Below, one piece after another: positions 1-64,000 of a stretch of DNA of 64,000 nucleotides (within the stretch, counting starts at the first letter, position 1; every line of letters begins with the position of its first letter). The position numbers were made by a program, and so were the translations under genes. The DNA lies in the sequence record PQ478073.1, one strand, 5' to 3'. Below the pieces are notes generated by a model, which saw only the letters and a list, made by a program, of their open reading frames with translations, made no database searches and was not told where the DNA came from. Source of the stretch: a phage.

Positions 1-3000
1 TTTAAAATCAGCTTTGTAATCTTCAGCAGCACTGTTTCCAAATAAAGGTAAGTACTCAGCACTATGCCAAATGATACTATCACTAATGACTATTTTTTGT
101 TCAACATCTTTGAACATATCTTTTAATTCAACCGATGTTGGTGGTTTAGGAATACTACCAACAGCATTATTTTTCAACCAAACGTCAACTTCAGTTTTAT
201 ATGAATTGGTTAATACATACATATCAATTAAGTTTGTTCTACTAGGATCAATGCGATTGTCGTCAGGTGCATAGTGTTTCCAATGGAAGTCTATACTAGT
301 ACGTGCATTAGTTTTAACAGTGTACTGTGAAGTAACATCTTTGTATCCATAATAATCTAGCTTCTGATTCTCGTCAGCATTAGTTCCCATGTTATTAATT
401 GCACGATAAAAAGCCAATTCAGGACTAACAGTGCCAGTATCATCGGAATAAGTTAAATTACTAATTAGTTGTCCCAAACGATCATTGTTATTGCCAACTG
501 TTTGTTCAATAAAATAATATTTACCATCATAGTTAAAACCAACTAAAAATCCAGAACCTTTACTATATAATCCACTCAATGTGGTTGAACGAATTGCGTT
601 ATTTCTAACAAATTCAGTTCTTTTATATGCATTCGGCTCTGCCAAAGCTTGTTCCATTGTATAAGACCACGATGAATCAAGAAGTGTGAAGGTATCATTT
701 GGTAACGACAGTACTGATATAGTGAAATCACTATTTTCCTGAAATACCAAAATACCACCATATTTTAATGCATCGGTTCCAGTCCAAGTAGGAACAATTT
801 CTTTAAATTGGTTTGGTTCCAATGGTATACCATTACTATCTACTTTCCTAGATGTAACAATAACACGAGAACCATCTAGATAGCCATTCTCTTGTTGAAT
901 TGTGTCATAAATTTGAAAATCTATATTACTTGTCAATCCTGAATTACTACTACTAGTAGTGTTAGATGATAAAATTTCAATCTTATCACTTTGAACTGTA
1001 CCAGTACTTATATCAGTAATTTTTTTAGATGATACAAAGTAAAATCTTACTTTTTCTCCACCCACAAAAATATATTCAATACCGTTAGCATCAAATTCCC
1101 AAGTTTCTGCTGTATATTTTACATTTATTATAATTAAAACTTCATTACCATTATACACAATAGTATCGTCATTAGTACTTGCTTCGATTGGAACCCATGA
1201 AGTTGTTTCTTTATCATGTACAATTACAAAATCGGTTTTTTTATCCAACATAGCAGAAATAGACTGAACTTCAACTGTGTTAAATCTAGTTCTATATGGT
1301 AATATGTACTCTATTGCTTGCATTCCACTAGGAACAGATGTGCTTAGTACATAAAAACCATTATCTAACACACTTACAACACTTGCCCATATCGTAGTAC
1401 CAGAATTAGAAAATTTAATAAGAGTACCTACCTGATACGAACCATACACTGTTCCAGACGAACCCAAAATTCTGCCATATGTATTGGTTGTGTAATTTGA
1501 ATTGTACACTGGAGTCCATGCTTGTTGTATTTCAATACCAATTGTATTGGATGGATACGCTTGATAACGTTGTATTACTGCATTTTCCCCAATCAATGGT
1601 TGAATATTGTCAATAACAATACTAGCATTTGTTTTTGTAGTTGGGAGCAATAACGATCTATTAAATTGCGTGTTTTCTTGATATAATGCACCATCATCAC
1701 TAAAAACGTCGGTATTCTGATACTTACCAGTAGGATCATTGATATCAATGAACCTTGATTGACCACTATAAATTCTATTAATAGCTTTAGATTTAAGTAC
1801 TGTATTTCCTAAACTAAGTGGTGCTATATTATAATCTTCACCATTGACAAAACGGTTTTGGGTATAGTACATTTGTGGTGCACGTGCTTTAATCTGCTCA
1901 ATAGTTTCAGCACTTTGTGCACGGTCGGACTCATATTGTAATGAAAAACGTATATCCAATGTACTAGATTCATAACTTGACTGTGTTTTTGTACGATATG
2001 TATATTTTACGCTTTTATTTTGAATTTCAGAAGTTTTAATGTTATATGTTTTACCATTACTAACACGATACCATACACGGAACGTCCCACGGGGAACAAC
2101 ACCACTTCTTGAGTCTGGGTACTTAATTGTTATTTGGTCTTTATCACGAGTAGTAACAGCAAAAATTGTTTTTAATTGACGATTAACAGTGTTATATGCA
2201 ATACTTTCCATTGATGGAACTTTTGTCCATTTGGTACGAACAATACCATCTTCATTTATTTCTTGAACCCATACATCAGTTTCGTTGATATTATCAACGT
2301 TAATATCTTGTATACGGTTCTCTTCACGGATAGCATATTGATAATCTTGATATGTTAATGTACCTTGTACGAAATATACAAAAAACCCAGTATTTGGTGA
2401 GCTAAATCCATTACCATCATTTTGATAAACAATATATTTTTGCTCTTGTGGTTCTGGATGTCGTTCTTCAACACCAACAGACGTAATGTCAGGATTCACT
2501 ACTTCAAATGTCATAGATTCACCATTGACAGTTGCAATAAATGGAATACTGGGTGCTGTCATTGGGATGGTGTTCATTCGATATAGTTGACGGGAGACAC
2601 CATTAACATCAATACGCTTGACTGGATTACCAAATTGGTTAGTACTGACAAATGAACTGTTCATTACTAGAATAAAGTTTTCATACCAGTTAGCATCCAT
2701 CGGGTCATTCCAACGAATAATTTTATCTTTTAATGATTCATTAAAACTATTACGAACATCTTGGTTTGTTTTAATTTCGGTTAATTTAGCAACTGCACGA
2801 CCTGGATATGAGCGGCGTGGTGAGTAAGAAATCATTTTAGCTAGTTTTAGTACTGATGCACGACGAGTTGCAGTATCTAAAAAGTTTTCACGTGTGTTCA
2901 AATCCATACGAAATGCCAAGTTCTGACCTAGCATAGAAATCGTATCTAAAATAAAAATAAACTGGTCGTTTTCGATCCAGTCATTGAATGAGTCTGGGTA

Positions 3001-3141
3001 AGTTGCACGTAGATAATCAATCATACTCTGACGGATAGTGTCGAAATCATAAGCTGTTAGATTGATTTTATAAAAACTTTCATATACTTGAGTCCAATCC
3101 TCACCAGCGTATAAATTTGATTGCCTTTTTTGTTGTGACAT
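1..3141 (-). CDS. large baseplate wedge protein, gp6/gpJ-like (partial; runs off window edge)
   Basis: Hand translation of minus strand from ATG at 3141 gives an uninterrupted frame of >1040 codons (MSQQKRQSNLYAGEDW...) to the window edge; follows spike-lysozyme-gp25 in conserved baseplate order. Confidence 0.5.
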   Translation of the reverse strand, partial: MSQQKRQSNLYAGEDWTQVYESFYKINLTAYDFDTIRQSMIDYLRATYPDSFNDWIENDQFIFILDTISMLGQNLAFRMDLNTRENFLDTATRRASVLKLAKMISYSPRRSYPGRAVAKLTEIKTNQDVRNSFNESLKDKIIRWNDPMDANWYENFILVMNSSFVSTNQFGNPVKRIDVNGVSRQLYRMNTIPMTAPSIPFIATVNGESMTFEVVNPDITSVGVEERHPEPQEQKYIVYQNDGNGFSSPNTGFFVYFVQGTLTYQDYQYAIREENRIQDINVDNINETDVWVQEINEDGIVRTKWTKVPSMESIAYNTVNRQLKTIFAVTTRDKDQITIKYPDSRSGVVPRGTFRVWYRVSNGKTYNIKTSEIQNKSVKYTYRTKTQSSYESSTLDIRFSLQYESDRAQSAETIEQIKARAPQMYYTQNRFVNGEDYNIAPLSLGNTVLKSKAINRIYSGQSRFIDINDPTGKYQNTDVFSDDGALYQENTQFNRSLLLPTTKTNASIVIDNIQPLIGENAVIQRYQAYPSNTIGIEIQQAWTPVYNSNYTTNTYGRILGSSGTVYGSYQVGTLIKFSNSGTTIWASVVSVLDNGFYVLSTSVPSGMQAIEYILPYRTRFNTVEVQSISAMLDKKTDFVIVHDKETTSWVPIEASTNDDTIVYNGNEVLIIINVKYTAETWEFDANGIEYIFVGGEKVRFYFVSSKKITDISTGTVQSDKIEILSSNTTSSSNSGLTSNIDFQIYDTIQQENGYLDGSRVIVTSRKVDSNGIPLEPNQFKEIVPTWTGTDALKYGGILVFQENSDFTISVLSLPNDTFTLLDSSWSYTMEQALAEPNAYKRTEFVRNNAIRSTTLSGLYSKGSGFLVGFNYDGKYYFIEQTVGNNNDRLGQLISNLTYSDDTGTVSPELAFYRAINNMGTNADENQKLDYYGYKDVTSQYTVKTNARTSIDFHWKHYAPDDNRIDPSRTNLIDMYVLTNSYKTEVDVWLKNNAVGSIPKPPTSVELKDMFKDVEQKIVISDSIIWHSAEYLPLFGNSAAEDYKADFK

Positions 3142-3206
3142 AATTTATTCCTTTAAATCAGTAAAGTACTAGTTCAGTACTGGGAATTATATATAGAAAT
3201 ATTTAT

Positions 3207-3238
3207 TCAAAAAGAAAAGCACTCCGAAGAGTGCTTTT
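3207..3238 (-). terminator. intrinsic terminator
   Basis: AGCACTC-cgaa-GAGTGCT hairpin with T-run on minus strand, after gp25-like gene. Confidence 0.55.
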
Positions 3239-3242
3239 ATAA

Positions 3243-3638
3243 TTATAAAGACGAAACTGAATATGTTGCCATTCGGTTATTACTTCTAGCATCAAATACA
3301 ATAGTAAGTTCTTCTAATGCATCTAATACTACATACTCTAATACGATGTTCATTTGATAACCATATTCTATTCTTGAAATTTGCAATTTCTTGAGATTCA
3401 ATCTTGGATCTAAGCTAATTATTCTACGGGCATCTGCTTCTAAAAGGTTGATAGTATTATAACCTTCTAGTTCAAATAACAAATCCCATGCAATAAAACC
3501 ATAGTCCGCATCAAATGCTCTTTCGCCTTTTTTTGTGTTAAAATGATTCATTAAATCTTGACGAACCAGTTCACTATCATACAATGTTTCGGTTCTACCC
3601 ACAACAGGAGTATGAAATCCTTTAAAAACAACTGCCAT
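3243..3638 (-). CDS. baseplate wedge subunit, gp25/GPW family
   Basis: 131 aa; TKKGERAFDADYG...LFE...PRL...IEY pattern matches recalled T4 gp25 (TRKGSRPFDPEFG...LFE...PRI); terminator just downstream. Confidence 0.7.
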   Translation of the reverse strand: MAVVFKGFHTPVVGRTETLYDSELVRQDLMNHFNTKKGERAFDADYGFIAWDLLFELEGYNTINLLEADARRIISLDPRLNLKKLQISRIEYGYQMNIVLEYVVLDALEELTIVFDARSNNRMATYSVSSL

Positions 3639-3652
3639 TGATTATTCCTTTA

Positions 3653-4141
3653 TTATACGGATTCAACGATACGTGCCATCTTTTCCGCTCTTGAAGTGGT
3701 TTGTTTATACCAAGTACTATCACGCATTTCTTTACCAGCAGTTTTGTAATCACCCTTACCCAAAGCAGTGAGTGCTTTTTTGAATTTCAAAACTTTGGTT
3801 TTGCCCATTTGGAATACCATTAACCATAATACACGTTGTACTTGGACTGGTGCGGTCATACCAAATTGTTCATAAATTGATTTTGCATCATTGTACGCAG
3901 TTTGTGCATCTTTAAGAAGAAGTTGGTCAGCTTGTGATTCAGTTAGTCCATTTTTGAAGTTTTCACCTGGAAGAACTAGATGACCATAACCAATAGTATC
4001 AAGACCTAAGCTGTCTTTATATACCCAAAACTTATCATTTTTAAAATAACCAAGTTTTTTCTGGTATGCAATTGTACCTTCAAATTCTTTTACTTCTTTG
4101 AAAAATTGCTCATCTGTATTTTTAATTTCCCATTTACTCAT
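3653..4141 (-). CDS. e: endolysin, T4 lysozyme-like (GH24)
   Basis: 162 aa; catalytic E...D...T triad context EFEGT...KDSLGLDTIGYGH; TATAAATA late box upstream on minus strand. Confidence 0.85.
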   Translation of the reverse strand: MSKWEIKNTDEQFFKEVKEFEGTIAYQKKLGYFKNDKFWVYKDSLGLDTIGYGHLVLPGENFKNGLTESQADQLLLKDAQTAYNDAKSIYEQFGMTAPVQVQRVLWLMVFQMGKTKVLKFKKALTALGKGDYKTAGKEMRDSTWYKQTTSRAEKMARIVESV

Positions 4142-4157
4142 AAAGATATCCTCGTTT

Positions 4158-4165
4158 TATTTATA
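4158..4165 (-). promoter_or_regulatory. T4-type late promoter box TATAAATA (endolysin)
   Basis: Exact TATAAATA on minus strand 17 nt upstream of ATG. Confidence 0.5.
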
Positions 4166-4177
4166 GTGCTAAAATAT

Positions 4178-6841
4178 TTATTGACATGCCTCCAAACGAC
4201 GAGCCATTAACTCCGCACGGCGGGTGGTTTGGCGATACCAAGCAGAATTGCGGATTTGTGCCGCTGCTTGTTTATAATTACCTTTTGCCATTTCTGATAA
4301 CATAGTTTTAAATTTCAATACACCACCTTTACCCATCTGAAATACCATTTGGCATAGTACTTGTTGAGCAAGATAAGGAGTTTTCATGTTATATGAAGCA
4401 TAAATTGATTTGGCATCATAAATTGCTTTACTACTATCACGAACTAACATATCATTTGCTTGTTGTTCAGTTATTCCATCAGAGAAGTTTTCACCGCTAA
4501 CAATTAAGTGACCGTAACCAATAGTTGGATATCCACGACTATCTAAATAACGCCAGAACTTACCATTACGATAATACCCCTTTGCTTGTTGATATTGTAA
4601 TGTACCCTCATATTCTTTTAATTCAGAAATAAACTGAGCATCACCAGGAACAACTTTCCAATCTATGGCTGTTTTATCAACATTACCTATATTATAAGTT
4701 GGTTGCTCAACTGGCGTAGTTGAAACACCACTTCTTTGTGTTCTTCTTCGACGAGGAACATGTCGTGAACCACGTTGTGAATAACCTGTACCAATTGTTT
4801 TAATTTTTGTAGTAACTACTAATTCATCACTATCAACAGAAGGTTGCACTACTGCTTGAGGTGCAGATTGATTGGTTGCTTTTCCTGCAATTAATGTTTT
4901 ATTGGCTGCGTCAGAACCAGTACCAGTTTGAGATGCATAAAATAGACCCGGATCAACTGAACCGCTAAAACCAAGCACGTTAGCTGATGTAACACGTATT
5001 TCAAACTGTATAACACCATTTGCTTTACCAACAACTTGGCCTTTTTGAACAACATCTTTGTTTAATAAATCAGATTGAATATTATAAAATACAGATTTAT
5101 ATCCTGACTTATGTTGTATTAACAGTGCACCATTAGTAATTACTATTACACCACCATCGGGTGCAACTATGTCACCTTTACATTGTATTTCCCATCCAGA
5201 ACGATCTGACTTCCCACCACTTTGTGTTGGAACACCTTTCCCCCAATAACCATATTGGCGAATAGTACCACTACATGGCATGAACATATGTAAACCTTCA
5301 TATGTAATACTATATCCAGTCATCCCAGGGTCAGATGTCATTAAATCTTGAGATTGCACTTGTTCAGTTTCTGATGTATAGTTAACAAACTGAACAGCTT
5401 CAGTGTCTTGTGCTACGGGTAATTCTGGTGATACATCATTTGCTGGTTGTGGTTGTACTGGTGATTCACTAGAACCACTTCCACCACCTTGTCTTGGTGG
5501 TTCAACATAACTACCATGATTTTCAGCGTTAACCCATGCAGCAATATCATGAATGTGTTCATTAAGACCAGCAGATGGTGTTCTAAAGTTTGGTGCAGTA
5601 AATTCAGCAGTACCGCTATTACCACCACTATTAACTGTTAATGTTTGACCACCACCACTAATAATTGCTGATGATGATCCAATTAGGTTTGCAGATGTTG
5701 CGGCAGAAATAGAAGCATTTGAACCAGCCGTAATATCAGTACTGCTACCACTTTGCATACGTAATGATGCAGCAGTAACTAAACGAAGGTCTGCCCCAGA
5801 ATTAACAACAACTTGTCCACCAACTTTTGCATCAAGAGCACCAATTAGATCTAATTTAGTATTTGCACCAACTCGTGCATTGAAATCTTGTCCGGTTTCA
5901 ATATTATATGAACGTCCAGCAGTAATATTAATATCTTGACCAGCACGAATATTAATATTCTTATCACAGTGCATGTCAATATCACCTTCACCAGTGAATT
6001 TTATACGTGCAGTGCCATCACGGTTAATTAAAAGAACATCACCAGTAGCTTCTGATAAAAGAAGTTGTGCACCACTACGTGTTTTTATTACGACACCTTC
6101 ATTTTTACGAGAACCAACACGTGTATCGTTTACTGGGTTATTAAATTGTGTATCTTGATATCCATCTGGGTCTTGATCCCACGTTGGTGCTGTTAATTCC
6201 TCTTCAGTATATCCATCATCAATAATAAAACTATTACCACGTGGCGAAGACATACCATATACAGTACTGGTGGTTTGTCGAGTACTACTACGATTCGCCA
6301 ACCCAGCTTCTTCGTCATATAAAAGGTTTTGCTTTTTAAGACCTGCGATAATTGGAACGTTAGCATATTTGTCTTGCATATCGGTAGTGATAGTGTTACG
6401 ATCATAGTCAGTAACAGGAAGTGGCATATCAGTTCCACCATAATTACTTACTTCAGTTGCCATGCCTGGAACCATAGTATTCATACGCTGGTCATATACA
6501 CAACCAATCCAATATGCTTGGAATGTACGGGCTTGTGCAAAAATTACAACAACTGTACACCCTACGTCTGGTGGTACTGCCCAAAAACCGTATCCTTTTG
6601 GATATTGACCATATGCATCAGCACTTGGAATACCTGGTGTTTTACCAGCAAAAGGAGACATGTAAGATGCTTCTATCCATGATTCTTTTGAGTTTTTATC
6701 ACTTTGAGAACCTTGTATCCAAACTTTCAGTTTTCCTGATTTAGTTGGATCTCTGTTATCCATAACAGTTGCTAACTGCGGATAAGATGGGTCAAAACGA
6801 CCCAACTGCTGTTGTGCATACTTTTTACTTGTATCTGCCAT
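4178..6841 (-). CDS. baseplate central spike, gp5-like, with beta-helix repeats, degenerate M23-like region and C-terminal T4-lysozyme domain
   Basis: 887 aa; N-terminal gp5/VgrG OB-fold-like segment (GFWAVPPDVGCTVVVIF...YWIGCVYD), G/S/T/N-rich repeat region, C-terminal EYEGT...DSRGYPTIGYGH ~50% identical to adjacent endolysin. Confidence 0.75.
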   Translation of the reverse strand: MADTSKKYAQQQLGRFDPSYPQLATVMDNRDPTKSGKLKVWIQGSQSDKNSKESWIEASYMSPFAGKTPGIPSADAYGQYPKGYGFWAVPPDVGCTVVVIFAQARTFQAYWIGCVYDQRMNTMVPGMATEVSNYGGTDMPLPVTDYDRNTITTDMQDKYANVPIIAGLKKQNLLYDEEAGLANRSSTRQTTSTVYGMSSPRGNSFIIDDGYTEEELTAPTWDQDPDGYQDTQFNNPVNDTRVGSRKNEGVVIKTRSGAQLLLSEATGDVLLINRDGTARIKFTGEGDIDMHCDKNINIRAGQDINITAGRSYNIETGQDFNARVGANTKLDLIGALDAKVGGQVVVNSGADLRLVTAASLRMQSGSSTDITAGSNASISAATSANLIGSSSAIISGGGQTLTVNSGGNSGTAEFTAPNFRTPSAGLNEHIHDIAAWVNAENHGSYVEPPRQGGGSGSSESPVQPQPANDVSPELPVAQDTEAVQFVNYTSETEQVQSQDLMTSDPGMTGYSITYEGLHMFMPCSGTIRQYGYWGKGVPTQSGGKSDRSGWEIQCKGDIVAPDGGVIVITNGALLIQHKSGYKSVFYNIQSDLLNKDVVQKGQVVGKANGVIQFEIRVTSANVLGFSGSVDPGLFYASQTGTGSDAANKTLIAGKATNQSAPQAVVQPSVDSDELVVTTKIKTIGTGYSQRGSRHVPRRRRTQRSGVSTTPVEQPTYNIGNVDKTAIDWKVVPGDAQFISELKEYEGTLQYQQAKGYYRNGKFWRYLDSRGYPTIGYGHLIVSGENFSDGITEQQANDMLVRDSSKAIYDAKSIYASYNMKTPYLAQQVLCQMVFQMGKGGVLKFKTMLSEMAKGNYKQAAAQIRNSAWYRQTTRRAELMARRLEACQ

Positions 6842-6854
6842 AATATTTTATTCC

Positions 6855-9104
6855 TTAATCAACTATACTATCGTGACGTTTAAGTGCACGAATTACAATT
6901 GCAGCTTGAATTTGTTGTGTAAAAGAACCACCTGCACCAAAATCATGAACAATTTTATTAACACGATAAATTGTTTGGTTAAATGTGGTTGGTGTATTAA
7001 TATCCAAAACACCAGTGTTATCATTTATTGATATTACTGGTTGTAATTTTAGTAATAGATACGCTTCAGATGTTATATAATTTGCTACATGATAATCATC
7101 TGGGTTAATTTCCATATCTTCACCATTAATTACTTGTTCTAGATATTGTAAGTAAGAGTAATCACTCCACCCTAACCAGTACGGGTCGCCTACTACACGC
7201 ATATCGAGTTTACACAAAAAAGGTCTATTGTAATAGTTGTCACGTATTTTACGTCTATCCATTTCATATGTGCTGCTGTTATCGTTTAACGAAGCGGATA
7301 AAGTTGTTTCATTGTTAGTTGCTTCGGTTGGCATTGTGAACACTTCACCATAACGGTGACCAACACCATCAGTACCGCCATCGTTTTCTTCATAAGTGGT
7401 TACATAATCTTCAATATATTGAGGTAAAACATTGACTTGATAGTTATTATAACGGTCTTGTTCTTCTGCGTTACCAACCTGCATTTGATTTTTTGCTAAA
7501 GTTTCAACTTCAGTTAACAATTGTTGTTGGGCTTGTGTTAACATCCCTCCTAAATCACGAGTTACACGTAAATCACTTGTTTTTGCCCATGCGTCTGGTA
7601 TACTATTGTATTGTACACCTTGAATATTGAGTTCTTGGGATGTATGTGTACCTGCATGGTTCGCTACATCTTGTATCGGACCAGGGTTACGTGTAGTGGC
7701 TACGAAAAATTGCTGATCAAATTTCAAATCCAAATCAAGTATCTCACTATTAAGCCCACTAAATTGATAATTATAAGTTTTCATGTTTATTTTTGGTTTT
7801 TGATCATTAGGATCTACGTATTTTTCTGCGTTCTCAAAAAAGTACTCAAATGTGAAATTTTCAGGTTGTAAATCCGATTCATGAACAATATCACCTATTT
7901 TAAATCTAACAATATAAAAAATTACTTTATAAACAGAAGTATTACGATAATTATCAAAACCAACGTATTGTTTAACTGGTATAATGTTTACAAATTGACG
8001 CACACTAGTACTATCATCGGCTTGTACAGTACATGTATCAATAACGTCATCAATAATTCGAGATATAGGAGTACTTGGGTTCCATGAAAAGTTTTTAGAA
8101 CCTTGTGCACCACTTTTAGTTGTTCCGGCCTCTGCCATTTGTTTAGAATCATAGTTTATAAACAAATCTTGCAAATCAGGTGCTACTTTAAATTCGAAAA
8201 ATTTACCTTCGGATAATTCACCAAATTTATATCTAAGATAACCATATTGTTGGTCAGCCATCTGATTTAATTTATCTTCTAAATCAAAGCAGAAGTCACC
8301 AAAGTTTTCAGCAGTACAATTGAATGGTTCTTTTAAGGTCCATTCAATGTTATCAACTAAAGCTGCTCTATTATGAACTAAGTTCATAGTATACATCATA
8401 GTACTACCACTTTGTGAAGCACTTGCAGTAACACTATTAATTTTAACTGACCAGCGTCTTGTTGTTTCTGGGATAATTTCAGGTATTCCATTTTTATTAA
8501 AGCCAATAAACTTTAATTCCAAGATCAATGGCAAGTCCATAAATTTATGATATCTAAGTTTGTTACTTAACGAAATTAATTCATCATATAGACTCATACT
8601 ATTATTTTCAGACATATTAAGTACTGCTGTATTAAAACAATAGTTTGTTGTCATTCCTGGTGTTGAAGGTCCAGCTTGTGTCATTTGTACACTAGTGATA
8701 TTATATTTGCCAGTAACACCACTTTCTGATATCACATGTCGTTGCACTTCTGCATCTGGGTAAAGCCAAAAGTTTTTAAAATCATCTTTATCTAAGGCAA
8801 ATAAACAAAAGTGCCAAGTTGGGTTATCATATTTCAATAATTTATTGTCATACGGTATTACAAACTGACTTAAATCGAGATCTTCATAAACTTGATCAAC
8901 ACTAGCACTTTGTTTTGGTAATGATACTACATTACTTACATTTGCTTTGTAATTATTTTTTGTAATAGTTTTTACATCATTTTGTAATGTATTTGCTGTA
9001 GCTTTCAAACTATCAAGTGCATTAGATGTGGTGGTTTTAGCCTTACCAGTAATACTTGTAATATCATTTTGAAAATTATCAACTGTACTTCGTAAATCTG
9101 CCAT
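6855..9104 (-). CDS. baseplate/tail structural protein (hub-associated?)
   Basis: 749-aa ORF immediately upstream of spike gene in minus-strand structural operon; no diagnostic motif recognised. Confidence 0.45.
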   Translation of the reverse strand: MADLRSTVDNFQNDITSITGKAKTTTSNALDSLKATANTLQNDVKTITKNNYKANVSNVVSLPKQSASVDQVYEDLDLSQFVIPYDNKLLKYDNPTWHFCLFALDKDDFKNFWLYPDAEVQRHVISESGVTGKYNITSVQMTQAGPSTPGMTTNYCFNTAVLNMSENNSMSLYDELISLSNKLRYHKFMDLPLILELKFIGFNKNGIPEIIPETTRRWSVKINSVTASASQSGSTMMYTMNLVHNRAALVDNIEWTLKEPFNCTAENFGDFCFDLEDKLNQMADQQYGYLRYKFGELSEGKFFEFKVAPDLQDLFINYDSKQMAEAGTTKSGAQGSKNFSWNPSTPISRIIDDVIDTCTVQADDSTSVRQFVNIIPVKQYVGFDNYRNTSVYKVIFYIVRFKIGDIVHESDLQPENFTFEYFFENAEKYVDPNDQKPKINMKTYNYQFSGLNSEILDLDLKFDQQFFVATTRNPGPIQDVANHAGTHTSQELNIQGVQYNSIPDAWAKTSDLRVTRDLGGMLTQAQQQLLTEVETLAKNQMQVGNAEEQDRYNNYQVNVLPQYIEDYVTTYEENDGGTDGVGHRYGEVFTMPTEATNNETTLSASLNDNSSTYEMDRRKIRDNYYNRPFLCKLDMRVVGDPYWLGWSDYSYLQYLEQVINGEDMEINPDDYHVANYITSEAYLLLKLQPVISINDNTGVLDINTPTTFNQTIYRVNKIVHDFGAGGSFTQQIQAAIVIRALKRHDSIVD

Positions 9105-9115
9105 ACGTTACTCCA

Positions 9116-9430
9116 TTAGCCTATGTTTCGAGTACCATTAAGATAATTCTGTACTCTTTGATTTGCTGGTATTCTAATTGTTACTCCACTTTTAAAATTA
9201 TATATAGGATCTTCTCCTAGTATGTCTGGATTTAACAATGCGAAAATATAATATAAGCGTTCATTACCATACATTTCGTATGCTAAACGCCAAGGTTGAT
9301 ATTCATATTTCAATGGGATCTCATAAAAATCATCAGTATCAGCCGGAACAATATCACGTGGTAAATTATACCCAAGATACCATGTTTGTTTCACCTTAGC
9401 GTAAGGTGAGTATTGACTATAGTTGGACAT
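9116..9430 (-). CDS. LysM-like baseplate protein (gp53/gpX-like)
   Basis: 104 aa; ERLYYIFALLNPDI...GVTIRIP resembles LysM fold pattern; start overlaps upstream gene stop. Confidence 0.4.
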   Translation of the reverse strand: MSNYSQYSPYAKVKQTWYLGYNLPRDIVPADTDDFYEIPLKYEYQPWRLAYEMYGNERLYYIFALLNPDILGEDPIYNFKSGVTIRIPANQRVQNYLNGTRNIG

Positions 9431-10251
9431 TAAATGAATCCTCCTTTACGTAATAGTTCACCACGTTTGAATGCATTGAGGTTGAACGTTTTAGTCATAT
9501 AATCCGATGTTGGTTGTTCTTCAAGTTGTAACATAACTGAGATTTTTTGTGGAACCCAAACTTCATCTTGTGGGTTCATATATCCAGTACTTCTAAGTTG
9601 TTCGAAGAATTTTCTACTATCCATGTCGGATAAATTAAAAGTACTATCGCTACTATTCAACGGAACTTGAATATAAGAAACATCATTTGGGTAAGTAAAA
9701 TTATAAGATTTTAAAATAACAGGAATATCATTATATGTATAACGACCATATCCACTTAGAAGTAAGATTGGTGGTGGTGCACCTGCAATTGCGAGTTCGG
9801 GGTTATTAGCCGAAGCAGCTTGTCTACCAAAATCCATCAACGAAACAGAACGTATAAAATGAACACATGCCAACGCATACATAGCTTCTGCTGCTGTATT
9901 CGCATAAAATTCACCCTGAATCGTGAAAACTGTATTAGTAGTGTTCTTATAGTTGTTATAGTTACTGTTAGTATGTATAGGGGACTGTGTTTCATACTGA
10001 ATTGACCTTTGTTCAGTAATTGTTGGTGTTACAGTCCAAACCAACCCATTAGTTGGACGCAGAAACGAAAGTAGAGTTGGTTCGGAGCTATCTCCAAAAT
10101 CACCATATACATAGTTAGCACCTGCGGCTTTAGGTCGTAATCGAATTCTACGATCAATCATCTTTTTGATTCTCCATAATAAGGGAACATTTGATGTATT
10201 TATACGTGGGACAAACTGCTTTTTGGTGCTATAATAACATTGATGGTACAA
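9430..10251 (-). CDS. hypothetical baseplate/tail protein
   Basis: 273-aa ORF at head of minus-strand baseplate operon; true start may be an internal Met. Confidence 0.45.
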   Translation of the reverse strand: MYHQCYYSTKKQFVPRINTSNVPLLWRIKKMIDRRIRLRPKAAGANYVYGDFGDSSEPTLLSFLRPTNGLVWTVTPTITEQRSIQYETQSPIHTNSNYNNYKNTTNTVFTIQGEFYANTAAEAMYALACVHFIRSVSLMDFGRQAASANNPELAIAGAPPPILLLSGYGRYTYNDIPVILKSYNFTYPNDVSYIQVPLNSSDSTFNLSDMDSRKFFEQLRSTGYMNPQDEVWVPQKISVMLQLEEQPTSDYMTKTFNLNAFKRGELLRKGGFI

Positions 10252-10292
10252 GGATTGTACCTATTGGATTTAAACATGGAGAGTAAAATACA

Positions 10293-11132
10293 ATGACAAA
10301 TAGACCAAAGCGTAAAAAGTATCTCAATAATGCTGATTTACTTCGTGAAATACAAAAAAGTAAAATTTCATATTGCTGGTTATTAGACAAATCATATAGT
10401 ATGTATGATTATATTGTTTTTCATGAGTCAGAAATTACTGCTGAGTTACTAGAAAAAGCTAAGGCAGCACGAATTAAACGACTGAACAATGAAATGCTTG
10501 ATAGTATTCGTGAAAAGGAAAATATGAGTGCTAAAAAAGCTAAAGAATATGCAGATGAACACAATTTAGTTATCACTGACGTTCCAATTGATGAAGTTGT
10601 TATTCGTGTTATTACAGATGAACATATTCCACCAGATACTAGAGTTAACTTTGAACCATTCAAGCATTATATTGTAGATAATGAAGGTATTCTCTATGAA
10701 GTTTGTCGTTCTCACTGGAAAGGCGACCTTGAAACTGGTGAATTCAGTACTGTTCATGGTAAAATTACAAATGAACTTGGGAAGATGTTCATTAAACTTG
10801 CAGAGGAAATCTCACACAAATCTAATTACAGAAACTATACATACTTAGATGAAATGATGGGTGATGCAAGAATACAATTAGTTAAAAACGCACTTCTCTT
10901 TAAAGAGAGCATTCTTTATAAAAAAGATAAACCAGCAGTTCAGCTAAATCCTTTCTCTTACTATACATCATTCGTAAACAATAGTTTTCGTTCTATATTG
11001 AATAGTGAGAAAAATGTTCGAAATATACGTGATGATTTACTTGAAATGCATGGCTTTACGCCATCACATACACGTCAAATTGAAATTGAATTGAACATGA
11101 TTGAAAGGAAAAATGAAGATGGCTCTGTTTGA
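10293..11132 (+). CDS. 55: late-transcription sigma factor, gp55-like
   Basis: KKYLNNADLLREIQ and NPFSYYTSFVNNSFRSILNSEKNVRNI match recalled T4 gp55 ([39 protein letters not shown]); ~100 aa longer than T4 gp55. Confidence 0.65.
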   Translation: MTNRPKRKKYLNNADLLREIQKSKISYCWLLDKSYSMYDYIVFHESEITAELLEKAKAARIKRLNNEMLDSIREKENMSAKKAKEYADEHNLVITDVPIDEVVIRVITDEHIPPDTRVNFEPFKHYIVDNEGILYEVCRSHWKGDLETGEFSTVHGKITNELGKMFIKLAEEISHKSNYRNYTYLDEMMGDARIQLVKNALLFKESILYKKDKPAVQLNPFSYYTSFVNNSFRSILNSEKNVRNIRDDLLEMHGFTPSHTRQIEIELNMIERKNEDGSV

Positions 11133-12150
11133 TAAAGCAATTACATTCACTGATATTCATTTAGGTTTAAAGAATAACAGCAAGCAACACAATGAAGATT
11201 GTTTAAACTTCATTAAATTCATGATTGAGGTAGCTAAAAAAAATAATATCAAAGTTTGTGTTTTTATGGGAGATTATTTTCATAATAGAAGTAATATCAA
11301 TATCCAAACACTAAACTATGGTTTACAAATTCTTCAATTATTAAATGATAATTTTGAAAAAGTATATTTTTTAGTAGGCAACCATGATATGTATCATAAA
11401 AACAAACGTGATATAACAAGTATCAATATGGCTCAAGTTTATGAAAATATAGAATTCATTAATGAAATTACAACATTTGATGATTGTACTTTCATTCCAT
11501 TTATGATTGAAGATGAATATAAGTTGTTACCTCAACTAAAAAGTAAGTATGTTTTTGGTCACTTAGAGTTACCAGGTTACTTGCTTAACAAGATGGTAGA
11601 AATGCCTGATCATGGAAAAGAAACAGAAGGTTCTTTTGGTGGTTGTGAGTATGTTTTTAGTGGACATTTTCATAAAAGGCAGTCAAAAACAACTTCAAAA
11701 GGAACTCGTGTAGTTTATACTGGTAATTGTTTTCCACATAATTTTTCCGATACATGGGATGATGCAAGAGGTGTAATGATCCTTGAACATGGTAAAGAAC
11801 CTATTTTCAAATCATGGGAACATGCACCAAAATATAGAACATTTACACTTTCAGAATTGTTAACTGATCCTGGTTATTATCTTCAAGATAATACAATATC
11901 AAAAGTTCAAGTTGATATATCAATAACAACAGATGAGATTAGTTTTATTCGTGATACATTTACTAAACTTTACAACATTAGAGAGTTTAATGTTGTAACG
12001 AGCAAGCAAAGTATCGCAGAATTAATTGAAGATGGTGTTAGTTTTGAAAGTACTGAATCAGTTGATGAGATTGTGTTGCAGCAAATTATGGAAATTGACT
12101 CACCCATGTTTGATAAAAATCTTCTAATCCAAATTTACAGATCGTTATAA
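11113..12150 (+). CDS. 47: recombination endonuclease subunit, Mre11/SbcD-like (gp47)
   Basis: Calcineurin-like phosphoesterase motifs FTDIHLG, MGDYFH, GNHD, GHLE, SGHFH. Confidence 0.85.
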   Translation: MKMALFDKAITFTDIHLGLKNNSKQHNEDCLNFIKFMIEVAKKNNIKVCVFMGDYFHNRSNINIQTLNYGLQILQLLNDNFEKVYFLVGNHDMYHKNKRDITSINMAQVYENIEFINEITTFDDCTFIPFMIEDEYKLLPQLKSKYVFGHLELPGYLLNKMVEMPDHGKETEGSFGGCEYVFSGHFHKRQSKTTSKGTRVVYTGNCFPHNFSDTWDDARGVMILEHGKEPIFKSWEHAPKYRTFTLSELLTDPGYYLQDNTISKVQVDISITTDEISFIRDTFTKLYNIREFNVVTSKQSIAELIEDGVSFESTESVDEIVLQQIMEIDSPMFDKNLLIQIYRSL

Positions 12151-12158
12151 GGGACTAT

Positions 12159-14306
12159 ATGCTAAACATTACACGTATATCTATGAGGAACTTCTTTTCA
12201 TTTGGTAATGCACCACAATCAATTGAATTGAATGGTTCTGACATTTCATTAGTACTGGGTCAAAATAATGATGCAGTTATTGAAGGTGGTGACAGCACCG
12301 GACGTCGAAATGGTGTCGGGAAAAGTGCTATTATTCAAGGATTAGTTTTTGGATTATTTGGGAAAAGTATTGGTAATGATATTAAAATTCCTAACTTAGT
12401 CAATAAAACTAATGGTAAAAATTGTGAAGTAGTTGTAGAGTTTGAAAAAGATGGTGTACAATATCTGGTTGAACGTGGGAGAAGTCCCACGTATTTCAAT
12501 TTTGTTACTTTAGGGAAAGATAATAAAATTGAAGATGAATCAAGGGGAGAAAAGAAAGACACACAAGAAGATTTGAATGAAATTCTTGGTATATCTCAAT
12601 TATTATTTGAACATATTGTAGTACTGAATGCTAACGTTGAACCTTTCTTAGCTTTATCCACACAAAAACAACGTGATATGATAGAAGAACTTCTTGGAAT
12701 AACACAGTTGACGGAAAAAGCTGAAATGCTAAAGGAGATGTATAAGGATACTAAACGTTTAGCCGAACAAGAAAAGTTCAAAAATGAAACTGTAGCTGCA
12801 AGTAATGAACGTATTCAAAAAAGTATTGAGACACTACAAGAACAGGCAAACCAGTTTGAAATTGATAAAAATAATAGAGTATCTAAGTTAAATGAAGAGT
12901 TGAATATATATAAAACTTTAGACTTTAATGACCTCTATGAAGCTGCTGATATAAAAGAGAAAGCTCTTATTCATAACGCAAAGCGTGGGGAAATCGAACG
13001 CCGTGTACAAGAGTTGGCTTTAAAATTTGATGCATATGACCGTGAACTTGAAAGATCTAAAAGAGCATTAAATCTAAGCATTGATAAGCTAAAAACTATT
13101 GATATTAGTGCAGAATTGGAAAATCATAATGAGTTGGAGATATGGAAACAGTTAGAGGGTATTCTAAAAGAGAATAATAACCAAAAACGTTTCAAAGAAC
13201 AAAAACTAAACTCACTAAAAATAGCTTTAAAAGGATATGAATGTTCAATTAATGCTGAAATTGACAAATTATCAACAGTTGAAAACAGCAAATGTCCACT
13301 TTGTATGTCTGAATTAGAACATAACGAACATACTTCTTCAATTAAAGACAAAATCCAAAGTACTATTAATGATCTTCAAGCTAAAATTGATAGTTCTTCT
13401 TCTGAAATTGAAACATTACTTCAAGAAATTGATAGTATTGAGATTTTTGATATGCCACCTAAGCCTGTGACATATTATAATACACTTTCAGAAGCACAAA
13501 TGCATGAACATAAGCTTCAAGAATTGGTCAGAAAGAGTGAAGAAGAACAAATAAACATCTATGCAAATGAACTTATGTCATCATATGATGAACTTAACTC
13601 ATATGAACTAATGGAAGTTCCAGATACATTAAACAAATATGAAGTTAAAGAGTTAGAAATGACTGTAAATTCATTATCACAGCAATTAGATCGTGAATTG
13701 AAGACTACTAACACATTTATTAGCCAAATTAATACCCTGAAGACTGATTCTTTAGTACCAATCGATTATAGCGACTATAATAATCTTGATAAAATGTCAA
13801 ATCACCAAGATTTCTTGGTTAAATTACTTTTAAACAAGGATTCTTATGTCCGTAAACGTATTATTGAGCAAAATATCTCATATTTGAATACACGACTTCA
13901 GTACTATATCGATATGTGCGGTTCTGAGCATAATGTTGTGTTTTTGAATGATTTGAGTGTTGAAATTGAGAAGAGTGGACAGTACTTTGACTATAAACAG
14001 CTTAGTAGAGGTGAGCGTACAAGGGTAAACATCGCATTATCTTGTGCTTTCCGTGATACATATGAGTCATTATACCAAAGTATTAATATTCTTATCATTG
14101 ATGAGATGATTGACCAAGGTCTTGACTCAAGTGGTGTTCTACGTGTGTGGTCTATCTTCCAAGATATGGCTGCTGTACGTGGTAAGAACGTTTATGCTAT
14201 TTCCCACAGAGAAGAGTTACTATCTAAGACTGAAAAAATCCTCAAAGTTGTTAAAGAGGACGGTTTCAGTACTGTTGAATATGCAACCCTTGACGATGTT
14301 TTCTAA
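12159..14306 (+). CDS. 46: recombination endonuclease subunit, Rad50/SbcC-like (gp46)
   Basis: Walker A NGVGKSAI, coiled-coil with CPLC zinc hook, signature LSRGER, Walker B ILIIDE. Confidence 0.85.
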   Translation: MLNITRISMRNFFSFGNAPQSIELNGSDISLVLGQNNDAVIEGGDSTGRRNGVGKSAIIQGLVFGLFGKSIGNDIKIPNLVNKTNGKNCEVVVEFEKDGVQYLVERGRSPTYFNFVTLGKDNKIEDESRGEKKDTQEDLNEILGISQLLFEHIVVLNANVEPFLALSTQKQRDMIEELLGITQLTEKAEMLKEMYKDTKRLAEQEKFKNETVAASNERIQKSIETLQEQANQFEIDKNNRVSKLNEELNIYKTLDFNDLYEAADIKEKALIHNAKRGEIERRVQELALKFDAYDRELERSKRALNLSIDKLKTIDISAELENHNELEIWKQLEGILKENNNQKRFKEQKLNSLKIALKGYECSINAEIDKLSTVENSKCPLCMSELEHNEHTSSIKDKIQSTINDLQAKIDSSSSEIETLLQEIDSIEIFDMPPKPVTYYNTLSEAQMHEHKLQELVRKSEEEQINIYANELMSSYDELNSYELMEVPDTLNKYEVKELEMTVNSLSQQLDRELKTTNTFISQINTLKTDSLVPIDYSDYNNLDKMSNHQDFLVKLLLNKDSYVRKRIIEQNISYLNTRLQYYIDMCGSEHNVVFLNDLSVEIEKSGQYFDYKQLSRGERTRVNIALSCAFRDTYESLYQSINILIIDEMIDQGLDSSGVLRVWSIFQDMAAVRGKNVYAISHREELLSKTEKILKVVKEDGFSTVEYATLDDVF

Positions 14307-14314
14307 TTAAAGAT

Positions 14315-14341
14315 AAAGGGAGCCTTAGCTCCCTTTTTTTA
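14315..14341. terminator. bidirectional intrinsic terminator between convergent genes
   Basis: AAAGGGAGC-ctta-GCTCCCTTT then TTTTTTT; stop codon of minus-strand gene lies in the loop. Confidence 0.6.
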
Positions 14342-14816
14342 TATCAACCATATTTAATTTACCGTCCTTAATCAGCTTTCTAGCTTGCTTTACACGAGCA
14401 GTAGTGTTACTACCAGGGACAACTCCTAACCCTTCCAGAATCGCGTTTTGCTGTGTTGCTGGAAGCCTTTTAAACTTATTAACATCCACAGTTAGTGCAG
14501 TGTGATGTATAACTTGTTCATCGTCAGGAATGCTGTTATTACGCTCTAAGTAATCAGCAAGATTTCTGAGTACCTCATATAATGGTTTATCAGTTAAGTG
14601 CTTCATATATCGATTGAAGCTGTTTTGTACCTTTCCTTCCCAAGCATTGACTTCATTTTGAAGAACTTGTCTACAATGTTGGTTACCATAGTGGTAGTGA
14701 TCCAGTACTGGTTTAGTTATTGGTTCTTTAATTATAGGATCTATTCCATTTTGTTTCTTTAGCAATTCGTTTCGATAGTTTGCAGCATCCTTACTATCTT
14801 TTAATCTTTTTTTCAT
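14325..14816 (-). CDS. endonuclease VII-like His-Me finger nuclease (gp49-like), zinc ligands absent
   Basis: LDHYHY...NEVNAWEGK...FNR aligns with recalled T4 EndoVII HLDHDHE...CNAAEGQ...FNR; TATAAATA late box 30 nt upstream on minus strand. Confidence 0.45.
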   Translation of the reverse strand: MKKRLKDSKDAANYRNELLKKQNGIDPIIKEPITKPVLDHYHYGNQHCRQVLQNEVNAWEGKVQNSFNRYMKHLTDKPLYEVLRNLADYLERNNSIPDDEQVIHHTALTVDVNKFKRLPATQQNAILEGLGVVPGSNTTARVKQARKLIKDGKLNMVDIKKGS

Positions 14817-14846
14817 AATTCCTCACCAAACTATTTGTTATCAAAA

Positions 14847-14854
14847 TATTTATA
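14847..14854 (-). promoter_or_regulatory. late promoter box TATAAATA (EndoVII-like gene)
   Basis: Exact TATAAATA on minus strand 30 nt upstream of ATG at 14816. Confidence 0.5.
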
Positions 14855-14907
14855 GATTAGTTATTTGCAATATTTTAAGTACTTAATGAATATTTTTATA
14901 AAAATAG

Positions 14908-14936
14908 TGAGACAACTTTAAAGTTTGTGCTATAAT
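14908..14936 (+). promoter_or_regulatory. early/middle promoter, tGAGACA-N17-TGcTATAAT family
   Basis: TGAGAC, 17-bp spacer, extended -10 TGCTATAAT. Confidence 0.5.
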
Positions 14937-14942
14937 GTTTGT

Positions 14943-15397
14943 TGTAGTAATGACAATCCTGTTGAATGCAGAAATGCATATAAATTAGAACCTGATCCTA
15001 TCGAAAATGTAGATGGCAGATGAGCAGTTCAACAGTGCGATGAGCAAAAGAAACCCGTTAGATGTGGGCATAGTTTGAACCCCTCACGGCAATGCGGCTC
15101 AATAAAGAACTCCGATAAGCATACAGAGAGTTCCTAGATAGACATATAAGGATCGCACCTTACCAGATTTGCTAAGGGAGTTTATTAAGTGATTTTAATA
15201 AACAGCCTGAAGTTTGATTGTATAGACTTTCAGGTGAGTGTCAGGATGATTAAGACTGACGACCGTTGCACATGACTGCGATAGAGAGAAACAGAGCAAC
15301 CCGCTTTCGTTCTTAATATATTTTTAAGAAATTCGCAATACAATAAATGCTGAAACCATCAGCGTCAAGAAATAGAGACTTCATTGTCTCTTTTTTA
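14943..15397 (+). ncRNA. candidate structured non-coding RNA, family unknown
   Basis: Promoter 14908-14936 and intrinsic terminator 15374-15397 bracket ~455 nt with no ORF >=60 aa, elevated GC and several hairpins. Confidence 0.4.
15374..15397 (+). terminator. intrinsic terminator of candidate ncRNA
   Basis: AGAGAC-ttcatt-GTCTCT followed by TTTTTTATT. Confidence 0.6.
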
Positions 15398-15490
15398 TTG
15401 TCTTCATTCCCCTGCGGGGGGATGAAAATGTCCTCAACAAATCCCGTCAAGTATTAAATCTTTTAAAGTTCTTTATAATTAATTTAATTA

Positions 15491-15550
15491 AATGAATATG
15501 AGTTACGTAGTAACGAATATTCTTCAGCTAACGAATGAAATGAGTTAGAT
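15491..15550. repeat. AT-rich direct/inverted repeat cluster
   Basis: AATGAATATGAGTTA ... TAACGAAT ... TAACGAAT ... AAATGAGTTA; GTTAC-gta-GTAAC palindrome. Confidence 0.4.
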
Positions 15551-15615
15551 GAATCCAATAATATTAAAATTAATCCTTTCATAATTCAATTCAAATAATT
15601 CTGTAGTTTAAAACC

Positions 15616-15641
15616 AAAAAAAACCAGCAACAATGTGCTGG
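15616..15641 (-). terminator. intrinsic terminator
   Basis: CCAGCA-cattgt-TGCTGG hairpin followed by T8 on minus strand, after 15653 gene. Confidence 0.55.
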
Positions 15642-15652
15642 CTATATGAAAA

Positions 15653-15862
15653 TTAGTGCTTCTCGTTTTGTTTTTTAATTTTTTTATTAAAAGACTTAAC
15701 TAATAAGTCTCTATCTATTAATGGCATATTAAGGAGTGTTCCATAGTCAATGTTATCCATATATACAGAACATTCCATTAGTGCATTTTTGATTTCTGAC
15801 TTATTCAGTTCTATCTCCTTCAGTACTTCTTGTATTTCTTCAGGAGATGACTGGAGAAGCAT
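15653..15862 (-). CDS. hypothetical protein
   Basis: 69-aa ORF; start overlaps stop of upstream gene at 15862; minus-strand terminator follows. Confidence 0.5.
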   Translation of the reverse strand: MLLQSSPEEIQEVLKEIELNKSEIKNALMECSVYMDNIDYGTLLNMPLIDRDLLVKSFNKKIKKQNEKH

Positions 15863-16698
15863 TACTCGAAAAAATGACTAGGATCATATTTTAGTCCATC
15901 AATTTCCCATTGATGATTACATCCATCACATTCTACTTCCATACTATGAGATACACCAATTTCAAGTACTTCATCCATTTTTTCACGAATTAGTTTAAGT
16001 ACTCCCTTCGATTGTTGTCCAAGCCATTCATTAATAAATTCTTTTTCAACTACTTCATCACCATCTGGTGTTATAATTTTTGCAATAACTCCACCAATCA
16101 TATCGAAGTTAAGTTGAGCCATGTTTTCAAATACTTCAGAAAATATTTTTACTTTTTCATCTTTATCAATATCAGCAGTTTCAAGAAACTTAGTCTTCTG
16201 CTGCTCACTGAACATGCGTTCAGCAAACGATGAATATTCTTTCCATGTCAGTGGTCTAAATTCTAAACGTAGTCCATTATCTAAATCAATTGATGGGATT
16301 TCTTCAAATGCTTGTGCAGTTTCAAGAAGATATGATAGATTACGTTCAAATCGACCTTCTTTTTCACATTCAGGACATACAACGTTAATATCATATGTTT
16401 CTTCTTTAGAAGCAACTTTAATAGCAATAAGAAGCATTTCAACGTCATTTACATACAACTCATCAGCGTCAATTACATTAGGAACACAGTTTTCAATAAC
16501 ACGGGATACTGCATCTCCGTTTAGTAACATATCGGGGGTATTAAGTGTCATTTCATCACGTGCACTACGTGCACAAACTCCACATTTGACACCTTTTGGG
16601 CCTAGAACTCCTTCTTTATAAGGAATAACGCCGTTTGTAACTAACTTAGTACTGATCTCTTCAATTTTAGTGTACTTAGCAAGTGGATTCATAGCCAT
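15862..16698 (-). CDS. late protein with CxxC zinc-ribbon motifs
   Basis: 278 aa; CGVC, CPEC, CDGC pairs; TATAAATA late box 35 nt upstream on minus strand. Confidence 0.55.
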   Translation of the reverse strand: MAMNPLAKYTKIEEISTKLVTNGVIPYKEGVLGPKGVKCGVCARSARDEMTLNTPDMLLNGDAVSRVIENCVPNVIDADELYVNDVEMLLIAIKVASKEETYDINVVCPECEKEGRFERNLSYLLETAQAFEEIPSIDLDNGLRLEFRPLTWKEYSSFAERMFSEQQKTKFLETADIDKDEKVKIFSEVFENMAQLNFDMIGGVIAKIITPDGDEVVEKEFINEWLGQQSKGVLKLIREKMDEVLEIGVSHSMEVECDGCNHQWEIDGLKYDPSHFFE

Positions 16699-16732
16699 TT
16701 TATTAAATCTCCATGTAATAAATGTGTTTTAG

Positions 16733-16740
16733 TATTTATA
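16733..16740 (-). promoter_or_regulatory. late promoter box TATAAATA (zinc-ribbon late gene)
   Basis: Exact TATAAATA on minus strand 35 nt upstream of ATG at 16698. Confidence 0.5.
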
Positions 16741-16828
16741 AGACTAAAAAAGATTAAATTAAACTAATTTTTATATTCTCTATAGTTTCATAAATATTTC
16801 TATAATACATCTATTAAAAGGGAATGTT

Positions 16829-19033
16829 ATGGCTGGAAATACAAGTGATTACCTACTCCAGCAGTTGGTTAATCAAACTAAAGATAACAACGATAGTTTG
16901 AGTGCTATACGTGAGTTATTGGCTGAAAATATAAAAAATGATAGAAAGAAATCCGGTTCTAAAAGTGGAAAACGTAATGGAAGTAATTCATCAAGTTCTG
17001 GAAACCGTGGCTCTCGAACAAATAACAAAGCTGATGATGGTAAAGAATTTGGAAAAATATTCAAATCATTATCATCTGAAGTATCGAATGTCGGCAAAAC
17101 TATGATGAGTACGTCTGCAAACGTTAGCAATGTTGTAAACTCACTAGGAATGAGTGCATCTTCATTTGCTGGTTCATTAGCAATGATCCCAGGTCCAGTT
17201 GGTGCAGCAGCATCTGCATTCAAATTGGTTGCTGACGCTGGTTTAGCAGTTTATAATGTGTTAAATGCACAGCTTGAAGTTTATAATAGAATAAACAGTG
17301 CTGGTGTCGCTCTATCTGAAGGTTACGGCTCCATATTAAAAGGTGCTGGTGCATCAATGATGAGTATTGATGCATTTGGTGAAGCATTACAAACTCATAG
17401 TGCCGTTGTTGCACAATTAGATGGTGCATATGGTGATGGTGTTTCTACATTTGGTAAATTATTGGGTACTGTGCAACAAGCACAAAATCAATTAGGTTTA
17501 TATGGTGTTTCTCAAAAAACATTAACTGATTTAACTGCACGTAATATTAAATTCCAAAAGCAATTTGGTGGAAGAGAAATGTTACGTAGTATGGATCAAG
17601 CAAAAAGTACTGAACAGTTTATCATGAGTATGACTAAGTTCAGTAAAAGTATGGGTGAGTCAGTTGATGCACTATTAAATAAAACACAAAACTTAGATAA
17701 ATCATTAGACACACGTTCAATGCAAATCGCATTACAAAACTATTCTGGATTATCTAGTAAAGCAGCAGTTGCAACATCAAAAGCATTTAACGAAGCTGCT
17801 GCCAGTATGGGTGATGCTGGTGCAGATTTTCTACGTTTAATTTCACATCGTTTAACTATTGGTGGAGTACCAGATGATTTATTGACTCCAGTACTGAACC
17901 AATTTGCTGATTTAGGTGAGAACTTGGTACGTAGTGGTGTTACTGATTCACAAGAAATTCGCCGTCAACAATTGGAATTTGTTAAAAAGAACAAAGAACT
18001 AATAAAGCAAGATTTATTAAATCAGATACAATTAGGAAACACTACGGCAGCAACCTTCAACCAACAACTACTTGATATGGAAGCTGCGATTAATGATCCT
18101 AAGAGTCAACCAGCAGATAAACTAACACAATTCACTGATAGATTCAATAGATGGATTAGTAAAGAATTTACTGAACCATTTAATAAAATGTATGCAGATA
18201 CACAAAATTCTATTGCGGATTACCTTACTGATATTGCAGACCGTACTGATGGTGCATGGGAATTTATCGGAGAGTTAGCACTTGATGGTTTTGGTTTGGT
18301 TCCTATTGCGAAAGATGCAGTTGCGTATTTGGATAGGATTGGTGGTGAGTTTGAGCAGTGGTTAGAAGGGTTAGGTACTGAAATTTTTGGTAGTGGATAT
18401 AATAAAGTTTCAGAAGCATTTGATAGCTTTATGAATAACCTAATGGATCTTCCTGGTAAACTTTGGGATTCTGTTAAAGGTTGGTTTGGTGGATCAGACG
18501 ACAAAGTAAAAGTAGAAAACAATTCTGTTACCGATGGTGCAGAAAAAGTTAATAATTATTTTGAAGAAAAAATGAATTCATTTGGTGATTATATTTCTAG
18601 TTCATTTGATGGTTTTTTAAAATGGAATTCAAGTAGAAACTTTAAACAACCAAAACCCCTTGATGAATCAGTTGCTGAAAAACTTATTAGTAGTGGTCTT
18701 GAAAATAAGCCAAGAGCAACTGCGAGAATCGAAAAATCTGAACATGTTGCACCATATGTTACCATAACTCCAAAAACTTTTGATAAATCAGCATGGGGTC
18801 CAAATGAACCACCAATTCAAGCTGAACCGGACGATTATGAGGCCATGAAAGCGATGATAAATAGTGGTAGTAGTATGGCAAATGCTAATAATAATGCCAC
18901 AATATCAGAAGACATGAAAGAGTTACTTAAAAAACTTGCTGATGTTAATGAGCAATCTCTATCTGCCGTGCAACAGACAAATAACTATCTAAGAACTATC
19001 TCTGAAAACACTCAAGGTGAGAGAAACAGTTAA
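16829..19033 (+). CDS. virion structural protein (tape-measure-like or internal protein?)
   Basis: 734 aa; low-complexity S/G/N-rich N-terminus and Ala-rich helical segments; immediately precedes portal gene. Confidence 0.5.
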   Translation: MAGNTSDYLLQQLVNQTKDNNDSLSAIRELLAENIKNDRKKSGSKSGKRNGSNSSSSGNRGSRTNNKADDGKEFGKIFKSLSSEVSNVGKTMMSTSANVSNVVNSLGMSASSFAGSLAMIPGPVGAAASAFKLVADAGLAVYNVLNAQLEVYNRINSAGVALSEGYGSILKGAGASMMSIDAFGEALQTHSAVVAQLDGAYGDGVSTFGKLLGTVQQAQNQLGLYGVSQKTLTDLTARNIKFQKQFGGREMLRSMDQAKSTEQFIMSMTKFSKSMGESVDALLNKTQNLDKSLDTRSMQIALQNYSGLSSKAAVATSKAFNEAAASMGDAGADFLRLISHRLTIGGVPDDLLTPVLNQFADLGENLVRSGVTDSQEIRRQQLEFVKKNKELIKQDLLNQIQLGNTTAATFNQQLLDMEAAINDPKSQPADKLTQFTDRFNRWISKEFTEPFNKMYADTQNSIADYLTDIADRTDGAWEFIGELALDGFGLVPIAKDAVAYLDRIGGEFEQWLEGLGTEIFGSGYNKVSEAFDSFMNNLMDLPGKLWDSVKGWFGGSDDKVKVENNSVTDGAEKVNNYFEEKMNSFGDYISSSFDGFLKWNSSRNFKQPKPLDESVAEKLISSGLENKPRATARIEKSEHVAPYVTITPKTFDKSAWGPNEPPIQAEPDDYEAMKAMINSGSSMANANNNATISEDMKELLKKLADVNEQSLSAVQQTNNYLRTISENTQGERNS

Positions 19034-19044
19034 GGACGAAAATA

Positions 19045-20784
19045 ATGAGTTGGAAACGACATATGACAGTGGGAAGGTCTAAACTATCGACCATCCCAAA
19101 TCAGTCCAGTAATAGCAATAAATCAACAGGAACGAAAACAAATTTCGCTTCCTATCTTCCTGTTGTATATAATGGATTGGCAAACCGTACTGAGCGTTAT
19201 AGTCAGTATGAGCAAATGGACCAAGATCCTGAAATTAGAACTGCATTGAATATAATTGCTGACTTTTGTACCCAAAGTACTGAAGATTTTGGTTTACCAT
19301 ATAAAATCAAATATAAAGATGACATTGGTGATACTGAAGTAACGACTATTGAAGATCGTTTAGATGCATGGACTGAACAAAATGATTTTAAAACACGAAT
19401 GTATGAAATTGTGCGTGGTCTTCTGAAATATGGTGATCAATTTTTCATTCGAGATCCAGAAACATTCGATTGGTATTGGGTAAGCCCCAAAAATGTTGAG
19501 CAAGTATTTGTTAACGAAGCCACTGGTAAAACACCAGTAATTTATTATATACGTGACGTATCATTAAATTTGAAAGATAAAGTTTTTAGTAACCTTCAAG
19601 TAGGATTTGATAAAACCGCTTATCCAGGAGCTATTCCGACAACAATGGGTGGCGGTGGTTCAGTAGCTGCGGGTGGTGCATCTGGTTTTACAAGTCAAGG
19701 AAATACTGCTGACCCATTCAGTACTAACGGTCAATTAGACGTTATTCCTGTTGGTGCAGAACACGTAATTCATCTAACGCTAAATACAGGACAAGATGGG
19801 GTATGGCCTTTTGGTACTAGTATACTTGAGGACGTATTTAAAGTCTATAAGCAAAAAGAACTTCTGGAAGATAGTATCATAATTTATCGTGTACAACGTG
19901 CACCTGAGCGTCGTGTATTTAAAATTGATGTTGGTGATATGCAAGCACACCAAGCGATGGCTTATGTTGAAAGATTTAAAAATGAAATCCACCAGCGTAG
20001 AATACCTTCAAACAAAGGTGGAAGTACTTCATTAATGGATGCAGCATATAATCCATTAAGCATTTTAGAAGACTACTTTTTCCCACAAACTTCTGAAGGT
20101 CGTGGTTCAGATGTTCAAACATTACCAGGCGGTGATAACTTAGGACAAATTGATGACTTACGTTATTTTAATAATAAATTGATTCGTGGTCTTCAAATAC
20201 CAGCTTCTTATCTACCACAAGGTCCAGATGATGGTGGTGTTTCATTATTTGGTGATGGTGCTACACAAGCTATGGCAAGTGAATTGCGATTCAATAATCA
20301 ATGTATGCGTTATCAACGTTTAGTTGCAAAACATTTTGATGCTGAATTCAAAAGATTTATGGTTAAAAATGGATATAACATTAGTACTTCATCTTTTGAA
20401 GTTATTATGAATCCACCTATTAACTTAGCTTCTTATCGTAAAGCTGAACTAGATGCTAAACTAATTAATACATATCTTCCTCTTAATGACTTGCCTTATA
20501 TGGCGAAACAAACAATTCTTGAAAAAATGGGCTTTTCTAAAGCTGATATTGTTAAGAATGAACAAATGTGGTTACAAGAGAATCCACAAGATGGTTCCCA
20601 ACCTTCTGGTGGTGAAGAAGATTCCGCTGGATTACAGTCTGTTGGTATTGATGCTCCAAATGATCCTGGAATGGATCTTGGTATTGATGGAGAAGGTAAT
20701 TTGGAAAGTGCTGATGCCGAATACCAAGAGCAACAGAGTGGAAGTGGTGGTTTCAACCCTAATAATTTAGGCAATTCTTTTTAA
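19045..20784 (+). CDS. 20: portal vertex protein (gp20-like)
   Basis: 579 aa; position directly upstream of core proteins, protease, scaffold and capsid genes as in T4; no catalytic motif to verify. Confidence 0.55.
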   Translation: MSWKRHMTVGRSKLSTIPNQSSNSNKSTGTKTNFASYLPVVYNGLANRTERYSQYEQMDQDPEIRTALNIIADFCTQSTEDFGLPYKIKYKDDIGDTEVTTIEDRLDAWTEQNDFKTRMYEIVRGLLKYGDQFFIRDPETFDWYWVSPKNVEQVFVNEATGKTPVIYYIRDVSLNLKDKVFSNLQVGFDKTAYPGAIPTTMGGGGSVAAGGASGFTSQGNTADPFSTNGQLDVIPVGAEHVIHLTLNTGQDGVWPFGTSILEDVFKVYKQKELLEDSIIIYRVQRAPERRVFKIDVGDMQAHQAMAYVERFKNEIHQRRIPSNKGGSTSLMDAAYNPLSILEDYFFPQTSEGRGSDVQTLPGGDNLGQIDDLRYFNNKLIRGLQIPASYLPQGPDDGGVSLFGDGATQAMASELRFNNQCMRYQRLVAKHFDAEFKRFMVKNGYNISTSSFEVIMNPPINLASYRKAELDAKLINTYLPLNDLPYMAKQTILEKMGFSKADIVKNEQMWLQENPQDGSQPSGGEEDSAGLQSVGIDAPNDPGMDLGIDGEGNLESADAEYQEQQSGSGGFNPNNLGNSF

Positions 20785-20857
20785 ACATAAATAACAGTGT
20801 ATAAGAATGAGGGTTTATTTTTACCCTCATTTATAATGCATATTTCAAGGAGATCAA

Positions 20858-21085
20858 ATGTTAAAGGACATCTTTGAATCTAGCAGTGATTCAATGTACG
20901 ACCCTGAAGATGATCAGAACGTATATAAAATTACTGATTCCAGAAAACCGAAACTAACATTACAAGTATTAAACAACTTAAGAAAGTACCGTGAATTTAA
21001 AGCACATGAAGAACAACGCCGCAAAAATGTGGTTGCAGTTGTTTATGCCGCTGCACCAACTGGTGACGGTTCTGGGTTAATGTAA
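20858..21085 (+). CDS. small prohead core protein (gp67-like?)
   Basis: 75-aa ORF between portal and protease genes. Confidence 0.35.
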   Translation: MLKDIFESSSDSMYDPEDDQNVYKITDSRKPKLTLQVLNNLRKYREFKAHEEQRRKNVVAVVYAAAPTGDGSGLM

Positions 21086-21186
21086 ATCAAAAATCGCACT
21101 TTTTAAAGCTTTTAAAAAAGGCGATTTTATTCAGTACTAAATAATATCATACTTTATACGAATGTAATATATCTATGGAGGATATA

Positions 21187-22035
21187 ATGGCGAATTTAAA
21201 ACTACTACAAGAAGCAATTGCGGCGTTTGCAAATGGCGAACAAGATATTGCTGATAAAAAAATGCGTAAGTATTTCGTTGAGCAAGCTCAAGAAATTAAC
21301 AAACAACTAGAAGAAAGCATGGAAGATGAAGACGACGATGAAGATTGTGAAGTCGAAGTTAAAGTCAAAGATGAAGAAAAGCTTGACGAAGATTTTGATG
21401 TACAACCAGACGAAGGTCTAAATGCTGAAATCGAATACACCCTTGGTGAAGAAGATGAAAGTGCAGAAGAAGAAGTTGAATTCTCTGCTGATGCAGATGG
21501 TGACGGTGAAGACGATGTTGACGTTGAAGTGAAAGCTGATGCTGATGTTCCTTCCGAAGACCAATGGGAATCAATCCAAGATGCTTTCCGTGGCCTACAA
21601 CAAATGTTTGATGAAATCGGTGACGGTGAAGTTGATCTAGATTCTGAAGAAGAAGTAGAAGATAGCGAAGAAGAAGTTGGCGTTGACGGTGACGACGAAT
21701 TTGCTGATGTTGAATTCGGTGATGAAAAATTCGGTGAATCCTTCAAACTAGAAAAAGTTGCTCCAGTTGATAAGAAAGAAAAAGCTGGCACTCATTCCAA
21801 ATCTCCAGTAGCACCAGAAGCTAAATCTCCAGTAGCAGGAGCAGAGCCAGTTAAATTCGCTAAGAAAACTGACCAAGCACCATTACTAGACCTAGATGAT
21901 AAATCTGTTCTACCAAAAGATAGTCTAGATCTTGGTAAAAATGCTCGCGGTGAAATGAAAGATGTTAAAGCACCAAAAACTACTGCATCTAATTCTAAAT
22001 CACCACTAAGCAAAGCACAACCTAAACTAAAATAA
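21187..22035 (+). CDS. highly acidic prohead core/scaffold protein
   Basis: Long D/E runs; GGAGGA RBS before ATG at 21187; conserved TAAATAATATCATAC motif upstream. Confidence 0.5.
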   Translation: MANLKLLQEAIAAFANGEQDIADKKMRKYFVEQAQEINKQLEESMEDEDDDEDCEVEVKVKDEEKLDEDFDVQPDEGLNAEIEYTLGEEDESAEEEVEFSADADGDGEDDVDVEVKADADVPSEDQWESIQDAFRGLQQMFDEIGDGEVDLDSEEEVEDSEEEVGVDGDDEFADVEFGDEKFGESFKLEKVAPVDKKEKAGTHSKSPVAPEAKSPVAGAEPVKFAKKTDQAPLLDLDDKSVLPKDSLDLGKNARGEMKDVKAPKTTASNSKSPLSKAQPKLK

Positions 22036-22055
22036 ATATCTGAAAGGAGATCATT

Positions 22056-22679
22056 ATGAGTAGTATGATTCGTGAATGGTCTTCATTCAATGATTCTAAA
22101 GTTGTTTTGGAACATCGTGATAATGGATTTGGTGGGCGTGACTGCTATCTTCGTGGTATTGCTATTCAAGCCGACCAACGAAATTTGAACGAGAGAATTT
22201 ACCCTTTATCTGAAATTACAAGGGCAGTAAATAACATGAACCAGCGTTTAGCTAAAGGTGAAAGCATTCTTGTTGAATGTGACCATCCAGAAACACTAAC
22301 TATTAACCTAGACCGAGTAGCAGCAATGATTACTAAGGTTTGGATGGAAGGTGCTAATGGTATGGCAGAAATCAAACTACTTGATACTGCACATGGTCAA
22401 AATATCCGTAAAATGCTAGAGGCTGGTGTAAAACTTGGTGTAAGTTCTCGCGGTTCCGGTAACGTTGATTATAATGGAATAGTTTCTGATTTTGAAATTA
22501 TCACTATTGATATTGTTGCTCAACCTAGTGCTCCAGAAGCATACCCAACAGCGGTATTTGAATCTCTGATGAGTAAGTACGGATCACCTTGTAATAGTTC
22601 TAAAAAAATCACTGAATCTAAAAAAGTAAATAATTTAGATTCTGAAATATACGATTTTTTCAAGAAATTAAAAGGTTAA
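22056..22679 (+). CDS. 21: prohead core protease (gp21-like)
   Basis: 207 aa; ECDHPE and LGVSSRGSG candidate His/Ser catalytic sites; position between core proteins and scaffold. Confidence 0.65.
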   Translation: MSSMIREWSSFNDSKVVLEHRDNGFGGRDCYLRGIAIQADQRNLNERIYPLSEITRAVNNMNQRLAKGESILVECDHPETLTINLDRVAAMITKVWMEGANGMAEIKLLDTAHGQNIRKMLEAGVKLGVSSRGSGNVDYNGIVSDFEIITIDIVAQPSAPEAYPTAVFESLMSKYGSPCNSSKKITESKKVNNLDSEIYDFFKKLKG

Positions 22680-22689
22680 CATTTTAAAA

Positions 22690-22697
22690 ATATAAAT
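22690..22697 (+). promoter_or_regulatory. late promoter box TATAAATA (scaffold gene)
   Basis: Exact TATAAATA ~50 nt upstream of ATG; overlaps 9-bp palindrome. Confidence 0.5.
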
Positions 22698-22745
22698 ATC
22701 TGTATGTTGAAGTACAGATATTTCAGTACTTAAAGGAGAGAACGA

Positions 22746-23861
22746 ATGTCTAAATTAGAAAAGCTTCTAAAAGAATCATCTCTTTCTGATGAGGCAAAAC
22801 AGCTAATTCAGGAAGCATGGAATGAAGAAAAGAATACACTAGCCGCAGAGATGCGTGAAGAAATGAAAGGCCGTTATCAGCAAGATTTGGCTGAACTAAC
22901 CGAAGGTTTGAACACTATGGTTACTCAAGTCATTGCTGAAGAAATGGGTGCTGTATATGAAGAGAAAAAACGTCTCGTTGAAGATCGTGTAACTCTACGT
23001 AAAACACTAAGCAATTTCTCTGCGTTTTCAAACTCTGTTTTGGCTGAAGAAGTTAAACAAATGCGTAAAGAACGTAAGCATCTTCATGAATGCATGGGTA
23101 AATTCGTTAATTTTTCTAACGGTATCCTAGCAGAAGAGCTAAAAGAATTCCACACTGAAAAACGTCAACTAGTTGAAACTCGCGTTAAACTACTTGCTGA
23201 AGGTTCACGTCAAATTGCTGAAGCTCGTAATAACTTCATCAAACGTACATCTGAAAGTGCTGCTAAATATATTGCAGAAACCACTCAGAAGAATCTATAT
23301 GCGTTGAAACAAGATCTAGTGGAAGCAAAACAAAATATGTTTGGTCGTAAAATCTTTGAAGCATTTGCTCAAGAGTTTAATGTCAAACAATTTAATGAAA
23401 ACTCATTGCTACGTTCCCTAACTGAATCAATTAAATCTAAAGAAGATGAAATTGCTCAAGTTAAGCAAGAACTACATGAAACTGCTAATGCCGTTAAAGC
23501 TGCTAAAACCAAACTACGTATTATGGAAGATGCACAAGCACGTAATGCGATTATGTCTGAACTAGTAAAACCACTAACTGCACAGCAAAAACAAATTATG
23601 GAATCCCTTCTAGCTACTTCACCTACTGAAAAGCTTAAAGAAGATTTCAGCAAGTACCATAAGTCAGTACTTAACGGTACTAAAGTAAATGAATCTGCTA
23701 CCACTCGTCAAGCAGTTCAGTCTTCCGCTAAGAAAACTCTTGCAGAAGGTAAAGTAATCACTGGCAACCGTCAGGCTATTGTTGAAAGCGAAGAAATGAC
23801 CGCTGACGATATGGCATTCCTAAAAGAACTCGATGTTCTTTCAGGTATCAATAAAAAATAA
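22746..23861 (+). CDS. 22: prohead scaffold protein (gp22-like)
   Basis: 371 aa, charged and helical; TATAAATA box at 22690; immediately upstream of capsid gene. Confidence 0.55.
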   Translation: MSKLEKLLKESSLSDEAKQLIQEAWNEEKNTLAAEMREEMKGRYQQDLAELTEGLNTMVTQVIAEEMGAVYEEKKRLVEDRVTLRKTLSNFSAFSNSVLAEEVKQMRKERKHLHECMGKFVNFSNGILAEELKEFHTEKRQLVETRVKLLAEGSRQIAEARNNFIKRTSESAAKYIAETTQKNLYALKQDLVEAKQNMFGRKIFEAFAQEFNVKQFNENSLLRSLTESIKSKEDEIAQVKQELHETANAVKAAKTKLRIMEDAQARNAIMSELVKPLTAQQKQIMESLLATSPTEKLKEDFSKYHKSVLNGTKVNESATTRQAVQSSAKKTLAEGKVITGNRQAIVESEEMTADDMAFLKELDVLSGINKK

Positions 23862-23899
23862 ACATTTTAAAGCATTTTAATAATCAAATTTTTCAGTTC

Positions 23900-23907
23900 T
23901 ATAAATA
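23900..23907 (+). promoter_or_regulatory. late promoter box TATAAATA (major capsid gene)
   Basis: Exact TATAAATA within conserved TAAATAATATCATAC motif, 46 nt upstream of ATG. Confidence 0.55.
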
Positions 23908-23952
23908 ATATCATACTGAAAAACGAATATAACATCTTTAAGGAGATATATA

Positions 23953-25128
23953 ATGTCACAACTACTAAATGAATCCAAATGGGTAGCAGTAAAAGAGAAA
24001 CTAGTTGAAGGTCTACAGGGTACTCGTAAGTCTGTAATGGAAACTGTTCTTGATAACCATCGTAAAGTTATGCTAACTGAATCCGCAACTTCTGGTGCAA
24101 CTACCGCTGGTAACATCGCTACTCTAAACAAAGTGATTCTACCAATTATGCGTCGTGTAATGCCAACCGTTATTGCTAACGAAATCATCGGTGTTCAACC
24201 AATGACTGGTCCAGTTGGTCAGATCCACACCCTACGTGTGCAATATGCTGATAACGCACCTGGTGTTATCGCTGGTGAAGAAATGCTTTCTCCATACAAA
24301 ATCGCTAAATCCTACTCTGGTGATCTAAATGCGGATAATAGCAACCCACAAGCTGCTCCTACTAGCCAACTAGAAGGTACTATGGGTCGTCGCGTTAACA
24401 TCCGTATTCTACGTGAAACTGTTGAAGCGAAATCTCGTCGTCTATCTGCACGTTGGACTGTTGAATCTGCACAAGATGCTCAATCCCAACATGGTGTTGA
24501 CGTTGAAGCAGAACTAATGGCTGCAATCGCTCAAGAAGTTACCGTAGAAATCGACCAAGAGCTACTAAGCCGTCTACGTGCACTACCTGGTGCTGCTGCT
24601 GTAACTTATGACCAATCTAAAGTTACTGGTGTTGCAACCTTCGTTGGTGATGAGCACGCTGCTCTAGCAACTCTAATTAACCGTCAAGCAAACGAAGTTG
24701 CTCGTCGTACTAAGCGTGGTGCTGCAAACTGGGCTGTTGTTTCCCCAACTGCACTAACCATTCTACAATCTGCTACTACTTCTAGCTTTGCACGTACCAC
24801 TGAAGGTACTTTCGAAGCACCAACTAACGTTAAGTTTGTAGGTACTCTAAACAGCACTATGCGTATTTTTGTTGATACTTATGCAAGTGATGCAGAAGAT
24901 ATTCTAATTGGTTATAAAGGTAATGCAGAAACTGATGCTGGTGTGTTCTATTGCCCATACATCCCACTAATGGCTTCCGGTACTGTAATGGACCCTAACA
25001 CTGGGGAATTGGTCACAACTTTCTTAACCAGGTATGGTTATGTTCAGTTGACCGATAGCACCAGTTCACTAGGTAACGCTGCGGACTACTACAGCAAAAT
25101 CGCTATCAAAAACGTTACTTTCATGTAA
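23953..25128 (+). CDS. 23: major capsid protein, gp23/gp24 family
   Basis: VIANEIIGVQPMTGPVGQIHTLRVQY, VEAKSRRLSARWTVESAQD and IGYKGNAETDAGVFYCPY match recalled T4 gp23; strong high-expression codon bias; TATAAATA at 23900. Confidence 0.85.
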   Translation: MSQLLNESKWVAVKEKLVEGLQGTRKSVMETVLDNHRKVMLTESATSGATTAGNIATLNKVILPIMRRVMPTVIANEIIGVQPMTGPVGQIHTLRVQYADNAPGVIAGEEMLSPYKIAKSYSGDLNADNSNPQAAPTSQLEGTMGRRVNIRILRETVEAKSRRLSARWTVESAQDAQSQHGVDVEAELMAAIAQEVTVEIDQELLSRLRALPGAAAVTYDQSKVTGVATFVGDEHAALATLINRQANEVARRTKRGAANWAVVSPTALTILQSATTSSFARTTEGTFEAPTNVKFVGTLNSTMRIFVDTYASDAEDILIGYKGNAETDAGVFYCPYIPLMASGTVMDPNTGELVTTFLTRYGYVQLTDSTSSLGNAADYYSKIAIKNVTFM

Positions 25129-25174
25129 TTGTAATAGATTTAAAAGATTTAATCAAAAAAAAATAAAAACAATA

Positions 25175-25204
25175 GGGACTCTTCGGAGTCCCTTTTCTTT
25201 TTAT
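25175..25204 (+). terminator. intrinsic terminator after major capsid gene
   Basis: GGGACTC-ttcg-GAGTCCC then TTTTCTTTTTATT. Confidence 0.65.
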
Positions 25205-25214
25205 TAAAAAACCC

Positions 25215-25243
25215 TTGACACAATGTTCTGGAATGTATATAAT
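25215..25243 (+). promoter_or_regulatory. consensus sigma70 promoter (TTGACA-17-TATAAT)
   Basis: Perfect -35 and -10 hexamers with 17-bp spacer, 32 nt upstream of ATG at 25276. Confidence 0.6.
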
Positions 25244-25275
25244 ACGCACATACACGAAAATAAAGAGACAAAATT

Positions 25276-26373
25276 ATGCCAAACGTAAGTATCAACAAAG
25301 AAGAGTTTATCAGCAAAATGACTGCTAAGTATGGTGAATTTGATTTCAGTACTTTAGTATTCAAAGCAAGTAAGACAACAGTGAAATGTAACAAGTGTGG
25401 AAAAGAAAACACCAAACCTGCACTTCGTCACATTGCATGTACATGTGCATCATGTTATTCAAACATGTCACAACGTTCAAACAACGACACATTCATCAGT
25501 ACTATAGAAACTAAATTTGGAAAAGATAAATTCAAATTTGATAAACTAAATTACACTAATGCTATATCAAAAGTAACAATTTTCTGCACAGATGAAGATC
25601 ACAATGATTACTTTGAAATTACACCCAATAAATTTCTTTCTGGTAAAGGATGCCCCGTATGTAATAAAAATGAAGCATACAGTACTGAAGAGTTCAAAGA
25701 AAAAGTAAAAGATAATTATGGTGATTTATTGGATTTAACTAACACGGTGTATGTAAATCAAAAAACTAAAGTAACTGTGTATTGTAACGCAGGTAATCAT
25801 GAATGGACAGTTGATCCAAAAACTTTACTTGTTGGTAAGACTGGATGTGGTACATGCTCCGGTAAAGGCGGTCGAAGTACTGAACGTTTCATTGAACTTG
25901 TGTCGCCTATCCATAACCATAAGTATGATTATAGCTTGGTGGATTACAAGACTAGTGATGAACATGTGGATATTATTTGTCCTGAACATGGTGTCTTTAA
26001 ACAAATACCCAAATCTCATATGGCAGGAAGAGGATGTCCATCATGTGGTGAGTATGGTTATCAACCATCAAAGCCTGGATATTTCTATGTACAAAAACTA
26101 TCTAATAACTCAAAAGTCGTTTACAAATACGGAATTACCGGAGACATGAAGAGACGAATTCATGAACAAAGTCGCAATTCTGAGTTCGAGCATGAATTAC
26201 TGGTAGAACGTTACTTTGAGGATGGTAATAAACCATTATTATTGGAAAAGTTTATCAAGCAATACATTGAAAGTGGTGTTGTAAGTACTGAAGAGTTACC
26301 GTCAGGATTTACTGAAACATTTGATGCTAAGTATCTTGAAAGTGTTTTAGAAATTGTAAATACTTTTAAGTAA
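25276..26373 (+). CDS. zinc-ribbon repeat protein with C-terminal T5orf172 (GIY-YIG-like) domain
   Basis: Five CxxC modules (CNKCG, GCPVCN, GCGTCS, GCPSCG...) then GYFYV...VYKYGIT...RR; perfect TTGACA-17-TATAAT upstream. Confidence 0.55.
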   Translation: MPNVSINKEEFISKMTAKYGEFDFSTLVFKASKTTVKCNKCGKENTKPALRHIACTCASCYSNMSQRSNNDTFISTIETKFGKDKFKFDKLNYTNAISKVTIFCTDEDHNDYFEITPNKFLSGKGCPVCNKNEAYSTEEFKEKVKDNYGDLLDLTNTVYVNQKTKVTVYCNAGNHEWTVDPKTLLVGKTGCGTCSGKGGRSTERFIELVSPIHNHKYDYSLVDYKTSDEHVDIICPEHGVFKQIPKSHMAGRGCPSCGEYGYQPSKPGYFYVQKLSNNSKVVYKYGITGDMKRRIHEQSRNSEFEHELLVERYFEDGNKPLLLEKFIKQYIESGVVSTEELPSGFTETFDAKYLESVLEIVNTFK

Positions 26374-26396
26374 ACAATCTAAAGGAGTTGACACGG

Positions 26397-26747
26397 ATGT
26401 TAACTGTATACAAATTTAACAAAGAAGAGTACTTAAAGAGTCAGTACTCAAATATAGAAATAAATGTTCCTTATGGTACGTTAGTTGGATATGATGAAGC
26501 CACTGAAACATTGTATTATAATGATGATAGATTGGATTATAGTTTAGATTCATTCATTGAAGATATACTTAATACACATACTGAAGATATGTTGTATGAA
26601 GAATACATAGACCATTATAGAGAACGTATGTCGGTGCTGCATTCTGATGCTCCTGTACTAAACATAGCACAAGAACCATCGGAATTTCAGCCACATAATC
26701 CTTTTCAACGTTTAATTGATATTGGTTTAAAATTCACTATTAGTTGA
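26397..26747 (+). CDS. hypothetical acidic protein
   Basis: AAAGGAG RBS 9 nt upstream of ATG at 26397. Confidence 0.5.
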   Translation: MLTVYKFNKEEYLKSQYSNIEINVPYGTLVGYDEATETLYYNDDRLDYSLDSFIEDILNTHTEDMLYEEYIDHYRERMSVLHSDAPVLNIAQEPSEFQPHNPFQRLIDIGLKFTIS

Positions 26748-26786
26748 TAGATAAATATCTCCATATTAATGATGGAGATTGAATCT

Positions 26787-27095
26787 ATGTCACAGATATG
26801 TTATGTTATAATAAACTCTGCATGGCCTGACTATGTTAAGATTGGTTTCACTTCTAAATCTGAAATGACAGAGCGTTTGAGAACGTATCAGACAGCTACC
26901 CCGTTTCGTGATTTTGAAGTTTATCATGAAGTTCACTTTGAAGACGCACGTTTAGCTGAAAAAGAGATACATAAAAGGCTTAAACAAATGAATGCAACTA
27001 GACAACCAAACACAGAGTGGTTTAAAATGTCTAAAAAGATAGCAGCAAACATCATTGATTCTGTGTGGGATGATATGGATAACGACTTGCTATAG
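26787..27095 (+). CDS. T5orf172-domain protein (GIY-YIG-like)
   Basis: CYVIINSAWPDYVKIGFT...ERLRTY...EWF. Confidence 0.55.
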   Translation: MSQICYVIINSAWPDYVKIGFTSKSEMTERLRTYQTATPFRDFEVYHEVHFEDARLAEKEIHKRLKQMNATRQPNTEWFKMSKKIAANIIDSVWDDMDNDLL

Positions 27096-27135
27096 GAATA
27101 AATATAGTATATATTAATCATAAAGGGATTTATAC

Positions 27136-28746
27136 ATGAGCATAAGTTTTAATAACCCATTGGATACAATGACCAGTACTGGTGCTAATGGATCTTTAGA
27201 ACTAATAGTGCTTGGTGGTACACCAACTAACCCAAGACCTATTCGTTTTAATTCGTCATCAGTTATTATACCAGTACAAACGTTACCTACTGGTGAACAA
27301 GGTGCAATGGTTTTTGATCGAAGCGAATTAGTTTTGAAGTATCATAACGGTACAAGTTGGATTGCAGTATATGATACTGATACTATTTTGGAACCAATTA
27401 GAATTTCATTAGATGAAGTAAACAGAAAATTAAATTTAAAAGTAGAAAGTGTAACATACAGTAGCAGTACTGTTCCTAGTGCAAGTATTAGTGGAACAAA
27501 CTTAAACATTGTATTCCCTACTGCTTCTAGTGGTGGTTCTGGACCAACTGGTCTTTACACTTCACTTAAACCTGGTGCTATTACACAATATTCATTGACT
27601 TCTGGTCAATCTGTTGCTAGTATACGTGAACAAATGTCAGGGCAATCGAATGGACAAAGTGGACGAAACGGTTCACAAGGTGCTCCGTGGAAAACGTCTG
27701 ACGGTTGGTGTTTTGCTGATGGTATGTGGTGGCAATGGGAGGGGGAAAATGGTACAATTACCAAACAAGTACCAAACCTTAACCAAAACGCGTATTTAAA
27801 AGGTATAACAACATCAGGTGTAACTAAAACTGATAGTGTTATTGGTAGTAGTGGTAACATTAGTGGAACTGTATTGAGTGTTGCCCAGTTACCATCACAC
27901 TCATTTAGTTTTAGTGGAACCACTGGTGCTGCTGGTCGTCATGGTCATAGTCAAGCACTAAAAGGTATGGACCGTAGTGGTCTAAATGCGTTAACTTCAA
28001 GTAATGATAACGGTATACCAACTGTAATCAATAACATTAACGAAGCACCAGACCACATTCACTCATTTAGTGGAAACACTAACACACTTGGTGGAAACCA
28101 ACCACACTATCATGGTATTAGCAACATTGATGTGGAACACTTTAACGTTGCATACCTATATAACATTGCTGAATCTAACGTCGCATTGAGTGAAAAAGTT
28201 GCAAACACTCGTTATGTACTAAAAACTGGTGATACAATGACTGGTTCATTGACTATTGCAAACAGTGCGTCAATTAAGTCAAATGATACATCATTAGTTC
28301 TATATTTCCGTAACGCAAGCGGTGGTGAGCGTGCGGCAGTGTATCATAACTCTTCAAATAATACATTGAGATTACGTTCCGGTGGAGCAGAAGTTACTGT
28401 AAACTCTTCTGGTACTTTAGCTGCTCCATCATTAACTGTTTCTAACAACTCAGCTACTGTTGGTGGTAAAAATATTGTTCGTTCAATTAACGGTACTGCT
28501 GCTGATGCTAGTGGCAACGTTACTTTGCAAATTAGTACTAATAACGTACAAAGTATTCGTTTGAGTGCACGTATTGAAACAAGTAAAATACCTGATTCTT
28601 CATGGACATATACACCAGAAGGTGCATTTATGGATGGCGTATGGATTTCTGTTAATGGTAGTTCAGGCACTCACTTAGAACGAATTAGTTATCGCTATGT
28701 TCAAATGCAAATAAATGGTAACTGGGAAACAGTACGTCAACAATAA
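27136..28746 (+). CDS. tail fibre protein (receptor-binding, HxH motifs)
   Basis: 536 aa; S/T/G/N-rich; repeated HxH motifs (RHGHS, DHIHSF, HYHG) as in T4 fibre tips. Confidence 0.65.
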   Translation: MSISFNNPLDTMTSTGANGSLELIVLGGTPTNPRPIRFNSSSVIIPVQTLPTGEQGAMVFDRSELVLKYHNGTSWIAVYDTDTILEPIRISLDEVNRKLNLKVESVTYSSSTVPSASISGTNLNIVFPTASSGGSGPTGLYTSLKPGAITQYSLTSGQSVASIREQMSGQSNGQSGRNGSQGAPWKTSDGWCFADGMWWQWEGENGTITKQVPNLNQNAYLKGITTSGVTKTDSVIGSSGNISGTVLSVAQLPSHSFSFSGTTGAAGRHGHSQALKGMDRSGLNALTSSNDNGIPTVINNINEAPDHIHSFSGNTNTLGGNQPHYHGISNIDVEHFNVAYLYNIAESNVALSEKVANTRYVLKTGDTMTGSLTIANSASIKSNDTSLVLYFRNASGGERAAVYHNSSNNTLRLRSGGAEVTVNSSGTLAAPSLTVSNNSATVGGKNIVRSINGTAADASGNVTLQISTNNVQSIRLSARIETSKIPDSSWTYTPEGAFMDGVWISVNGSSGTHLERISYRYVQMQINGNWETVRQQ

Positions 28747-28756
28747 GGAATGTGTA

Positions 28757-29272
28757 ATGCAACTAACAAATTTTAAGATGTATGAAAAAGAAGGTGGTAA
28801 TCCTAATTCTTTGTATATGATGTCCGATGAAGGTATGGATTGGTATGAATCTCGTGAATTGTTTGACATTAATAAAGCAAAATTTATGTATGATATTAAC
28901 GGTTTAATTGTTTCAGCATCATATAACATTTATGATCTAGTACCTTTAGGTTTTAGTGTTTCTGAAATTGAATATGATGGTGATATTAACAAACTTTATG
29001 GTATGGTTTACGATGGAAATACTATTCATGACTATATTGAAACTAAAGAAGAAAAAATTGAACGCCTAAAAAATGAATTATCTAATTTGAAATACATTGC
29101 AATTCAAGAACTTGGACACTTAAAAACTGCTATGGATCTTGAGTTAGCAACTGATGAAGAAGCTGTATTGTTTGTAAAATTGAAAGATTATGTAACGCAA
29201 TTGAATTCAATCAAACCAGCAGACATGATTAAGAAAACATTTTCATTTCCAGTTAAACCGGAAAAAAAATGA
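28757..29272 (+). CDS. putative tail fibre assembly chaperone
   Basis: Overlaps end of fibre gene; AAGGAA RBS; position typical of fibre chaperones. Confidence 0.4.
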   Translation: MQLTNFKMYEKEGGNPNSLYMMSDEGMDWYESRELFDINKAKFMYDINGLIVSASYNIYDLVPLGFSVSEIEYDGDINKLYGMVYDGNTIHDYIETKEEKIERLKNELSNLKYIAIQELGHLKTAMDLELATDEEAVLFVKLKDYVTQLNSIKPADMIKKTFSFPVKPEKK

Positions 29273-29298
29273 GACAACACGTAAAGACGTGATACAAT
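29270..29298 (+). promoter_or_regulatory. promoter-like element of TGAGACA family
   Basis: TGAGAC-17-TACAAT; overlaps stop codon; hairpin immediately downstream makes function uncertain. Confidence 0.3.
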
Positions 29299-29302
29299 TA
29301 AG

Positions 29303-29337
29303 TCATCTCACCGATTGTGGTGAGGTGACATTTTTTT
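29303..29337 (+). terminator. intrinsic terminator after fibre chaperone gene
   Basis: TCATCTCACC-gattgt-GGTGAGGTGA hairpin then T7. Confidence 0.5.
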
Positions 29338-29362
29338 GAAAACACACATGGAGAAATACAAA

Positions 29363-29665
29363 ATGGCTAAATCTAAAAAAGAAGTTAAAGTTGAAATTCG
29401 TGATCTAAACGATGAACAACGTAAACGTCTCGGTGACGCACTTAACAACATTGTTGTACAACTAACTTTCATTGATGATACCAAAGCATCCTTATCTGAT
29501 TTTGTTTCTAGTGTTTCTGATGAACTTGGTATCGATGCATCTGATATCAAACAAGCTGCACAACGTATGTACAAAGGTGATTACTTTGACAAACAAAATA
29601 AACTCGATAATATCGAAACTATTCTTAGTGTTACTAATAATCTTCCACAAGCAGATGATTACTAA
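29363..29665 (+). CDS. small DNA-binding protein, possibly DsbA-like
   Basis: DELGIDASD...Y segment resembles recalled T4 DsbA DELGVDGKMF; GGAG RBS; terminator follows. Confidence 0.3.
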   Translation: MAKSKKEVKVEIRDLNDEQRKRLGDALNNIVVQLTFIDDTKASLSDFVSSVSDELGIDASDIKQAAQRMYKGDYFDKQNKLDNIETILSVTNNLPQADDY

Positions 29666-29687
29666 TTAGTACTAAAATATATTAAAT

Positions 29688-29716
29688 AGCCTCCAATGAC
29701 GGAGGCTTTCTTTTTA
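29688..29716 (+). terminator. intrinsic terminator
   Basis: AGCCTCC-aatgac-GGAGGCT then TTCTTTTT. Confidence 0.6.
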
Positions 29717-29744
29717 ACTTAATAAACGTAAGGGAATACAAACG

Positions 29745-32700
29745 ATGTATATCGATGCTTATATGGAACGTAAACGTACTGGTGATATTCTTCATGTAGT
29801 TGAACGTAAGAATGGTAAACGTATTCTACGCGAATTAGATCCAGTATATGAATATTATGTTGAATCCCCACAAGGAACACATAAAACTGTTTATGGTACA
29901 ATGGCTAAACATTTTGAGTTTCAAACTCAAGCTCAAATGAATAAAAGTGTAGAGCAACACAAAAGTGAAGGTCTACGTATTTTTGAAAGTGATTGTAACA
30001 TTACATTTAAAACATTAGCTAAAGAATATATGGGAAAAGGTTCACCCGATTTGAACATCGTGTTCTTCGATATCGAGACTGATTTCCATAAGAAATTTGG
30101 TTATGCTCCACCATCAGACCCGTTTAACCGAGTAACCGCTATTTCTCTATATCAATCATGGACTGGAAAGGATTATGTACTTACTTTACCACCTGCTGAT
30201 ATGGAAATTTATGAAGCACAAGATATTGTTCGCCAACTAAATGAAGAAACAAACGATCCTAACAGTACTGTAATTTTATATACAGACGAAAAGGAAATGT
30301 TTATGGAATTCTTTAGTTTAATTGATGATTCTGATGTTATTTCAGGATGGAATAGTGAATTCTTTGATATTCCATATATGATCAATCGAACTAAAAAAAT
30401 CTTCAATGAAGCAACAACTGCTCGTTGGTGTTTATGGAATAAAAAACCAAATTCACGTGAAGCAGACAACTTTGGTAAAACTGTTCAAACATATGATCTG
30501 GTAGGTCGCGTCCATCTTGATTATTTGGCTTTGTATAAGAAACATGCTGGTCAAGTTGAACAATCTTATAAACTAGATTATATTGCTGAAAAAGTAACTA
30601 AAGAAAATAAAGTATCCTATGAAGGTTCATTGGATAAACTTTACAGAGAGGATTACATTACTTTCTTGCGTTATTCTAAACAGGATAGTATTCTTCTTAA
30701 AAAGATTGATGCTAAATGTGACTATATCAACCTACACAATCGACTTGCACACAAAGAATGTGTACTTATCAGTACAACAATGGGTTCAGTAGCACTAATC
30801 GACACTGCTATTATCAACTTAGCACATACTCGTGGTGAAGTTGTTTTCAACAAAGCACCGAAAGATGATCTTGAGTTTGATCCAGAAATGGAATATTATG
30901 GTGAAGATGGTGAAGAAGAAGATGAGAAAATTAGTGCAAAAGCAGCAGGTGCATGGGTACAAGATCCAGTACTAGGACTTGTAAGTGACCTTGGGTGTAC
31001 TGACTTTAACTCTCTTTACCCTACTGTTCTACGTACTTTGGGTATGAGTACTGAATGTATTCTTGGTCAATTACGTCAAGATTACACCGATGCGTATCTT
31101 GCAGCTAAAATCCAAGAACAGAAGAACAAATCTAAATCTAAATCATTTGAACCAGATTGGACTGCGGCATGGCATGGTTTATTTGCTGCTGTTGAATTTA
31201 CAATGGTTCATGAAAAGTCAGAAGAAACATTGATTGTTGATTTAGAAGATGGGAGTTCTTTTAAAGCAACGGGCAAAGAGCTATATGATATTATTTTTGC
31301 AGAAGATAGTACTATTGTACTTAGTGCAAACGGAACACTTTTTGATAAGTCTAAGTCTGGTGTAATTCCTGACATTCTAACTCAATGGTATTCTGAACGT
31401 AAAGCACAGCAAAAAATGGTCATTGACTACAAACATATGTATACTGATGGTTGGGAGTTTAATGGCTATGAAAAAGTTGAACCACTACTATCAAACTATA
31501 CCCCTGGTACAATGTTTAGAACTAATATTCATGATAATGATCCTGTATACTTACTTCGTAAAGAAATTGGTAAAGGACAGTGGGATGAAGTTGCTAAGTT
31601 GATTGTAGAAAACGGATTAGTACTAAAAGATGGTCGTATTTTCTGTCCTAAAGAAGAAAAAGATTACTTCAAACAACGTAGTGCTTTTTGGAAACAGAAC
31701 CAACAGATTCGTAAGATTCTTCTAAACAGTCTATATGGTGCACTATTGAACAAAGGTTCTCGTTTCTTTGACAAACGTTTAGGTCAATCTGTAACATTAA
31801 CTGGACGTTCTATGACCAAACATATGGCAAGTCGTATCAATGAAATTACTACTGGTGTATATAACCACCAAGGTGGTTCAGTAATTTATGGTGATACTGA
31901 CTCAGTTTACTTTAGTGTAACTCATTATCTGAAAGAACAAGGTATTCCATATAATCTATCTAAAGAAGAGATTGTTGATATGTATATTAAAATTGGTGAA
32001 GAAGTTGGTGAATCTTTCCCATCATTTATGCATGAGATGTTCAACACTGGTATTGAAAAAGGTAAGATTGTTGGTGCAGACCTTGAGATGGTTGGTTCAC
32101 GTGGCCTATTCTTGAAGAAAAAACGTTATGCAATTCTGAAGTACTGGGAAGATGGGTTCCGTAAAGATATTGATGGTAAACCAGGTGAAATCAAAGCGAT
32201 GGGTCTTGAAATTAAACGCTCAGATACGCCAAAATACATCCAGAACTTCCTAGAAGAGACTCTAATCGCATTACTGGTAGGTGAGAGTGAACAACAGCTA
32301 AAACAGCGTGTACGTGAGTTTAAGGACGTATTTAAGGATATGCCTGTACATGAAAAAGGTTCACCAAAAACTGTAAAAAACTACACTAATTTAGAGGCTG
32401 AATATCAGCTAACTGGTAAGTGTAAAGTTGGTCACGTTCTTGCTGGTATCCAATGGAACCGCCTACGTGAAGTTTATGATGATAAATCTGTACCAGAAGT
32501 AACGGATGGAACAAAAGTAATTGTCTGTAACTTAAAAGATAATCCTATGGGAATTAAAGCTGTTGGTTATCCAATTGACTGTGTTGAGTATCTACCAGAA
32601 TGGTTCTTGGAACTACCATTTGATACTGAAAAAATGGAAGAGATTGTTCTAACTAAAAAATTAGAGAATATTTTTGGTATTTTGGATATGGATATTGGTA

Positions 32701-32750
32701 TTCATGAAAAAAGTACTGCGTCAGTAAACAATGGATTCTTCACTTGGTAA
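29745..32750 (+). CDS. 43: DNA polymerase, family B (gp43)
   Basis: Exo I FFDIETD, pol motif YGDTDSVYF, LYPTV, KILLNSLYG. Confidence 0.9.
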   Translation: MYIDAYMERKRTGDILHVVERKNGKRILRELDPVYEYYVESPQGTHKTVYGTMAKHFEFQTQAQMNKSVEQHKSEGLRIFESDCNITFKTLAKEYMGKGSPDLNIVFFDIETDFHKKFGYAPPSDPFNRVTAISLYQSWTGKDYVLTLPPADMEIYEAQDIVRQLNEETNDPNSTVILYTDEKEMFMEFFSLIDDSDVISGWNSEFFDIPYMINRTKKIFNEATTARWCLWNKKPNSREADNFGKTVQTYDLVGRVHLDYLALYKKHAGQVEQSYKLDYIAEKVTKENKVSYEGSLDKLYREDYITFLRYSKQDSILLKKIDAKCDYINLHNRLAHKECVLISTTMGSVALIDTAIINLAHTRGEVVFNKAPKDDLEFDPEMEYYGEDGEEEDEKISAKAAGAWVQDPVLGLVSDLGCTDFNSLYPTVLRTLGMSTECILGQLRQDYTDAYLAAKIQEQKNKSKSKSFEPDWTAAWHGLFAAVEFTMVHEKSEETLIVDLEDGSSFKATGKELYDIIFAEDSTIVLSANGTLFDKSKSGVIPDILTQWYSERKAQQKMVIDYKHMYTDGWEFNGYEKVEPLLSNYTPGTMFRTNIHDNDPVYLLRKEIGKGQWDEVAKLIVENGLVLKDGRIFCPKEEKDYFKQRSAFWKQNQQIRKILLNSLYGALLNKGSRFFDKRLGQSVTLTGRSMTKHMASRINEITTGVYNHQGGSVIYGDTDSVYFSVTHYLKEQGIPYNLSKEEIVDMYIKIGEEVGESFPSFMHEMFNTGIEKGKIVGADLEMVGSRGLFLKKKRYAILKYWEDGFRKDIDGKPGEIKAMGLEIKRSDTPKYIQNFLEETLIALLVGESEQQLKQRVREFKDVFKDMPVHEKGSPKTVKNYTNLEAEYQLTGKCKVGHVLAGIQWNRLREVYDDKSVPEVTDGTKVIVCNLKDNPMGIKAVGYPIDCVEYLPEWFLELPFDTEKMEEIVLTKKLENIFGILDMDIGIHEKSTASVNNGFFTW

Positions 32751-32761
32751 GGAGTAATAAT

Positions 32762-32911
32762 ATGGTTATTGTAAATGAAATTGAACTAAACTATGATGAA
32801 GTAAACGATACTTTCACTAATGAGATGTTGAATCTTACTGAAGAAAGTGTAAATGAGGCATGGGAAAAATATGTAGAATGGACTTCATTACAAGGTAAAA
32901 ATAATGAGTAA
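32762..32911 (+). CDS. small hypothetical protein (49 aa)
   Basis: AAGGAG RBS then ATG at 32762; below the 60-aa ORF-track cutoff. Confidence 0.35.
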   Translation: MVIVNEIELNYDEVNDTFTNEMLNLTEESVNEAWEKYVEWTSLQGKNNE

Positions 32912-33200
32912 TATATATAAGCGTATTGGTGAAGTATTAGAAGGTAATGGTATCATTAATTCTGTACTAGCATATGATAATGATGAAGAAGTAGTTCTAA
33001 TTGGTGCGGGTTTTACTCGCACTGGTTCAGTGGAAGTTGACGGAGAGATTGCTGATGTTTACACTCTTGTGAAAAAGCGTAAAGTTGTTTTTGTCGATGA
33101 TGTACATACATTAAAAGACTTGAAAAAATTACGCGATAAAATTGGCATGAGTTCTACAATTGATAAGCCTTATCTTCAACGTTGGAATACAAAATACTGA
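32904..33200 (+). CDS. hypothetical protein
   Basis: 98-aa ORF overlapping upstream small ORF. Confidence 0.5.
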   Translation: MSNIYKRIGEVLEGNGIINSVLAYDNDEEVVLIGAGFTRTGSVEVDGEIADVYTLVKKRKVVFVDDVHTLKDLKKLRDKIGMSSTIDKPYLQRWNTKY

Positions 33201-33208
33201 TAAAAAAT

Positions 33209-33238
33209 TGAGACAAGCATCATTTTTGAGATATAATG
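33209..33238 (+). promoter_or_regulatory. early/middle promoter, TGAGACA family
   Basis: TGAGAC-18-TATAAT upstream of 33302 gene. Confidence 0.45.
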
Positions 33239-33301
33239 GTGCTTGTAGTAATCTTACATAAAAACATTTTTTGATTAACAAATAAAACGGAGAATTATAT
33301 A

Positions 33302-34033
33302 ATGGATCTACGCAACGTACTACGTGACCTCGTAAACACAACCAGTGGTATTGACTTCTCTTGTATTGCAGTAAGCAGTGAAGACCGTGGTGAAGGACAA
33401 CGTGTATATCTAGAAGCGTACACAGATGACCGAACTCTTGTAATGCGAGCATATACTAAAGAAGATGTTCCTGAAGTTCAGGGTCGTTTTGGCTTAGGTA
33501 ATCTAGGTCTTCTTCAGGGTCTAATGTCTCTAAAAACATACAGTACCGAAGGAACCACAATCACATCAAATGTTAAAGATGGTTCAGTTAAAAGTCTGGC
33601 ATTTAAATCTGAAGATGCAAGCACTACATTTATGGTACAAGCTGAAAAACTTATTCCAGTTCAACCACGTTTTCATGAACAACCATATGACGTACAGGTT
33701 ATTCCTAGTGCAGCAAAAGTTCAGGAACTAAAGAGTTTTTCTGGTGTATTTAAATCTTTTAGTTCTCTTGTAACTCCGTATACTGAAGGCGACACCCTAT
33801 ACTTTCACGTTGGTGAGAAAAACAAAAGTAACCACGTTGGTTCTCTAGCTTTTTCTAAAACTGAAGGTGAATTAGGTCTTGGTTTTGGTTATAATATTGA
33901 TCGCGTACTTCAAGCATTATCTCGCGTATCTAATGCCGAATCAGTATCACTTGGTATTACTAAAACTGGTATGCTAAATGTAACACTAGATACTGGAATT
34001 GCAGTATACAAATTTTACGTAACAGGCTGCTAA
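33302..34033 (+). CDS. hypothetical protein, possibly sliding clamp (gp45-like)
   Basis: 243 aa; weak pattern similarity to recalled gp45; family-type promoter at 33209-33238. Confidence 0.3.
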   Translation: MDLRNVLRDLVNTTSGIDFSCIAVSSEDRGEGQRVYLEAYTDDRTLVMRAYTKEDVPEVQGRFGLGNLGLLQGLMSLKTYSTEGTTITSNVKDGSVKSLAFKSEDASTTFMVQAEKLIPVQPRFHEQPYDVQVIPSAAKVQELKSFSGVFKSFSSLVTPYTEGDTLYFHVGEKNKSNHVGSLAFSKTEGELGLGFGYNIDRVLQALSRVSNAESVSLGITKTGMLNVTLDTGIAVYKFYVTGC

Positions 34034-34097
34034 TATAAATAACGGGGAACACTATGTTCCCCAAATTAGTTTGATTTAAAAAGTAAAGGAATACAAA

Positions 34098-34304
34098 ATG
34101 CCATTATATACATATCGTTGTGAAAAAGAAGAATGCAAACATAGCATGGAAAAAATTGTTAAAATTGCAAATCGTGATGAACCTCATGATTGTCCTAAAT
34201 GTAATGGTGAAAAAACTATGAAGTTGGAAGTGTTCACTCCAGGTGATAAGGGTGCTAATCTTTATTTCCGTGGAAAATGGTTTGCAAATACTGGAGGTTA
34301 CTGA
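34098..34304 (+). CDS. FmdB-family zinc-ribbon protein
   Basis: MPLYTYRCEKEEC...CPKCNG. Confidence 0.6.
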   Translation: MPLYTYRCEKEECKHSMEKIVKIANRDEPHDCPKCNGEKTMKLEVFTPGDKGANLYFRGKWFANTGGY

Positions 34305-34305
34305 T

Positions 34306-34605
34306 ATGAAAATTAAAATGATTAATGATTACGTTCTTGTTCGACAAATTGAAGCACAGAATAAAAGTACTGGTGGTATTATTCTAGGTAATGTTGAACC
34401 ACCATGTATTGGGATGGTAATTTCCGTTGGTCCAGGTAAAATTCTTCCGAACGGACAACTTGCAGAACATAATATTAAAGAAGGTGATATGGTTGTGTTT
34501 GGTCGTTCATCTTTGAACACACCACTGACTGAAGATCTTGGTGGCGGCGAAGATACATATTATGTAATGAAAATCGAAGAGATTTTTGGTAAGAAAAATG
34601 GCTAA
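34306..34605 (+). CDS. GroES-like co-chaperonin (gp31 functional analogue)
   Basis: INDYVLVRQ...KSTGGIIL...GMVISVGPG...GDMVVF matches GroES; GGAGG RBS. Confidence 0.75.
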   Translation: MKIKMINDYVLVRQIEAQNKSTGGIILGNVEPPCIGMVISVGPGKILPNGQLAEHNIKEGDMVVFGRSSLNTPLTEDLGGGEDTYYVMKIEEIFGKKNG

Positions 34606-35323
34606 AAAGAAATTTATTCCATTTTGGATGGTCCCTGCTCACTGGGGACTTTCTGGAAAGGCAAAAGAGATAGCTAAAGCATACTACTACAATGATGATT
34701 ATGAAGCTGATATGAAAGTTGCTGAATTGACATATCTAACTCCATATGAAGTTGAAGTGGCCCAATTGGATATTAAAAAGAAATATAGCGTAATTGGAGA
34801 TTTGGAATATCTAATTGCTGTACTTGATGTTGAACTAAAATATTCTAAAATTACTCGTGAACAGTATGATGTTAAAGTTCTTGATGCAAAACTAAGTATT
34901 GGAGTTATTACAGAAAAAGAATATGATATGGAAATCATTGAGTTAATGCCAGAAGGTGATGAAAAAAGGCTTAAGGCTATTGAATTTGCATATCGTTACG
35001 ATGAAATCACACAAAGTGAATATTCTAAGGAAATATACACACTTCGTAAAGAACCTTGGATTGATTTGGATGTTGTTCTTGATCCTGAAACTAATGAAGT
35101 TGAGTTTGTATTTGACTATAATGAATATTTCTGGAAAAAGTTGAAAGCTGAAGGTCATCCAGGAAATGATGAAGAAGAAATTATCGATAACTTTGTGAGA
35201 GACTTGGGGCGTAAACTTGCTACGGATGATTTCAGTGATGATTACGACACAAAGCTGGTGAGTGCGAACGAAGGATTAGACAAGCTACCTGGTTTGCCTG
35301 AAGGATTTCGTTCATATAGATAA
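34598..35323 (+). CDS. hypothetical protein
   Basis: 241-aa ORF overlapping end of GroES-like gene. Confidence 0.5.
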   Translation: MAKKKFIPFWMVPAHWGLSGKAKEIAKAYYYNDDYEADMKVAELTYLTPYEVEVAQLDIKKKYSVIGDLEYLIAVLDVELKYSKITREQYDVKVLDAKLSIGVITEKEYDMEIIELMPEGDEKRLKAIEFAYRYDEITQSEYSKEIYTLRKEPWIDLDVVLDPETNEVEFVFDYNEYFWKKLKAEGHPGNDEEEIIDNFVRDLGRKLATDDFSDDYDTKLVSANEGLDKLPGLPEGFRSYR

Positions 35324-35327
35324 CATA

Positions 35328-35362
35328 TAAAAAAAGGAGAGCAAATGCTCTCCTTTTCTTTT
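35328..35362. terminator. bidirectional intrinsic terminator
   Basis: A-run, GGAGAGC-aaat-GCTCTCC, TTTTCTTTT; lies between convergent genes. Confidence 0.6.
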
Positions 35363-35370
35363 GAAAAATA

Positions 35371-36060
35371 TTAAACCAATGCTGGGATGTATTGGAAAAG
35401 TTTAACACCGAAATCACCTGCTGCATCAGCAGATTGGGAACGTAGGTAAACTTCGGTAACACCATCTTTAGCAAGTAGTGGAACACCAGTTAGATCATCA
35501 ATTAGTAGACGGCCTTCTTCGGATTCAGTACTTGGTACACCTTGTGGTGATTTAAGATCTTTGTTAAAGACACCAGCACGTTCAACTAGGAAGGTAACAA
35601 CAGAAGCATCAGCAATACTAACTGAACCTGCACTCAATACACCATCAGGTGCGTTGGTGAAACCAGTAACTGGAAATACTTCAAGACCATTACCTGCGAT
35701 GTTAGAGGTAGCGATGATAACCGCACGTTGTTGAACAACATCGACAATACGTTTAACGTTAGTTTGTGCTGCATAAGATGCATTGTAATCAGCTTCTAGT
35801 GTGCCAAGAACAAATGCAGTTCCATCAATACGTTTGATACCTTTATCATTTAGATATGCTAGAATTTCTTCTGGAATATCAGTGTTTAGAAAACGTTGTA
35901 GACCAGCATAAGAAGAAACTGCACCAGTAACTAGAACGTTTACGTTTCCTAGCTTACTGATAGCAATGGATGCTAGGGCGTTAGTGCCACAAAAGTAACC
36001 TAGAATACGTTCAAAGGAATAACCATTGATACGTTCAAAAGAAGTATTAGTATATGACAT
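35371..36060 (-). CDS. abundant late protein, paralogue A
   Basis: 229 aa; shares QQRAV...T(S/T) and ER(A/Q)(G/D)VFNK(D/Q) with adjacent gene; high-expression codon usage. Confidence 0.6.
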   Translation of the reverse strand: MSYTNTSFERINGYSFERILGYFCGTNALASIAISKLGNVNVLVTGAVSSYAGLQRFLNTDIPEEILAYLNDKGIKRIDGTAFVLGTLEADYNASYAAQTNVKRIVDVVQQRAVIIATSNIAGNGLEVFPVTGFTNAPDGVLSAGSVSIADASVVTFLVERAGVFNKDLKSPQGVPSTESEEGRLLIDDLTGVPLLAKDGVTEVYLRSQSADAAGDFGVKLFQYIPALV

Positions 36061-36074
36061 AATCTATCCTCCTA

Positions 36075-36674
36075 TTATAGTTGAACAGGAAGAGCAGCAC
36101 GTACTTTAATTGCTACAGCAGTAGATGCACCTGCATCACCAACACCATCAGTACCTTGACTTACGAAAGTTTTGGTACGGAAAACTTTAGCTTGAGCGAT
36201 AGACTTAGCTAGGTCAACAGTTGGATCAACTGGAGCAGGACATGCTGAACCAGGACGAACTTCTTGCTTGTTAAATACGTCTTGACGTTCACAGATGAAA
36301 GTCAATGCAACAGAATTAGCACCACCTGCTACATCAGCACCACTAGTGCCGAACGCAACTACGTTTGGATTAGCATTTTTGAAATCAGCAGGAATAACAA
36401 CTTCTGAATCAAGAGCTAGTAGAGAGGTAGTAACTAGAACTGCACGTTGTTGTAGTAGTTGGGTAACCATGAATAGGTTATATTGAGCATTACTTAGAGC
36501 AGTTTGATACGCTTCAGCTTGAACATCAGAACCGTCAGAAGTAACTTTGGTAGTACCTAGTTCAACATCAGTTGGTAGATCGATTACGATGGTAACGAAA
36601 CCGTTATTACCACCCCACCATTCGCGAGCAACGCTAGACATACCATAGTTACGGTTAAAAGAATTAAGACTCAT
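36075..36674 (-). CDS. abundant late protein, paralogue B
   Basis: 199 aa; paralogue of 35371-36060; conserved ATAAATAATATCATA motif ~100 nt upstream on minus strand. Confidence 0.6.
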   Translation of the reverse strand: MSLNSFNRNYGMSSVAREWWGGNNGFVTIVIDLPTDVELGTTKVTSDGSDVQAEAYQTALSNAQYNLFMVTQLLQQRAVLVTTSLLALDSEVVIPADFKNANPNVVAFGTSGADVAGGANSVALTFICERQDVFNKQEVRPGSACPAPVDPTVDLAKSIAQAKVFRTKTFVSQGTDGVGDAGASTAVAIKVRAALPVQL

Positions 36675-36797
36675 GAAAATCTCCTTGTCAAATTTTGTGC
36701 AGGTATATCCTGCTTAAAGTTATTTATCAAAAAATATCACTAGCATTTAAATTTACTGAGATATTTAATGAATTTCTATGATATTATTTATCAAATC

Positions 36798-36826
36798 TGG
36801 GAAAGTGATTCAAGATGTGCTATAAT
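36798..36826 (+). promoter_or_regulatory. early/middle promoter, TGGGAA-17-TGcTATAAT
   Basis: Extended -10 TGCTATAAT upstream of rnh. Confidence 0.45.
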
Positions 36827-36835
36827 TATCAATGA

Positions 36836-42093
<5,258 letters not shown>

Positions 42094-42103
42094 TTAAAAA
42101 ATA

Positions 42104-42132
42104 TGGGACAGTATAAAAACCTGTGCTATAAT
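42104..42132 (+). promoter_or_regulatory. gp32 upstream promoter 2 (TGGGAC-17-TGcTATAAT)
   Basis: Extended -10 TGCTATAAT ~90 nt upstream of gp32 ATG. Confidence 0.45.
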
Positions 42133-42219
42133 GTAAAACGTTGAAGGAACAATGAAGTTTCTGAAACATTGAAGCCAATTAACAAATAACAAAGAAACCC
42201 AAAATCAAGGAAGATATAT

Positions 42220-43272
42220 ATGAAATCTCTAGCTGAAATTCGTGCACACCTAAAAGCAGAACAAGAAAAAGCAGAAGCTCAAAAGAATGGTACATTTACT
42301 GGCGAGCGTAAAGCTGATTCGTTCTTAGCTTTCTGGAACGTACCTTATAACGAACCACTAAACCTACGTTTTCTACCAGATGCAGATGAGTCTAACCCAT
42401 TCTTCTGGCGTGAACGTGACATGATTAACCTAACTTTCAATGGTGTAGTCGGTATGCACACTGATAAAGTTACCGTTCAAGTACCTTGTAACGAAATGTG
42501 GGTTCCTAAATCCTGTCCGGTTCTGAAAGAAGTACGTCAATGGTTCCAAAGTGCGAATGAAACAGGGAACGAAGAACTAAAAGCAATGGCTGGTCGTTAC
42601 TGGAAGAAGAAAACCTATCTAATGCAATGTTTTATTGCTCCTGATAGCGTTGCAGTAAAAGACGACATTGCACCAGAAAATCCAATTCGTCGTATTCTGG
42701 CTAACAAAGATATCTTTGATAAAGTTAAATCCATCCTGCTAAACCCAGGCATCAAAGAGTCTCCAACTCACTACGTTCAAGGTCGTGATTTTGGTATTGT
42801 TAAAACTAAGAATGGTGGTGGTTATAATAGCTACGACATGTCTCAATTCTCCATGTCTGAGCGTCCACTAAACGAAGAAGAACTAGCAGCAATTGAAAAA
42901 TATGGCCTATACAATCTAAATGATTTTATGCCAAAACAACCAACTCCAGAAGAGTTGAAAGCAATTGAAGAAATGTTCGAAGCATCAGTAAATGGTGAAG
43001 CATATGATCCAGCACGTTGGGCATTTGCATATCGTCCAGCAGGTGTACCAAAACCTAACTCTGGAACTGTTACTGAATCAAAACCAACTCCTGCTCCAGT
43101 ACAACAAGAGTCAGCACCTGCACCAGTAGCACCTACTGCTCCAGTTACACCAGCCCCACAAGCTGCTCCAGTAACTCCAGTCGCTACCCCAGCAGCAACC
43201 ACTCCTGAAGCACCAAAAGAACAACTATCTGCATCTGCACTAGTTGCTCGTTTGAAACAACAAGGTAAGTAA
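42220..43272 (+). CDS. 32: single-stranded DNA-binding protein (gp32)
   Basis: LNLRFLPDADESNPFF matches recalled gp32 VIRFLPSKNDEQAPFA; Cys/His cluster; Pro/Ala-rich C-tail; tandem promoters and A-rich leader. Confidence 0.75.
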   Translation: MKSLAEIRAHLKAEQEKAEAQKNGTFTGERKADSFLAFWNVPYNEPLNLRFLPDADESNPFFWRERDMINLTFNGVVGMHTDKVTVQVPCNEMWVPKSCPVLKEVRQWFQSANETGNEELKAMAGRYWKKKTYLMQCFIAPDSVAVKDDIAPENPIRRILANKDIFDKVKSILLNPGIKESPTHYVQGRDFGIVKTKNGGGYNSYDMSQFSMSERPLNEEELAAIEKYGLYNLNDFMPKQPTPEELKAIEEMFEASVNGEAYDPARWAFAYRPAGVPKPNSGTVTESKPTPAPVQQESAPAPVAPTAPVTPAPQAAPVTPVATPAATTPEAPKEQLSASALVARLKQQGK

Positions 43273-43290
43273 TAGTTTTTGAAAAGTTAA

Positions 43291-43319
43291 GGGGCAACGG
43301 AGTTTGCCCCGTTTTATTT
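43291..43319 (+). terminator. intrinsic terminator after gp32
   Basis: GGGGCAA-cggagt-TTGCCCC then GTTTTATTT. Confidence 0.6.
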
Positions 43320-43341
43320 CATAAAATTCAAGGAGCGAATT

Positions 43342-44460
43342 ATGAAAATGACAAGTGGTTTTGCGAACATTCTTAAAAACAGTACTGGTAGTGTTAAAAA
43401 GAATACTGGTGTTAGTGTTGGTTTTCATGATCCAGATACATGGGTTAGTACTGGTAACTATGCACTAAATTATCGCATCAGTGGCTATTTTGACCGTGGT
43501 ATCCCACTAGGCAAAGTAACGATGTTTGCTGGTGAATCAGGTAGTGGTAAATCTTTTATCGTATCTGGTAATATTGCACGTGAAGCTCAAAAACAAGGCA
43601 TCTTTGTTGTTATGATTGACTCAGAGAACGCATTGGATTCAGATTGGCTTCAAGCACTTGGTGTTGACACTTCTGAAGAAAAACTTTTGAAAGTCAATAT
43701 GGGTATGATTGGTGACGTTGCAAAATTCACCTATGAGTTCATTGAAGGATATCGTAAAGAATACGAAAATACACCTAAAGATGAACGTCAAAAAGTATTG
43801 TTTATTATTGATTCAATTGGTATGCTAAACACTGAAGTAGCCAATGATCAAATGAAAGCGGGTAACCTTAAAGGTGACATGGGTCATAAACCCAAACAGC
43901 TTAAAGCATATATCACAAACTGTGTAAACTCTATTGGTTCATTGAACATTGGTATGGTTTGCGTTAACCACAGTTATGAATCTCAGGACATGTTTAACCC
44001 AGATCCTAAAGTTTCAGGTGGTAGTGGCTTGATTTATGCTTCATCTATGGTTATCGCAATGGGTAAATTAAAACTTAAAGAAGATGAAGACGGAAATAAA
44101 ACTTCCGAAGTAAATGGTATTCGTGCTAAATGTAAAGTCATGAAGACTCGTTACAACAAGCCGTTCGAAGATGTAGAAATTAAAATTCCTTGGGATAAAG
44201 GTATGGACCCACGTAGTGGTCTACTAGATATGTTTGAAAAATACGGTCTAATCACTAAATCAGGTAACCGTCTATTGTATGTTGATATTGTAACTGGCGA
44301 ACAGATTCTAAAATATCGCAAAGAGTGGATGCGTAATGAAGATTCATGTCTTGATTTGGTAATGCATCAATTTAAAAATCATCCTTTGATTGAAGAAGTT
44401 AAAGAAGAAGAAAAAGGTGATGAAACTTTTGGTACTGATGTGGATATTAGTGAGGAATAA
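43342..44460 (+). CDS. uvsX: RecA-like recombinase UvsX
   Basis: Walker A GESGSGKS, Walker B VVMIDS. Confidence 0.85.
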   Translation: MKMTSGFANILKNSTGSVKKNTGVSVGFHDPDTWVSTGNYALNYRISGYFDRGIPLGKVTMFAGESGSGKSFIVSGNIAREAQKQGIFVVMIDSENALDSDWLQALGVDTSEEKLLKVNMGMIGDVAKFTYEFIEGYRKEYENTPKDERQKVLFIIDSIGMLNTEVANDQMKAGNLKGDMGHKPKQLKAYITNCVNSIGSLNIGMVCVNHSYESQDMFNPDPKVSGGSGLIYASSMVIAMGKLKLKEDEDGNKTSEVNGIRAKCKVMKTRYNKPFEDVEIKIPWDKGMDPRSGLLDMFEKYGLITKSGNRLLYVDIVTGEQILKYRKEWMRNEDSCLDLVMHQFKNHPLIEEVKEEEKGDETFGTDVDISEE

Positions 44461-44921
44461 TGAAACCTTGGCATTGGATTATCAAAGATGATAAATCTAA
44501 AATTATTGAAATGATTGAGTTCTTTAACAAAGAAGTTGAAGAAGCTCGTCGTGAAGTAAAGAAGATTGGCATCATTGAAAAAATTGCTCAAGAGATTCCT
44601 GGCTGGCATGAGATGCGTCTAAGCCAGCTTCAAGAACTTGAAGCAGTATTGGAAATGTTAGAAATTGAAATGCGTCAGGTACAAGCCGAGAAGTTCAAAT
44701 ACTTTCTCGAAGGATACCGCCGTGCACTATCTTCATCTGACTGTAAAAAGTATGTTGAAGGTGATAAAGATGTTTGTGAGTTAGCAGAACTTATAAACGA
44801 GGTATCTTATATAAGAAATACATATTCAAGTATTGTTAAATCCTTAGAGATGAAAGCTTTTCAGTTAAACAATATTGTGAGACTACGTGCCGCTGGTATT
44901 GAGGATGCACGTTTAGAATAA
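44460..44921 (+). CDS. hypothetical protein, possibly UvsY-like recombination mediator
   Basis: C-terminal GDKDV...RLRAAG resembles recalled UvsY SADKDV...RAFEAG; adjacent to uvsX. Confidence 0.3.
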   Translation: MKPWHWIIKDDKSKIIEMIEFFNKEVEEARREVKKIGIIEKIAQEIPGWHEMRLSQLQELEAVLEMLEIEMRQVQAEKFKYFLEGYRRALSSSDCKKYVEGDKDVCELAELINEVSYIRNTYSSIVKSLEMKAFQLNNIVRLRAAGIEDARLE

Positions 44922-44930
44922 TTATCATTA

Positions 44931-44955
44931 AGGACGCATATCGCGTCCTTTTTCT
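44931..44955 (+). terminator. intrinsic terminator
   Basis: AGGACGC-atat-GCGTCCT then TTTTTC. Confidence 0.55.
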
Positions 44956-44968
44956 ATGCGAGAATAAA

Positions 44969-45787
44969 ATGACAAAATTAAATGAGTTTTTATCAAATGT
45001 AGCAGTTCTAGATACTGAAACTACTGGGGTTGAGAGTGAAGATGATATTATTGAATTTAGTATCTCGTATCCACATACTTCACATGAAAACATTGATACT
45101 ATTGATAACTATACATTGAGATACAAACCCTTGAAAGATATTCCACCAGAGGCATCTGCTGTGCACTTTATCAGTACTGAGGATGTAGCTAATTGTGTTG
45201 GGTATAAAGATGATTTAGATAACATTGATGCACTTATGGGATGCCGTAAGTATTTTGTTGGTCATAATGTACAATTTGACCGTAGAATGATGGTAGATAA
45301 CGAATATAAATATCGTAACTCAATTTCACAGTACTTACTTGATGAAAATAAATGGATTTGTACCCTTCGTCTTGCTAAGAAAATGTTCGCAGAAGATATT
45401 GAATTTAAAAACTTAACTCTAAGTTATTTGTGGTATAAGTTTGGATGTTATCGTGATGTTCATCGACCTGTTAATGCACACGCAGCAAAAGACGATGTGT
45501 TTATGTGTTATCAGGTTCTAATCAAATTAGTTGAAATTGCAATCGAACGTGGACATATCGAACCTAATGGTGATATTGGTGAGCAAATTGTAACTTTCTG
45601 CAACACACCAATGCGTTATCAATTCATGCCATTTGGTAAACACAAAGGTGTGCCAATGAGTACAGTTCCATTGAATTACATTGAATGGATGATTACTAAT
45701 AGTGACATTTTAGATGCAAGTAACCCTAACTGTGATAAAGATTTAGTATATACATTTGAGTACGAATATAATACTCGAACTAATTAA
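44969..45787 (+). CDS. DnaQ-like DEDDh 3'-5' exonuclease
   Basis: Exo I VLDTETTG, Exo II GHNVQFD, Exo III HAAKDD; C-terminal FGKHKG motif. Confidence 0.75.
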   Translation: MTKLNEFLSNVAVLDTETTGVESEDDIIEFSISYPHTSHENIDTIDNYTLRYKPLKDIPPEASAVHFISTEDVANCVGYKDDLDNIDALMGCRKYFVGHNVQFDRRMMVDNEYKYRNSISQYLLDENKWICTLRLAKKMFAEDIEFKNLTLSYLWYKFGCYRDVHRPVNAHAAKDDVFMCYQVLIKLVEIAIERGHIEPNGDIGEQIVTFCNTPMRYQFMPFGKHKGVPMSTVPLNYIEWMITNSDILDASNPNCDKDLVYTFEYEYNTRTN

Positions 45788-45802
45788 TAAAGGTAATCAT
45801 GG

Positions 45803-47287
45803 ATGAAAACTTGTAAGTTAACCTTATTGGATGAGGTGAATTGTAAATTTGAGGGACTTGATCCCTCAATTAGACAAAAGATGATTCGTGCAACTGAATA
45901 TGTGTTACCATATGCAAAGTTCACACCAGCAGGACGTATTGGACGTTGGGATGGTAAAGTTCAGTTTATGAATTTAGGCGGGACAACTTATTATCATATG
46001 TTAGATAAGTTATTGCCTATTCTTGATGAAGCTAAGATTGACATTGAATTAGTAGATCATAGGGTAGATTATGGATTTAAATTTGACCCCATTGATGAAG
46101 ATATTTTTAGTGATGTTGTATTCGGTGCAGGACACCACATGGAAGGTAAATCCATAAAACTACGTGAACATCAAGTTAATGCGGTTAATGCATGTTTGGC
46201 TAATCCACACGGACTGCTATTGGCAGCGACTGGTGCAGGTAAAACTCTCATTACTGCTGCATTGTCAAAGAAAGTGCAAGAGTATGGACGTTCTGTTATA
46301 ATAGTACCAAGTACTGACTTAGTACAACAAACATATGATGACTACATTATGTGTGGGTTGGATACTGGCATGTTCTATGGTTCACAAAAAGATTTTGGTC
46401 ACCAACATACTATTACGACTTGGCAATCATTTAACTCTCTATGGAAGAAAACCAAGAAAGGTGAAATTGAATTAACTGAACAAGACGTGAATGATTTTAT
46501 CGATGGAGTAGTTTGTGTTATCGTTGATGAGTGTCAAGGTGCAGGCGGTGACGCATTAGTTCAAGTACTTTCTAAAGTTATGAATAACGTACCATTACGT
46601 TGGGGTCTTACTGGAACAATTCCTAAAGATCCGGTAGTTGCCGCGAAAATCAAATGTAATGTTGGTGATGTTATATTTAAAATAACTGCAAAGGAATTAC
46701 AAGATAAACAAATACTAAGTACATGTAATGTGAATTGCATCAAACTAAAAAGTAGTATGAAGTTTGCATCATATGCTGAAGAGTTGAAATACTTAGTAAC
46801 TGACAGAGATAGGATGGCATATGTAGCGTCATTGATATCTGCGTTATCTGAATCAGGAAACACTTTAGTTTTAGTAGATAGACTTGAAGCAGGTGAGTTG
46901 CTATGTGAATTTTTAGGCATTCCCAAATCAGAATTCGTTCGTGGAGAAACTAAAAAGAAAGATCGAGAATCATCTTATGGTGAAATTCGTTGGGCTGATA
47001 ATAAAATACTTATTGCGACATACGGCGTTGCCAGTACTGGTATTAGTATTTCAAGGTTATATAATGTAGTATTGATTGAGCCAGGAAAAAGTTTTGTAAG
47101 AACTATACAGTCAATTGGACGTGGATTACGCCGAGCAGAAGATAAAGACCACGTAGAAATATATGATATTAGTGGTTCTAATAAGTATAGTGCTAAGCAT
47201 TTACGAGAACGTTTAGCTTACTATAAGGAAGCACAATATCCTCATAGTATAATAGATGTTAAAGATTGGGAAAACACAGCGGGATAA
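45803..47287 (+). CDS. uvsW: SF2 DNA helicase, UvsW-like
   Basis: Walker A ATGAGKT, motif II VDECQ, GLTGT. Confidence 0.7.
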   Translation: MKTCKLTLLDEVNCKFEGLDPSIRQKMIRATEYVLPYAKFTPAGRIGRWDGKVQFMNLGGTTYYHMLDKLLPILDEAKIDIELVDHRVDYGFKFDPIDEDIFSDVVFGAGHHMEGKSIKLREHQVNAVNACLANPHGLLLAATGAGKTLITAALSKKVQEYGRSVIIVPSTDLVQQTYDDYIMCGLDTGMFYGSQKDFGHQHTITTWQSFNSLWKKTKKGEIELTEQDVNDFIDGVVCVIVDECQGAGGDALVQVLSKVMNNVPLRWGLTGTIPKDPVVAAKIKCNVGDVIFKITAKELQDKQILSTCNVNCIKLKSSMKFASYAEELKYLVTDRDRMAYVASLISALSESGNTLVLVDRLEAGELLCEFLGIPKSEFVRGETKKKDRESSYGEIRWADNKILIATYGVASTGISISRLYNVVLIEPGKSFVRTIQSIGRGLRRAEDKDHVEIYDISGSNKYSAKHLRERLAYYKEAQYPHSIIDVKDWENTAG

Positions 47288-47309
47288 ACCCGCTGTTTGT
47301 GATATAATG
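47281..47309 (+). promoter_or_regulatory. promoter-like element (GGGATA-17-TATAAT)
   Basis: Weaker family member overlapping terminator hairpin after uvsW-like gene. Confidence 0.3.
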
Positions 47310-47342
47310 TGTCATATGACAACAACAAGGATGTAAAATAAA

Positions 47343-47771
47343 ATGGAATTGAGATCTAGTATTGCTTTTATTTGTGACCAAGAAACTTTAGAAGTTATGG
47401 ATGTATTGTTGAACGATGATGGTATTATGGATGACATGGTATCTTCTCTTGACTATATACCTGAGCTAGAAACGGATGATACTAACGTATGGAGATGTAA
47501 TATTGATAGTGATTCTTGGATTAATATCTATGAATTACAGACACGAATTGATTCTAAAGTAGAATCATTGAAATATGATATCATCTATGCAAGTACTGAC
47601 ACGAAAACTTTTATTGATGTAGTAAGTCTAAGTGGTAATTTTGATTCATATCTGGATACTGATGTAGATAAAATTCAAGAGATGTGTGAAACTTATGGAC
47701 TTGAATTTTATGGCGTAGAAGACCAAGATGATGAAGAATATTATGATGACGAAGAAGATTCGCAGTACTAA
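47343..47771 (+). CDS. small highly acidic hypothetical protein
   Basis: 142 aa, D/E-rich with acidic C-terminus. Confidence 0.5.
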   Translation: MELRSSIAFICDQETLEVMDVLLNDDGIMDDMVSSLDYIPELETDDTNVWRCNIDSDSWINIYELQTRIDSKVESLKYDIIYASTDTKTFIDVVSLSGNFDSYLDTDVDKIQEMCETYGLEFYGVEDQDDEEYYDDEEDSQY

Positions 47772-47780
47772 GGAGATGAC

Positions 47781-48278
47781 ATGAACGTATTAACACCTGA
47801 AAATAATTCTTTTGACATGGATTTAGTAACAGAACATATCCCTGAAGAAATGTATTGTGTTTTGGATCTAAGCCCAAATGGTGAATCTGATTTTTATTTT
47901 AGACATATTCTAAACACCGTATCATTTAATAGTATTAGTGCTGATCTTCAAATTGGTGAAAAGATTATTCAAGTGCCTCTAGGATGGCAAATTATGTTAG
48001 GTGATGAAGAAACTGGTATGGTTGAGATGTGTACAATTGAAAACATTCTTAACATGAAAGAACCAAAAGCTTTTGTTTACAATCCTATCCGTTCAATGTA
48101 TCCTAAGTTTGAACCAGTCAAAGTACTACGTGTATTTGCATTAACTACAAAGTGGCAGATACCAATGTTACCTAAAAAGAATTTACTATGCGTCCCACTA
48201 CATAGTGGTGAAAATCCACCATGTGTGTACTTTGCAGATGAAAACGAAAAAATTCAAGATTTGTATCTAGGAGTATAA
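47781..48278 (+). CDS. hypothetical protein
   Basis: 165-aa ORF. Confidence 0.5.
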   Translation: MNVLTPENNSFDMDLVTEHIPEEMYCVLDLSPNGESDFYFRHILNTVSFNSISADLQIGEKIIQVPLGWQIMLGDEETGMVEMCTIENILNMKEPKAFVYNPIRSMYPKFEPVKVLRVFALTTKWQIPMLPKKNLLCVPLHSGENPPCVYFADENEKIQDLYLGV

Positions 48279-48282
48279 AATA

Positions 48283-49128
48283 GTGTTTGATTTCAGTGAT
48301 ATTAAAAATAAGTCGGTCGATGATGATGAAAAACCAACACAGCATTCTTTTTCTATTGCTGAATTTCTAAAACACATTGACCGTGCTGATTATAAGTACT
48401 ATAATGACATGACCGAAAAAGAACGAAAAGAGTTTACTCCATATACTGTTTTGCGATGGGTAAGCTCTTTAGATGATTCGTTACAAGTAACCTACCCTAG
48501 TAGTAAAGTTGAAAGTGTATTTGGAAAATGGAAATCTGGTGGTAAAGAAGCACTGACTGAACTAGTTACTGAATTAAAGTCTTCAGGGACAAATATTTCA
48601 TCAGTAACTAAGTACTGTCATAGTGATTATGATTGGCGTATTAAATTTGCAGTCCAATCAAAAGATGACGCACAAAAATTAATATCCTCAATGGTCGAAT
48701 TTGGCGTATCAGGTTCCGAAATTGTTTCATTAGTAGATACTGAAGTTGTCAAATACCAACTTATTATGCTAAATGATATGGTTAATGATGGATTTTGGGA
48801 TATGAAAGAACATCCAGAATTAGTATATCAGCTTATGTGTTCAGTCCATGATATGATTGGTGGACAAGAAATGCCACGTAACTGGTTAAACTTTTCTAAG
48901 AATTTCAAAAAGGCAAATAACGAATTATTTGAGTTAATTAAAAGCTCACAACCTGATACTATATCTACTCAAATGAATGAAGATGAGTACAAAATTGTTC
49001 TATTGCAGTATGATAAAAAAACATTTGAGACATTTCTTGACAATAATGGTTTTCAAGATAATGAAAAGAAATCTATGATGAAATTGTTTAAAGAAGAATG
49101 TAAAAAATATGGCAAAGAAATCAAGTAA
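48283..49128 (+). CDS. hypothetical protein
   Basis: 281-aa ORF, apparent GTG start. Confidence 0.45.
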   Translation: MFDFSDIKNKSVDDDEKPTQHSFSIAEFLKHIDRADYKYYNDMTEKERKEFTPYTVLRWVSSLDDSLQVTYPSSKVESVFGKWKSGGKEALTELVTELKSSGTNISSVTKYCHSDYDWRIKFAVQSKDDAQKLISSMVEFGVSGSEIVSLVDTEVVKYQLIMLNDMVNDGFWDMKEHPELVYQLMCSVHDMIGGQEMPRNWLNFSKNFKKANNELFELIKSSQPDTISTQMNEDEYKIVLLQYDKKTFETFLDNNGFQDNEKKSMMKLFKEECKKYGKEIK

Positions 49129-49819
49129 TAAAGTATATACCTGTAGATTTTGTGATCGTGAATTTAAACGTGAAGAAACTGTAAACACACATAAATGTAT
49201 AAAACGTGACCGATACGAAGACCGCCAAAGCCGCCAGATGATGGAGGCTTTTCGTATATATATGCAATTTATGGAATTGAATAAGTTCCCATTTAAAAAA
49301 GGCGTAGAGCCTTTTATTGCTTTTATAAAGTCAAAGTACTTTAATGATTTTTATAGTTTTGCCGAATACTATTTGAATAATAGAGATATTATTAATGTGG
49401 ACGAGTTTGTAAAGTACTTGATTATCAATAACAAACCAATCACGGAATGGAGTACATATAAAGCAAAAGATGAATGGATATTAAAAACAATTCGTGCCGA
49501 GCACCCAAAAGAAGCAATTGCAAGAAGTGTTATCTCACTGGTTGAATGGGCTGAAAATTTGAATGTACAATGGAATACTTTCTTTGAAAATGTAAGTTCT
49601 GCCCGTGCAATTGCATGGATTGAGAGTGGTAAAATTTCACCTTGGATTATCTGGCTTGCTCCTAAAAAAAGTACTAATAAGTTTTTTAAAAAACTATCAA
49701 ACTCAGAAATTGAATATATACTTAAATACATCGATCCAAGTTATTTTGAAATCAAAACTATAAAATACAAAAAGGATTGTGATGAAATTAAGATTATGCT
49801 ATGTGAGGCAGGATTATGA
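49109..49819 (+). CDS. hypothetical protein with N-terminal zinc finger
   Basis: YTCRFCDREFKREETVNTHKC. Confidence 0.5.
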   Translation: MAKKSSNKVYTCRFCDREFKREETVNTHKCIKRDRYEDRQSRQMMEAFRIYMQFMELNKFPFKKGVEPFIAFIKSKYFNDFYSFAEYYLNNRDIINVDEFVKYLIINNKPITEWSTYKAKDEWILKTIRAEHPKEAIARSVISLVEWAENLNVQWNTFFENVSSARAIAWIESGKISPWIIWLAPKKSTNKFFKKLSNSEIEYILKYIDPSYFEIKTIKYKKDCDEIKIMLCEAGL

Positions 49820-50145
49820 ATGGAAAAAGTATATATAATAAAATACCAGAAGGGTATGTACCTGTACCTAAAGAACAAAAATCAAAACAAATATCTCTAC
49901 TTAGACAAGGATCTATTACTGAAATAACTTTAGATGGTAAAACATTTCAAGTTCATGATCCTGCTCGTATTGAAAAAATTATTTCTTTGGTAGAAAGACA
50001 CGAAGAACGCTTTTTCAGTTTAAGTCAAGAATTGGCAAAGACAAAACAAAATTGTAGATTATTAGAGAATCAAATATCAACTTTGACTAATACAGTTAAA
50101 CAGTTACAGGAGCAAATAAAAAATGCAGGATTCGACCGATTCTAA
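49816..50145 (+). CDS. hypothetical protein
   Basis: 109-aa ORF, start overlaps upstream stop. Confidence 0.5.
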   Translation: MNGKSIYNKIPEGYVPVPKEQKSKQISLLRQGSITEITLDGKTFQVHDPARIEKIISLVERHEERFFSLSQELAKTKQNCRLLENQISTLTNTVKQLQEQIKNAGFDRF

Positions 50146-50761
50146 ACATTATAGAAAAGCCCGAACTGATATTGACATTGACTTCAAGGATAGTAAAAGC
50201 GTAATCGCTAAACTTCCATGTGTGCGAAGTACTGAAAAAATTACGGAGGATGGTTTAATCCCCCATAATAGTGGTGTTCATTTTGATAATATACCTATTG
50301 ATCCAATCACTGGATTGGCAAGTATACAATATAAAGAAGCTGAAAGGTTAGGGTATCAAAAAGTTGATATTCTTTCACAGTCAGCTTACATGTATGTTCG
50401 TGATAGAGAGCATTTAAAAGAACTAATGAATCAGGAACCAAATTGGGATCTATTGTTAGAACCCGAAATTGTAGAACATCTATCGCAAATTAAAAAACAT
50501 GTAACTTTATTAAATGTATGGAAGCCTAAATCTATAGACGAACTAGCAATGTTTATTGCAATGATTCGCCCAGGAAAAAGGCAGTGCCAAAGTATGAACA
50601 CATGGGACGAAGTTAAAGCTACCATATGGGATTATAGTACTATAGGCACTGACCAAGCAGGAAATAAATTACGATATTTCAAAAAGCCACATGCTTACGC
50701 ATATAGCTTAATGATTGTTGTACAACTAAATGCTTTAGTTGAACATCTTACTTCTTCTTAA
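50123..50761 (+). CDS. hypothetical protein
   Basis: 212-aa ORF. Confidence 0.5.
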   Translation: MQDSTDSKHYRKARTDIDIDFKDSKSVIAKLPCVRSTEKITEDGLIPHNSGVHFDNIPIDPITGLASIQYKEAERLGYQKVDILSQSAYMYVRDREHLKELMNQEPNWDLLLEPEIVEHLSQIKKHVTLLNVWKPKSIDELAMFIAMIRPGKRQCQSMNTWDEVKATIWDYSTIGTDQAGNKLRYFKKPHAYAYSLMIVVQLNALVEHLTSS

Positions 50762-51101
50762 GAGCCACATTACGACGCTTGATGCGTTTCTGTGGCAAAT
50801 TGCTTAAAGAAACTACTGGACCACATACGAAATTCACCGACGGTGTATCGAATCTCTGTGTGTACGGTTCAAATTTCTCCATCTCTTCTTGAAAGAATAG
50901 ACAAACTGGAATGGTTCTATTACTTTGCCACCACCAATCGTGTGCTATACCTAACAATTCGTCTTGCATTGAATCATCCATATCATCGAAACAGTAAAGA
51001 GTTGTATACTGTTTGCTTTTGATTTTGATGATACCAACAAACGTTTTACCATCATACTGGATTACAGTAATGAATGGTGGAATAGTGTTATATTGATTCA
51101 T
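50748..51101 (-). CDS. hypothetical protein (lone minus-strand gene)
   Basis: 117-aa ORF diverging from 51159 gene across a palindromic TATAAATT element. Confidence 0.45.
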   Translation of the reverse strand: MNQYNTIPPFITVIQYDGKTFVGIIKIKSKQYTTLYCFDDMDDSMQDELLGIAHDWWWQSNRTIPVCLFFQEEMEKFEPYTQRFDTPSVNFVCGPVVSLSNLPQKRIKRRNVALKKK

Positions 51102-51158
51102 ATTAGTTCCATAAATATTAGTATAAATTTATACCTATTATTTATGGAAGGAAAAACT

Positions 51159-52136
51159 ATGGCTCATCACGGCGTGTTTATGTACCCTTATAATCAGGAA
51201 GTATCATTGGGCAATTTTAATATGCCATATAGCAATGAAAAACTAACTATATATAGAGGGGCAAATAATAATTTATCTTTTACTGTTCACAACGCTGATG
51301 GAAAATATACTTTATTGAAAGATAATGAATATCTTACATTTATGATTTTTGATGCAAGAAATAATACTAAACTATTTGATGTTGTATTAGAAAAACAAGA
51401 ACCCAGTTGGTTATCAGAAAGTGGACAAGCAAGACAAACATTAGGAAATAAAAAGAAAGTATATTATGGATGTATTGTTCCAGCAGGAGTTATTCAAGAT
51501 ACCAGTCCTGGTTCAAAATATAGATGGAGCATTACTAAAGTAACAATGGATGGTTCACTTATAGAACCAACACAATATCTATACACAGGGATGAACTTTG
51601 AGGCATCAGCAGAGCTAATAATTTCAGACCAAGCAGCACCTGTATTTGTCCCCAGTACTGAAATATCAGTTAATAAAAATCCAGCATGGACAACTATAAA
51701 GCGTTTATATCATGAACCAATTGGAAATGGTATGATTGGTGAATATGATATTCTCGCATCAACTCCACTACCAGCACAAATGCAGTTTGGATTAGTAGAT
51801 GGATTAAGTAGTATTGCAATCTATTTTGATAAATTTATTGGTAGAATACAGCTACAAGGGTGCTTGTGTAACAACGTACCTAATGATAATGAAAACTATA
51901 AATGGTTTATTATTAAATTAGATGGAAAGGATTATATTGAAAATGGAATTGATTCAGAAGGTTTTCCAAAAGAACTTGACGGAATACAAGCATTTAATTT
52001 TAAAGGAAATTATATGTGGTTACGTTTGGTGGTTGCTATTCATCCCAAAATTGTTCCAGTACCATATGACTATGCTGCTGTCCGAAAAGTGTATGACCCT
52101 TTCCTAACAGTACCTAAAATTTTGATACGTAGATGA
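51159..52136 (+). CDS. hypothetical late protein
   Basis: GGAAGGA RBS; TATAAATT box at 51122-51129. Confidence 0.5.
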   Translation: MAHHGVFMYPYNQEVSLGNFNMPYSNEKLTIYRGANNNLSFTVHNADGKYTLLKDNEYLTFMIFDARNNTKLFDVVLEKQEPSWLSESGQARQTLGNKKKVYYGCIVPAGVIQDTSPGSKYRWSITKVTMDGSLIEPTQYLYTGMNFEASAELIISDQAAPVFVPSTEISVNKNPAWTTIKRLYHEPIGNGMIGEYDILASTPLPAQMQFGLVDGLSSIAIYFDKFIGRIQLQGCLCNNVPNDNENYKWFIIKLDGKDYIENGIDSEGFPKELDGIQAFNFKGNYMWLRLVVAIHPKIVPVPYDYAAVRKVYDPFLTVPKILIRR

Positions 52137-52162
52137 GACAAAACTAGAAGGTGTGCTATAAT
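52134..52162 (+). promoter_or_regulatory. early/middle promoter, TGAGACA family (primase)
   Basis: TGAGAC-17-TGCTATAAT; TGA doubles as stop codon of upstream gene. Confidence 0.5.
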
Positions 52163-52191
52163 CATTTGTAAGAAAAGACAAGGATTAACTT

Positions 52192-53247
52192 ATGAACGCT
52201 GTACAAAACATAATGGCACAAATTATGAATGATCCAGTACCTGCGATTGGTACATGGTCACAACACAACTGTCCAGCTTGTGTGTTCAGAGGACATTCAA
52301 GGCCGGATACAAAGCACCGTGGTAATCATATGTTCAATGCAGATGGTTCCGTTTCATATAACTGCTTTAACTGTAGTTTAAAAACTGGTTGGCAACCAGG
52401 AAAATATATGAGCAAAGATATGGAGTCTTTGCTCATTTCTTTTGGTGCACAAGATAAAGAAATAGAATTAGTTAAGTTTTATATTAAAGAAATGGTTGAC
52501 AGCGGTGATTTTGCTGCACAAGAAACTGTTGCATCAAAATTGTATGACCGAGTAACAGTACGTGATTTGCCATCAAATGCAAAAACATTTTGGGAATGGG
52601 CTTCTTTACCTGAAGATAAAATTCCACAAGAATTTATAAGTGTTTTGCATAATGTCAATGAAAGAAACCCATATCTGTTAGACTTAGAATTATATTGGTC
52701 ACCTAATAAAGAACATAAAATGTATGACAGATTTATTATTCCATATTTCATGAATGGTAAAATTATTGGTTATACTGCACGACATAAATTAAAAGATCCT
52801 GGAAGTACATACAGGTTCATAAATCAAGTAAGTACTAATATACTATATAACTATGATTTATTAAAAGATGAACGAATAAAAACAATTTTAGTATGTGAGG
52901 GTCCGTTAGACGCAGCATTAATGGGTGGTGTATCTGCTAATAACTTTAAATTATCAAACGTACAGATTGATGTATTAAAAGATGCACAGCAAAAAGGTAA
53001 AAAAATAGTTATTGTTCCAGATAGAGATAAAGATGGATTAATAACTATAGACCAAGCACTTGAAAATGGATTCAGTGTTTCCTTCCCAGACTTTGGTGCT
53101 GTAAGAGAAGGTAGTACAATACGTCATATCAAAGACTTTGAAGAAGCTTGTGCACGATTTGGTAGGTTATTTTGTTTACAATTAATACATGATAGTATAG
53201 TAGATGAGCCATTTTATATTAAAGCTCAAACGGATAAATGGATGTAA
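52192..53247 (+). CDS. 61: DNA primase (gp61)
   Basis: N-terminal Zn-binding CPAC...CFNC; TOPRIM ILVCEGPLDA and VIVPDRDKDG. Confidence 0.8.
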   Translation: MNAVQNIMAQIMNDPVPAIGTWSQHNCPACVFRGHSRPDTKHRGNHMFNADGSVSYNCFNCSLKTGWQPGKYMSKDMESLLISFGAQDKEIELVKFYIKEMVDSGDFAAQETVASKLYDRVTVRDLPSNAKTFWEWASLPEDKIPQEFISVLHNVNERNPYLLDLELYWSPNKEHKMYDRFIIPYFMNGKIIGYTARHKLKDPGSTYRFINQVSTNILYNYDLLKDERIKTILVCEGPLDAALMGGVSANNFKLSNVQIDVLKDAQQKGKKIVIVPDRDKDGLITIDQALENGFSVSFPDFGAVREGSTIRHIKDFEEACARFGRLFCLQLIHDSIVDEPFYIKAQTDKWM

Positions 53248-53269
53248 TACATATAATGAGGGAACATAG

Positions 53270-54790
53270 ATGATTCAAAGCACAGTGGATGTGAAACAAT
53301 ATGGGATTAATGCACAACAATACTTATTATCTCAGATTTTCAGTAATCCTGATTTATATGTACGTTGTAAAAATATCCTTAAACCAGAATATTTTGATAA
53401 AACATTTCATGAAAGTATTCAATACGTGCATGATTATGCTGCAAAATATAGTTCATCACCTACTTTGAAAGATATTGAAGTTAAAGGTGGTTATCAATAC
53501 GATCAATATGAAGTTCAAGAATTACATAAACAATCAGTACTTGATACCTGTGGTGAATTTTGTCGCCATAAAGCATTAGCTTTAGCCGTTGAAAAAGGAA
53601 TGGAACTTGTCCATCAGAAAAAATATGGTGGAATCGAAGAACTAATCCGAGAAGCAATGTTGGTAACGGTACAGAATGAGTTAGGTTTGGATATTTTTGA
53701 AAACCCTGAAGATACAATCCGCTCACTCAGTACAATGCAAGGATCATTTAAGAGTGGTTGGGAAACTCTTGATTACAAACTTTTCGGTGGATTTGGGCGT
53801 AGAGAGTTAGAGATCTTTGCTGCTGCATCAGGTGGTGGTAAATCAGTAGTACTGCAAAATTTAGCAGTTAACTTTGCGAAAGCTGGAATGAATGGTGCAT
53901 ACATTTCACTTGAACTAGCTGAAGAGTTGGTTGCTGTTCGTATCTATGGTATGATGACTGAATCAAAACTCAGTAACGTAAAAAATGAAGCTGAAAAGAT
54001 TGGATTTGCTGTTAAAGTTGAAGGTAAAAACAGTGGTATGTTGCGTATTAAACGCTTACCTGAATCTGTAACAACCACAGACGATATTGAAAGTTATCTA
54101 CGTGAATTACAAATTAAGATGGAAATCAAACTTGATTATGTATGCGTGGACTATTTGGATCTATTAACTTCTAATCGTCTTGGACCAAATGATAAATCCA
54201 ATACATTTACTAAAGATAAATTTGTATCAGAAGAATTACGTGCTCTTGCATCCAAAATGGATTTGACTGTTTTCACTGCATCTCAGTTTAACCGTAGTGG
54301 TATGGACGAAGATAAGAAAAGTCAAAGTCAGATTGCTGGTGGTATTTCAAAAATTTATACTGCTGATAACGTAATTTATATTGAAGCAAAAAAAGAAACT
54401 GGCGAACTATGGTTTGATTTCCAAAAAACACGTAACAGTAGTGCAGTAGGTTCCCGTTTGCGTATGTCTTATGATATTGATTCATTGAGAGTTCTTGACC
54501 ATGCAACTACAGTACAACAAATGGAAACCGAAGGTAATGGATTCCGTCACAGCGGTGTTTCTAAGATTGGTGGAGGGAACATGGCGTTACCACCCAGCAC
54601 TATGCAAACATTACGTCATTCGCTTTCTGGTGCAGCTAAATCACCATCTGTGCAACCTGACAATACAGTAACACTAAATACTGATAGTGCTCCTAACTCT
54701 ACGACACAAAACGAAATACAGAATCCACAGACACATGCTGGTACTGATCGTGTTCATGCAATGAAGCAATGGTTAAATCAAAGGAAATGA
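53270..54790 (+). CDS. 41: replicative DNA helicase, DnaB-like (gp41)
   Basis: Walker A AAASGGGKS, Walker B VCVDYLDLL. Confidence 0.85.
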   Translation: MIQSTVDVKQYGINAQQYLLSQIFSNPDLYVRCKNILKPEYFDKTFHESIQYVHDYAAKYSSSPTLKDIEVKGGYQYDQYEVQELHKQSVLDTCGEFCRHKALALAVEKGMELVHQKKYGGIEELIREAMLVTVQNELGLDIFENPEDTIRSLSTMQGSFKSGWETLDYKLFGGFGRRELEIFAAASGGGKSVVLQNLAVNFAKAGMNGAYISLELAEELVAVRIYGMMTESKLSNVKNEAEKIGFAVKVEGKNSGMLRIKRLPESVTTTDDIESYLRELQIKMEIKLDYVCVDYLDLLTSNRLGPNDKSNTFTKDKFVSEELRALASKMDLTVFTASQFNRSGMDEDKKSQSQIAGGISKIYTADNVIYIEAKKETGELWFDFQKTRNSSAVGSRLRMSYDIDSLRVLDHATTVQQMETEGNGFRHSGVSKIGGGNMALPPSTMQTLRHSLSGAAKSPSVQPDNTVTLNTDSAPNSTTQNEIQNPQTHAGTDRVHAMKQWLNQRK

Positions 54791-54793
54791 TAA

Positions 54794-55066
54794 ATGTCTA
54801 GTAAATCCAATAAAAAGAATCTACTTGATAGTATAGTTGACTATACGCCAGAGAAAGATACATTACAGAGTTTTAGTAATCGTGCCGACCACGCAATAAA
54901 CTCTGTGATTCATTTATTGGAGAGCATTGAAGATGAGTTTAACCAAACTGATGCTGAAGATTTAAAAAAACGCTTATTTCTAAGTATAAAAAACCGAGAT
55001 TATAAAAAGTTTCAAAAAGGGTTAGAGAATATAGCACTTGATGAAAAACGTAATAAAGGAAATTAA
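54794..55066 (+). CDS. hypothetical protein
   Basis: 90-aa ORF. Confidence 0.45.
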   Translation: MSSKSNKKNLLDSIVDYTPEKDTLQSFSNRADHAINSVIHLLESIEDEFNQTDAEDLKKRLFLSIKNRDYKKFQKGLENIALDEKRNKGN

Positions 55067-55232
55067 TATGAAGAAAAAGAATATCAAAGAAAATGCATCT
55101 TCTGGAGCTACTTCAGCAGGTGCTATTGCATCAGTCAGTACTGGTTTACATTATCCATTACATCGTAGATTGCCTCCTACTAACTTCTTTGGATACAAAG
55201 TCGTAGAGAAAAAAGATAAGGACAAAGAATGA
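55038..55232 (+). CDS. hypothetical protein
   Basis: 64-aa ORF overlapping neighbours. Confidence 0.35.
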   Translation: MMKNVIKEINMKKKNIKENASSGATSAGAIASVSTGLHYPLHRRLPPTNFFGYKVVEKKDKDKE

Positions 55233-55621
55233 AACCATATACATTCTACACAATTCACACTGTAGTAGATATTGGTGATGGTAAAACCCCAACAATCATA
55301 GATTCTAAGTTCACTGGTGCTATGAACTTGTCTAGGTTGTTGGAAGCTATTATGGTATATGACTATCCAATGATGGTAAGCGTTGTTAAAAATGAAGTCG
55401 ATTTATATAAAGATAATAATTCATCTTTTTATAACATGCCAATTTCTTGGGGAAAATGTACCATAAGCACATTCAAATTCGCATTACCAATGGATGTCGA
55501 ACTTCGTTTGAATGGTATACCATTGGTTCTACCAACCGAATTAAATGGAAAACGAATAACAAAATTTATCACATCTGGTGATGATATTAACATTAGCATC
55601 AGCAAACAGACCTTTTCTTAA
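55229..55621 (+). CDS. hypothetical protein
   Basis: 130-aa ORF. Confidence 0.5.
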   Translation: MKPYTFYTIHTVVDIGDGKTPTIIDSKFTGAMNLSRLLEAIMVYDYPMMVSVVKNEVDLYKDNNSSFYNMPISWGKCTISTFKFALPMDVELRLNGIPLVLPTELNGKRITKFITSGDDINISISKQTFS

Positions 55622-55677
55622 TTGTGATAAATATCATAAAGCAAGACAGAGGTCTTTTTATTTTATATGGAGAAATT

Positions 55678-56622
55678 ATGGATATAAACCAAACAGCAAC
55701 TGAACTTCAAAAGTTCGCAGATGCACATAATTTGAATGTTGATGTTTCTGTTATTCTTGATAATATGGATGCAGGTGATTTTATCACTTTAAATTCTGCG
55801 ATTGATAATTCTGACAATCGTGAAATATTCCAAATTTTACAAAAATACAAAGCACAGATGAGTGAATGTTATAATTATTTTAGTACTAAAAATGTTAACA
55901 AACATATTAATGAAAGTACTGAACTTCATAGTATTGTTGATTCAATGTCACTAAAGCAATTAGCAGAAGAGTATCATAAAAATTATACATATTCAGATAT
56001 AACAAAACTAACCATACAAGAATTAAAAGCAATTGTATTTGAAGATTTACAAAATCAAGCCACACAAATGCAAGCAAAACAAATTGCTAAAATGAATGTT
56101 TCTCAGGGTCAACAACAAGTCAATCCACAAACTCAAGCTAAAATGAAACAAGCTGAGTTGCAAAGAAATGCTAATAATATGAAAGTTAGTGTTCCTGGTA
56201 CACAAAGCGGGACAGATTCGGTTGAACCTGTAGTTGGTGTTGACCCAGGACAAACACCGGAGCAATCATTAGTTATTACTAAAAGTGGGACTAAGCCAAA
56301 TGAGTTGAACGTTTTTCCTTTGAGTGATGTTAATCCTATTGATAATCAAAATAATCCAATTCGTGAAGAAAAATCTCCACAAGAAATTAACAGTGAACTT
56401 ATGGCTAATTCCAGTTTAGAGCCTGATAGTAATCCTGATACACCATCACCATTGTCACATCACGCACCTGGTATGGGCGAAATGATACATGCAATTTCTG
56501 ATATTGAAAAAGAAGATGATATCTATGGTGATGAAAGTGTTATGGCAAACACATCACAATCTGATAATGATGACATGGTAGACCAAATTATCGATTTCTG
56601 TCATCGTATGCGAGGTCGTTAA
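55678..56622 (+). CDS. hypothetical protein
   Basis: GGAGA RBS before ATG at 55678. Confidence 0.5.
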   Translation: MDINQTATELQKFADAHNLNVDVSVILDNMDAGDFITLNSAIDNSDNREIFQILQKYKAQMSECYNYFSTKNVNKHINESTELHSIVDSMSLKQLAEEYHKNYTYSDITKLTIQELKAIVFEDLQNQATQMQAKQIAKMNVSQGQQQVNPQTQAKMKQAELQRNANNMKVSVPGTQSGTDSVEPVVGVDPGQTPEQSLVITKSGTKPNELNVFPLSDVNPIDNQNNPIREEKSPQEINSELMANSSLEPDSNPDTPSPLSHHAPGMGEMIHAISDIEKEDDIYGDESVMANTSQSDNDDMVDQIIDFCHRMRGR

Positions 56623-56840
56623 TGAGAACAGTACTAAATGTGCATGGTCACAATACAATGGTTTCTAATGAAGAATATAAACTATTACAAAAGATAAAAG
56701 CACGCGGTACTGTTCCAGTTGAAAAGGTAAATGAATATTATCAGGAATTAGCTGATAAGATGGTATCACGTGGTGTTCTAAATAAAATAGAAAATGATGA
56801 CGGTACTGAATCTTACCAAACAGTTAGGAGTAGTAAATGA
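56622..56840 (+). CDS. hypothetical protein
   Basis: 72-aa ORF, start overlaps upstream stop. Confidence 0.45.
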   Translation: MRTVLNVHGHNTMVSNEEYKLLQKIKARGTVPVEKVNEYYQELADKMVSRGVLNKIENDDGTESYQTVRSSK

Positions 56841-57514
56841 ATTACGAATATGATCAACAATCAGTTAATCAGATGGCTGATTTGTTAAGTGGATTGAATG
56901 ACATTGAAGCTGGTGAAACACATAACGCATCGGGAGTTCCATATAAAACTGGTGGTGATATCGGTGCTATGGCTTCTATTTTAACTTCATTAAATGAAGC
57001 AGGTATGGATTATGGGGTTGACCCAGAGCAACAACATCCACAAGTTGTTCCATACTATGCACCATACAACGAACATATGCTTGGACATCAATCAGTACAA
57101 CCTGTAGTTCAACGAACTCCAGCTAAACCAAAAACTAATTGGAGTTTAGTGGAAGAAAAAGTACAAGGTACTAAATCTACTAAAGTTTATAGCATTAAGT
57201 GTAATCATAGTTCACAAATTATTATGAATAATATTATGATGTATGAAGCAGCACTTACATTAGTTAATCTTCTCAATGAAGGAAGAATGTTGACAGATGC
57301 AAAAGTACTTGGTATAATCAGTTCGGGTCTTCAATACACGAATGTGATTAGTGAAGCATTGAAAGCAGCCCAGAAACGTCAACGCGTACTTAATGAATCG
57401 AAGTATGATGAAGCAAAAGATTTAGATATAATTATTGCAGAAAAGAAAGCTGAAGCGTATAAATTAAAAGAGCGTGTATTAAACTTTCTAAAAGGCGAAG
57501 GTTATATAAAGTAA
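56837..57514 (+). CDS. hypothetical protein
   Basis: 225-aa ORF. Confidence 0.5.
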   Translation: MNYEYDQQSVNQMADLLSGLNDIEAGETHNASGVPYKTGGDIGAMASILTSLNEAGMDYGVDPEQQHPQVVPYYAPYNEHMLGHQSVQPVVQRTPAKPKTNWSLVEEKVQGTKSTKVYSIKCNHSSQIIMNNIMMYEAALTLVNLLNEGRMLTDAKVLGIISSGLQYTNVISEALKAAQKRQRVLNESKYDEAKDLDIIIAEKKAEAYKLKERVLNFLKGEGYIK

Positions 57515-57546
57515 ATAAATGAGTGATATTTTATAAGGAAATACAA

Positions 57547-58179
57547 ATGTCAAAATATAAAAAACTAATGGAAGCAGCTTCTCGTGCAGAAGCTATGAAG
57601 TTTATTCAACTAAATGAATCTAATATTGAAAAAGCAGAAATTGTTCTTTCAGTAAAAGGTGAGATTGTGGATAAACTCCAACGTCAATCTGAGGTTATTA
57701 ACAACATGGGTGTTGACGTACTAGGCCCACTACTTGACCGTATTAAAGCCGAGCAAGGTCTAGATGCTGCACAAAATTTTAGTGATAATGTTCGTCATCT
57801 ACTACAACATGCAGTTACTACCTTAATGGATGTAAAAGACAAAATCAGTACTGAAACACTTAAACTAACTGGTGATATCACTGACGGTCCAGATGTTTCT
57901 GATATTGGAAGTGAAGATGTTGATATTGATATTGCAGCAGATACCCCAACTTTTGATATGGATGCAGACGCAGACTTTGAAGAAGACATTATCTCTGAGC
58001 CAGTACCAACTGAACGTGAAATGAAAGAATCTGTTAAACCAAGTAAAGTTGGTGTAAAAATGGAAAGTATTCGCGGAACTGTGGGTACTAAATACTTTAG
58101 TTCAAAAGAAGAAATGAAAACATGGCTTTCTGAGAATGAAAAGAAAGTTAAACGTGTTCTAGGATACGTTAAAAAATAA
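57547..58179 (+). CDS. hypothetical acidic protein
   Basis: AAGGA RBS before ATG at 57547. Confidence 0.5.
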   Translation: MSKYKKLMEAASRAEAMKFIQLNESNIEKAEIVLSVKGEIVDKLQRQSEVINNMGVDVLGPLLDRIKAEQGLDAAQNFSDNVRHLLQHAVTTLMDVKDKISTETLKLTGDITDGPDVSDIGSEDVDIDIAADTPTFDMDADADFEEDIISEPVPTEREMKESVKPSKVGVKMESIRGTVGTKYFSSKEEMKTWLSENEKKVKRVLGYVKK

Positions 58180-58195
58180 TTAAGGACAATTCTAC

Positions 58196-58531
58196 ATGAG
58201 ATTTCGTGATCTTACTGAAGAGGCTCCTGGTAAAGATATACGCAATATGATTACTACTATTGCGTTGTCTTTAGTGTCCACGGGTCGAGAAGAAGTAAAT
58301 GTTCAATCTTTGATTTCTGAAATTAAAAAGAGAACCAACATCGATGTTCCATACAATGTAATGATGGACATTTTGAATTCCCTTCCTTTTGTACAGGATG
58401 CTAATTCTGATGTTGTAACTTTTGCAGGAAATTCAGCAGAAGGTTCAGAAGAAGTCGAGCAAGATTCTGAAGAGCAAGTTGAAGATTGGGCCACAAAAGC
58501 TGCTGTGACAGCAAATAAACAAAAAAACTGA
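58196..58531 (+). CDS. small hypothetical protein (weak AsiA-like pattern)
   Basis: 111 aa; RNMITTIALSLVSTGREEV resembles recalled AsiA REIITVASILIKFSREDIV; acidic C-tail. Confidence 0.4.
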   Translation: MRFRDLTEEAPGKDIRNMITTIALSLVSTGREEVNVQSLISEIKKRTNIDVPYNVMMDILNSLPFVQDANSDVVTFAGNSAEGSEEVEQDSEEQVEDWATKAAVTANKQKN

Positions 58532-58559
58532 GACAAATTAAAATATAATGCTATAATTA
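58530..58559 (+). promoter_or_regulatory. early/middle promoter, TGAGACA family
   Basis: TGAGAC-18-TGCTATAAT; TGA doubles as stop codon of upstream gene. Confidence 0.45.
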
Positions 58560-58570
58560 GGAGTACACGG

Positions 58571-59290
58571 ATGTACACACCACCAATTGTTAGCAGATAT
58601 ACATATGTTGGTTACAATAGAATTGAAGGCGGCCCAGAAGGTCGCCTTTATTCAACTCCAACAGGTAATCTGCCGTCAGTAACAACAATTCTAAGTGCGA
58701 CCTCGAATGACGAAGGTTTAAAGAAATGGAGAGAATTTGTTGGTGAAGAAAAGGCTAATGAGATTACATTAGAAGCATGTACAGTTGGTACTTTTATGCA
58801 TGAGAACTTGGAATTTAGATTGGAAGGAAAGCCAGACCATGAAGGCGGTATGCCAATTCGAGTTCTTGCACGTAGAATGGCTGACAAAATTCAGCAAGAA
58901 GCATGGCCTAGAATTAATGAAGTATGGGGACAGGAAGTCCCATTGTACTATGAAGGTTTATGGGCCGGAACAACTGATTTAGTAGGTGTTCATGATGGAA
59001 TCCCAACCATTATGGATTATAAAAATTCCCGTAAAGTTAAGAAGTGGGGACAAATTGAAAATTATCGTATGCAAATTGCAGCATATGCATTAGCCCATAA
59101 TCAAATGTTTGGTACTAATATAGAACGTGGTGTGATTTTCATCTGTGTAAGAAAAGATCCTAACAATCTACAATATCAAGAGTTTGTCATAGAAGGACAA
59201 GACTTCAAAGATGCAGTCAATATGTGGATTGAACGTGTAGAACAATACTATATTTTACGTGGAGAAATTGAATCAAATGGAGCAGCATAA
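58571..59290 (+). CDS. PD-(D/E)xK nuclease, RecB/Cas4-like
   Basis: GTTDLVGVHD ... IMDYK motif. Confidence 0.5.
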   Translation: MYTPPIVSRYTYVGYNRIEGGPEGRLYSTPTGNLPSVTTILSATSNDEGLKKWREFVGEEKANEITLEACTVGTFMHENLEFRLEGKPDHEGGMPIRVLARRMADKIQQEAWPRINEVWGQEVPLYYEGLWAGTTDLVGVHDGIPTIMDYKNSRKVKKWGQIENYRMQIAAYALAHNQMFGTNIERGVIFICVRKDPNNLQYQEFVIEGQDFKDAVNMWIERVEQYYILRGEIESNGAA

Positions 59291-59831
59291 AAAAATGAAA
59301 CAAGATCTATATACAATTCGTGCACTAGTAAGTAAAGGTTATGATTTAGAAGAAGTAATTAAACTTAGTGAAGAAGATATTGATAAACTTGATTTATCAA
59401 ATAAGCTAATTCTAAATATCAAAGATTATAAACAACGTGGTGCTAAACCTGTTGAAGAAATTAAAGAACAAATTGCACAAGATATTAGTGTTGATGAAGT
59501 ATCACGCAATGTACCACCAGAAGTTATCCAAGAGTATGTTGTTGATAGTGAAGAACAAGTTAAAGTTTCTGAAGAAGTTGAAATTATTGCAGAAGAACTT
59601 GCTCCTGAATTGGAAGAAGATGAAGTTGTTATTGAGCGTGTTGTTTCATCTAAAGAAGATTTGGACATTATCAAAGAAGCATTACAGACCAAAGAATTTA
59701 AAAGTGTTTCCAACTATGTTAAACATTTAAAATCTTTAGTACCAGAACAAATTTTATCTTCTGTAGATAGCTCAGTTGTATCTCAACTAATTAATGAGCG
59801 TATTGCGGAAGTTAAAGAAAAAGCTAAATAA
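59259..59831 (+). CDS. hypothetical acidic protein
   Basis: 190-aa E/D/K-rich ORF. Confidence 0.45.
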   Translation: MEKLNQMEQHKKMKQDLYTIRALVSKGYDLEEVIKLSEEDIDKLDLSNKLILNIKDYKQRGAKPVEEIKEQIAQDISVDEVSRNVPPEVIQEYVVDSEEQVKVSEEVEIIAEELAPELEEDEVVIERVVSSKEDLDIIKEALQTKEFKSVSNYVKHLKSLVPEQILSSVDSSVVSQLINERIAEVKEKAK

Positions 59832-59859
59832 TCCTATAATACTATAGGAGATAGTTTTT

Positions 59860-60441
59860 ATGGCACAACAACAAATTGCTTTACAACAAGTAAGAACTGG
59901 TAAACAGAGAGATTTACCTGATGCATTAGAAAAAGGTCAGATAGGATTCAGTACTGATGTGGGTCGTGTTTTTATTGGCCTTCCATCATCATCTGACCCC
60001 GCCAGCTTAGTTGCAGGTAGAACTTGGACTACTGATCCAAATTCAGGTAAAGAAAACGTAGAAATAATTACAGAATTTTCACCGTGGAGAACGGTATCAA
60101 AAATAATTAACAGACCGTTTAAAGTTGATCTTCCACAAAATCAAGAAAGTATAGAAGTTATTCTTGAAAGTGAAAGTAGAGTATTCATCGATTATATTGC
60201 ATATGATGATACCGAAACGGTTTTGGAATCAGGAACTATTCAAATTGTAGCTGCTGGTACAAACACGATGATTGCACAGTCAAATAATACAAATAGAACT
60301 GACGCAATTATTTCTATCTCATTTGAAGATCCTGCATATGATTCAACAACTGGAAATATGCAATTTAACATAGTTAACTCGGATTATTTAAATTCAGGAT
60401 ATCATATAGAATTTGTATATCGTGGGTGGGACAAACCTTAA
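59860..60441 (+). CDS. hypothetical protein
   Basis: 193-aa ORF followed by terminator. Confidence 0.5.
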   Translation: MAQQQIALQQVRTGKQRDLPDALEKGQIGFSTDVGRVFIGLPSSSDPASLVAGRTWTTDPNSGKENVEIITEFSPWRTVSKIINRPFKVDLPQNQESIEVILESESRVFIDYIAYDDTETVLESGTIQIVAAGTNTMIAQSNNTNRTDAIISISFEDPAYDSTTGNMQFNIVNSDYLNSGYHIEFVYRGWDKP

Positions 60442-60462
60442 AAGGCGTCCCGCCTTTTTCTT
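60441..60462 (+). terminator. intrinsic terminator
   Basis: AAAGGCG-tcc-CGCCTTT then TTC. Confidence 0.5.
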
Positions 60463-60504
60463 CCACTAAAAAAAGAAATTTACATCAAAAAACAAGGATG
60501 ACAC

Positions 60505-62823
60505 ATGATTAACGTAACCAAGCGTAATGGAATGAAAGAGCCGTTATCATTGGATAAGATCCATCAAATTTTATTTTTCGCTGCTGAAGGTTTAAGTGGT
60601 ATTTCAGTTTCTGAAATTGAAATCCGAGCACAGCTTCAGTTTTATGAAGGTATTGAAACCAGTACTATTCATGATATTCTAATAAAAGCAGCAGCAGAAC
60701 TTATTTCTGAAGATACGCCTAACTATCAATACGTTGCTGGAAGATTATTAAACTATAGTATTCGTAAGCAAGTATATGGACAGTATGACCCAATTAAGTA
60801 TACTGCTCATCTTCAAGAAATGGTAGATACTAAAATATATGATCCTGAAATTTTGGAGAAATATACTCTTCAAGAAATAGAAGAGCTTGGGCGTTATATC
60901 AAACATAAGCGTGACGACAAATTTACTTATGTTGCTATGCGTCAGTGGGAAGGAAAGTATCTTTATAAAAACCGAGTCACTAAGAAAATTTATGAAACCC
61001 CACAAATGGCATATATGACTATTGCAGCAATCATCTTTATGGAGTATGATCGTTCTGTACGTATGTCATATGTTAAAAAGTTTTATGACGCAGTAAGTAA
61101 TTTTGACATCAGTCTTCCAACACCTATTATGGCAGGTCTACGTACTAATACACGTCAGTTTAGTTCTTGTGTAGTACTGAACGTTGGTGATAGTTTAGAT
61201 AGCATTGGTTCATCAAATCACGCTATTCTACGTTATATCTCACGCAAAGCTGGACTAGGTATTAATATGGGCCGCATTCGTGCTCTAGACTCTGAGATTC
61301 GTTCAGGTGATGCAGTACATACTGGGTTGATTCCTTTTATCGCAGCAACTGCTAAGACCGTTAAAAGCTGCTCACAGGGTGGTGTGCGTGGTGGTGCAGC
61401 AACTGTTCACTTTCCATTGTGGCATTTGGAATTTGATAACCTAGTTGTACTTAAAAATAACAAAGGTACAGAGTTTAACCGTGTACGTCAACTAGACTAT
61501 TGTTTCCAAGTAAACAAAACTTTATATCAACGTTTGGTTGATGGAAAGAATATTACATTCTTTAGTCCTAATGAAGTCCCTGGGCTATATGAAGCATTTT
61601 GTTCTGACCAAAAAGAATTTGAAAAACTATATAAAAAATACGAAGCTGACCAAAGCATCCGTAAAAAATCCGTTCCTGCTGTGGAAGTATTCAGTACTCT
61701 AATGACTGAACGTGCAGAAACTGGTCGTATCTATATTCAAAATATTGACCATGCAAACACTCACTCAACATTTATTGAATCAATTGCTCCAATCGAACAA
61801 TCCAACTTGTGTCAAGAAATCGCACTACCATCTGTGCCATTTGATGATATTAATACTGGTGAAGGTTTGATTAGCCTATGTACTTTGAGTGCAATTAACT
61901 GGGGTAACTTTGATAAACCAGAAGATATGGAAACTGCGTGTGATCTTTCTGTTCGTGCTCTTGATTCACTATTGGACTATCAAGACTACCCAGTAGTTCA
62001 TGCTGACCGAGCAACAAAAATGTATCGTCCACTAGGTGTTGGTATTATTAACTTTGCATACTTCCTTGCTAAACGTGGTTTACGTTATAATGAAGCAGCA
62101 CTAGAAACAGTTAACGAGTGGGCTGAAGCATGGTCTTACTATCTAATTAAATCTTCTGTACAGCTTGCTAAAGAGAAAGGTAAGTGTGAAGGATTTGATA
62201 ATCTAAAATATGCCAAAGGTATCCTTCCAATCGATACTTATAAATCGGACATTGATGAATTAGTAACTAAAGAACTAAAACAAGATTGGGAATCCTTACG
62301 TGCCGATATCAAAGAATATGGTATTCGTAACGCAACAACAATGGCATTAATGCCAGCAGAAACAAGTGCACAAATCAGTAACAGTACTAACGGTATTGAA
62401 AAGCCACGTTCTCTTGTAACGAAGAAACTATCTAAGGATGGTATTCTTAAACAAGTAGTTCCAGAAATCAATAAGTTGAAAAACAAATATGATTTACTAT
62501 GGGATCAGAAAGATAACATTGGTTATCTACAAATCTGTGGTGTTCTACAAAAATACATTGACCAAAGTATCAGTGTTAATACTAGTTATAACCCAATACA
62601 CTTCCCTGATGGTAAGTTGCCAATGTCAACTCTTCTAACTGAACTTATGTATGCATATAAAGTTGGTTTGAAAAATCTTTATTATCATAATACAAATGAT
62701 GGTTCAGATGAAGTAGACGTTGAAAAAGTACTGAAAGAAGCTGCCAAACCAGAATCTGGACAATTTGTATTACCATCACTTCCTGATTTGGATGAAGGTG
62801 ATTGTGATAGTTGTAAAATCTAA
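60505..62823 (+). CDS. nrdA: ribonucleotide reductase class Ia large subunit NrdA
   Basis: ATP-cone N-terminus; SSCVVLNVGDSLDSI; NLCQEIALP; C-terminal CDSC. Confidence 0.9.
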   Translation: MINVTKRNGMKEPLSLDKIHQILFFAAEGLSGISVSEIEIRAQLQFYEGIETSTIHDILIKAAAELISEDTPNYQYVAGRLLNYSIRKQVYGQYDPIKYTAHLQEMVDTKIYDPEILEKYTLQEIEELGRYIKHKRDDKFTYVAMRQWEGKYLYKNRVTKKIYETPQMAYMTIAAIIFMEYDRSVRMSYVKKFYDAVSNFDISLPTPIMAGLRTNTRQFSSCVVLNVGDSLDSIGSSNHAILRYISRKAGLGINMGRIRALDSEIRSGDAVHTGLIPFIAATAKTVKSCSQGGVRGGAATVHFPLWHLEFDNLVVLKNNKGTEFNRVRQLDYCFQVNKTLYQRLVDGKNITFFSPNEVPGLYEAFCSDQKEFEKLYKKYEADQSIRKKSVPAVEVFSTLMTERAETGRIYIQNIDHANTHSTFIESIAPIEQSNLCQEIALPSVPFDDINTGEGLISLCTLSAINWGNFDKPEDMETACDLSVRALDSLLDYQDYPVVHADRATKMYRPLGVGIINFAYFLAKRGLRYNEAALETVNEWAEAWSYYLIKSSVQLAKEKGKCEGFDNLKYAKGILPIDTYKSDIDELVTKELKQDWESLRADIKEYGIRNATTMALMPAETSAQISNSTNGIEKPRSLVTKKLSKDGILKQVVPEINKLKNKYDLLWDQKDNIGYLQICGVLQKYIDQSISVNTSYNPIHFPDGKLPMSTLLTELMYAYKVGLKNLYYHNTNDGSDEVDVEKVLKEAAKPESGQFVLPSLPDLDEGDCDSCKI

Positions 62824-62830
62824 TTTAAGA

Positions 62831-62856
62831 TCCCGCTTCGGCGGGATTATTATTTC
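62831..62856 (+). terminator. intrinsic terminator after nrdA
   Basis: TCCCGC-ttcg-GCGGGA then TTATTATTT. Confidence 0.5.
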
Positions 62857-62877
62857 AAAATATATAAAGGAATATAT

Positions 62878-64000
62878 ATGTCAGTTTTCAAAATTAACGA
62901 GAAGTCTCACCTAGAAAAAAATATGTTTTTTGATGAAAGTGTTGATATCCAACGCTTTGAAAGTAACAAATACTCTACACTTGAAAAACTAACAGAGCAA
63001 CAGAAAAGTTTCTTCTGGACTCCTGGTGAAGTTGACGTATCTAAAGATAAAATTGATTTTGCCAACCTTAATGATTCCGAGAAGCACATTTTTACCTCTA
63101 ACTTGAAACGTCAAATTCTTCTTGATTCCGTACAAGGTCGTGGTCCAAACCTAATGTTACTTCCATATGCATCTCTACCTGAACTAGAGAACTTTATAGA
63201 GACATGGGCATTCTTTGAAGGTGCGATTCATAGTAAATCATACACTCATATTATTCGTAACATTTATCCTAATCCTTCTGAAGTATTTGATACTATGTTG
63301 GACATTCCAGAAATCACTGATTGTGCTGCTGATGTTTCCAAATACTATGATGATCTTGATGTACTAGGTACTCTATACCGTGCATTAGGTGTTGGTACAC
63401 ATACAATCAATGGTGAAACAGTCGAAATTAGTTTATACGAACTAAAGAAAAAACTTTGGTTGTGCCTGAATAGTATTAACATTCTTGAAGGTGTTCGTTT
63501 TTATGCAAGCTTTGCGTGTTCTTGGGCGTTTGCTGAAAACAATCTAATGGAAGGTAATGCTAAGATTATCCGTCTAATCTGTCGTGATGAAAACCTACAC
63601 CTAGCAGCAACCCAAATGATTCTACGTCTTCTCAAAAAAGAAGATCCAGATATGGTAAAAATAGCAGAAGAGTGTTATGATGAAGTACTGGAAATGTTTA
63701 TGTCTGCTATCCGTCAAGAAGAAGCTTGGGCAGACTTCCTCTTTAAAGATGGTTCAATCATTGGACTGAATGCAGAAATTCTAAAACAATATGTTCGTTG
63801 GATTGGTTCTAAGCGTATGACTGCACTAGGAATTAAATGTCCATATACCGTATCTAAGAGTAACCCTCTACCTTGGACTGAGCATTGGGTTAGTGGTGGT
63901 TCAGTACAAGTTGCACCACAAGAAACTGAAATAAGTTCTTACATCATTGGTGGTATTGTGAATGATATCCAAGTAGATACATTCTCACCATTCAAACTAT
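62878..64000 (+). CDS. nrdB: ribonucleotide reductase small subunit NrdB (3' end beyond window)
   Basis: Ferritin-like di-iron/tyrosyl radical protein pattern (WAFFEGAIHSKSYTHII, RDENLH); no in-window stop. Confidence 0.85.
   Translation, partial: MSVFKINEKSHLEKNMFFDESVDIQRFESNKYSTLEKLTEQQKSFFWTPGEVDVSKDKIDFANLNDSEKHIFTSNLKRQILLDSVQGRGPNLMLLPYASLPELENFIETWAFFEGAIHSKSYTHIIRNIYPNPSEVFDTMLDIPEITDCAADVSKYYDDLDVLGTLYRALGVGTHTINGETVEISLYELKKKLWLCLNSINILEGVRFYASFACSWAFAENNLMEGNAKIIRLICRDENLHLAATQMILRLLKKEDPDMVKIAEECYDEVLEMFMSAIRQEEAWADFLFKDGSIIGLNAEILKQYVRWIGSKRMTALGIKCPYTVSKSNPLPWTEHWVSGGSVQVAPQETEISSYIIGGIVNDIQVDTFSPFKL

Follow-up and report, generated by a model that had tools for sequence, protein, structure and literature searches.

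The DNA between the major capsid gene and the tail-fibre gene of this phage very probably comprises two unrelated things that lie side by side: a homing-endonuclease cassette and, directly downstream, a resident pair of genes (Table 1). The window – the whole 64,000-nucleotide stretch analyzed here (sequence record PQ478073.1) – is Asteriusvirus-type jumbo coliphage DNA (121Q/PBECO4 group). Comparison with relatives suggests that ORF1 and its promoter form a selfish, mobile element, for which we infer both cleavage and homing. As an element the cassette is clear-cut but not out of the ordinary, and of a kind already known: the family of homing-endonuclease genes (HEGs) with a T5orf172 domain.

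Table 1. Features of the capsid–fibre junction and its neighbours (positions are those of the window).
Feature	Position	Strand	Evidence
Major capsid protein gene (T4 gp23-like; essential, resident, upstream of the slot)	23953..25128	+	Pfam Gp23 1.3e-89, PHROG 138
Mosaic, co-conversion-like tract: 3′ end of capsid gene plus intergenic terminator region	24853..25203	+	
Intrinsic-terminator-like hairpin of capsid gene, 8-bp stem, T-run to ∼25203; left edge of the variable slot	25174..25193	+	
Putative mobile cassette: promoter, homing-endonuclease gene and 3′ junction	25204..26396	+	
Sigma-70-type consensus promoter TTGACA-17-TATAAT with A/T-rich stretch upstream; part of the cassette	25215..25243	+	
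ORF1, 365 aa, putative free-standing homing endonuclease, orthologue of 121Q gp604	25276..26373	+	PHROG 681 ‘endonuclease’ 1e-76
Four tandem zinc-finger modules of ORF1 (CapR/DUF723/DUF4379 type)	25297..26061	+	Pfam, model
C-terminal T5orf172-like (GIY-YIG-fold) nuclease domain of ORF1, aa 266–365	26071..26370	+	
Cassette 3′ junction ACAATCTAAAGGAGTTGACACGG, supplanting native sequence upstream of ORF2	26374..26396	+	
ORF2, 116 aa, acidic (pI 4.36), resident, restricted to RaK2-like jumbo phages	26397..26747	+	PHROG 15724
ATAAATA late-promoter-like motif upstream of ORF3	26751..26757	+	
ORF3, 102 aa from the most likely start (108 aa from alternative ATG 26769), minimal stand-alone T5orf172 nuclease domain, resident	26787..27095	+	
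Tail-fibre gene, downstream resident neighbour, followed by its assembly protein gene	27136..28746	+	PHROG 13229 1e-273

An earlier note on this DNA had described a capsid gene followed by a terminator and then by a perfect promoter, and all three are present in that order. The terminator hairpin is kept in all relatives, those of other genera included. The promoter lies 33 nt upstream of the ATG of ORF1 and is one of two perfect TTGACA-17-TATAAT sites in the window, where 0.12 are expected by chance. It had been called the only one, a description that holds for intergenic DNA, the second site (57290–57318) being inside an open reading frame (56837–57514). All five relatives checked that have the 365-aa allele carry TTGACA or TTTACA-17-TATAAT at this place and the 306/307-aa alleles carry TTGACA-17-AATAAT, while the ph0011 allele is likewise accompanied by a sigma-70-like promoter; the 332-aa allele of SHEFM2K has a weak promoter match only, and UE-S1 has none. 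No sigma-70-like promoter was found at empty sites.

The promoter plus ORF1 segment is precisely missing from PBECO4, SD-6_S16 and fEgEco12. Outside the 3′ tract of the capsid gene, the flanks of the first two are 98.6–100% identical to those of the window, and SD-6_S16 has a small deletion at the site. At a coverage of at least 80% the cassette occurs in 14 phage records, as a single copy in each and always at the same locus. Among relatives the slot is filled by alleles of 306/307, 332, 365 or 406 aa, and elsewhere by proteins of 532/552 aa with DUF7487 and REase_MTES_1575 domains or (in RaK2 and SE_PL) by CapR-type genes; in CBB and Hallingskeid it is empty. The slot of CMSTMSU also seems empty, but this record, an unverified and frameshifted assembly, was excluded.

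The 3′ junction sequence of the cassette is shared by close relatives that carry the 365-, 306/307- or 332-aa allele; Turkey3 and vB_Ec-M-J show two substitutions in it. At empty sites a different sequence, containing TCTAAATACA, stands upstream of ORF2. The junction is now the source of the ORF2 ribosome-binding site, and in cassette-bearing genomes ORF2 is probably co-transcribed with ORF1. No direct or inverted repeats were found flanking the cassette ends and Pfam revealed no transposase domain, for which reasons a transposon or insertion sequence was rejected. An intron- or intein-encoded HEG was also rejected, ORF1 being intergenic and both the capsid gene and ORF2 being intact without the cassette; a search of 24500–27500 returned no Rfam intron family at E ≤1 and no known RNA at threshold.

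Nucleotide identity of the cassette is 99.7% to CRJP21, 96.5% to Turkey3 and 87.4% to 121Q. In Turkey3 the ORF1 modules are 97–100% identical to those of the window, the capsid gene 94%, ORF2 and ORF3 81–82% and the fibre gene 73–83%. A near-identical cassette on such divergent backbones implies recent transfer. The ORF1 allele of the window is itself a mosaic, the first modules resembling those of 121Q and Turkey3 and the fourth being identical to that of the shorter slurp01 allele.

The 3′ end of the capsid gene is also mosaic. Between the window and the HEG-less genomes of PBECO4 and SD-6_S16 there are no mismatches over 23953–24852 (900 nt), after which they appear at ∼11 per 100 nt as far as the slot; within the final 276 nt of the capsid gene, 31 positions differ from PBECO4 and 30 from SD-6_S16, in every case synonymously. 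Among 10 close genomes pairwise diversity rises from no more than 0.009 to 0.06–0.07 in this tract, is highest on the slot and falls off to either side, with the raised diversity downstream returning to ∼0 by roughly position 27950, inside the tail-fibre gene. Mosaic flanks of this kind could also arise by ordinary recombination at a hot spot. When nine cassette-bearing genomes (365-aa allele), three empty genomes and six with other alleles were compared, just two columns (24894 and 25053) separated the classes, and SP27 carried the ‘empty-type’ haplotype; since no set of flanking polymorphisms cleanly splits cassette-bearing from empty genomes, no target site can be named. The synonymous mosaic also matters wherever phylogenies of these jumbo phages are built on the capsid gene. 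As to the suggestion of a selfish, homing-endonuclease-like insertion, presence and absence, allele turnover, incongruence and the synonymous tract all uphold it for ORF1 and its promoter, but it is not supported for ORF2 and ORF3.

In its architecture the ORF1 protein resembles this family. Five CxxC motifs (at aa 38, 57, 126, 191 and 254) are present as previously counted, but they belong to four repeats of ∼60–65 aa (aa 8–70, 71–136, 137–201 and 202–262) rather than to five zinc-ribbon modules. Each repeat is a helix-strand-strand-helix unit with a Cys/His plus CxxC ligand set, seen four times in the AF2 model (pLDDT 84.8). Matches in Pfam are to DUF4379 (26.4 bits, cut-off 24.5), CapR (1.6e-3) and DUF723 (0.018), and nine zinc-ligand cysteines (C104, C126, C129, C170, C191, C194, C235, C254 and C257) are invariant among homologues 43–88% identical to the window protein. 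We presume that the array serves in DNA recognition.

Assignment of the C-terminal domain to T5orf172, also made in the earlier note, is supported indirectly. The domain itself scores 16.9 bits against the Pfam profile (E 0.009), below the gathering score of 20, and the ORF1 family aligned only weakly with that of ORF3 in the profile-profile comparison given below. However, T5orf172 is matched by 16 of 37 close homologues (best 5.3e-5) and MUG113 by 15, the ‘endonuclease’ family PHROG 681 covers aa 17–364, and the beta-beta-alpha-beta-alpha core of the GIY-YIG fold is present. Y271, R293/R294 and E347 are invariant in the homologue alignment; here, as in ORF3, catalytic roles of the conserved Tyr, Arg and Glu were assigned by motif position, and in both proteins the second motif is K-x-G in place of Y-x-G. 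In ICP1, a gene that carries the annotation ‘putative homing endonuclease’ was also matched by tblastn (5e-9). Neither ORF1 nor ORF3 has a paralogue that could be found elsewhere in the window.

ORF1 could conceivably be an inactive HEG relic, with its polymorphism the product of ordinary recombination and deletion at a hot spot between genes. Decay after fixation is common among HEGs, and the sub-threshold Pfam score and the deletion in SD-6_S16 would suit such an origin. Nonetheless, no full-length relative examined has a disrupted reading frame, dN/dS is ∼0.1, indicating purifying selection, and the catalytic-type residues and zinc ligands are invariant despite considerable divergence. Together with the number of records that retain most of the cassette and its near identity on divergent backbones, these features make a relic very improbable.

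Purifying selection is equally what a gene useful to the phage would display, as are a strong promoter and a position next to the capsid gene. By analogy with Odn or CapR, ORF1 might be a domesticated, sequence-specific nuclease or repressor whose target would be a satellite, a rival phage or the capsid locus. CapR is a satellite protein that represses the capsid operon (Netter et al. 2021, PMC8096241), and ORF1 shares domain families with it and with Odn (PMC8263062, PMC8096241). We nevertheless consider domestication unlikely: near-isogenic phages manage without the cassette, unrelated nuclease families swap in the same slot, every relative examined has one copy at one locus, and co-conversion-like flanks combined with backbone-incongruent similarity are the products expected of a homing element. 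Nothing was found that links the locus to a satellite.

If ORF1 is a homing endonuclease, its spread can be pictured as follows. During co-infection by cassette-bearing and cassette-less phages, host RNA polymerase would transcribe ORF1 early, as the promoter consensus suggests. In the cassette-less genome the zinc-finger array may then bind a long target close to the capsid-gene end or terminator, and the nuclease domain would cut this genome; recombinational repair off the cassette-bearing genome would copy in the cassette along with some flanking DNA. We know of no experimental demonstration of homing for any zinc-finger plus T5orf172 gene.

The two genes downstream are resident ones. ORF2 and ORF3 occupy this position whether ORF1 is present or absent, and their order between the capsid and fibre genes is kept in CBB (genus Mimasvirus), Erwinia phage Hallingskeid, Salmonella phage SE_PL and a metagenomic relative. 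Of the two genes, RaK2 (genus Alcyoneusvirus) has ORF2 alone; its ORF097 was considered as a divergent ORF3 and rejected (hhalign probability 0.2%). ORF3 is under capsid-like purifying selection (dN/dS 0.02–0.03); selection on ORF2 is purifying too, with dN/dS mostly 0.03–0.12 within Asteriusvirus. The motif upstream of ORF3, ATAAATA, recurs at 27098 with the tail-fibre gene, and nine of its 13 plus-strand copies are intergenic. It was proposed earlier as a late promoter in CBB and GAP32 (PMC5259590), and from this resemblance ORF3 appears to be driven by a late-type promoter of its own. The most likely translation start is 26787 (MSQICYV), preceded by GGAG at a distance of 8 nt. The product then has 102 rather than 108 aa, and the start annotated in relatives is the same (102–103 aa).

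That ORF3 is a second, stand-alone T5orf172 protein was borne out by Pfam (PF10544: 50.3 bits against a threshold of 20, 3.7e-13, profile positions 2–98 of 101), with a further match to MUG113. It has the beta-beta-alpha-beta-alpha core of the GIY-YIG superfamily and invariant Y12, R36 and E83, and is acidic (pI 5.33) with a conserved acidic C-terminal tail. A recent common origin of its domain with that of ORF1 found no support: tblastn within the window gave no cross-detection in either direction and the hhalign match was weak (E 0.029, probability 1.7%). With low confidence, we suggest that ORF3 is a phage-serving nuclease derived from the same superfamily; having no separate domain for sequence recognition, it would work on DNA by itself or perhaps together with ORF2.

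ORF2, which is acidic as first described, was found in 71 phage records, all RaK2-like; a word-based search gave 12 close relatives, and an exhaustive profile search of 1.84 billion proteins gave 21 representative clusters. Searches of Pfam, NCBIfam, PADLOC and PDB profiles returned nothing on its function, and 10 cluster representatives had no credible Pfam match (one weak and sub-threshold). No orthologue of ORF2 or ORF3 is listed in the virion proteomes of CBB and phAPEC6.

These data largely refute, through the comparison of gene order, the view that the three genes are a single accessory island, inserted as a unit and expressed from an early promoter in the service of host takeover or counter-defence. 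The three genes are neighbours on one strand, no plus-strand terminator-like site separates the promoter from the fibre gene, and the probable co-transcription of ORF2, which in cassette-bearing genomes has lost its native upstream sequence, would suit a common unit. ORF3 also gives partial PADLOC matches to the candidate defence proteins PDC-S57 and PD-Lambda-1 (profile positions 3–93 of 212 and 359–438 of 496). But the matches span only the shared T5orf172 part, and ORF3 was accordingly rejected as a defence protein of either kind; nothing was found to indicate a role in host takeover or counter-defence. The variable part consists of ORF1 and its promoter only, while ORF2 and ORF3 are present regardless, in other lineages too, and ORF3 combines capsid-like constraint with its own late-type motif. 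In the synteny comparison suggested in the earlier note, the junction lacks the ORF1 cassette in three close relatives. For the other two genes the outcome is the one that the note had named as refuting its view, a place at the same site in relatives together with late expression, the latter indicated by the motif. We give a single island hardly any chance.

The slot and the resident pair may be connected in another way. The region past the capsid terminator could be a long-lived landing pad that nucleases of unrelated families (T5orf172, REase_MTES_1575 and CapR-type) have repeatedly invaded because of ORF2 and ORF3, with ORF3 domesticated as part of a two-part system in which ORF2 would be partner or inhibitor, and with each incoming cassette supplanting the native DNA upstream of ORF2 and so shifting the pair from late to early expression. 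Were this so, carriage of an endonuclease gene would alter the phage's own nuclease programme. We think such a connection quite unlikely, and continue to regard cassette and resident pair as unrelated neighbours.

The locus offers a natural test system for T5orf172 homing, in that there are E. coli phages between which the cassette is essentially the sole difference (window/CRJP21 type versus PBECO4 or SD-6_S16). The co-conversion-like capsid tract is visible, and crosses and in vitro cleavage would be straightforward on a defined ∼400 bp. Two points of annotation arise. The CRJP21 orthologue of ORF1 is mislabelled ‘DNA polymerase II’, and the small T5orf172 gene of vB_Ec-M-J is labelled ‘homing endonuclease’, yet its gene order is conserved across the relatives examined. 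The gene at this site in 121Q is gp604 (YP_009102191.1, annotated ‘endonuclease’), with orthologues in CRJP21, Turkey3, UB, SP27 and phAPEC6: these are the ORF1 gene, and the literature searched contained no study of them.

The Seg proteins of phage T4 are free-standing GIY-YIG homing endonucleases, and I-TevI is intron-encoded. Relative to both, the domain order of ORF1 is reversed, the nuclease being C-terminal; Lys stands at the position of the ‘YIG’ tyrosine; and DNA binding would fall to a zinc-finger array rather than to a helix-turn-helix or minor-groove unit, with no intron involved. For ORF3, sequence searches gave no match to solved structures; the closest solved folds are small stand-alone GIY-YIG proteins (UPF0213/EF2693 type) and the structure-specific nucleases Slx1/HIGLE, at 13–20% identity. 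ORF3 differs from these in lacking a RING domain and any known partner, and in its acidity and acidic C-terminal tail.

That a T5orf172 domain is able to cut DNA follows from work on the ICP1 protein Odn (Gp88), which cleaves DNA in vitro and requires a conserved Glu to do so (PMC8263062). Odn has a T5orf172 catalytic domain with the conserved Arg and Glu that are also present in ORF1, but it binds DNA through a RepA_N domain and is used by the phage to counter a satellite (PMC8263062). Given this activity, and the description of an HEG family (PMC10448857), the earlier note's remark that T5orf172 has no established function in phages is no longer fully tenable.

It is this family, described by Barth, Dunham & Seed (2023), that ORF1 most resembles. 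In that account, its zinc-finger plus T5orf172 members are termed ‘putative’ HEGs and 31% of gene neighbourhoods contain a capsid gene (PMC10448857). The putative HEGs of ICP1, T5-like and other phages consist, as ORF1 probably does, of tandem CapR/DUF723/DUF4379 modules followed by a C-terminal T5orf172 domain (PMC10448857, PMC8096241); they are also free-standing genes beside essential genes, with DNA-binding modules shuffled between alleles, and sited at boundaries of genetic exchange. ORF1 departs from them in its host lineage, RaK2-like jumbo coliphages not being among the enriched lineages named in the section consulted (PMC10448857), in its four modules and in its sub-threshold Pfam T5orf172 score. 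It differs further in that naturally occurring empty-site and filled-site genomes exist with near-identical flanks.

The 5.4 kb around the locus finds matches in 66 phage records, the best being Asteriusvirus jumbo coliphages (CRJP21, 98.1%; UB, JP4, 121Q and PBECO4, 95–98%). Gene order in the window is protease, scaffold-like protein, major capsid, ORF1–ORF3, tail fibre, fibre-assembly protein, small ORF and DNA polymerase. The components from which an earlier note had assembled a single early accessory island are all present: the terminator hairpin, the consensus promoter, the 365-aa ORF1 (25276-26373), the acidic ORF2 (116 aa, pI 4.36) and ORF3, a small T5orf172 protein. ORF3 probably starts at 26787 (102 aa), with GGAG 8 nt upstream; this start agrees with the 102–103-aa product that is annotated in relatives and found in most orthologues. 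The single island, however, lumps a mobile element together with two resident genes. Further downstream, the small ORF 29336-29665, just 5′ of the DNA polymerase gene, is flanked by strong terminator-like hairpins (29302-29329 and 29688-29707), the second of which scores on both strands.

Genes, terminator and promoter-like elements of the window
Feature	Position	Strand	Remark
Major capsid protein gene	23953-25128	+	
Hairpin terminator	25174-25193	+	3′ of capsid gene
Perfect TTGACA-17-TATAAT promoter	25215-25243	+	
Second perfect TTGACA-17-TATAAT	57290-57318	+	inside ORF 56837-57514
ATAAATA	16790, 20787, 22032, 22692, 23901, 26751, 27098, 40706, 51111, 55627	+	18-71 nt ahead of ORF starts on the plus strand

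Alignment of the capsid-to-fibre interval with that of relatives defined a variable slot. PBECO4 and fEgEco12 are missing exactly the stretch that separates the terminator T-run from the ORF2 start codon (roughly 25204-26396; hereafter the cassette), and SD-6_S16 also lacks it; all three retain ORF2 and ORF3. The slot is likewise empty in CBB, Hallingskeid and one metagenomic relative. It holds a 365-aa gene in the window, CRJP21, 121Q, UB, SP27, WPEC3, vB_Ec-M-J and Turkey3 (368 aa in A4), a 306/307-aa allele in E9.1 and slurp01, a 332-aa allele in SHEFM2K, a 406-aa allele in Turkey5 and a CapR-type gene in RaK2 and SE_PL. In UE-S1 (552 aa; extracted locus L005, 1621-3279) and ph0011 (532 aa; L008, 1672-3270) it is occupied by a DUF7487 plus REase_MTES_1575 protein; because this is a different nuclease family, the slot is open to unrelated endonuclease genes. 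The cassette occurs as a single copy, invariably at this locus; at least 80% of it is covered in 14 records. Upstream of ORF2, PBECO4 and fEgEco12 carry TCTAAATACA; in SD-6_S16 (L015, 1729-1803) this element is lost; the interval is shorter by 45 bp than that of PBECO4, with the ORF2 start codon directly after the T-run. In RaK2 (L016, 1488-3857) the slot gene encodes a 408-aa CapR/DUF723-type endonuclease, and an ORF2 orthologue is present. The ORF1 orthologue of CRJP21 (L012, 1876-2973) is misannotated as ‘DNA polymerase II’.

Sequence divergence around the slot is sharply structured. When the window is compared with PBECO4 and SD-6_S16, which lack the cassette, the capsid gene is free of mismatches for its first 900 nt and has ∼11 per 100 nt in its last 276 nt (31 and 30 differences, respectively, with no amino-acid change); 3′ of the cassette, mismatches fall back to 0–6 per 100 nt. 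The Turkey3 backbone is 73–94% identical to the window, and yet from 24953 to ∼26150 (the capsid 3′ end and most of the cassette) there are 0–2 mismatches per 100 nt, except for the promoter and 5′-UTR stretch (25153-25352; 8 per 100 nt). CRJP21 is near-identical up to 26552 (4 mismatches) and divergent beyond. The mean pairwise difference across ten closely related genomes is at most 0.009 over the capsid gene's first 900 nt, 0.06–0.07 at its 3′ end, 0.14–0.34 in the slot, 0.01–0.075 in ORF2 and ORF3 and about 0 in the fibre gene from about 27950. In the window's ORF1 allele, which is a mosaic too, the fourth zinc-finger module has 100% identity to its slurp01 counterpart and the other modules ∼60%. 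Neither an intron signal at the locus nor transposon-like ends of the cassette were found. Patches of raised divergence among otherwise near-identical genomes also occur in the 5′ half of the fibre gene (27253-27500 and 27753-27952), and could represent additional recombination tracts or variation in host range.

The proposal of a selfish insertion thus survives for ORF1, with its variable slot, empty in several relatives, and its mosaic flanks, but not for ORF2 and ORF3, which stay in conserved order with or without the cassette. CBB, Hallingskeid, SE_PL and a metagenomic relative all show the order capsid, ORF2, small T5orf172, fibre, small ORF, DNA polymerase; RaK2 is the exception, with an unrelated 244-aa gene (ORF097, no Pfam match) in place of ORF3. 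Along its whole length ORF3 matches Pfam T5orf172, and its dN/dS (0.02–0.03) is similar to that of the capsid gene. Conserved in its 27-member orthologue alignment are Y12, K24-x-G26-x-T28, R36, Y40, Q41, T42, E64, E66, E83, W84 and the acidic C-terminal tail; this acidic-hydrophobic tail, DDxENxLL (27072-27095), looks like a protein–protein interaction tail. In vB_Ec-M-J the conserved gene (L006, 4378-4686) is misnamed ‘homing endonuclease’. Only RaK2-like phages carry ORF2 (71 records; among 1.84 billion proteins, 21 representative clusters); profile searches gave it neither a recognisable domain nor a relative with a solved structure. Neither protein is reported in the CBB and phAPEC6 virion proteomes. 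On metagenomic contig SRR21686213_1754 (L023, 4613-5306), where the slot 3′ of the capsid gene is empty, the ORF2-like (131 aa) and T5orf172 (101 aa) genes share an 8-nt overlap, suggestive of coupled expression. From conservation, adjacency and fold, our guess is that ORF3 is a nuclease serving the phage, one that may act with ORF2.

The consensus promoter is part of the cassette. The sigma-70-like site reads TTGACA or TTTACA-17-TATAAT in the 365-aa alleles checked, TTGACA-17-AATAAT in the 306/307-aa alleles and TTGACA-18-TATGCT in ph0011, and is absent from the three empty Asteriusvirus sites. The 3′ junction TAAACAATCTAAAGGAGTTGACACGGATG, common to T5orf172-type alleles of close relatives, now supplies the ORF2 ribosome-binding site. 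Judged from sequence, the promoter would read ORF1 and, via the junction, ORF2; its timing is likewise predicted. For the related phage CBB, RpoD-like promoters with upstream UP-like elements have been put forward as the early class, and ATAAATA as the late motif (PMC5259590). On the plus strand of the window 9 of 13 ATAAATA copies are intergenic (only ∼13% of the window is non-coding), and copies precede the protease, scaffold-like, capsid, ORF3 and fibre genes, a placement in keeping with the motif put forward for late promoters in CBB and GAP32. Together, the copy upstream of ORF3, the mostly intergenic motif and its proposed role in CBB suggest that ORF3 probably has its own late promoter. 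Contrary to the earlier note, the cassette promoter is not the only perfect one in the window: two such sites occur in the 64 kb (0.12 expected by chance). The second, given its position within an ORF, may have arisen by chance or may act as an internal promoter.

The main value of the locus is practical: filled and empty natural sites with a visible conversion tract are suited to testing homing by ORF1's nuclease class, and the capsid-gene 3′ end should be used as a marker with caution. The mobile part belongs to an already described kind of element. ORF1 scores 1e-76 with PHROG 681 ‘endonuclease’, passes the Pfam threshold for DUF4379 and also hits CapR and DUF723; its own match to Pfam T5orf172 is sub-threshold. 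Among 37 homologues (43–88% identity) T5orf172 was matched in 16 and MUG113 in 15. The earlier note counted five zinc-ribbon modules; the five CxxC motifs are there, and form four repeated modules of ∼60–65 aa. Invariant positions among homologues include the zinc ligands of three modules and, in the C-terminal domain, Y271, K284-x-G286, R293/R294, E297, Q298, H306, E324 and E347; dN/dS is ∼0.1. CapR-type domains bind DNA in a cysteine-dependent manner (PMC8096241), and the T5orf172 protein Odn cleaves DNA in vitro, an activity lost on mutation of a conserved Glu (PMC8263062). In 121Q the ORF1 orthologue (gp604) already bears the annotation ‘endonuclease’, and tblastn matched 959 phage records, among them an ICP1 gene labelled ‘putative homing endonuclease’. 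T5orf172 homing-endonuclease genes as described in one study (PMC10448857) have the same architecture as ORF1: of those surveyed there, 87% carry CapR/DUF723/DUF4379-type zinc fingers, a capsid gene lies within 31% of their gene neighbourhoods, and domain shuffling is common.

Follow-up and report, generated by a model that had tools for sequence, protein, structure and literature searches.

Crossing ATAAATA boxes as candidate late promoters of a divergent gene pair in an Asteriusvirus jumbo coliphage

How is a gene transcribed that runs alone against a long block of oppositely oriented genes, and does it share a control region with the gene from which it diverges? We examined this for two genes of a jumbo coliphage, g17 (minus strand, 50748-51101) and g18 (plus strand, 51159-52136), whose start codons are separated by a gap of 57 nt. 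An earlier note on this DNA had placed late-promoter-like elements for both genes in the gap. The window, meaning the whole stretch of 64,000 nt that was analysed (record PQ478073.1), belongs to the Asteriusvirus jumbo coliphages of the PBECO4/121Q/phAPEC6 group. The 2.4 kb around the locus share 100% identity with Escherichia phages SHEFM2K and BAU.Micro_ELP-22 and at least 98.6% identity with PBECO4, phAPEC6, G17, and 121Q, which are Asteriusvirus jumbo myoviruses of 350 kb. Our preferred reading, to which we assign a probability of roughly 0.75, is that the gap contains two interlocked T4-type late promoters serving g17 and g18.

Gene order at the locus

Gene g17 (121Q gp17, phAPEC6 gp193, CBB_288) was the single minus-strand gene between 36.9 and 62.8 kb. 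It and g18 (121Q gp18, phAPEC6 gp192c, CBB_289) have as neighbors a DnaE-like polymerase fragment (gp16, 50123-50761), a primase, and a DnaB-like helicase. About ten genes of the surrounding block are annotated as virion structural proteins, so the description of g17 as a lone minus-strand gene in a replication block stands as to its orientation, but not as to a block devoted purely to replication. The replication genes around g17 and g18 carry another promoter signal, the extended -10 element GTGCTATAAT, an example of which lies at 52152-52162 ahead of the primase gene.

Anatomy of the intergenic gap

The positions reported for the elements of the gap were confirmed, and the symmetry proved wider than first described. 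The gap holds a near-palindrome of 43 nt (51107-51149), the two halves of which are offset by one base. It is composed, in order, of the ribosome-binding site of g17, a plus-strand box, a 21-nt spacer with both predicted transcription starts, a minus-strand box, and the ribosome-binding site of g18. CCATAAATA occupies 51109-51117 and is followed by the spacer and then by TATTTATGG at 51139-51147. The arms TTCCATAAATA and TATTTATGGAA match perfectly over 11 nt and at 14 of 15 positions when extended to 51107-51121 and 51135-51149. In the center, the sequence contains the palindrome TATAAATTTATA (51122-51133, with no strand), and an inner palindrome, GTATAAATTTATAC, spans 51121-51134.

The two boxes are copies of ATAAATA. 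P(+) (plus strand, 51111-51117) is a candidate promoter element for g18 and ends 42 nt before the ATG at 51159, while P(-) (minus strand, 51139-51145) is a candidate for g17 and ends 38 nt before the ATG at 51101; the genome-wide median box-to-start distance is 37 nt. Each box is directed at the gene on its far side, and the pair therefore crosses. Both sites read CATAAATA, matching the T4 late box TATAAATA at 7/8 positions. A crossing ATAAATA pair had one occurrence in the 350 kb of the related genome ECO103 4-12-1.

The TTCC/GGAA extension of the arms corresponds to the two ribosome-binding sites. That of g17, GGAA (minus strand, 51107-51110), lies 5 nt before the ATG at 51101, forms the outermost part of the left arm, and is retained in relatives as GGAAG or GGGAG. 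That of g18, GGAAGGA (plus strand, 51146-51152), lies 6 nt before the ATG at 51159 and abuts P(-). The palindrome is largely a by-product of two identical boxes and two flanking GGA-type ribosome-binding sites. As single-stranded DNA the 57-nt gap folded at -8.7 kcal/mol (z = -3.35), and 1/200 shuffles of the gap folded equally well. We considered and rejected a role of the palindrome at the RNA level, as a hairpin or terminator, since each predicted leader would carry just one half of it, the leaders are unstructured by folding, and a U run is lacking downstream. A scan for sigma-70-like hexamer pairs found none in the gap; the record of phage Yen9-03 has a -10/-35 annotation that overlaps the minus-strand box.

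Genome-wide placement of ATAAATA

Genome statistics were taken from ECO103 4-12-1 (99.8% identical, unannotated), using crude ORF calls over its 350 kb and leaving out the last 2 kb of the record. We counted a site as promoter-like if it pointed at a start codon 17-65 nt away, and used as background the promoter-like share of A/T-only 7-mers in intergenic DNA, 31%. ATAAATA occurred 52 times, with 30 copies intergenic and 28 of those promoter-like, a proportion far above background (binomial P about 1e-12). It was avoided in coding DNA (22 copies, vs 68-297 for its A/T one-mismatch neighbors). There was no intergenic enrichment of the motif, as the 30 intergenic copies compare with 27.5 +/- 5.1 predicted from base composition; the case therefore rests on orientation, position, coding avoidance, and conservation rather than on enrichment.

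That count, together with an A+T content of 68% in intergenic DNA, is what one would cite for a functionless palindrome arising by chance in an AT-rich spacer. However, the orientation and distance of both boxes match the genome-wide pattern, the boxes are invariant among Enterobacterales-infecting relatives and phage XaC1 while the spacer between them diverges, and only 1/200 shuffles folds as well as the gap does. We give chance practically no weight.

Within the window, ATAAATA was present 22 times, compared with 36.9 +/- 6.5 expected, and was rarer than in each of 100 shuffles. Twenty copies lay outside coding sequence when the baseplate gene running off the left edge is counted, or 17 by a stricter test under which boxes overlapping a neighboring stop codon count as coding. 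All 20 face a start codon at 17-65 nt except the outer copy of one tandem pair, at 111 nt, and for promoter-like placement in the window ATAAATA ranked first among all 7-mers. The genes that follow these boxes mostly encode virion proteins, including baseplate wedge and hub, portal-proximal, head protease, major head, and tail fiber proteins; endonuclease VII and a few unannotated genes are also among them. No replication gene was among those preceded by an ATAAATA box in the window.

A matrix of the 28 promoter-like sites was only T-rich upstream, with no conserved -35 element, and A/T-rich downstream. Outside the box the most biased position was 6 nt after it, where 20/28 sites have A; this corresponds to +1 in T4. 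The position matching -13 of the T4 box was not conserved (A7 C5 G6 T10) and is C at both sites in the gap. This genome-wide evidence strengthens the case that jumbo phages of the RaK2/121Q type use a 7-bp T4-like late box, which helps to assign many unannotated jumbo-phage genes to time classes.

The same statistics bear on the earlier proposal, in which the late boxes are copies of TATAAATT, one per strand, contributed by the central palindrome TATAAATTTATA, and the outer arms are incidental. Such a geometry is possible, as it would put starts at ~51135 (plus) and ~51120 (minus), each upstream of its ribosome-binding site, and TATAAATT differs from the T4 consensus at a single position. However, its core ATAAATT was found 242 times in the genome, 15 times in intergenic DNA, and only four of these were promoter-like, below the 31% background; two of the four are this locus itself. 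Matches to TATAAATT in the window fell mostly in coding DNA or on the antisense strand. The gene pair and its outer boxes also persist in phages where the central palindrome is absent or broken, as detailed below. ATAAATT thus lacks promoter-like placement and the palindrome lacks conservation, and this part of the proposal was not borne out; we regard the central reading as highly improbable. The late boxes are likely the outer ATAAATA arms, not the central TATAAATT.

Conservation of the locus

We compared the locus in 12 relatives: 121Q, ph0011, TH47, A4, JNE01, EJP2, Hallingskeid, RaK2, CBB, Yen9-03, Munch, and Kae01. TH47 is unannotated, and its gene bounds were read from sequence. The three-gene arrangement was retained in all 12, the more distant of which have coding DNA ~70% identical to that of the window. 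Both boxes were identical at 7/7 positions in the 11 relatives whose gene bounds are annotated, in TH47, and in XaC1, a Xanthomonas phage, and were thus invariant in XaC1 and every Enterobacterales-infecting relative examined, though the relatedness of these phages means that the invariance reflects fewer independent events than genomes examined. The spacer of the same relatives differed in sequence and measured between 19 and 25 nt. When nine representatives were aligned with MAFFT, no stretch of the gap other than the two boxes showed invariant columns in succession.

The gene trio is also kept in the more distant jumbo phages XaC1, Atu_ph07, Phosso, PA5oct, and SCTP-2. The boxes cross in XaC1 and in Atu_ph07, the latter with a 12-nt spacer, and Phosso has a crossing pair made of CTAAATA and ATAAATA. 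In PA5oct both boxes are present in a back-to-back arrangement, and SCTP-2 has no box between the annotated starts.

The central palindrome was, among the relatives examined, confined to 121Q, ph0011, A4, and TH47, all close Asteriusvirus relatives. A 1-nt insertion breaks it in JNE01, and it was absent from EJP2 and Hallingskeid and from all non-Asteriusvirus relatives examined (RaK2, CBB, Yen9-03, Munch, Kae01, and XaC1). On these sequences, the extra central symmetry is lineage-specific. EJP2 is filed under Asteriusvirus in its record.

From the ATAAATA arms, their placement statistics, and their conservation, we infer that late-promoter-like boxes serve both divergent genes, and to that extent the claim of the earlier note is upheld.

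Comparison with T4 and other promoter pairs

The window encodes a gp55-like late sigma factor (plus strand, 10293-11132), identified by annotation and by matches to phrog_12791 (3e-154) and phrog_234 (8e-18), which we presume to be the trans-acting reader of the ATAAATA boxes. It has 279 aa, compared with ~185 aa for T4 gp55. The T4 late box, TATAAATA, lies at -13 to -6 and is recognized by gp55, acting with gp33 and the gp45 sliding clamp (Geiduschek and Kassavetis 2010, PMC2988020). Early and middle transcripts of T4 all run in one direction while late transcripts run in either (PMC2988020), and a lone late gene on the opposite strand therefore fits the habit of the family. Like T4 late promoters, the sites described here have an A/T box roughly a helical turn upstream of the predicted start, no -35 element, and A/T-rich sequence downstream. 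As in T4, the phage encodes a gp55-like sigma factor, the boxes stand ahead of virion genes, and late units can oppose the direction of early and middle genes. Unlike the 8-bp box of T4, the box of this phage comprises 7 bp, with the T4 -13 position unconserved.

In the RaK2-like phages CBB and GAP32, ATAAATA was predicted as a late motif before structural genes and likened to T4 TATAAATA (Buttimer et al. 2017, PMC5259590); this motif is identical to that of our phage and likewise precedes structural genes. The site orthologous to P(+) is listed for CBB as Porf_289, ATAAATATTGTATA (PMC5259590, Table S7). The plus-strand half of the pair is therefore already predicted in a relative and the promoter type is known. 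The CBB survey was limited to regions upstream of structural genes and so did not include the minus-strand partner (CBB_288), the crossing layout, or its conservation. The locus is a compact and conserved example of that type. That its boxes cross, that this layout occurs once in the genome, and that it is conserved are in our view new but modest findings. The CBB authors found no homologues of gp33 or gp45 (PMC5259590), and activation may thus differ from that in T4; Iyer et al. reported a gp33 orthologue in this phage group.

Two other pairs of boxes serving divergent virion genes were arranged back to back, one in the window (16733-16739, minus strand, and 16790-16796, plus strand) and one at 163204/163239 in ECO103 4-12-1. 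They resemble the pair in the gap in being two ATAAATA boxes for divergent genes, but each box lies on the side of its own gene, 28-50 nt from its partner, without crossing. Another point of comparison is pR/pL of coliphage 186, a face-to-face promoter pair that forms part of the lysis-lysogeny switch. There, as proposed here, promoters face each other and give overlapping transcripts, with exclusion or interference probable in our case. Unlike pR/pL, P(+) and P(-) would both belong to one late class, with starts ~10 bp apart and divergent genes, and serve no lysis-lysogeny switch.

Proposed mechanism

We infer from the sequence of the pair and from the comparisons above that both sites act as promoters, where they start transcription, that they fire late, and that they exclude each other. 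Each promoter would consist of the 7-bp ATAAATA and lack a -35 element, its presumed reader being host RNA polymerase with the phage gp55-like sigma factor. P(+), set against the start of g17, would fire rightward into g18, and P(-), set against the ribosome-binding site of g18, would fire leftward into g17. If transcription begins 6 nt after the box, as in T4 geometry, the starts would be at ~51123 (an A, plus strand) and ~51132-51134 (minus strand), and the 5' ends of the two mRNAs would consequently share ~11 complementary nt. The predicted leaders, 36 nt for g18 and ~32 nt for g17, were unstructured by folding. The central palindrome would then be a shared zone of melting, initiation, and transcript overlap.

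By the same geometry, each box would occupy positions of about +17 to +23 relative to the start of the other promoter, within the first 25 bases transcribed from it. RNA polymerase bound at a promoter normally covers +17 to +23 in its footprint. Since each promoter would lie within the early transcribed bases and polymerase footprint of the other, a DNA copy could probably accommodate only one polymerase at a time. The pair is a natural case for studying interference between two minimal promoters having a -10-type element only. It also provides a testable map (two starts, two leaders, and one terminator) for a rare opposite-strand gene of a 350-kb phage, while leaving the general understanding of late transcription unchanged.

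A stronger version, that the crossing layout was selected for itself as a mutually exclusive two-way late switch, seems quite unlikely to us. In T4, the direction of late promoter that is activated depends on how the DNA-loaded sliding clamp is oriented; were this so here, each genome copy would express g17 or g18 according to the nicked or fork strand. If true, the ratio of the two products would be tied to replication, and g17 would serve the virion protein g18 as its dedicated partner late in infection, for instance in assembly or in nucleic-acid binding.

Gene products and the g17 terminator

Virion structural protein. Gene g18 encodes a protein of 325 aa (36.9 kDa), and its structural model has two beta-sandwich domains that weakly resemble phage baseplate and fiber proteins. 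Mass spectrometry of phAPEC6 virions detected it as gp192c, with 7 peptides. The g17 product was absent among the proteins detected in virions. Of the two products for which virion proteomics had been suggested as a check, that of g18 is accordingly found in the particle and that of g17 is not, and g17 carries no independent mark of being late.

This asymmetry is one of the points that would fit a single promoter in the gap, most likely P(+), with the other arm acting as an A/U-rich leader element and g17 expressed from elsewhere or with other timing. The complement of each box, UAUUUAU, does directly precede the ribosome-binding site of the opposite gene, and the independent published prediction covers the plus-strand site only. 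We nevertheless consider a single active arm unlikely. P(-) matches the genome-wide box at 7/7 positions, sits 38 nt from its gene where the median is 37 nt, and is invariant across Enterobacterales-infecting relatives and XaC1, and the gap offers no sigma-70-like site for g17. In PA5oct, moreover, the box of the g17 homologue is located elsewhere and not beside the other gene's ribosome-binding site.

Hypothetical protein g17. With two promoters retained as the preferred reading, we turn to the product of the minus-strand gene, a protein of 117 aa (13.9 kDa, pI 8.4) annotated as hypothetical in 121Q. The ORF is genuine: its product matches phrog_11637 at 1e-57, 50 homologues were found, an alignment of 30 sequences contains 24 invariant columns, and the ORF was annotated in every annotated relative checked. 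The structural model has a small beta-barrel and helices, and its disordered tail bears the invariant motif KRIKRRN. We considered g17 as a counterpart of the T4 gp33 co-activator and rejected this, as it had neither sequence nor fold similarity to gp33.

The basic tail and small barrel recall nucleic-acid binders. Combined with a 43-nt near-perfect palindrome and the z of -3.35 for its DNA hairpin, this would suit an operator bound by a dimeric regulatory protein, with autoregulation by g17 as one possibility, or else a cruciform site in place of a promoter pair. The spacing between the arms varies among relatives, however, which argues against a fixed dimeric operator, and we hold both forms of this explanation to be very unlikely.

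Terminator. A probable intrinsic terminator of g17 (minus strand, 50682-50709) has an 11-bp stem, a GUAA loop, and a run of five U. It sits 39-67 nt after the stop codon, where the convergent gene 50123-50761 encodes the C-terminal part of its product. The RNA fold of the minus strand over 50672-50750 had z = -6.05, and ARNOLD annotates the terminator in the G17 record; a simple terminator scan did not call the stem-loop. The structure was kept in most of 11 relatives folded, with G-C / A-U covariation at third codon positions that are synonymous in the overlapping polymerase-fragment gene, though its conservation could also stem from the conserved coding sequence around it. With its predicted promoter, a 117-aa gene, and this terminator, g17 looks like a self-contained single-gene late unit. 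As a core gene, it is kept in position from coliphages to jumbo phages of Pseudomonas, Agrobacterium, and Salicola.

Predicted late boxes across the window

Between the divergent baseplate-hub and virion-protein genes, predicted T4-like late boxes (ATAAATA) lie back to back (16733-16739, minus strand; 16790-16796, plus strand), a conventional layout that can usefully be compared, within the same genome, with the crossing boxes (51111-51117, plus; 51139-51145, minus) separating the minus-strand gene g17 from the divergent virion-protein gene g18. Two other genes in the window each have a same-strand doublet of minus-strand boxes upstream (36721-36727 and 36785-36791; 4158-4164 and 4175-4181), spaced 17-64 nt apart, which suggests putative tandem late promoters. 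Endonuclease or homing-endonuclease-like matches were found for ORFs at 25276-27095, between the major head gene and a tail-fibre gene. The second of these, ORF 26787-27095, has weak matches to phrog_681 and phrog_18411 and is flanked on either side by late boxes at 26751 and 27098.

The ATAAATA count in the whole window was lower than in every one of 100 shuffles. In 350 kb of the ECO103 4-12-1 genome, coding DNA contained 22 copies vs 68-297 for the A/T one-mismatch neighbours, a strong avoidance that appears to reflect selection to keep out stray late promoters. The fractions of promoter-like sites were also high for the variants CTAAATA, GTAAATA, TTAAATA, and ATGAATA.

Predicted promoters of the replication genes

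Within the window's plus-strand block, an extended -10 motif with the sequence (G)TGCTATAAT or TGTGATATAAT lies upstream of genes for replication proteins and nucleases, including exonuclease, SSB, and primase; it is found at 52152-52162 and at about 36830, 42120, 47300, and 58548. This motif is a predicted second promoter class, separate from the ATAAATA boxes. Genome-wide (350 kb of ECO103 4-12-1), TGnTATAAT occurred 94 times, with 32 sites intergenic and 24 promoter-like.

g17 and its neighborhood

The trio of polymerase fragment, opposite-strand g17 homologue, and virion protein is kept in the very distant jumbo phages PA5oct, Atu_ph07, Phosso, and SCTP-2, whose hosts are Pseudomonas, Agrobacterium, Sinorhizobium, and Salicola. 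PA5oct has two boxes back to back (1179-1240 of the retrieved locus), and the virion-gene box ends only 5 nt upstream of the annotated ATG, which implies that this gene would have either a leaderless mRNA or a wrongly annotated start. In the 121Q RefSeq record, gp18 begins at the TTG codon at window position 51207 and not at ATG 51159, the start that has the ribosome-binding site GGAAGGA. The annotated g18 orthologues of Atu_ph07 and Phosso seem to be missing about 100 nt at the 5' end: a conserved MGSVILY start lies upstream.

The g17 product carries in its C-terminal part the motif SLSDLP.KRIKRRN..LKKK (50748-50800), predicted to be disordered, with many residues invariant in 30/30 aligned homologues; this tail might serve for docking or for binding nucleic acid. 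A strong hairpin without a U run (50719-50745) directly follows the g17 stop codon. A conserved minus-strand hairpin, a probable terminator (50682-50709), lies within the C-terminal coding region of the convergent DnaE-like polymerase fragment (50123-50761, plus strand), and its stem covaries via synonymous third-position changes.
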